Assembly: GCA_035257065.1 (NCBI GenBank) | Contig: DATEXK010000205.1 | Span: forward strand, 1-28,059 | Origin: Gaiellaceae bacterium | GTDB lineage: Bacteria > Actinomycetota > Thermoleophilia > Gaiellales > Gaiellaceae | Direction of reading: 5' to 3' | DNA length: 28,059 bases | Shown here: piece by piece, positions 1 through 28,059 of the stretch | Position numbering within the stretch: the first letter of the stretch is position 1 | Layout of the letters: each line of letters begins with the position of its first letter | Position numbers and translations under genes: made by a program | Notes under the pieces: generated by a model | Databases searched by the model: none | The model's input: only the letters and a program-made list of their open reading frames with translations | Told to the model about the DNA's origin: nothing

Positions 1-786
1 ACGCCGGCGCTTGACCGGGCCGAGGCCCTCGCGATCCTGGGTGCGACCGCGGCTGCTCTCGCGCGATGCGCCGAGCCCTTCGGTCGCGCCGCCGCGGCGA
101 CGCCGCGCGTCCTGATCGCCCAGCCGTTGCTCGCCGCCGGAGATGCTCTCGAAGCCCTCGGGCATGATCTCGCCCTTGTTGATCCAGACCTTGACGCCGA
201 TGCGGCCGGAGGCGGTGCGCGCTTCGACGAAGCCGTAGTCGATGTCGGCACGAATCGTGTGCAGCGGCACGCGGCCCTCGTTGTACGTCTCGCGACGGCT
301 CATCTCGCCGCCGCCGAGGCGACCGGAGCACTGGATCTTCACACCGGCTGCGCCTGAGCGGATCGCGGAGGCGAGCGCGCGCTTCATCGCGCGACGGAAC
401 GCAACACGGTTCGAGAGCTGCTCGGCGATCGACTGCGCGACGAGCTTCGCGTCCAGCTCGGGGCGCTTGATCTCGTTGATGTTGATGTGGACGTTCTTCT
501 GCGTCAGCGCGTGCAGCTCACGGCGCAGAGCGTCGACCTCGACGCCCGACTTGCCGATCACGATGCCCGGGCGCGCCGTGTAGATGTCCACGGTGATCCG
601 CTGCTTGTCCTTGCGGATGAGGATGTCGGACAGCCCCGCGTGCGCGAGCTTCTTGTAGATGTGCTCGCGGATCTTGACGTCCTCGAGCAGGTACTGCGGG
701 AACTCCTTCGTGCCCGTGTACCAGTTCGACTTCCAGTCGTGGATGACGCCGACGCGCATCCCGCCGGGATGAATTTTCTGGCCCAC
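1..786 (-). CDS. rpsC: 30S ribosomal protein uS3 (partial, 3' end runs off the window)
   Basis: Not in the ORF track because no stop is in the window. Manual translation from GTG at 786: [23 protein letters not shown]...[21 protein letters not shown]...[15 protein letters not shown]...[11 protein letters not shown]. Follows rplV. Confidence 0.97.
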
Positions 787-788
787 GG

Positions 789-1364
789 TTACTCGCTCCC
801 CTCGGTCTTCTTCTTCCGGCGAGCAGCCTTCGGCTTCTCCTCGGCAGGGGCCGGCGCAGCGCTGGGTGCAGCGCTCGGCTCCTCAACGGTTGCAGTCGCG
901 GTGGTCTCCACCGCAGTCTCTTCAGTCGTCTCCGCTGCTGCCTTCGGCGCGCGCTGCCTGCGCGGCTTCGCCTCGGCGGCAGGCTTGGCAGGCACCGTCA
1001 CGCGCGGGTTCGGCGCAAGCTCAACGGTGATGTGGCACATCCGCTTGCGGATGGCCGAGGCGCGGCCGCGCGCACGCGGGCGGAAGCGCTTCAGCGTCGG
1101 GCCCTCGTCGACATATGCGGTCAGCACGACGAGCTCGTCGCCGTTCCAGTGCAGGTCGGGACGCGACTCGGCGTTCGCAACGGCCGAGCGCAGCACCTTC
1201 TCGACGTCCTCCGCGACGGCGCGCTTCGAGAACGCGAGGATCGTGCGCGCTTCCGGCACGGAGCGGCCGCGAATGAGGTCGGTGACGAGCCGCGCCTTGC
1301 GCGCGCTCACGTGCACGTACTTCGCCTGCGCACGAACCGACTTCTTCGGTGTCTCGACTGCCAT
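789..1364 (-). CDS. rplV: 50S ribosomal protein uL22 with ~74-aa C-terminal low-complexity extension
   Basis: [22 protein letters not shown]...[30 protein letters not shown]; position between rpsS and rpsC. Confidence 0.97.
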
Positions 1365-1645
1365 TACCGCTTGACCTTCGCTGCCTTGTCGCCGGCGTGG
1401 CCCTTGAAGGTGCGTGTCGGGGCGAACTCGCCGAGCTTGTGGCCGACCATCTGCTCGGACACGAATACGGGCACGTGCTTACGGCCGTCGTGGACGGCGA
1501 TCGTGTGCCCGACCATCTCCGGGAAGACGGTCGAGGAGCGCGACCAGGTGCGGATCATGTTCTTGGAGCCCGCTGCGTTCATCGCAGTGATCCGGCTGAA
1601 CAGCCGCTCCTGGACGAAAGGGCCCTTCTTCGAGCTTCTGCTCAT
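1364..1645 (-). CDS. rpsS: 30S ribosomal protein uS19
   Basis: [11 protein letters not shown]...[53 protein letters not shown]. Confidence 0.98.
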
Positions 1646-2490
1646 TACCTACGCGTGTCCTTTCCGCGGCGACGGCCGCGAACGATCAGCTTGTTCGATT
1701 CCTTGTGCTTGGAGCGGGTGCGCTTGCCGAGCGTCGGCACGCCCCACGGGGTCACCGGGTGGCGTCCGCCCTTCGACTTGCCCTCGCCGCCGCCGTGCGG
1801 ATGGTCAACAGGGTTCATCGCGGAACCGCGCACCGACGGCCGCTTGCCCTTCCAGCGGTTCCGGCCGGCCTTGCCCCAGTTGATGTTCTGGTGGTCGACG
1901 TTGCCGACCTGGCCCACGGTCGCGCGGCAGGTCAGCGGCACGCGGCGCATCTCGCCCGAGGGGAGACGCAGCACGGCGAAACCGGCGTCCTTCGCGACGA
2001 GCTGGATGCCCGAGCCTGCCGAGCGCGCCATCTTCGCGCCCTGGCCCGGCTGCAGCTCGACGTTGTGGACGAGCGTTCCCGTCGGGATGTTCTCGAGCGG
2101 CAACGCGTTTCCGACCTTGATGTCAGCGTCGGGACCGGACTGCACCAGCACGCCGACGCGCAACTGCGCGGGAGCGAGGATGTAGGCCTTCTCGCCGTCG
2201 AGGTAGTGCAGCAGCGCGATGTTGGCCGACCGGTTCGGGTCGTACTCGATCGCGGCGACCTTCGCCGGCACGCCGTCCTTCAAGCGCTTGAAGTCGATCA
2301 TCCGGTAGCGGCGCTTGTGGCCGCCGCCCTGGTGCCGCGTCGTGATGCGGCCGTTGTTGTTTCGGCCACCCTTCTTGGTGACCGGCTCGAGCAGGCTCTT
2401 CTCCGGCGTCGTCTTCGTAATCTCCTCGAACGTGGAGACCGACATGAAGCGGCGGCCCGGGCTGGTCGGCTTGTAACGGCGGATCGGCAT
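1645..2490 (-). CDS. rplB: 50S ribosomal protein uL2
   Basis: True start is the ATG at 2490 ([14 protein letters not shown]) inside track ORF 1645..3063. Motifs [16 protein letters not shown] and [18 protein letters not shown]. Confidence 0.98.
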
Positions 2491-2492
2491 GA

Positions 2493-2789
2493 CTACAGCT
2501 GCGCTCCTTCGAAGATCTCGATCGAATCGCCCTGCTTGAGCTGGACGACGGCCTTCTTCCAGCCCGGACGGATGCCCTTGATGGAACCGCGCCGCTTCGG
2601 CTTGGCCTGCACCTTGATGATCGCGACGTTCAGGACCTTGACGTCGAAGAGCTCCTCGACGGCCTGGCGGACCTGCGTCTTGTGCGCATCCTGGTGCACC
2701 TTGAACGTGTAGCGGTTCTGCGCGATCTGGCCGTAGCTCTTCTCGGAGACCACGGGCGCGATCAGCACTTCGCCTGGATGGAGGCTCAT
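2493..2789 (-). CDS. rplW: 50S ribosomal protein uL23
   Basis: ATG at 2789 inside track ORF 2493..3485: [18 protein letters not shown]...[26 protein letters not shown]...GWKKAVVQL. Confidence 0.96.
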
Positions 2790-3430
2790 GCGGGGCCCTC
2801 CTGCCGTTCGTGCGCGGCGCGCGCCTGGACGAGCGGCAGTGCAGCCTCGCTGACGAGCAGGGAGCGCGCCCACACGATCTCGGCGACCTCGACCTCGGCC
2901 GGGATCGTGACGAGCACACGATCGAGATTGCGGAAGGACTTGATGAGCGCCTCTTCGGCCTCGGCGACGATGAGGACCGTCGGCGTGGTCTTGCCCCATG
3001 CGGCGAGCACTGCAGCGGCTGCCTTCGTCGACGCGGTGTCGAACTTCGAGCCGTCGAGCACACCGAGCGTGCCGGCCTGCGCGTGGTCGGAGAGCGCGCT
3101 GCGGAGCGCGGCCCGTGCGGCCTTCTTGTTCACCTTGACCTCGAACGAGCGAGGGGTCGGCGGGAAGGCGACGCCGCCGCCCGCGAAGTGCGGGGCGCGG
3201 ATCGTGCCCTGACGGGCGCGGCCGGTGCCTTTCTGGCGCCACGGCTTCGCGCGGCCGCCGGAGACGAGCCCGCGGCTCTTCGCCGCGCGCGTGCCCTGGC
3301 GCCGTGCGTTCAGCTCGGCTCGCACGGCCTCGTGCACGAGGTGCGGCTTTGGCTCGACGCCGAAGACGGCCTCGTCGAGCGAGACCTCCTTCTTCGTTCC
3401 ACCGAGCACTGGTGCTTTCGGGGCGGCCAT
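2786..3430 (-). CDS. rplD: 50S ribosomal protein uL4
   Basis: ATG at 3430 inside track ORF 2786..3961; [33 protein letters not shown] motif. Confidence 0.97.
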
Positions 3431-4056
3431 TACTTGGACATCTCCCTGATCTCGACGATGCCGTTCTTCGGACCGGGAACCGCACCCTTGACCATCAGCA
3501 GGTTGCGCTCGACGTCGATCGCGTGGACGGTCAGCCCGGTTGCCGAGACCCGCTTCGCACCCATGTGGCCGGCCATCTTGATGCCCTTGAAGACGCGCGA
3601 CGGCGTGGCCGACGCGCCGATCGAGCCCGGCGCGCGAACGTTGTGCGAGCCGTGCGAGGTCGGGCCCCGGTGGAACTTGTGGCGCTTGATCGTTCCCTGG
3701 AAGCCCTTGCCGATCGACGTGCCGGCGACCTTGACCTTGTCGCCCGGCTGGAAGATCTCGACCGTCACATTCTCGCCCTGCACCGCTTCCGCGAAATGGC
3801 CGCGGAACTCGACGAGGTGGCGATACGAGCCGCTGATGCCGTTCTTCTCGAGGTGGCCGCGCTCCGGCTTCGAGAGCTTGCGGTCGGCGACGAGATCCCA
3901 GGCGAGCTGGACGGCCTCGTAGCCGTCGACGGCCGGCGTGCGCACGGCGACGACCGGGCACGGGCCGGCTTCGATCACGGTGACCGACGTCACGACGCCG
4001 CTCTCCTCGTCGAAGAGCGAGGTCATGCCGAGCTTCTTGCCGAGGATTCCGCGCAT
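3430..4056 (-). CDS. rplC: 50S ribosomal protein uL3
   Basis: MRGILGKKLGMT...SIGKGFQGTIKRHKF...SHGSHNVRAPGSIG...VPGPKNG. Confidence 0.98.
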   Translation of the reverse strand: MRGILGKKLGMTSLFDEESGVVTSVTVIEAGPCPVVAVRTPAVDGYEAVQLAWDLVADRKLSKPERGHLEKNGISGSYRHLVEFRGHFAEAVQGENVTVEIFQPGDKVKVAGTSIGKGFQGTIKRHKFHRGPTSHGSHNVRAPGSIGASATPSRVFKGIKMAGHMGAKRVSATGLTVHAIDVERNLLMVKGAVPGPKNGIVEIREMSK

Positions 4057-4058
4057 GA

Positions 4059-4367
4059 CTAGAGCTTGATCTCGATGTCGACGCCGGCCGGGAGGTCGAG
4101 CCGCATGAGCGAGTCGACCGTCTTCGGGGTCGGCGAGTGGATGTCGATCAGCCGCTTGTGCGTCCGGATCTCGAAGTGCTCCCGCGAGTCCTTGTCCTTG
4201 AACGGCGAGCGGATCACGCAGTAGACGTTCTTCTCGGTCGGCAGCGGCACAGGACCGGTGATGGTGGCACCGGTGCGCTGAGCCGTGTCGACGATGTCCT
4301 TGGCGGACTTGTCAACCTGCTGATGGTCATAGCCCTTCAGCCTGATGCGGATCTTTTGTTGCGCCAC
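4059..4367 (-). CDS. rpsJ: 30S ribosomal protein uS10
   Basis: [12 protein letters not shown]...GPVPLPT...[24 protein letters not shown]; GTG start with AAAGGAGG SD. Confidence 0.98.
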
Positions 4368-4396
4368 CGGTGCCTCCTTTCACTCAGTCGTCGTTG

Positions 4397-5584
<1,188 letters not shown>

Positions 5585-5614
5585 TGGTGGCTCCTGATCT
5601 CCTTCGTTACCGAG

Positions 5615-7708
5615 TTAGGACCGAGCGTCGATGATGTCGCTCGCGATCGACTGAGGTACTTCCTCGTAGCGATCGAACTGCATGGTGAAATTGGCGCGCC
5701 CCTGCGTCATCGAACGCAGGTCGGTGGCGTACCCGAACATCTCCGACAACGGCACGCTGGCTTTGATGATCTGTGCGTTCCCCAGCGGGTTCATGGACTC
5801 GATGCTGCCGCGGCGGCTGTTGAGGTTACCCATCACGTCCCCGAGGTAGTCCTCGGGCGTCGTCACCTCGACGGCCATCACGGGCTCGAGCAACTTCGGC
5901 TTGGAGCGCTTCATGGCCTCCTTGAACGCCATCGACCCGGCGATCTTGAACGCACGCTCGCTCGAGTCGACCTCGTGGTACGACCCGTCCGTCAGCTCGA
6001 TCTTCACGTCGACGATGGGATACCCGGCGAGCACGCCCGAGTTCATCGCTTCCTTGATGCCTGCGTCGACGGCCGGGATGTACTCCTTGGGAATCTTGCC
6101 GCCGGTGATGCGATCGGAGAACTCGTATCCGTCGCCCGGCTGCTGCGGCGAGAGGTTGATGACGACGTCGGCGAACTGGCCCGAGCCGCCGGTCTGGCGC
6201 ACGAACTTCTCGCGGATGTTCTCCACCGGCTTGCCGGCGGTCTCGCGGTACGCGACCTGCGGGCGGCCCACGTTCGCGTCGACGTTGAACTCGCGCTTGA
6301 GGCGGTCGACGATGATCTCGAGGTGCAGCTCGCCCATGCCCTCGATGATCGTCTGGCCCGTCTCCTCGTCGGTCGAGACACGGAAGGTCGGATCCTCCTC
6401 TGAGAGCCGCGCGAGACCGGAGCCGAGCTTGTCCTGGTCGGCCTTCGACTTCGGCTCGACGGCGACGGCGATCACCGGCTCCGGGAACGTCATCGACTCG
6501 AGCACGATCGGCGCATTCTCCGCGGCGAGCGTGTCGCCCGTCGTCGTCGCCTTGAGACCGACGCCGGCGGCGATCTCGCCGGCCATGATCTCGTCGCGCT
6601 CCTCGCGATGGTTCGCGTGCATCTGGAGGATGCGGCTGACGCGCTCGGTCTTGCCGGTCGTCGTGTTCAGGACGCGGTCGCCGGACTTGATCCTGCCGGA
6701 GTAGACGCGGAAGTACGTGAGCTTGCCGACGTAGGGGTCGGACATGACCTTGAAGGCAAGCGCCGAGAAGGGCTCGTCCGGCGACGCGCCGCGAAGGACT
6801 TCCTCGCCCGACTTCGGGTCGAGGCCGATCATCGGCGGGACGTCGAGCGGACTCGGCAGGTAGTCGATGACCGCGTCGAGCAGCGGCTGCACGCCCTTGT
6901 TCTTGAAGGCGGAGCCGAGCAGGACGGGTGTGATCTCGTCGGCGATCGTCGCGGCGCGCACGGCGCGGCGGATCATGTCCGCGGTCACGCTGTTCTCGTC
7001 CTCCAGATACGCGCCGAGCACCTCGTCGTCGAAGCTCGAGATCGAGTCGACGAGCTGATGGCGGTACTCCTTGGCCTGCTCCACGAGCTCCGCGGGAATG
7101 TCGGTCGTCTCGAACTCCTGGCCGAGATCGTCCTTGTAGACGATTGCCTGCATGTCGAGCAGATCGATCACGCCGACGAAGTGCTCTTCCTGGCCGATCG
7201 GGATCTGCACCGGCACTGGGTTGGCGCCGAGCCGCTCGCGCATCGACTCGACGGCTGCGAAGAAGTTCGCGCCGGTGCGGTCCATCTTGTTGATGAACGC
7301 GATCCGCGGCACCTTGTACTTGTCGGCCTGGCGCCAGACCGTCTCGGACTGGGGCTGGACGCCGGCGACGGAGTCGAAGACGGCGACCGCGCCGTCGAGG
7401 ACACGCAGGCTGCGCTCGACCTCGACCGTGAAGTCCACGTGCCCGGGCGTATCGATGATGTTGATTCGATGGTCACGCCAGAACGCCGTCGTCGCAGCCG
7501 ACGTGATCGTGATGCCGCGCTCCTGTTCCTGCGCCATCCAGTCCATCGTCGCGGCGCCCTCGTGGACCTCGCCCATCTTGTGGGTGCGGCCCGTGTAGTA
7601 GAGGATCCGCTCGGTCGTCGTGGTCTTGCCCGCATCGATGTGGGCCATGATCCCGATGTTCCGGACGCGGTCGAGCGCGATCGAAGCTTCTTTTTCCTTG
7701 GTGCTCAA
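5615..7708 (-). CDS. fusA: Elongation factor G
   Basis: [46 protein letters not shown]; TTG start at 7708 (exact start uncertain). Confidence 0.98.
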
Positions 7709-7732
7709 AATGGGTCCTGTCTCTTTCTCGCG

Positions 7733-8203
7733 CTACCAGCGGTAGTGCGCAAAGGCCTTGTTGGCCTGCGCCATCCGGTAGACGTCGTCCTTGCGCTTGA
7801 ACGCTCCGCCCTGCTGGTTCATCGCGTCCATGATCTCGTTGGCGAGCTTGTTGCCCATGCCCTTCTCACGCCGCTCGCGCGCATACGTCACGAGCCAGCG
7901 CACGGCGAGCGTGCGGGCGCGACGCTGCGGCACCTCGACGGGCACCTGGTAGTTCGCACCGCCGACGCGGCGGCCCTTGACCTCGAGCACCGGCGTGACC
8001 GTCTTGACAGCGCTCTCCAGCACCTCGAGCGCCGGCTTGCCGGTCTTGGCCTCGACCGTCTTGAGCGCCTCGTAGACGATCAGCTCGGCGACCGACTTCT
8101 TGCCGTCGAGCATCACCTTGTTGATCACCTGCGTGACGAGCTGCGAGTTGTAGACCGAGTCGCCGAGGGCCACGCGGGCTTGAACGTCTGCACGACGAGG
8201 CAT
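7733..8203 (-). CDS. rpsG: 30S ribosomal protein uS7
   Basis: MPRR...DSVYNSQLV...RRVGGANYQVPVEV...MAQANKAFAHYRW. Confidence 0.98.
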   Translation of the reverse strand: MPRRADVQARVALGDSVYNSQLVTQVINKVMLDGKKSVAELIVYEALKTVEAKTGKPALEVLESAVKTVTPVLEVKGRRVGGANYQVPVEVPQRRARTLAVRWLVTYARERREKGMGNKLANEIMDAMNQQGGAFKRKDDVYRMAQANKAFAHYRW

Positions 8204-8574
8204 TACGAGCCCTTCTTGGCGCCGTACTTCGAGCGGGCCTGCTTGCGATCCGCGACGCCGCCCGTGTCGAGCGCGGCGCGGATGATCTTGTAGCGGAAGC
8301 CCGGGAGGTCCTTGACGCGGCCGCCGCGGACGAGCACGACCGAGTGCTCCTGCAGGTTGTGGCCCTCGCCGGGGATATAGGCCCCGATCTCCATGCCGTT
8401 CGTGAGCCGGACGCGGGCGACCTTCCGCAGAGCCGAGTTCGGCTTCTTCGGGGTGGTCGTGTACACGCGCGTGCAGACGCCACGCTTCTGCGGCGAGCCG
8501 GCGAGCGCGGGCGTCTTGGTCTTCGCCTGAGGAGCCTTGCGGCCCTTCCGGACGAGCTGATTCACGGTCGGCAT
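8203..8574 (-). CDS. rpsL: 30S ribosomal protein uS12
   Basis: True start ATG at 8574 ([12 protein letters not shown]) inside track ORF 8203..8766; [34 protein letters not shown]. Confidence 0.98.
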
Positions 8575-8679
8575 TGTTTTCGGTCTTCTCTCTTTCGCAA
8601 CAAAGCTAGTGCAACAACACGGGGGCAGTCGCAACAAAACGGTCGGCGGGGCAGCAGCCCCTGCCAACCGGCCCGCGGC

Positions 8680-8709
8680 ATGGTAGCGGAAGCGCCTCGC
8701 GAGCGTCAA
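8680..8709 (-). promoter_or_regulatory. Probable housekeeping-sigma promoter of the rpsL (str/S10) operon
   Basis: Minus strand TTGACG (8709-8704), 18-nt spacer, TACCAT (8685-8680), about 105 nt upstream of the rpsL ATG. Confidence 0.7.
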
Positions 8710-8789
8710 ACCGGCAAACCCTGTTGCTGAGCGGGAAACCGACCCGAAATACGACTTACAGAGCATAGCTTCGGAGGCAGCGGCGATCT

Positions 8790-9986
8790 ATGGTGCGACA
8801 CAACGAGCTACCGAGCTCGACGTCTCGCTCTCTGCGGTCGATGAATCACCTGCTCATAGGCATATCTGTGGGGCTCGGCGCGTGCGTCGTGCTCCTGCTC
8901 GTTCTGCTGGCGACGCTCGTGCGGCGGTCGACGAGGCGTGCCGACGAGCGGGTCACGGACGTCGTTCGCATCCTCGAGACGCGGATGGACGAGCTCGGAC
9001 AGGAGCTTGCAGGCGCGGTCGAGCGCGCCGAGGAGGAGGGCCGGCGCAGCCGGTTCCTCGGCGAGATCGCGGGCACGATCGAGCTCGACGAGGTGCTCGC
9101 GCGAACGCTCGAGGCGGCAACCGGCGCCGTGCCGGAGATCGACGCCTCGGTCGTGCGCCTCGAGAACCCGGACGGCGAGCCCACGGTGGCGGCCCACGGC
9201 CTGTCGGCCGACGGCGCCGAGGCGATCACGGGCCCTCCGGACGGCAGCCGCGCCCGGGCGATCGAGGTCTCGTACCGCTACGCCGACGACGCCGAGGACC
9301 CCGCCCGCCAGATCCACGGCGGGCTCGCGGTGCCGCTCGAGGAGCGCGGCGGCCGGATCGGGTATCTGAGCGTCTTCACGCGCGCCCCCGGTCGGCGCTT
9401 CGACGACGACGACGTGCGGCGGCTCGAGGAGCTCTCGCTCCGCGCGGGCCCGGCGATCGAGAACGCGCGCCGGTTCCGTGAGGCGCGGCAGCTGGCCGAC
9501 CTCGACGGGCTGACCGGCCTCCACAACCGGCGCTACTTCCACGAGACGCTCGCGCGCGAGTGCGGCCGCGCCCACCGCTACTCACGCCGCCTGTCGCTGA
9601 TGGTGTTCGACATCGACGACTTCAAGAACGTGAACGACCGGATCGGCCACCTCGCCGGCGACGCAGTCCTCGCCGAAGCGGCAGGTCGCGCGCGGGAGGT
9701 CGTCCGGAGCGCCGACATCCCATGCCGGGTGGGTGGAGACGAGTTCGCCGTCGTCCTGCCCGAGTCGAGCCTCGAGCAGGCCGACCAGCTGTTCGGCCGG
9801 ATCCAGACCGCGATCTCCGGCCGGCCGATCGGCCAGGCAGGGCGGCTGAAGATCTCCGCCGGCGTCGCCGAGCTCCAGGCCGAGGACGACTCGATCTCCT
9901 TCTTCGAGCGCGCCGACGAGGCGCTCTACCGTGCGAAAGAAGCCGGCAAGGGCCGCTCGATGGCAGCACAGAACCGCTCCGCATAG
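8790..9986 (+). CDS. Membrane-anchored GAF-GGDEF diguanylate cyclase
   Basis: N-terminal hydrophobic helix (LLIGISVGLGACVVLLLVLLATLV), helical linker, GAF-like segment, DGLTGLHNRRYF, DIDDFKNVND, RxxD I-site (RSAD) five residues before GGDEF, ADEALYRAK. Start is 8790 (GGAGG 12 nt upstream) or 8841. Confidence 0.92.
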   Translation: MVRHNELPSSTSRSLRSMNHLLIGISVGLGACVVLLLVLLATLVRRSTRRADERVTDVVRILETRMDELGQELAGAVERAEEEGRRSRFLGEIAGTIELDEVLARTLEAATGAVPEIDASVVRLENPDGEPTVAAHGLSADGAEAITGPPDGSRARAIEVSYRYADDAEDPARQIHGGLAVPLEERGGRIGYLSVFTRAPGRRFDDDDVRRLEELSLRAGPAIENARRFREARQLADLDGLTGLHNRRYFHETLARECGRAHRYSRRLSLMVFDIDDFKNVNDRIGHLAGDAVLAEAAGRAREVVRSADIPCRVGGDEFAVVLPESSLEQADQLFGRIQTAISGRPIGQAGRLKISAGVAELQAEDDSISFFERADEALYRAKEAGKGRSMAAQNRSA

Positions 9987-10103
9987 CATCGCTTCGCTCG
10001 CTTCACGGGGGAAACCATGTTTCCCCCGTGGGGCCCCTTCTTCGCTGCTGTCGGCGAGGCCGCTCACTGCTGCGCGGAACAAGTTCCGCTCCGCGACGAA
10101 AGG
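9986..10103 (+). repeat. REP/MITE-like double-hairpin repeat, copy A
   Basis: Begins at the GGDEF TAG. Hairpin 1 cacgggggaaac-cat-gtttcccccgtg (10004-10030), hairpin 2 gcggaac-aa-gttccgc (10074-10089), ends ccgcgacgaaag. Aligns by eye with copies B and C. Confidence 0.9.
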
Positions 10104-10111
10104 CGGGCGGC

Positions 10112-10144
10112 TCAGCCAAGCCCGAGGAAGCGTAGGTACGACGA
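10112..10144 (-). pseudogene. Orphan relic of the last 10 codons plus TGA of a homolog of the 588-aa gene (SSYLRFLGLG*)
   Basis: Codon-for-codon match to 11518-11550 (TSYLPFLRLG*): 24/33 nt identical, and 4 of the 7 differing codons are synonymous. Same 9-nt spacing to the adjacent repeat. Confidence 0.75.
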
Positions 10145-10166
10145 GAAGAAGCTCCGTGTCGGAGCT
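10141..10166 (-). terminator. Possible intrinsic terminator of the phosphoesterase gene
   Basis: Minus strand AGCTCCG-ACA-CGGAGCT followed by TCTTCTC, about 30 nt after the TAG at 10195. Confidence 0.45.
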
Positions 10167-10194
10167 CCTCCTCGCACGCGCTGTTCGCCGTTCC

Positions 10195-11280
10195 CTATGG
10201 CGCAGGGACGGCGGTGCGGTTGGCCGGGACGATCTGCTGCTGGTACGAGAACACCTCGCGGCTGCCGGGATCGACGAGGACCTTGAGCCAGTTGACGTCG
10301 TTGTCGCCGTTCGCCTGGTTGTCACCGAAGGTCTCGACGCGGGTGAAGTTCTCGAGCCTGCGTCCCTGTGTGTCCAGCAGCGGCTTGTCGATCCGGAAGT
10401 AGTGCGAGTCGCCGTTGACGTAGGCGACCGGCTTCCTGAAAGCGACAGTGTCGTCGCGGAGCGCGCTCAGGAACTGCTGGAACCCGTCGGGCTGCCCGTC
10501 CGTCTCGGCGAGGGTCTTCGCGTCACGGAGCGGCGCGCGGGTGCCGTCGGACCCATCCCACCCCGGATCGGCCTGGCTGATGATCATCACGGCCGCCGAA
10601 TGCCGCGCGGTGGCGATGCTGAACGTCTCGTTGAGCCACGCGATGTCGGCGGCGTTTCGCGCCGCGTATTCCGCCGGATCGGGGGCGGTGTCGCAGAGGT
10701 TGTTGCAGGATCCCTGCACGTTGAGGGTGACGTAGGTGACGCCCTCGACGGTCCAGCGCCTGTTCTCGATGCACGCCGCCGGGCCGCTGACTCCGAGGCA
10801 CGTCGGGGCCGTCTGGACCTCCTGCCGCATTCGATGCTGCCCGAGCGAGAAGGGCGTGCTGAAGAACAGGTGCCGCTCCTTGTCGAGCTGCGCCAGCGAG
10901 TTGTAGCCCGCGGTCCGGTCGCAATCGACCCAGTCGTTGTCGCCGGGCGTGAACATCGCGGGTGCGCGAAGCGAGTTGAAGTAGGACAGCGCCTGCGTGT
11001 ACACGCTGTCGGTGCACTCGCTCGAGCCGCTCTTCAGGTCGCCGTCGTGCGCGGTGAACACGAGGTCCTGCTGGTTCATGTCGGCGATCAGATTCGGCAC
11101 ACCCGTTGTCGCCTGGAGTGTCGAGTACGGCAGGTCTCCCCAGAGCCCGATCGCATAGGTGCTGTTGCCGTGGTCGCCTTCGTCTCCGCCTCTGCCGTTG
11201 AGGCTTGTGCCGGTTGCGATCCCGGCTGTGATCACCGCAGCGAGCAGTGCCCCGATGATGGGCATGACGAGCTTGCGCAT
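10195..11280 (-). CDS. Secreted calcineurin-like metallophosphoesterase family protein
   Basis: Sec-type signal (MRKLVMPIIGALLAAVITAGIATG). Ordered motifs WGDLPY, HDGD, PGDNDW and NGDSH match the D / GDxxD / GNHD / GHxH pattern in variant form. SD GGAGAGGGG. Confidence 0.75.
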   Translation of the reverse strand: MRKLVMPIIGALLAAVITAGIATGTSLNGRGGDEGDHGNSTYAIGLWGDLPYSTLQATTGVPNLIADMNQQDLVFTAHDGDLKSGSSECTDSVYTQALSYFNSLRAPAMFTPGDNDWVDCDRTAGYNSLAQLDKERHLFFSTPFSLGQHRMRQEVQTAPTCLGVSGPAACIENRRWTVEGVTYVTLNVQGSCNNLCDTAPDPAEYAARNAADIAWLNETFSIATARHSAAVMIISQADPGWDGSDGTRAPLRDAKTLAETDGQPDGFQQFLSALRDDTVAFRKPVAYVNGDSHYFRIDKPLLDTQGRRLENFTRVETFGDNQANGDNDVNWLKVLVDPGSREVFSYQQQIVPANRTAVPAP

Positions 11281-11388
11281 TGCTGTCCCCTCTCCGTGAT
11301 TTCCGTGGTCGGTCGGATTCGAGTGCGACGCTAACAGCGCGAAATCGGGGCTTCTACGCGCGTCACCACACCTTCACCGCACCGATTC

Positions 11389-11512
11389 CGCTTCGCTACG
11401 CTCGCTTCACGGGGGAAACCATGTTTCCCCCGTGGGCCCCCTTCTTCCTGCTGCTCACGGCGAGACGTCTCACTGCTGCGCCGAACAAGTTCGGCTCCGC
11501 GACGAAAGAGCC
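11389..11512 (+). repeat. REP/MITE-like double-hairpin repeat, copy B
   Basis: Hairpin 1 (11408-11434) is identical to that of copy A. Hairpin 2 gccgaac-aa-gttcggc. Ends ccgcgacgaaagagc, just past the stop of the 588-aa gene. Confidence 0.9.
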
Positions 11513-11517
11513 GCGAG

Positions 11518-13284
11518 TCAGCCGAGGCGCAGGAACGGGAGATACGACGTGAGGTCGACCGCTGCCGGTTGCGGCAGGTCGTCGCGCGCGCAGATTGCGT
11601 CGTTCAGGGCGGCGCGCTGTTGCGCGACGCTCCACTTCTCGAACGCGGCGCCGCGGGCGAACGAGCGGAGCGCGGCGGCGATTGTCGGCTTTGCCTGGCC
11701 GAGCGGCACCGCGCCGAGCGGAAGTGCATCCGCGAGCGCCTTCACCGTGAACGACCCGTCGCTCGTGCGCACGACAACCGAGCGCCCGGTGGCGACGTCG
11801 AAGAGCGGGCCCGGTGCGACCTCGTCGAGTGCGAGGCCCTTCGGCTTGCCACCGAGCCAGCCAGGCGCCGGCTTCGCCTGCACGAGCCGCACGAGCAGGT
11901 CCGGGTACGAGTCGTAGAAGGTCTTCACCTCGGACGCCGACGGGTTGCCCGCCGCGAGCGTCGCCTCGAGCTTCGCGCGCCGCAACTGGTCGCCGAGGAC
12001 GCCGCGCGCGATGTCGACGCTCGCGTGCGCCTGCTTCAACGCCGTGAGGTACGCGCTACTGCTTCCGTTGAACTCCTGGGCGATGACCGCGCGCTCGGCG
12101 GCGAGCACCGCCTGGCCCGGGACCGGAACCCTCCCGCTCTCGACGAGCCGCTCGTAGAGCGCGCTGTATGCGGTGTCGCGCTCGCCGGTGACGAGCTGGA
12201 GTCGCTGGATGGCGTCGTTCGACAAGAACTTGTCGCCCATGACGCACTGCTCGCCGGACACGAGCGTCGTCAGCTGTCCCGTCGTGCGCGACGGGTCGAA
12301 GTCGGTGCCGATCGCCTTTGGCGCGTTGCACAGCGCCGGCGAGCGAGTCCAGAGCCACGCACACAGCGCGTATGCCTTCGCGGGATCCTGCTCGGCGACG
12401 GTCCACTGCCCCCACCCCCACGACCAGACGGATGCGATGCCCGTCTCCGCCGCGACCTGTTGCGCGGCGAGCGACTGCCACTTCGCGACTTGATACCAGG
12501 CTGAGTCGGGTTGGAGGCCGCTCCTTCCGCCGAAGCCCTTCGTCGAGGCGAAGCTGATCATCAGACCGACGCGGCTGGGCGCGATGCCAATCGAGGTGAA
12601 GTCCTCGACGGCCTGCCGGTACGAGTCGCGCAGGTTGCGATTGCCGAGCACCGGCCCGCTCTTCCAGGTTGCGGTCGCCGGGATGTAGTCCTCCCGGACG
12701 ATCTCCGCAGCCGCGGCCAGCTGCTGCCACCACACGAGCGCGTCGCCGCCCGTGTACGGCCGCGCCGCGATCAGCATCACCGGGTGCGCACCGAGGGCGG
12801 CCAGCTGCTGCACGAACGTGAGCGCGTTCTGGCGGTACTGCGCGTTGTTGTCCGACCACGGAGTGACGAGCCCCGCGCCGGCGAGCTCGTTGAGCACGAT
12901 CACCGGAGTCGCGCAGCCGGTCTGCGCGACCGCGTAGTCGAAGAACGTCTTCGCGCGGGCGGCGAGGAGCGATGGGTCGGCCGGCTTCGTCGTCGTGCCG
13001 ATGCGGTTCGGCAGATTGAGGTCGAAGTAGACGGTCGCGGCACCCGCGGCGCGCATCTGCGCCGGCCATCCGCCGCTCGACGCGCCGACGACGATTCCCG
13101 GCTTGCCGAAAATCGCCTCGTACGCCGGGGTCGGCCAGCCGAACTCGGCATACAGCGGTTGCGTGTCCGGCAGGCCGCACTGGCCTGCGTACGGCGGAAG
13201 CGGTACCGAAGCGCCCCGCGCACCCGAGCCGATCGAGAGCACGGCCCCGCAGAGGACGACGAGTATTGCGAGCTGCTTCTTCAC
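11518..13284 (-). CDS. Secreted 588-aa hypothetical protein; putative GH-like TIM barrel plus PrsA/SurA-like C-terminal region
   Basis: GTG start, signal peptide MKKQLAILVVLCGAVLSIGSGARGA, codon usage typical of the window. Domain calls are motif-level inference only. Confidence 0.8.
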   Translation of the reverse strand: MKKQLAILVVLCGAVLSIGSGARGASVPLPPYAGQCGLPDTQPLYAEFGWPTPAYEAIFGKPGIVVGASSGGWPAQMRAAGAATVYFDLNLPNRIGTTTKPADPSLLAARAKTFFDYAVAQTGCATPVIVLNELAGAGLVTPWSDNNAQYRQNALTFVQQLAALGAHPVMLIAARPYTGGDALVWWQQLAAAAEIVREDYIPATATWKSGPVLGNRNLRDSYRQAVEDFTSIGIAPSRVGLMISFASTKGFGGRSGLQPDSAWYQVAKWQSLAAQQVAAETGIASVWSWGWGQWTVAEQDPAKAYALCAWLWTRSPALCNAPKAIGTDFDPSRTTGQLTTLVSGEQCVMGDKFLSNDAIQRLQLVTGERDTAYSALYERLVESGRVPVPGQAVLAAERAVIAQEFNGSSSAYLTALKQAHASVDIARGVLGDQLRRAKLEATLAAGNPSASEVKTFYDSYPDLLVRLVQAKPAPGWLGGKPKGLALDEVAPGPLFDVATGRSVVVRTSDGSFTVKALADALPLGAVPLGQAKPTIAAALRSFARGAAFEKWSVAQQRAALNDAICARDDLPQPAAVDLTSYLPFLRLG

Positions 13285-13327
13285 GAGACGCTGTACCTGT
13301 GTAGCAAGAAGGCCGGTCGGGCCACGA

Positions 13328-13452
13328 CAGCTCTTCCCGTCGCGGAGCCGAACTTGTTCGGCGCAGCAGTGATTCCGCCTGCCGCGAGCACGAACCCAGA
13401 AGGGGGTTCACGGGGGAAACTGGTTTCCCCCGTGAAGCAAGCGAAGCGATGC
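13328..13452 (-). repeat. REP/MITE-like double-hairpin repeat, copy C (inverted relative to A and B)
   Basis: Reverse complement reads gcatcgcttcgcttgcttcacgggggaaaccagtttcccccgtgaa...cactgctgcgccgaacaagttcggctccgcgacgggaagagc. Confidence 0.9.
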
Positions 13453-13455
13453 GTC

Positions 13456-13508
13456 AGGCCCACGGGGGAAACATGGTTTCCCCCGTGAAGCCCGCGAAGC
13501 GAAGCGAG
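13456..13508 (-). repeat. Partial repeat, copy D (leader plus hairpin 1 only), tandem with C
   Basis: Starts directly after the rpoC TAG: ctcgcttcgcttcgcgggcttcacgggggaaaccatgtttcccccgtgggcc; hairpin at 13461-13487. Confidence 0.88.
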
Positions 13509-18089
<4,581 letters not shown>

Positions 18090-18108
18090 GTTTCTCCTCA
18101 GTCCCTAA

Positions 18109-21786
<3,678 letters not shown>

Positions 21787-21887
21787 TAGAAAAAGCCTCC
21801 CTTAAGGACGTGCGAAATCAGCTGAATGCAGGCGAGCGGGCAATGGGCGGGCGCACGGACGTGACGAACGTCGGCGCGCAACCAGCA

Positions 21888-21917
21888 AGAGTACCGGAAA
21901 CGACCCCTTTACCGCAA
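21888..21917 (-). promoter_or_regulatory. Candidate rpoBC promoter (proximal)
   Basis: Minus strand TTGCGG (21917-21912), 18-nt spacer, TACTCT (21893-21888). Confidence 0.45.
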
Positions 21918-21951
21918 GCGAAGCCCGCGGGCGATTGCCGGATTGCTCGGA

Positions 21952-21980
21952 ACTGTAGCGCGCTGCCCCCCGTCCGTCCA
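21952..21980 (-). promoter_or_regulatory. Candidate rpoBC promoter (distal)
   Basis: Minus strand TGGACG, 17-nt spacer, TACAGT (21957-21952). Confidence 0.35.
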
Positions 21981-21991
21981 GGGGCGGAAGG

Positions 21992-22022
21992 GGACGGCGC
22001 CCCGGGGGCCGGGGCGCCGTCC
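21992..22022 (-). terminator. Strong hairpin after the Thr-rich gene (terminator-like, weak U tail)
   Basis: Perfect 14-bp stem ggacggcgccccgg / ccggggcgccgtcc with a 3-nt loop, about 15 nt after the stop at 22037. Confidence 0.6.
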
Positions 22023-22036
22023 GGAATCCCGGGTCC

Positions 22037-22606
22037 TTACGGCTGGGTCGTGGTCGTGCCGGTGGTGGTGCCGGCGGTGGTCGTCGCGGCGGTCGTCGTG
22101 GTCGCGGCGGTCGTCGTGGTCGCGGCGGTGGTCGTCGTCGCCGGAACCGTCGTGGTGACGGTCGTCGTGCCGTGCCCGTGCTCGTGCCTGCCGTGGTGCT
22201 CGTCGTGCTTCTGGGTCGTCGTCTGCCCGGTGGTCGTCTGGCCGGTCGTCGTCGTCTGCCCGGTGGTGGTGACCGGGAACGGCCGGACGGGCCGGAGCTC
22301 GACGTCCTTCACCGTGAAGACGAGCGCGGAGCCGGTGCGCGTCGCGCAGGCCTCGGCCCGGACACGCACGGTCTGCCCGGTGGAGCCAACGGCCAGATTC
22401 AGCTGCGTGCCCGCGGGGACGAGGCTCCGCGGGCCGGCGCGGTCGACGGTCAGGGCGAGGGTCAGCGGCGCGACCGTCCCGGAAAGATGCACGGGGTGGC
22501 AGAAATCGCCGAGCTTCATGCCGTACCCGCCGTGGTCAGCGAGCGCGATCGACGCAAAGATGCCCGCGGCGAACACGGCGGACAGAGCGATCAGCTTGAG
22601 CTTCAT
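22037..22606 (-). CDS. Secreted Thr-rich, His-patch hypothetical protein (189 aa)
   Basis: GGAGG SD, signal peptide ending ...ASIALA, ~85-aa beta-rich domain, then TTTGQ repeats, KHDEHHGRHEHGHG and AATTTT repeats. Strong hairpins on both sides. Confidence 0.85.
   Translation of the reverse strand: MKLKLIALSAVFAAGIFASIALADHGGYGMKLGDFCHPVHLSGTVAPLTLALTVDRAGPRSLVPAGTQLNLAVGSTGQTVRVRAEACATRTGSALVFTVKDVELRPVRPFPVTTTGQTTTTGQTTTGQTTTQKHDEHHGRHEHGHGTTTVTTTVPATTTTAATTTTAATTTTAATTTAGTTTGTTTTQP
22083..22136. repeat. 18-bp coding tandem repeat (2 perfect + 1 imperfect units)
   Basis: gtcgcggcggtcgtcgtg at 22083-22100 and 22101-22118, degenerate third unit after that; encodes AATTTT repeats. Confidence 0.85.
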
Positions 22607-22689
22607 CTAATCCTCCAGGGAGTAACTCGGCGTCGCACGTGGAGATGCTCTGCCGCGGACAAACATGCGGCTCCCTTCGTAAAACCCCT

Positions 22690-22728
22690 GTAAAGCAGGA
22701 CGAGGGGCGCCTTTCGGCGCCCCTCGTC
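22690..22728 (-). terminator. Intrinsic terminator of rplJL
   Basis: Minus strand 13-bp stem GACGAGGGGCGCC-GAAA-GGCGCCCCTCGTC followed by CTGCTTTA. Confidence 0.75.
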
Positions 22729-22749
22729 GAACTCGAGCGATGAAGCGGG

Positions 22750-23124
22750 TTACTTGATCTCGACCGAGGCGCCGGCTTCCTCGAGCTGCGCCTTGAGCGA
22801 ATCTGCCTCTTCCTGGTTGATGCCCTCCTTGACCGGCCCGGGAGCCGAGTCGACGAGGTCCTTCGCTTCCTTCAGGCCGAGCCCGGTGATCGCGCGAACG
22901 ACCTTGATCACCTGGATCTTCTGCTGGCCCGCTCCGGTGAGGATGACGTCGAACGCCGTCTTCTCCTCCACCTCGGCCGCGGGTGCTCCGCCGCCGGCGG
23001 CCGCAACCGCGACCGGCGCAGCGGCGGTGATGCCCCACTCGTCCTCGATTTTCTTCTTCAGCTCGACCAGCTCGAGAACGGACATGCTCCCGAGCTGCTC
23101 GAAGATCGTGTCGACAGCAGCCAT
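22750..23124 (-). CDS. rplL: 50S ribosomal protein bL12 (L7/L12)
   Basis: [28 protein letters not shown]...[10 protein letters not shown]...[12 protein letters not shown]...[11 protein letters not shown]. Confidence 0.98.
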
Positions 23125-23840
23125 TACTGCGCCTCCTCGTGGTCTTCGGTGGTTGTCTCTTCCGTTGCGGCCGGCTCGGGAGCCTCATCCGCGGGTGCTT
23201 CCGTCGTCTCTGCGTCGGCGGCCGGCTCCTCAGCGGGAGCGGCCTCCTCGGCGGGAGCCGTCTCTTCTACGACCGGGGCGGCCTCGGCGGGAGCCGCGGA
23301 CGCCGACGTGTCGCCGCCTGCCTCGAGCTGCTCGATGCGAGCGTCGATCAGGCCGTACAGGTTCTGCAGCGGTGCGGTGACGAGGCCCAGCAGGGCCGTG
23401 ACAGGCGCGATGATCGCGGCGAGTACCTGGCCGCGCAGGATGTCGAGCGGCGGGAGCGTTGCGAGGCTCTCGACCTCTTCGGCCGTCATCGTGCGGCCCT
23501 GGAGCACGCCGCCCTTGATCATCAGGATCTTCGACTCGCGGGCCATGTCGGCGAGCGCCTTGGCGGCGGCCACCATGTCACCCTCGGCCGCGAGGAAGGC
23601 GATCGCGCTCGGCCCTTCGAGCAGGGTCAGGAGCGCCTCGGAGCCGGCGGCCTCTGCGGCACGCCGCCCGAGTGTGTTCTTGACGACCGAGAAACGGGCG
23701 CCGCTCTCGAGCAGCCGGGTGCGAAGCGCATCGATCTGCGGCATTGTGAGGCCGCGGTAATCGGCCACGAGCAGCGTCTCGGACGTGCGCAGCCGCTCCG
23801 TCAGCTCGGCGACGACGAGCTCCTTGTCTTCTTTCTTCAT
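23124..23840 (-). CDS. rplJ: 50S ribosomal protein uL10 with 64-aa acidic C-terminal extension
   Basis: [42 protein letters not shown]. Confidence 0.97.
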
Positions 23841-23843
23841 CTG

Positions 23844-23995
23844 GTCATTTCCTCCGGAAATGACTAGGCCCGCTTGAGGCGGGCCGAGAAGCGGAGGGGC
23901 TTCGCCCGTACACGGGGCGTCTCCACGTTCGTCCCCACCTCGGCTGGACTTCTGCCGCCCTTCATCAAGGCGACTGCCAACTGTCTCCGGCGGTT
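23844..23995 (-). ncRNA. L10 leader (rplJL autoregulatory 5' UTR)
   Basis: Intergenic rplA-rplJ region reads CCGCCGGAGACAGUUGG...CCAGCCGAGGUGG, resembling the L10-leader GAGAC/CGAGG core. Downstream hairpins at 23867-23885 and 23844-23864. Confidence 0.75.
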
Positions 23996-24004
23996 CTAGT
24001 CGAT

Positions 24005-24766
24005 TTAGCTTGCGAGTGTAGCTGCCTTCAGCGAGGAATCGGTCTCAGCCGATCCCTCCAGTTCGTCGACGATCCCGCGCACGCGTGTCGGGTCGACGTG
24101 GATGCCCGGGCCCATCGTGCTCGCCAGTGTGATCTGCTGGATGTAGCGGCCCTTGGACGCCGACGGCTTCGCACGGATGATCTCCTCCACGACCGTCGCG
24201 TAGTTCTCGACGAGCGCGCGTTCGTCAAAGCTCTTCTTGCCGATCGCCAAGTGCACGTTCGCGCCGCGGTCGGTCCGGTACTCGAGCTTGCCCGCCTTCG
24301 CCTCGCGCACGGCCTTGCCGATGTCGAAGGTGACGGTGCCGGTCTTCGGGTTCGGCATCAGGCCGCGCGGACCGAGGACGCGGCCGAGCCGGCCGACGTT
24401 GCCCATCTGGTCCGGCGTGGCGATCGCCACGTCGAAGTCGGTGAAGCCCTCCTGAACGCGCGTGGCGAGATCGGCGGAGCCCACGATGTCGGCGCCGGCC
24501 TCCTCGGCCTCGCGTGCCTTGTCGCCCTCGGCGAAGACGGCGACGCGGACGTCGCGGCCGGTGCCGTGGGGAAGCATGAGCGTGCCGCGGAGCTGCTCGT
24601 CGGCGTGACGCACGTTGAGCCCGAGGCGGAAGTGCACCTCGACCGTCTCGTCGAACTTCGCGAGCTCCATCGCCTTGAGCTTGCGGATCGCCTCGACCGG
24701 CGAATACGTCTTCTCGCGGTCGATCGAGCCGCGCGCGTCGACGTATTTCTTGCCGTGCTGCGCCAT
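24005..24766 (-). CDS. rplA: 50S ribosomal protein uL1
   Basis: [51 protein letters not shown]. Confidence 0.98.
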
Positions 24767-25191
24767 TACAGGTCCACCTCGACTCCCATCGAGCGGGCGG
24801 TGCCCGCGATGATCAGTGCGGCGTGATCGATGTCACGCGCGTTCAGATCCTGCAGCTTGGTCTCGGCGATCTGGCGGACCTGCGTGCGCGAGAGGCGCCC
24901 GACCTTGAGCCGGTTCGGCTCGGCTGAGCCCTTCTCGATCCGCAGCGCCTCCTTGATCAACACGGCCGCCGGAGGCGTCTTCGTGATGAACGTGAAGGAG
25001 CGGTCCTCGAACACGGTGATCTCGACCGGCGTGATGCGCCCGTTCTGATCGGCCGTCTGGGCGTTGAACGCCTTGCAGAACTCCATGATGTTGACCCCGT
25101 GCTGACCGAGCGCGGGACCGACCGGCGGTGCGGGGTTCGCCTGACCGCCGGGAATCTGGAGCTTGATGATCGTCAGTACTTTCTTTGCCAT
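24766..25191 (-). CDS. rplK: 50S ribosomal protein uL11
   Basis: [35 protein letters not shown]...IAGTARSMG. Confidence 0.99.
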
Positions 25192-25201
25192 CTCAAATCC
25201 C

Positions 25202-25732
25202 CTAGTCGAGCTTCTTCACGTTGTCGAATCCGACCTCGACCGGCACCTGCCGCTCGAAGATGTTGACCATGACCTGGAGCTTCTGGCCGTCGGCGTTCAC
25301 GTCGGTGATCTCGCCGTCGAAGTCGGCCAGAGGGCCGGACGTGATCTTCACCGACTCGCCGAGCGAGAACTCGACCTGATTGCGCGCCGGCGCGACGCCG
25401 CCCGCGTTGGTGTGCAGGATCCTGTCGACCTCGGGCTGCGAAAGCGGCACGGGCTTCGACCCGGCGCCGACGAAGCCCGTCACGCCCGGAGTGTTCTTGA
25501 CGACCATCCAGGCGTCGTCGTTCAGATCCATGTTGACGAGTACGTAGCCCGGGAGAACGCGCTTCTCCGCCGTGACCTTCTGACCGTCCTTCGTCTCGAT
25601 CACCTGCTCGGTGGGGACGACGACTCGCCGGAAGCGGGCGCGCTGGTTCATCGACTCGACACGGTGCTCGAGATTGGCTTTCACCTTGTTCTCGTGCCCG
25701 GAGTACGTATTGATCACATACCAGCGAAACAT
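25202..25732 (-). CDS. nusG: Transcription termination/antitermination factor NusG
   Basis: [36 protein letters not shown] motif [16 protein letters not shown]. Confidence 0.98.
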
Positions 25733-25742
25733 TCGGTCCTCT

Positions 25743-26093
25743 CTATCGCAGCAAGACGTGCTGCACGACGTAATGCCACACGGTGTCGTTGAGGTACAGG
25801 TAGACGCCCACGATCAAACAGGCGATCAGCACGACGGCCGTCCCACTGACAACCGCCTTCTGACTGGGCCATTCGACCTTCTTGAGCTCGCCCACGGCCT
25901 CCTGGACGAAGTGGATCGGCCCCGAGCCGGGGATGTGGCGCTCGTCGGAACGCGGCTGCTTGCGCGCGGGCTCCGAGTCGCCGCCCCCGTTCGCGGTCGG
26001 CCGCGGAGGAGTACGCGGCGGCGGGCCTCCGGCGAGAGCCGGTTGCTGCTGCGCGCGCCTGTCCCGGCGCTGCTGACGCGTTTGCCTGGCCAT
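25743..26093 (-). CDS. secE: Preprotein translocase subunit SecE with Arg/Pro-rich N-terminal extension
   Basis: FVQEAVGELKKVEWPS followed by a single TM helix; lies between rpmG and nusG. Confidence 0.93.
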   Translation of the reverse strand: MARQTRQQRRDRRAQQQPALAGGPPPRTPPRPTANGGGDSEPARKQPRSDERHIPGSGPIHFVQEAVGELKKVEWPSQKAVVSGTAVVLIACLIVGVYLYLNDTVWHYVVQHVLLR

Positions 26094-26105
26094 GCAAGGT
26101 CGGGG

Positions 26106-26267
26106 TTACCGAGTCTCCCGATGGGGTTGGTGACACTTGCACCAGCGGCAGTACTTCTTGAACTCCACCCGGTCGGGTGAGTTCCGCTTCGACTTCTGCG
26201 TCTGATAGTTCCGTCGCTTGCACTCCGTGCAGGCGAGCGTGATTGCGACTCTGACTCCAGTGGCCAT
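26106..26267 (-). CDS. rpmG: 50S ribosomal protein bL33, zinc-binding (C+) type, 53 aa
   Basis: Below the ORF-track cutoff. Manual translation: [53 protein letters not shown]. Confidence 0.97.
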
Positions 26268-26303
26268 TTCTCTGTCTTTACCTCGAAGGTGGACGCGTTA
26301 AAG

Positions 26304-26377
26304 TAGCGGCGGGTGGGCTCGAACCACCGACCTCTGCATTATGAGTGCAGCGCTCTGACCAGCTGAGCTACGCCGCC
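26304..26377 (-). tRNA. tRNA-Met(CAT), probably elongator; CCA not encoded
   Basis: GGCGGCGTAGCTCAGCTGGTCAGAGCG-CTGCA-CTCATAA-TGCAG-AGGTCGGTGGTTCGAGCCCACCCGCCGCTA. G1:U72 pair, no initiator C1:A72 mismatch or GGG/CCC anticodon stem. Ile2 is not fully excluded. Confidence 0.93.
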
Positions 26378-26389
26378 CCGCGCCGCGGG

Positions 26390-26395
26390 AGTGTA
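26390..26395 (-). promoter_or_regulatory. Candidate -10 box for the tRNA-Met-rpmG-secE-nusG transcript
   Basis: Minus strand TACACT 12 nt upstream of tRNA G1; no convincing -35. Confidence 0.4.
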
Positions 26396-26595
26396 GCGAA
26401 AGTCTGAGGCAGTTCCCGTATTCCGACGGGCTTCGCGCCCGATTCTCTGCGGGCCTGCGAGCAGGTCACGACCGTGAGAGCCGGACGGGGCGAGTCCACG
26501 ACCGGGTCACCGGGGCGGTAGACGGGCTGAAATCCGCTAGAGGGAACGCTCAGGGACTCCCCGCAGCCGGGATTCCGCGTACGCTCAGCGCTCAG

Positions 26596-26781
26596 ATGCC
26601 GAATCACCTCACACCCGAGCAGATTGCGGCCGAGCACGGGATCGCACGCGAGGAGGTCCTCCGCTTCTGCGTCGAGCACGATGTGCCCGTCTTCCACGGG
26701 CAGATCGACAGAACGCTCTTCGCGGCCGAGTGGACCGCCGCGCACGGCGCGACCGGCGAGCCCGATCAGGACAGAGACTAG
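26596..26781 (+). CDS. Small hypothetical protein (61 aa), possible MerR/excisionase-like helix-turn-helix
   Basis: MPNHLTPEQIAAEHGIAREEVLRFCVEHDVP has LTPxxxAxxxGxxxxxV HTH-like spacing. TACGCT -10-like box 10 nt upstream; stop overlaps the convergent hydrolase stop. Confidence 0.65.
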   Translation: MPNHLTPEQIAAEHGIAREEVLRFCVEHDVPVFHGQIDRTLFAAEWTAAHGATGEPDQDRD

Positions 26782-27524
26782 TAGCGCTCGACGAACGCGA
26801 GCACCCGCCGCCAGGCGTCGTCGGAGGCGTCGGCGAACTGCTCCTGCTTGCGATCGAAGAAGCTGTGCGGCGCACCGTCGTAGGTCACGACCTCGTGCTC
26901 GACGCCCGCCGCCGTGAGCGCCTCGTCGAAGGCCGCGTTGTCCTCGGCGAGGATGTGTCCGTCGTCACCGGCCTGCAGGGCGAGAATCGGCGCCGCGATC
27001 TCGGCGGCCCGGGCGGTCGGCCCCGGAACGCCGTTGCGCTCGCCGGGCATGCCGTAGAACCCGACGGCTCCCGCGAGGCCGTGGCCTGCGGCGGCTGAGA
27101 GCCAGGAGTGGCGGCCGCCGAAGCAGAAGCCGACGGTGAACAGCGAGGTGCAGCCCCGCGCGCGCAGGTGCGCCACCGCCGCCGCGACGTCGGCCTGCAC
27201 GCCCTCCGGCGTCGTCTCCTGCACGTGCGGCATGTAGTCGAACTCGTCGTCGCGCTTCTCGACGCCCGCCGTCCGCCCGAAGTAGTCGAAGGCGACAGCC
27301 GGGTACCCGCGCTCCGCGAAGCGCAGTGCGAGCTCCTCGTAGAAGCGATAGAGACCGCGGACGTCGGGGAGGACGACGATTCCGGTCGTGCCGGGCTCGT
27401 CGGGCGCCGCGGAGAAGGCGGCGAAGCGGTTGCCGTCGGCCGCCTCGAGCACGAGGTCGTCGTGCGAGACGGCCGCGCCCGAGATGACCGGAATCGGAGG
27501 GAAGGAGTCGGTGTCGAAGCACAT
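26778..27524 (-). CDS. Dienelactone hydrolase family alpha/beta hydrolase
   Basis: PDVRG, nucleophile elbow GFCFGG, FYG, catalytic Asp region GDDGHI, YDGAPHSFF. Confidence 0.9.
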   Translation of the reverse strand: MCFDTDSFPPIPVISGAAVSHDDLVLEAADGNRFAAFSAAPDEPGTTGIVVLPDVRGLYRFYEELALRFAERGYPAVAFDYFGRTAGVEKRDDEFDYMPHVQETTPEGVQADVAAAVAHLRARGCTSLFTVGFCFGGRHSWLSAAAGHGLAGAVGFYGMPGERNGVPGPTARAAEIAAPILALQAGDDGHILAEDNAAFDEALTAAGVEHEVVTYDGAPHSFFDRKQEQFADASDDAWRRVLAFVERY

Positions 27525-27581
27525 CCCGGGAACCTACCGGTCGGGGCCGGCAGGAGGCAGGCCGCCCGTGCCTAACATGTC

Positions 27582-27800
27582 GTGACGATGGCGGAGCAGT
27601 CTCACCGCGACGAGATGAACGCTGCGATCCGGGCTCAGCGCGAGCGCCAGGCGGTGCCGCGCACGATCGCCCCGATTGACGACGAGGCGCCGGTCGAGGA
27701 TGCCGCCCTCCCCGCTCCCGAGCCGGGTGCGGAACCCGCGCAGACGGCCGTCACGCCGCCGCCGCGGAAGAGCATGTTCGACCGCCTGCGCGGTCGCTGA
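27582..27800 (+). CDS. Hypothetical protein (70-72 aa), Pro/Ala-rich with amphipathic C-terminus
   Basis: Divergent from the hydrolase; TAACAT box just upstream; start GTG 27582 or ATG 27588; ends RKSMFDRLRGR. Confidence 0.6.
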   Translation: MTMAEQSHRDEMNAAIRAQRERQAVPRTIAPIDDEAPVEDAALPAPEPGAEPAQTAVTPPPRKSMFDRLRGR

Positions 27801-27825
27801 CCCTCGATCTGGCAAAGTCCCCGGG

Positions 27826-28059
27826 ATGAGGCGCGGCCTCACCTGGCTCGTTGCGGTGCCGCTGCTCGTCGCGGGCTCCCAGGCTGCGCACGCGCTGACG
27901 TACCGGCTCGTGTATCCCGGCACGTCGATCCGCGTGCACGCGCTGCTCGTCAGCGGCCACGGCTACCTCGACCGGCTGCCGCTCGTGCTCGGCGTGACGC
28001 TCGCGATCGCGCTCGTCGCGCTGCTCGTCGCCGCGCTCGACGCCTCACGCGGCCGCCCG
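27826..28059 (+). CDS. Hypothetical membrane protein (partial, runs off the window)
   Basis: Manual translation: MRRGLTWLVAVPLLVAGSQAAHALTYRLVYPG...SGHGYLDRLPLVLGVTLAIALVALLVAALDASRGRP; two hydrophobic segments, no stop in window. Confidence 0.7.
   Translation, partial: MRRGLTWLVAVPLLVAGSQAAHALTYRLVYPGTSIRVHALLVSGHGYLDRLPLVLGVTLAIALVALLVAALDASRGRP

Follow-up and report, generated by a model that had tools for sequence, protein, structure and literature searches.

A duplicated repeat and gene tail around an accessory gene near rpoC in an uncultured Actinomycetota: probable scar of an old homology-guided insertion

How does a single accessory gene come to lie between two direct copies of a repeat, each followed by the same gene tail, in one of the gaps beside the RNA polymerase operon? 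The question is raised by a 28,059-nt stretch of DNA from a Gaiellaceae bacterium (contig DATEXK010000205.1, assembly GCA_035257065.1), referred to here as the window. Two convergent, genus-conserved genes with a short gap between them separate rpsL from rpoC; the lineage probably belongs to the Solirubrobacterales. The left neighbour, conserved and syntenic in 13 genus loci, encodes a GAF-GGDEF diguanylate cyclase (8790..9986, plus strand; Pfam GGDEF, E 1e-41, and GAF_2). Facing it is P588 (11518..13284, minus strand), a 588-aa gene which is conserved in the genus but has no Pfam family. In the window, this gap holds a 361-aa gene, PE361. A sequence-only reading had taken the arrangement for the footprint of a Campbell-type integration of a small circle, and for a cassette system acting at the site.

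The duplicated unit

The repeat (R), a 9-nt spacer and the TGA-ended last codons of P588 occur in two copies, 1406 nt apart, flanking PE361. Repeat A (9986..10100, plus strand) is a copy of the ~118-nt double-hairpin R with the G-C variant of hairpin 2. Repeat B (11389..11506, plus strand) follows in direct orientation and carries the C-G variant. The motif gcgacgaaag is read directly on the sequence at 10093-10102 and 11499-11508; the nine nucleotides after it (10103-11 and 11509-17) lead in each case to TCA, the minus-strand TGA (10112-14 and 11518-20). On the minus strand the functional tail of P588 (11518-11550) reads TSYLPFLRLG*, and the relic (10112..10146), which is non-coding and decayed, reads SSYLRFLGLG*. 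By hand count, 24 of 33 nucleotides are identical and four of the seven differing codons are synonymous. The coordinates, spacing and counts given in the sequence-only reading are all confirmed.

The 50-nt flanks of A and B have 34 bases in common, against a mean of 13.8 (sd 3.4) for the 1378 pairs formed by 53 genomic R copies (z ~6). The runner-up pair reaches 26 of 50, and no R pair other than A and B has a shared flank. Searched in all six frames for SYLPFLRLG* with up to two substitutions, the full 3.23-Mb assembly yields only the real tail and the relic. The relic/tail sequence is absent from the R consensus, and the adjacency of relic and PE361 is repeated in two independent contigs, L098 and L100. 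It is true that 14 of the ~60 R loci lie at contig ends in this 569-contig MAG, and that high GC raises chance identity; set against the evidence of the flanks, peptide and contigs, however, a chance match, a match to the repeat consensus or a mis-assembly threaded through the repeats is hardly credible. P588 orthologues keep the ending DLTxYLPFLRLG*, and since the tail is kept in all of them, the relic is derived from P588.

Repeats A and B are 91% identical, no more than is ordinary for a family with a mean of 89%, so the R parts carry no signal of common origin. As wholes the two copies are now 83% alike, and their longest identical runs (36-37 nt) all fall in the R 5' hairpin module, which is kept across the whole family; no border-specific core was found between A and B. 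Their second hairpins differ by a compensatory pair, a difference already present in both this species and its sister species. The spacers differ at six of nine positions. That between repeat A and the relic stop (10101..10111) is of an 'alpha' type, minus strand GCCGCCCGC, as in L075 and on the relic side of L100; that between repeat B and the P588 stop (11507..11517) is of a 'beta' type, common to the repeat-free empty allele L046. The direct repeats bounding PE361 measure ~160 bp here; the L100 locus shows an original length of about 210 bp. Past 10146 towards the PE361 stop, homology between A and B is marginal (p = 0.03-0.06), and neither of the non-coding segments 10101-10200 and 11275-11392 matches anything else in the genome or in any of the loci except L100 and L101. 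The right-hand boundary of the duplication is exactly the R 5' terminus (11389), which random recombination does not predict and which hints at an R-linked process.

The synonymous differences had been thought to mark the relic as a once-functional homologue. Synonymous changes account for four of nine changed bases, however, and this bias lacks significance. The relic stands about equally far from each of the functional tails (19-26/33 identical), is not assignable to a donor lineage and bears rare AT-ending codons; its distance and codons thus argue for decay rather than a functional, diverged allele.

The inserted gene and the repeat family

PE361 (10195..11280, minus strand) is predicted to be a secreted protein of metallophosphoesterase fold. 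It has no Pfam match at E values up to 10 and no NCBIfam match. Its structural model (pLDDT 71) finds SMPDL3A, purple acid phosphatase and GpdQ as top Foldseek matches in the PDB (probability 1.0, E 7e-8 to 1e-6, TM about 0.5), and 44% of its Atlas feature neighbours are PF00149. A metallophosphoesterase (calcineurin-like) fold is clear from the model, and the earlier description of PE361 as a phosphoesterase holds at the level of predicted fold, if not of family. Exact-protein look-ups of PE361 and P588 returned no match.

The 108-nt region upstream of PE361 (11281..11388, minus strand) accompanies the gene in all alleles and is 87% identical to its counterpart in L100; it has a Shine-Dalgarno-like GGAGAGGGGA and no sigma-70 consensus. 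A stem-loop at the 3' end of the mRNA (10141..10175, minus strand) has a 16-bp stem including G-U pairs (z = -4.3), which is perfect in L098 and kept in L100. This hairpin had been described as terminator-like. The stem is real but lacks a U tract, and for that reason the terminator scan makes no call.

PE361 is an accessory, horizontally moving gene. It is present in 13 of 133 genus genomes, at other sites in those checked, and nucleotide homology to its orthologues is limited to the CDS. Homologues of at most 82% identity lie in unrelated contexts, and the family extends across phyla, with more than 4400 close homologues. To judge from sequence, PE361 is foreign to its insertion site. It is the sole ORF between repeats A and B, with no tyrosine or serine integrase in or beside the insert. 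As the sequence-only reading had it, the window ORFs scanned (the three neighbours and ten more) include no integrase; each is either ribosomal, part of the RNA polymerase operon, a housekeeping gene or without a Pfam match, and the assignment of rpoB, rpoC, fusA and tuf is by tblastn or position only. PE361 is likewise the sole inserted gene in L100, L083 and L101, again with no integrase.

R is non-coding and intergenic, with two unlike hairpins in fixed polarity, and is found singly, inverted and in partial tandem at its ~60 loci. The stem of hairpin 2 begins with G-C pairs and has a 4-nt loop; the 3' hairpin terminates in GACG, which reads CGTC on the opposite strand. Rfam holds no family for it. 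In 15 of 52 copies the R 5' end lies exactly against the stop of a long ORF on its own strand, and TGA also precedes R in tandem arrays. Repeat A abuts the TAG of the cyclase gene here, in L075 and in L100, and R has been independently re-inserted or flipped beside stop codons in allele V (at the PE361 stop) and in L101 (at the P588 stop). A third copy, repeat C (13338..13519, minus strand), is inverted, has an extra 5' hairpin module and lies between P588 and the rpoC stop. Neither R nor the relic should be annotated as a gene.

Alleles in related genomes

An empty allele made up of P588, one repeat and the cyclase gene had been predicted, and L075 is of this form, with the cyclase TAG, a single R, 13 nt and the TCA of P588. 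L046 and L074 are empty alleles with a 24-nt gap and no R, and most of 13 same-genus relatives have an empty allele without R. PE361 is absent from the junction in 13 of 13 genus loci, the R core is found there in 0 of 13, and their gaps contain no relic-like peptide. Other cargo had also been anticipated at the junction; distant congeners do have other genes in the gap, but without relics or R.

Filled alleles come from further sources as well. L098, a Logan contig from another peat run, links relic and PE361 and is 98.2% identical to the window over 10080-11418. L100, a 9-kb JGI contig from a sister species, establishes the same linkage independently of the MAG, with the same gene order and amino acid identities of 84% for PE361 and 86% for P588. 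The relic in L100 is at least 77 nt long, and that of the window is an internally deleted form of it. Local alignment of the L100 relic to the real tail scores 79 versus 21±2.8 for shuffles, and extends from 77 nt ahead of the stop to 9 nt beyond. Repeat B is represented in L100 by a ~35-nt degenerate remnant of the R 3' module, and the join between relic and cargo has no detectable homology. The L100 relic and its own tail retain an identical 24-nt stretch in otherwise saturated sequence; the window and L100 relics are identical at 20 of 33 positions, and neutral sites are near saturation between the species. Since PE361 occupies the same junction in this sister species, the event is old.

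Another filled allele, allele V (L083), is conspecific with the window and 98% identical to it on both sides. The structural difference is confined to 9963-10205, where the relic and the stem-loop are replaced by an inverted R abutting the PE361 stop; there are also four synonymous differences in the last four PE361 codons. On sequence grounds, recombination is active at the GGDEF-P588 locus. The relic side of the insert, with its G-C hairpin-2 variant and GCCGCC spacer, agrees with L075 and the L100 relic; the functional side, with the C-G variant and CNCGCGGCT spacer, agrees with L046 and L083. The two units thus resemble forms of a single locus from two different lineages, although with neutral sites so near saturation the argument hangs on ~10 informative positions. 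Filled and empty alleles form a well-supported clade (96/99) whose internal branching is not resolved, and hence a single gain with losses is not separable from repeated transfer.

Origin of the scar and its relation to known systems

PE361 was probably inserted long ago, by a homology-guided insertion that duplicated R, the spacer and the tail, the copies of which then eroded. The incoming DNA would have carried PE361 beside its own version of R, a 13-nt spacer and at least the last 77 nt of P588, probably derived from a related lineage. Homologous recombination of this unit with the resident one would have placed ~210 bp to either side of PE361 as direct repeats. Of the two copies, the one joined to the body of P588 would have stayed under selection, while the other, having lost its gene, would have decayed. 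Insertion preceded the split of the window species from its sister species, and erosion has since cut the relic to 35 nt here, reduced repeat B to its remnant in L100 and replaced the relic in allele V. The intermediate may have been a circle, entering by a single crossover (Campbell), or linear DNA, entering with one join homologous and the other illegitimate by homology-facilitated illegitimate recombination, an established mechanism that leaves displaced 3' pieces (PMC5361080 and references therein). Both fit; of the Campbell-type integration first proposed, homology-guided duplication of repeat, spacer and tail remains the best reading, whereas nothing shows a circle. A donor state, with PE361 beside an R-spacer-tail unit before the event, was not found, which leaves the first step unexplained under the circular and linear variants alike.

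The hint of an R-linked process at the boundary invites a different account, in which the copying of repeat B ran on into the spacer and P588 tail on its 3' side and the product landed at a target that R prefers, immediately after a stop codon, here that of the cyclase gene; PE361 would have arrived earlier without any duplication. The habit of R of abutting stop codons, its position behind the cyclase TAG in three alleles and its re-insertion or flipping in allele V and L101 would all suit such a process. A carried-over flank is seen in none of the other flank pairs, however, and the compensatory hairpin-2 difference, the divergent spacers and the lack of an R-linked transposase also count against it, making this origin of the relic unlikely. 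It is very unlikely that R is a mobile, non-autonomous double-hairpin element which targets sites behind stops, can carry adjacent host DNA and, paired with a second copy, brought PE361 from one related Solirubrobacterales lineage to another as one repeat-bounded unit; if true, this would be a repeat-driven route of single-gene exchange without a cassette-borne recombinase.

That the ~1.4-kb segment is still an active non-autonomous cassette, excising as a circle via its direct repeats and re-integrating at R-plus-tail sites of relatives, is quite unlikely. PE361 does lie between direct repeats, its presence is patchy in one clade, the L075 empty allele resembles a precise excision product, and relic and tail bear signs of having exchanged sequence by gene conversion. 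Yet no B-to-A junction occurs among the joints listed for Logan contigs from four runs, contigs being weak evidence of absence; those joints trace to allele V, to other R copies or to what is probably a relative's empty allele, and one of them, from 9962 to 11520, may be such an empty allele. L098, considered as a circle for its 1404 nt, about one repeat period, has ends which differ in sequence and stop inside the repeats. In contigs from the four runs the depth of PE361 ranges from about half that of its neighbours to the same value, per-contig depth being no measure of allele frequency. The 83% likeness of the copies with its short identical runs, the single instance in the genome, the missing recombinase and the failure of other alleles to maintain the structure (one repeat is nearly gone in L100 and one is inverted in allele V) speak against a working cassette. 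The proposed 'system' is thus not sustained, and an event that predates the species split and has eroded is not a system acting now.

The alleles of this one insertion site, from uncultured Actinomycetota of peat and soil, form a natural series of unusual completeness: it begins with empty sites, first lacking R and then bearing one copy, and passes on to filled sites whose relic is long, then short, and finally replaced. An accessory gene has entered beside the rpoBC and str operons, and been remodelled there, without dedicated mobile-element machinery, and such a spot continues to be reshaped by dispersed hairpin repeats and by recombination across lineages. The large unnamed family of PE361 merits a family definition.

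Prophages and islands integrate in the 3' ends of genes and bring a replacement 3' end with them, as do e14 and phage 21 in E. coli icd and the tRNA-targeting islands. There, as here, the target 3' end is directly duplicated on both sides, one copy being intact and the other a diverged leftover. In contrast, the four alleles seen contain no integrase, identifiable att core or other element genes, a single 1.1-kb gene makes up the cargo, and the duplicated unit includes a dispersed repeat. Integron gene cassettes also place a single promoter-poor gene between structured repeats, and like them this segment could in principle circularise; here, however, there is no intI, attI/attC architecture or array, and the repeats combine a family found across the genome with a piece of a host gene.

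R itself resembles REP, BIME and REPIN elements and CGTC-tagged repeats (PMC3733652, PMC3116915, PMC2817692) in being short, non-coding, intergenic and hairpin-forming, in its CGTC end and in flanking no dedicated transposase gene. The CGTC families have an unpaired terminal CGTC, an 8-9-bp stem starting with A-T, a 4-5-nt loop and a 3-nt tail (PMC3733652). R differs in its G-C stem start, its 118-nt unit of two unlike hairpins with fixed polarity and its 5' end directly behind stop codons, and its actinobacterial lineage is not in the list of PMC3733652. No RAYT flanked by R was found; the four PF01797 (Y1_Tnp) ORFs of this fragmented assembly lie on R-free contigs.

[quoted passage not shown] 2009). 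The present case differs in lacking a polymorphic tip, since the displaced and retained tails encode the same conserved peptide; in its cargo, which is a secreted enzyme of unrelated kind and not a toxin-immunity pair; and in its single displacement, which has given no array. The displaced fragment is present, but the other border coincides with an R terminus, and no donor was found. Common to both would be incoming DNA that uses homology with a conserved gene as its anchor, the insertion of new DNA, and a decaying orphan downstream that was once the gene's 3' piece. Recombination scars of this kind are known, and the present one is a well-preserved fossil rather than an active gene-cassette system.

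A foreign gene between rpsL and rpoC

The window is one entire contig (C205) of a metagenome-assembled genome (G000) of 3.23 Mb, 569 contigs and 68.8% GC. It contains the ribosomal-protein, str and rpoBC gene clusters; its DNA recurs in metagenomes from peat and soil, in at least 12 studies. Between rpsL and rpoC lies a GAF-GGDEF gene (8790-9986, plus strand), followed by repeat A (9986-10100), the 361-aa ORF PE361 (10195-11280, minus strand), repeat B (11389-11506), the 588-aa ORF P588 (11518-13284, minus strand) and repeat C (13338-13519), which is inverted, has an extra 5' module and terminates at the rpoC stop. A, B and C are copies of a dispersed repeat, R.

PE361 has no sequence match in Pfam, NCBIfam or PDB. 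An AlphaFold2 model made with 11 homologs as input (pLDDT 71, pTM 0.78) matches the metallophosphoesterases SMPDL3A, purple acid phosphatases, Lmo2642 and GpdQ (E 7e-8 to 1e-6), and the Atlas feature neighbours of the protein concur with this fold. Its hydrophobic N-terminus makes PE361 a putatively secreted protein; residues 1-38, the expected signal-peptide region, have low model confidence. The family comprises more than 4400 proteins (E ≤1e-50) without a Pfam model, spread across Actinomycetota and Acidobacteriota MAGs with members 70-80% identical; it is conserved, has probably spread horizontally, and is worth defining. Homologs of up to 82% identity sit in unrelated gene neighbourhoods, and at the nucleotide level resemblance to congeneric orthologs is limited to the coding sequence. 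The unrelated contexts, together with the wide and unnamed family, mark PE361 as foreign cargo. The ortholog in one congeneric genome (L043, G014:C1:1118894-1120011) occupies another locus and is a pseudogene, split by frameshifts into four pieces and interrupted by an in-frame TGA.

A duplicated gene end on both sides of PE361

The sequence-only reading had placed PE361 between two copies of a repeat joined to the P588 3' end, and the details it gave are all present. The motif gcgacgaaag, 9 nt and TCA occur at 10093-10114 and 11499-11520, and the minus strand reads SSYLRFLGLG* in the relic (10112-10146) and TSYLPFLRLG* at the functional end (11518-11550), with 24 of 33 nt identical and four of the seven differing codons synonymous. 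The synonymous bias, taken as the trace of a functional homolog, amounts to 4 of the 9 changed bases and is not significant. The relic is roughly equidistant from all functional P588 tails and contains rare CTA and CTT codons, a composition that indicates decay.

Because R is a dispersed family with about 60 loci, the tail might have been part of the repeat. This was ruled out, as the 3' flanks of 53 R copies are mutually unrelated except for those of A and B, which share 34 of 50 positions (otherwise mean 13.8/50, sd 3.4, maximum 26). A six-frame scan of the entire genome for SYLPFLRLG* with up to two substitutions returned the true P588 end and the relic only. P588 is present in 20 of the 24 same-genus genomes searched (24/41 overall), alignments to its orthologs reach the last residue, and the tail is indeed conserved, with 13 same-genus orthologs terminating in DLTxYLPFLR[LIM][GQ]* or close variants, which identifies the relic as a piece of a P588 3' end.

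Tracing PE361 homologs through a large protein collection and fetching their contigs led to another version of the same junction. L100, a 9-kb JGI contig (PE361 84% and P588 86% identical at the amino acid level to the window), has the order rpoC-P588-PE361-GGDEF-rpsL-rpsG-fusA. Downstream of its PE361 come a stem-loop as in the window (10141-10175), 43 nt, and then a much longer relic ending ...ARRNLPQPAAVDLVSYLPFSRVG*, whose TGA is separated by a spacer of 9 nt (GCCGCCGGG) from a rearranged R that abuts the GGDEF stop. This region aligns locally to the P588 3' end of L100 itself with a score of 79 (shuffles 21±2.8), starting 77 nt ahead of the stop and extending 9 nt past it. No full R lies between P588 and PE361 in L100; global alignment with the window places a degenerate remnant of the R 3' module, ~35 nt long, at the position of repeat B. 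From the long relic and this remnant it follows that in the common ancestor of both species PE361 was flanked on either side by R, the spacer and 77 nt or more of the tail. Judged from these alignments, the ancestral duplicated unit was ~210 bp in direct orientation, and the 35-nt relic of the window is an internally deleted descendant of a longer one.

Empty and remodelled alleles

The order rpsG-rpsL-GGDEF(+)-P588(-)-rpoC is maintained in 13 same-genus loci, none of which has PE361 or R at the GGDEF/P588 junction. The gap there varies in length between 4-5 nt and 6.4 kb. It is a general variable spot, and a divergent subclade has other genes in it: an ORF of 175 aa, pilin-like genes and a membrane protein of 332 aa. 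In that subclade a conserved 175-180-aa ORF adjoins P588 (L019/G018, L025/G023, L020/G002, L024/G007, L018/G012), with an additional 2-6 kb of prepilin-like genes in two genomes and the membrane protein in one. The gap in G016 (L026) is a 371-nt non-coding element with inverted ends of ~71 nt, one of which recurs in G024 (L014), and looks like a different miniature element at the same junction.

A metagenome scan with P588 yielded closer relatives, and among them the predicted empty allele: in L075 (P588 84% aa) the GGDEF TAG is followed directly by one R, 13 nt and the P588 stop. Two further relatives, L046 and L074 (P588 89% and 87% aa), have a 24-nt gap without R. L047 (P588 87% aa) has no GGDEF gene, and rpsL lies ~185 nt after P588. 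These four and the window form one clade (support 96/99), its interior unresolved.

Alleles carrying PE361 have been remodelled since. L083, a conspecific 28.9-kb contig, is 98.4% identical to the window over 5463-9962 and 97.7% over 10196-11783, the structural difference being confined to 9963-10205. Here L083 has a different GGDEF end and, 6 nt on, an R in inverted orientation to which part of a further 5' module is added. The 5' end of this R abuts the TAA stop of PE361; relic and stem-loop are both absent. The last four PE361 codons, counting the stop, differ between the two at all four third positions with VPAP* unchanged, and these silent differences mark a boundary of recombination between two PE361-bearing haplotypes. 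The L083 junction also occurs in Logan contigs of sequencing runs X1, X3 and X6 and in L099 (94.5% identical), and the window type in L098, from a different peat run (98.2% identical). The L098 relic has one further change and its stem-loop is perfect; the window stem-loop differs from it twice, both C-to-U on the mRNA strand with G-U pairs kept. In L101 an inverted R lies between P588 and PE361, abutting the P588 stop.

Between the window and L083, identity over 11496-11595 falls to 87% at the spacer and last 11 P588 codons (~98% elsewhere), all six differences being synonymous; this local drop points to a hot spot of recombination or conversion. L083 and L046 both encode the GGDEF C-terminus MSAESRSA*, using different codon families (Ser TCA/AGC, Arg AGA/CGC, Ser AGC/TCG), an odd amount of synonymous recoding across eight codons.

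The repeat and the route of insertion

R is ~118 nt long, occupies about 60 loci in the assembly and has two unlike hairpins. It is composite: the first ~60 nt (11389-11447 in B), with the hairpin CACGGGGGAAACC...GTTTCCCCCGTG, form a 5' module, and the remainder lies at 11448-11506. This module occurs alone in about half of the 60 congeneric species genomes searched. Full-length R was found only in G000 among them, and also on metagenome contigs of the closest relatives (L075, L076, L083). Genome-wide, in 34 full copies, pair 101-112 of hairpin 2 is C-G in 19 and G-C in 15, thus paired in 34/34, and a second pair is A-U in 28 and G-C in 5. Such compensatory variation, with almost all copies paired, implies selection on hairpin 2 as RNA or single-stranded DNA.

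In 15 of 52 copies the 5' end of R immediately follows the stop of a long ORF on the same strand, and in 32 of 52 such a stop is no more than 40 nt away; the window positions concerned are 9986, 13506-13519 and 13453. A TGA precedes R units even within tandem or partial arrays, and no target-site duplication was seen around R copies. This placement suggests that R inserts 3' of a stop-like trinucleotide, or that the element brings its own TGA/TAA. Rfam holds no matching family. Four Y1_Tnp (PF01797) ORFs of 190-219 aa, a typical size for REP-associated tyrosine transposases, are found in G000 (C533, C317, C95, C34); none has R nearby or on its contig. In ending with CGTC on the other strand and lacking a linked transposase, R resembles the CGTC-tagged REPs, which have no dedicated transposase (PMC3733652), but it does not follow the stem rules of the CGTC families. 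At many loci (for example on C257, C292, C381, C421, C479, C516 and C217), the region some tens of bases past the R 3' end contains a second, short palindrome, ...GGGGTCTGACCCC..., possibly another repeat family associating with R.

A foreign segment between copies of a ~210-bp duplicated target needs two junctions ~210 bp apart in that target. Most simply, either a circle carrying a homologous unit would have entered by a single crossover (Campbell), or a linear fragment would have recombined by homology at one end and been joined illegitimately at the other, the type of 3'-end displacement that has been put forward for Rhs, CDI and T6SS loci (PMC5361080). The duplicated units resemble the forms that a single locus takes in two lineages. 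On the relic side the G-C form of hairpin 2 (10064-10098 in A) goes with the spacer GCCGCC, matching L075 and the L100 relic; on the functional side the C-G form (11470-11504 in B) goes with the spacer CNCGCGGCT, matching L046 and L083. Both routes fit this appearance. In their R portions, A and B resemble each other no more than random family members do. Alternatively, R may have generated a copy of itself that ran on into the P588 tail, and this copy may have come to lie after the stop codon of GGDEF. Such an origin agrees with the habit of R of sitting behind stop codons and with a duplication boundary exactly at its 5' terminus, but no second example exists among 1378 flank pairs.

Homology-guided insertion, the duplicated repeat-plus-tail unit and the empty alleles of the sequence-only reading thus stand; nothing supports its circle or a working cassette system. 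No circle was seen among the joints listed for Logan contigs of four runs; a 1404-nt Logan contig, equal to one repeat period, was ruled out as a circle, being linear. The insertion is an ancient, single and eroded event, and the locus is a well-documented new case of an already known type of recombination scar.

What the first reader, a model, noticed from the sequence alone, without database searches (positions are those of the whole stretch)
9986..13508. Undescribed-looking ~120-bp double-hairpin repeat family at every gene junction between the GGDEF gene and rpoC
Seen in sequence: three full copies (A 9986-10103 +, B 11389-11512 +, C 13328-13452 -) and one partial copy (D 13456-13508 -). 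They share a (cgcttcg)-type leader, a perfect 12-bp hairpin cacgggggaaac-N2/3-gtttcccccgtg, a variable middle, cactgctgcg, a second hairpin and ccgcgacg. None occurs in the ~22 kb of core operon on either side. A and D start right at the TAG of the upstream gene, in sense orientation. Established: REP/BIME/REPIN palindromes cluster in intergenic 3' regions and are moved in trans by HUH tyrosine transposases (RAYT, IS200/IS605-related). Inference: this is a lineage-specific REP/MITE family. I cannot assign it to a named family.
Basis: partly seen in the sequence, partly recalled or inferred. Interest (0 to 1): 0.68.

Follow-up and report, generated by a model that had tools for sequence, protein, structure and literature searches.

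The report
Gene-end hairpin repeat family in Gaiellaceae
The four repeats belong to a family of about 60 small two-hairpin DNA elements in an uncultured soil actinobacterium (Gaiellaceae) that sit directly after stop codons and tRNA genes and are gained and lost between sister species: a new, undescribed family of a familiar kind of bacterial repeat, for which I found no transposase.

Summary
Refined coordinates are A 9987-10098 (+), B 11389-11504 (+), C 13338-13453 (-) and the partial copy D 13457-13508 (-). These are not a local duplication: the 3.23-Mb MAG holds 70 hits at 61 loci, about 53 of them full length.

Each element has a 19-nt leader, an invariant 12-bp hairpin (HP1), a C/T-rich tail, a variable middle, a CACTGCTGCG box, a second hairpin (HP2) and a 9-nt end. 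HP2 is kept by compensatory changes. There are no inverted ends and no target duplication.

The left end abuts a co-oriented gene end in 31 loci and an opposite one in 2. A stop triplet lies directly 5' of 25 of 56 left ends (background 1.3%). Seven of 43 tRNA genes carry the element.

Sites differ between sister species, so the family moves or moved. HP1 plus tail is older. It occurs across Gaiellales, for example right after groEL in seven genomes, and in genomes with no Y1 transposase.

Nothing in Rfam matches. The genome's four RAYT-like genes carry other hairpins, and no TnpB was found.

Best reading: a REP- or IS200/IS605-derived non-autonomous element with directional insertion at gene ends, co-transcribed as a 3'-UTR stem-loop. 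The mobiliser and the RNA role are inferred. It is a new member of a known kind and of moderate interest.

The parts
9987..10098 (+). Copy A, full element. Leader 9987-10003 (17 nt), HP1 10004-10030, C/T tail 10031-10044, box TCACTGCTGCG 10064-10074, HP2 10074-10089, end TCCGCGACG 10090-10098. It starts directly after the GGDEF gene's TAG (9984-9986).
10100..10146 (-). Relic copy of the 3' end of the 588-aa gene, 79% identical to 11506-11552. It is not part of the element. It marks the older arrangement GGDEF -> A <- 588-aa gene, before the 361-aa gene was inserted.
11389..11504 (+). Copy B, full element. Leader 11389-11407 (19 nt), HP1 11408-11434, HP2 11480-11495. It is antisense to both neighbouring genes. 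Its right end lies 13 nt from the TGA of the 588-aa gene (11518-11520, minus strand).
13303..13337 (-). Decayed remnant of the native rpoC terminator (GGAAGAGCTGTCGTGGCCCGACCGGCCTTCTTGCT). The intact form, AAAGAGGGCGGCC..GGCCGCCCTCTTTGCT, is kept in sister genomes that lack the element.
13338..13453 (-). Copy C, full element, sense to rpoC. HP1 core 13409-13434 (2-nt loop), with box, HP2 and end within 13338-13372. A TGA triplet (13454-13456) precedes it and joins it to D.
13457..13508 (-). Copy D, left module only (21-nt leader, HP1 13461-13487, GGGCC). It starts directly after the rpoC TAG (13509-13511). The same 'short-junction dimer' of left module, TGA and full copy recurs on contigs C505 and C292.

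Best explanation
Two layers fit the evidence.

(1) A 113-120-nt non-autonomous element has spread through this Gaiellaceae lineage by directional insertion at the 3' ends of genes. Its layout is a 19-nt leader (CGCWTCGCTTCGCTCGCTT), the invariant 12-bp hairpin HP1, a GGCCCCCTTCT tail, about 25 variable nt, a CACTGCTGCG box, hairpin HP2 and the end TCCGCGACG. Its ends are asymmetric, each with a subterminal hairpin, and there are no inverted ends and no target duplication. Only the left end has a fixed relation to the flank: it lies directly 3' of a stop codon (TRA more often than TAG) or of a tRNA gene, on the sense strand. This is the layout of IS200/IS605-type and REP-type elements, which HUH/Y1 transposases move as single strands. 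The likely mobiliser acts in trans and was not identified.

(2) The left module (HP1 plus C/T tail) is much older. It is kept in sequence across the order Gaiellales, directly after the stop codons of conserved genes and after tRNAs, often upstream of an ordinary terminator. Once in place the element is co-transcribed as a strong stem-loop at the start of the 3' UTR. There it probably protects or defines the mRNA 3' end, or affects terminating ribosomes.

Shown: family size, anatomy, gene-end placement and orientation, compensatory changes in HP2, gain and loss between species, and the absence of a flanking Y1 gene. Inferred: the HUH-type mechanism and the RNA-level role.
For: - Family size: 70 hits at 61 loci, about 53 full length. 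Sister genomes G041, G042 and G043 each hold dozens of full copies.
- Boundaries: the right end is sharp at ...CTCCGCGACG. The left end is CGCWTCGC, preceded by TGA, TAA or TAG in 25 of 56 left ends against a 1.3% background (binomial p = 4e-32). TAA accounts for 11 of those 25, although it makes up about 11% of the genome's stop codons.
- Orientation: the left end lies within 25 nt of a co-oriented CDS or tRNA end in 31 loci and of an opposite-strand gene in 2. Distances from the right end to convergent stop codons vary from 2 to 36 nt.
- tRNAs: 7 of 43 tRNA genes have the element starting right after the discriminator base or one to three T's later.
- No target duplication (k = 2-5, permutation p > 0.2).
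- Geometry: the leader is 19 nt to the foot of HP1 and the end is 9 nt beyond HP2. In IS608 the corresponding distances are 19 nt and 10 nt, insertion is 3' of a 4-nt target, and there is no gain or loss of DNA (PMC3201880).
- HP2 is kept by compensatory changes: CG 31 / GC 18 and AU 39 / GC 9, with 49/49 and 48/49 copies paired.
- Gain and loss: the site downstream of rpoC is empty with an intact terminator in G041 and G042, and filled in G000 and G043, where the terminator has decayed. The stop codon sits at the same position in G042 and G043, and one codon later in G041. The site at C110:446-564 is empty in G041 and holds a leader-plus-end relic in G043. Other genus members have ordinary terminators after rpoC.
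- Older module: exact HP1 was found in more than 110 stretches. All but one are Gaiellaceae, Gaiellales or Thermoleophilia MAGs, or MAGs labelled only Actinomycetes or Actinomycetota. Where HP1 has a clear tail, a co-oriented gene lies upstream in 40 cases and an opposite-strand gene in 10, and the stop codon is often 0-5 or 19-25 nt from HP1. HP1 lies 1-4 nt after the groEL stop in seven genomes, five of which show an ordinary terminator just downstream.
Against: - No cognate transposase was found. The four RAYT-like genes carry other hairpins. TnpB was not detected, nor PF13366, nor a small GIY-YIG gene.
- No full-length parent element sharing these ends was seen.
- G012, G038 and G044 have many HP1 hairpins and no Y1 gene.
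- Copies are old: mean pairwise identity is 78% and the maximum is 93%. Nothing shows current activity.
- Copies next to tRNAs lack the TRA flank, so a single short target motif does not explain all sites.
- TGA also occurs at internal junctions of tandem copies, so part of the stop signal may belong to the unit.
- Orientation relative to replication on G041 contig C8 is 12 of 15 elements against about 60% of genes, which is not clearly stronger.
- HP1 lacks a U-tract and fails the simple terminator scan.
- No usable transcript data were available.
Confidence: 0.5

Rival explanations
1. A host-selected 3'-end RNA motif and not a transposon. HP1 plus tail would be a sequence-specific signal read by a host factor for termination, processing or stability, like the TRIT motif of mycobacteria. 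The composite would then be an elaborated version spread by recombination or gene conversion between gene ends.
For: HP1 plus tail is kept letter for letter at the same site (after groEL) in seven genomes, while the spacer and downstream sequence differ. It occurs in genomes without any Y1 gene. It shows strong sense orientation after genes and tRNAs. The native rpoC terminator decayed where the element is present. TRIT is a precedent: 147 conserved palindromic copies at a narrow distance from stop codons in an actinobacterium (PMC3152330).
Against: About 60 loci after unrelated genes share 113-120 nt, including a 19-nt leader and a 9-nt end, which is hard to obtain without copying a unit. Sites differ between sister species that share about 85% of their DNA. 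Only the left end is fixed to the flank. There is no U-tract. At groEL an ordinary terminator follows the motif, so the motif is not the terminator there. Copy B is antisense to both neighbouring genes.
Confidence: 0.22
2. A non-autonomous element moved by a different site-specific enzyme. Candidates are an IS110/IS1111-type recombinase, an IS91-type rolling-circle Y2 enzyme, or an undescribed nuclease that recognises the hairpins.
For: No cognate Y1 gene was found. These families also lack classical inverted ends, often leave no target duplication, and use specific targets (my own knowledge, not tested here). Tandem arrays of left modules only, and half-hairpin duplications, could come from aberrant one-ended events.
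Against: No such gene was seen next to any copy. The one ORF bracketed by an inverted pair (C428:3081-3688) has no Pfam match and is present in G041 with only one flanking copy. PF13366 is absent and the only GIY-YIG hit is a 447-aa open frame on a contig without the element. IS110 and IS91 families were not searched.
Confidence: 0.13
3. A classical MITE derived from a DDE transposon, or merely a local duplication confined to this window.
For: The length of about 116 nt and the intergenic location are MITE-like. The leader and the right end plus flank show weak complementarity and pair in the fold of copy A.
Against: There is no target duplication and no consistent inverted ends. The two hairpins are unrelated to each other. 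There are 61 loci genome-wide and dozens more in three sister genomes, so this is not local.
Confidence: 0.03

Closest known systems
IS200/IS605-derived non-autonomous elements (PATEs; IS608 as the reference for end architecture)
   Same: The left and right ends differ, and each has a subterminal hairpin. There are no inverted ends and no target duplication. Only the left flank carries a conserved short motif. The distances from hairpin foot to element end (19 nt on the left, 9-10 nt on the right) match IS608.
   Different: No parent element with tnpA or tnpB sharing these ends was found. TnpB was not detected in the genome. The flank motif is a stop codon (TRA or TAG) in only 45% of left ends and is absent at tRNA sites. 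Guide-to-target pairing could not be tested.
REP/BIME/REPIN elements with RAYT transposases
   Same: GC-rich extragenic palindromes in many copies at gene 3' ends, clustered into modular arrays. RAYT-like genes are present in the genome (NF047646, E 1e-15 to 1e-20, below the curated cut-off).
   Different: The unit is two unrelated hairpins in direct order, not an inverted REP doublet. No RAYT is flanked by these hairpins. The genome's own REP/RAYT pairs use other sequences. HP1 is present in genomes with no Y1 gene.
TRIT (Tuberculosis Rho-independent terminator motif) of Mycobacterium
   Same: An actinobacterial palindromic motif conserved in sequence, present in about 150 copies, at a very narrow distance from stop codons. 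A binding factor has been proposed (PMC3152330).
   Different: TRIT is a single, mostly bidirectional palindrome that overlaps the end of the coding sequence (around -8) and is restricted to Mycobacterium. This family is directional, starts after the stop codon, carries a second hairpin module, and varies in presence between species. No sequence relationship was tested.
[quoted passage not shown]
   Same: Interspersed repeats of about 105 nt whose fold suggests a role at the RNA level at gene ends (review PMC3184786).
   Different: They occur in other phyla and have different sequences. SPRITE resembles a canonical terminator, whereas HP1 has no U-tract.

Membership tests
REP/RAYT (REPtron) | A RAYT (Y1) gene flanked by copies of the same REP hairpin | tested here: not met
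   Four RAYT-like genes in G000 and nine in G041-G043 show no hit to the element model within about 1.5 kb at E<=10. Each has a different hairpin beside it.
REP/RAYT (REPtron) | A short extragenic imperfect palindrome in high copy number, often in clusters | tested here: met
   39 exact HP1 hairpins, 61 loci, tandem left-module arrays.
REPIN | Two copies of the same REP in inverted orientation forming one long hairpin | tested here: not met
   HP1 and HP2 are unrelated sequences in direct order.
IS200/IS605-derived MITE (PATE) | Asymmetric ends with subterminal hairpins, no inverted ends, no target duplication | tested here: met
   Alignment of 53 copies, target-duplication permutation test, end distances of 19 and 9 nt against IS608's 19 and 10 nt.
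IS200/IS605-derived MITE (PATE) | A conserved short target immediately 5' of the left end | tested here: inconclusive
   A stop triplet lies at -3..-1 in 25 of 56 left ends (p = 4e-32), with TRA preferred. However, tRNA-adjacent copies have other flanks, and TGA also occurs at internal junctions.
IS200/IS605-derived MITE (PATE) | A full-length parent IS (tnpA with or without tnpB) with the same ends | tested here: not met
   No TnpB in G000. No left and right ends split by an ORF in G000 or G041. Public metagenomes were not scanned.
Classical MITE (DDE-derived) | Terminal inverted repeats plus target-site duplication | tested here: not met
Canonical intrinsic terminator | A GC-rich stem-loop followed directly by a U-tract | tested here: not met
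   The scan finds 0 sites in 9700-13800. The tail reads GGCCCCCUUCUU. Native terminators of this genus do have A/T tracts.
TRIT-like conserved terminator motif | A sequence-conserved palindrome at a narrow distance from stop codons, in sense or bidirectional | tested here: met
   This is a resemblance in behaviour only; homology to TRIT was not tested.
Any Rfam family | A covariance-model match | tested here: not met
   The best matches are far below gathering scores.
Integron attC | RYYYAAC ... GTTRRRY core sites bounding an imperfect palindrome after a cassette ORF | tested here: not met
   The ends read CGCWTCGC... and ...CTCCGCGACG. No core sites were seen by inspection.

The most novel reading that the evidence does not exclude
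HP1 plus its C/T tail is an order-wide, sequence-specific gene-end signal read by a dedicated factor, placed within a few nucleotides of the stop codon or tRNA end. The composite element would then be a mobile unit that finds gene ends themselves (stop codons and tRNA 3' ends, on the sense strand) and not a simple short DNA motif. That would make it a gene-end-targeting element class with a built-in 3'-UTR function and a mobiliser of an unknown type.
Probability: 0.15. Interest if true: 0.72.

Novelty: new member of a known kind. Interest (0 to 1): 0.42.

Why it matters
Gaiellales are abundant soil actinobacteria with almost no genetics. This family gives them a defined, countable repeat that marks gene ends, fragments short-read assemblies, and coincides with decay of the native terminator at one site (downstream of rpoC). 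Two points deserve experiments. First, the left end lands exactly at stop codons and tRNA ends, which gives a clean system for studying how hairpin elements choose targets. Second, the 38-nt hairpin-plus-tail is conserved letter for letter after groEL across species that otherwise differ in that region. This suggests a factor-dependent 3'-UTR signal comparable to the unexplained TRIT motif of mycobacteria. If it is only selfish DNA, it remains an ordinary REP/MITE-like family.

Tried and rejected
- Rfam scan of the region: only sub-threshold noise.
- RAYT flanked by the hairpin: none; the RAYT-like genes have their own REPs.
- TnpB (PF07282, PF01385): not detected in G000.
- Other repeat-framed nucleases suggested by earlier scan notes: PF13366 is absent, and the only GIY-YIG hit is a long gene on a contig without the element.
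- The ORF bracketed by an inverted pair on C428: no Pfam match, and present in G041 with only one flanking copy.
- Target-site duplication: none.
- Inverted ends: only weak leader-to-end complementarity.
- The 588-aa gene plus B, C and D as a mobile composite unit: rejected, because that gene follows rpoC in 11 of the 12 relatives whose downstream region I read, none carrying these flanking copies.
- Orientation relative to replication: GC skew on G041 contig C8 is flat. The switch in gene orientation near 750-800 kb matches the switch in element orientation, but 12/15 elements against about 60% of genes is not decisive.
- Transcript evidence: public RNA runs hold only assembled contigs. An RNA contig ends at the foot of D's hairpin, but a contig from run X10 (library type not on record) breaks one base away, so this looks like an assembly break at a repeat.
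- Exact empty sites at C110:7286-7443 and C428:3689-3831: the intergenic DNA is too diverged to align.
- IS608-style guide-to-target pairing: I could not establish the pairing rule from the papers read, so it was not tested.
- Literature: no paper in the library links Gaiella with REP elements.
Full report
**Observation.** Refined coordinates are A 9987-10098 (+), B 11389-11504 (+), C 13338-13453 (-) and D 13457-13508 (-). The hairpin CACGGGGGAAAC-N2/3-GTTTCCCCCGTG is perfect in all four. The N3 pattern scan found three sites against none in 100 shuffles, and C has a 2-nt loop. A starts directly after the TAG of a GAF-GGDEF gene. D starts directly after the TAG of rpoC. The window has no further copy.

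**Family size and anatomy.**
- The window is contig C205 of a 3.23-Mb, 569-contig MAG with 68.8% GC, rated 93% complete.
- A profile built from A, B and C finds 70 hits, about 53 of them full length, grouped into 61 loci. The genome holds 39 exact HP1 hairpins.
- The alignment of 53 copies gives this layout:
  - a leader CGCWTCGCTTCGCTCGCTT, typically 19 nt and essentially CGCTT units;
  - HP1;
  - a tail GGCCCCCTTCT;
  - about 25 variable nt;
  - the box CACTGCTGCG;
  - HP2 (GCSGAA-CAAG-TTCSGC);
  - the end TCCGCGACG.
- A subfamily has an extra mini-hairpin in the leader, with compensatory variants such as cttcgcggcc-tagg-ccgcgaag and ctcttcggcc-tgag-gccgaagag.
- HP2 is maintained by double changes: CG 31 / GC 18 at one pair and AU 39 / GC 9 at another, with 49/49 and 48/49 copies paired. 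HP1 hardly varies.
- Folds of A, B and C have z-scores of -2.7 to -3.4 on the sense strand.
- Copies average 78% pairwise identity, with a maximum of 93%. The family is therefore old and shows no sign of a recent burst.
- There is no target duplication and no clear inverted ends.

**Placement.**
- The left end is tied to gene ends. A stop triplet lies immediately 5' of the leader in 25 of 56 left ends, against a background of 1.3% (p = 4e-32).
- TAA accounts for 11 of those 25, although only about 11% of genes end in TAA, and TAG is under-used.
- Counting loci, the left end lies within 25 nt of the end of a co-oriented CDS or tRNA in 31 cases and of an opposite-strand gene in 2. The rest are contig ends or places where my crude gene caller found no neighbour.
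- Seven of 43 tRNA genes have the element starting right after the discriminator base or one to three T's later.
- The right end has no fixed distance to convergent stop codons; distances range from 2 to 36 nt.
- TGA tends to go with CGCAT, and TAA or TAG with CGCTT (Fisher p = 0.009). TGA also sits at the internal junction of five left-module-plus-full dimers, including D and C. Part of the signal may therefore travel with the unit.

**Who has it.**
All but one are Gaiellaceae, Gaiellales or Thermoleophilia MAGs, or MAGs labelled only Actinomycetes or Actinomycetota.
- In most of these only the left module is present: an optional leader, HP1 and the tail nGCCCCCTTCTT.
- Where HP1 has a clear tail, a co-oriented gene lies upstream in 40 cases and an opposite-strand gene in 10. 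The stop codon is often 0-5 or 19-25 nt from the hairpin.
- HP1 plus tail lies 1-4 nt after the groEL stop in seven different genomes, unchanged while the spacer and downstream sequence differ. In five of them an ordinary terminator is visible about 20 nt downstream.
- The full two-hairpin composite was found only in G000 and four other MAGs. Three of these are close relatives (G041, G042, G043) with 95-99% identity in the RpoC C-terminus, and each holds dozens of copies.

**Gain and loss.**
- Downstream of rpoC, most genus members read have an ordinary terminator with an A-tract, GC stem and T-tract.
- Among the close relatives, G041 and G042 have an intact terminator and no element at this site. 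G043 has one composite and G000 has D plus C.
- In both filled genomes the native terminator has decayed to a remnant ending in CTTYTTGCTACACAGG. The stop codon is at the same position in G042 and G043, and one codon later in G041.
- The copy at C110:446-564 is absent in G041. In G043 it is represented by TGA, a leader and a few right-end bases. Similar relics of a leader alone, or of a leader plus right-end bases, occur in G019.
- Other copies are shared at the same site: C110:3059-3199 with G042, and C428:2907-3080 with G041.
- The family has therefore been gaining and losing sites since these species split.

**Search for a mobiliser.**
- G000 has four Y1 genes whose best match is the REP-associated tyrosine transposase model (E 1e-15 to 1e-20, below the curated cut-off).
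- Each has a different hairpin beside it. GTCYCGGTGCCWGGCACCGRGAC forms a classical REP family of more than 40 copies in arrays and flanks its gene on both sides. TTAACGGTGACWGTCACCGTTAA has 8 copies.
- No copy of the present element lies near any Y1 gene in G000 or G041-G043.
- G012, G038 and G044 carry many HP1 hairpins but no Y1 match.
- TnpB, PF13366 and small GIY-YIG genes were not found.

**Interpretation.**
- The asymmetric ends, the absence of inverted ends and target duplication, and a flank motif on the left side only match IS200/IS605-type single-strand elements and their gene-less derivatives. So do the distances of 19 nt (junction to HP1 foot) and 9 nt (HP2 foot to end). In IS608 cleavage is 19 nt 5' of the left hairpin and 10 nt 3' of the right one, and insertion is 3' of TTAC without gain or loss of DNA (PMC3201880).
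- A target read on the top strand would explain the sense orientation. A TRA motif is rare in a 69% GC genome except at stop codons, and insertions elsewhere would be selected against.
- This remains an inference. There is no cognate enzyme, tRNA sites lack TRA, and the replication-orientation test was inconclusive.
- The order-wide conservation of HP1 plus tail, including in genomes without Y1 genes and upstream of ordinary terminators, argues that this module also has a host-level role in the 3' UTR.
- It is not a canonical terminator. The decay of the rpoC terminator in the two filled genomes suggests the element can substitute for one, but that is a single locus.
- Precedents are TRIT in mycobacteria and SPRITE. 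From my own memory, and not verified here, REP hairpins within about 15 nt of a stop codon stall ribosomes in E. coli (Liang, Rudd and Deutscher 2015).

**Verdict.** This is a real, undescribed, lineage-specific family of a known general kind (REP/PATE/TRIT-like gene-end hairpin repeats). Its placement at gene ends is unusually exact. It has an ancient conserved core, and its mobiliser is unknown.

Noticed in passing
window 10195-11280 (minus strand), with 10100-10146 and 11506-11552: The 361-aa gene between A and B has no Pfam match, so 'phosphoesterase' is unverified. It is absent from this position in all 8 relatives examined. It is bounded by direct repeats made of the element plus about 45 nt of the 3' end of the 588-aa gene. 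This looks like an insertion by recombination at an element copy.
   Followed up: partly
window 9984-11520; loci L170-L177: The convergent gap between the GGDEF gene and the 588-aa gene is a variable hot spot. It is 15 nt long in one relative and 390-1625 nt in others, with different small genes and other palindromes.
   Followed up: partly
G000 contigs C34, C152, C158, C201, C95 and others: The same genome has classical REP/RAYT systems. REP4 (GTCYCGGTGCCWGGCACCGRGAC) has more than 40 copies in arrays with a period of about 38 nt and flanks its RAYT-like gene on C34. REP3 (TTAACGGTGACWGTCACCGTTAA) has 8 copies, one of them beside a RAYT-like gene on C95.
   Followed up: partly
G000 C125:4692-4775: A chimeric copy in which a REP3-type hairpin, not HP1, is followed by a middle region and an HP2-type right end. 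This suggests that the right module can be combined with other left hairpins.
   Followed up: no
G000 C381:2489-2560, C257, C362, C135 and others: A further palindromic repeat, about 20 copies of GACATGGCCCGGGGTCTGACCCCGGG-like sequence, often lies just downstream of copies of the present element.
   Followed up: no
L111 (Asticcacaulis sp. YBE204, NZ_AWGF01000013.1, about 69.18 kb): An exact HP1 with the same TGCCCCCTT tail lies 6 nt after a stop codon in an alphaproteobacterium. A second site in that genome has a compensated variant (ATGGGGGAAAC..GTTTCCCCCAT). This could be horizontal spread, convergence or contamination.
   Followed up: partly
HP1 and tail, e.g. window 10004-10044: The tail CCCCCTT mirrors the pyrimidine arm TTTCCCCC and runs parallel to the purine arm GGGGGAA. 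On paper this could allow a pyrimidine-motif triplex. There was too little variation to test covariation, so this remains speculative.
   Followed up: no
G000 contigs C470 and C556: ARAGORN finds two tmRNA genes with slightly different tags (ANQRDLALAA and ANQSDLALAA). This suggests strain mixture or contamination in the MAG.
   Followed up: no
G000 C70:6977-7133 and C110:7409-7443: A duplication of the leader plus the first half of HP1, joined at the hairpin loop to a full copy (GGGGGAAAG|ACGCTT). The same kind of junction is seen in relative L093.
   Followed up: no
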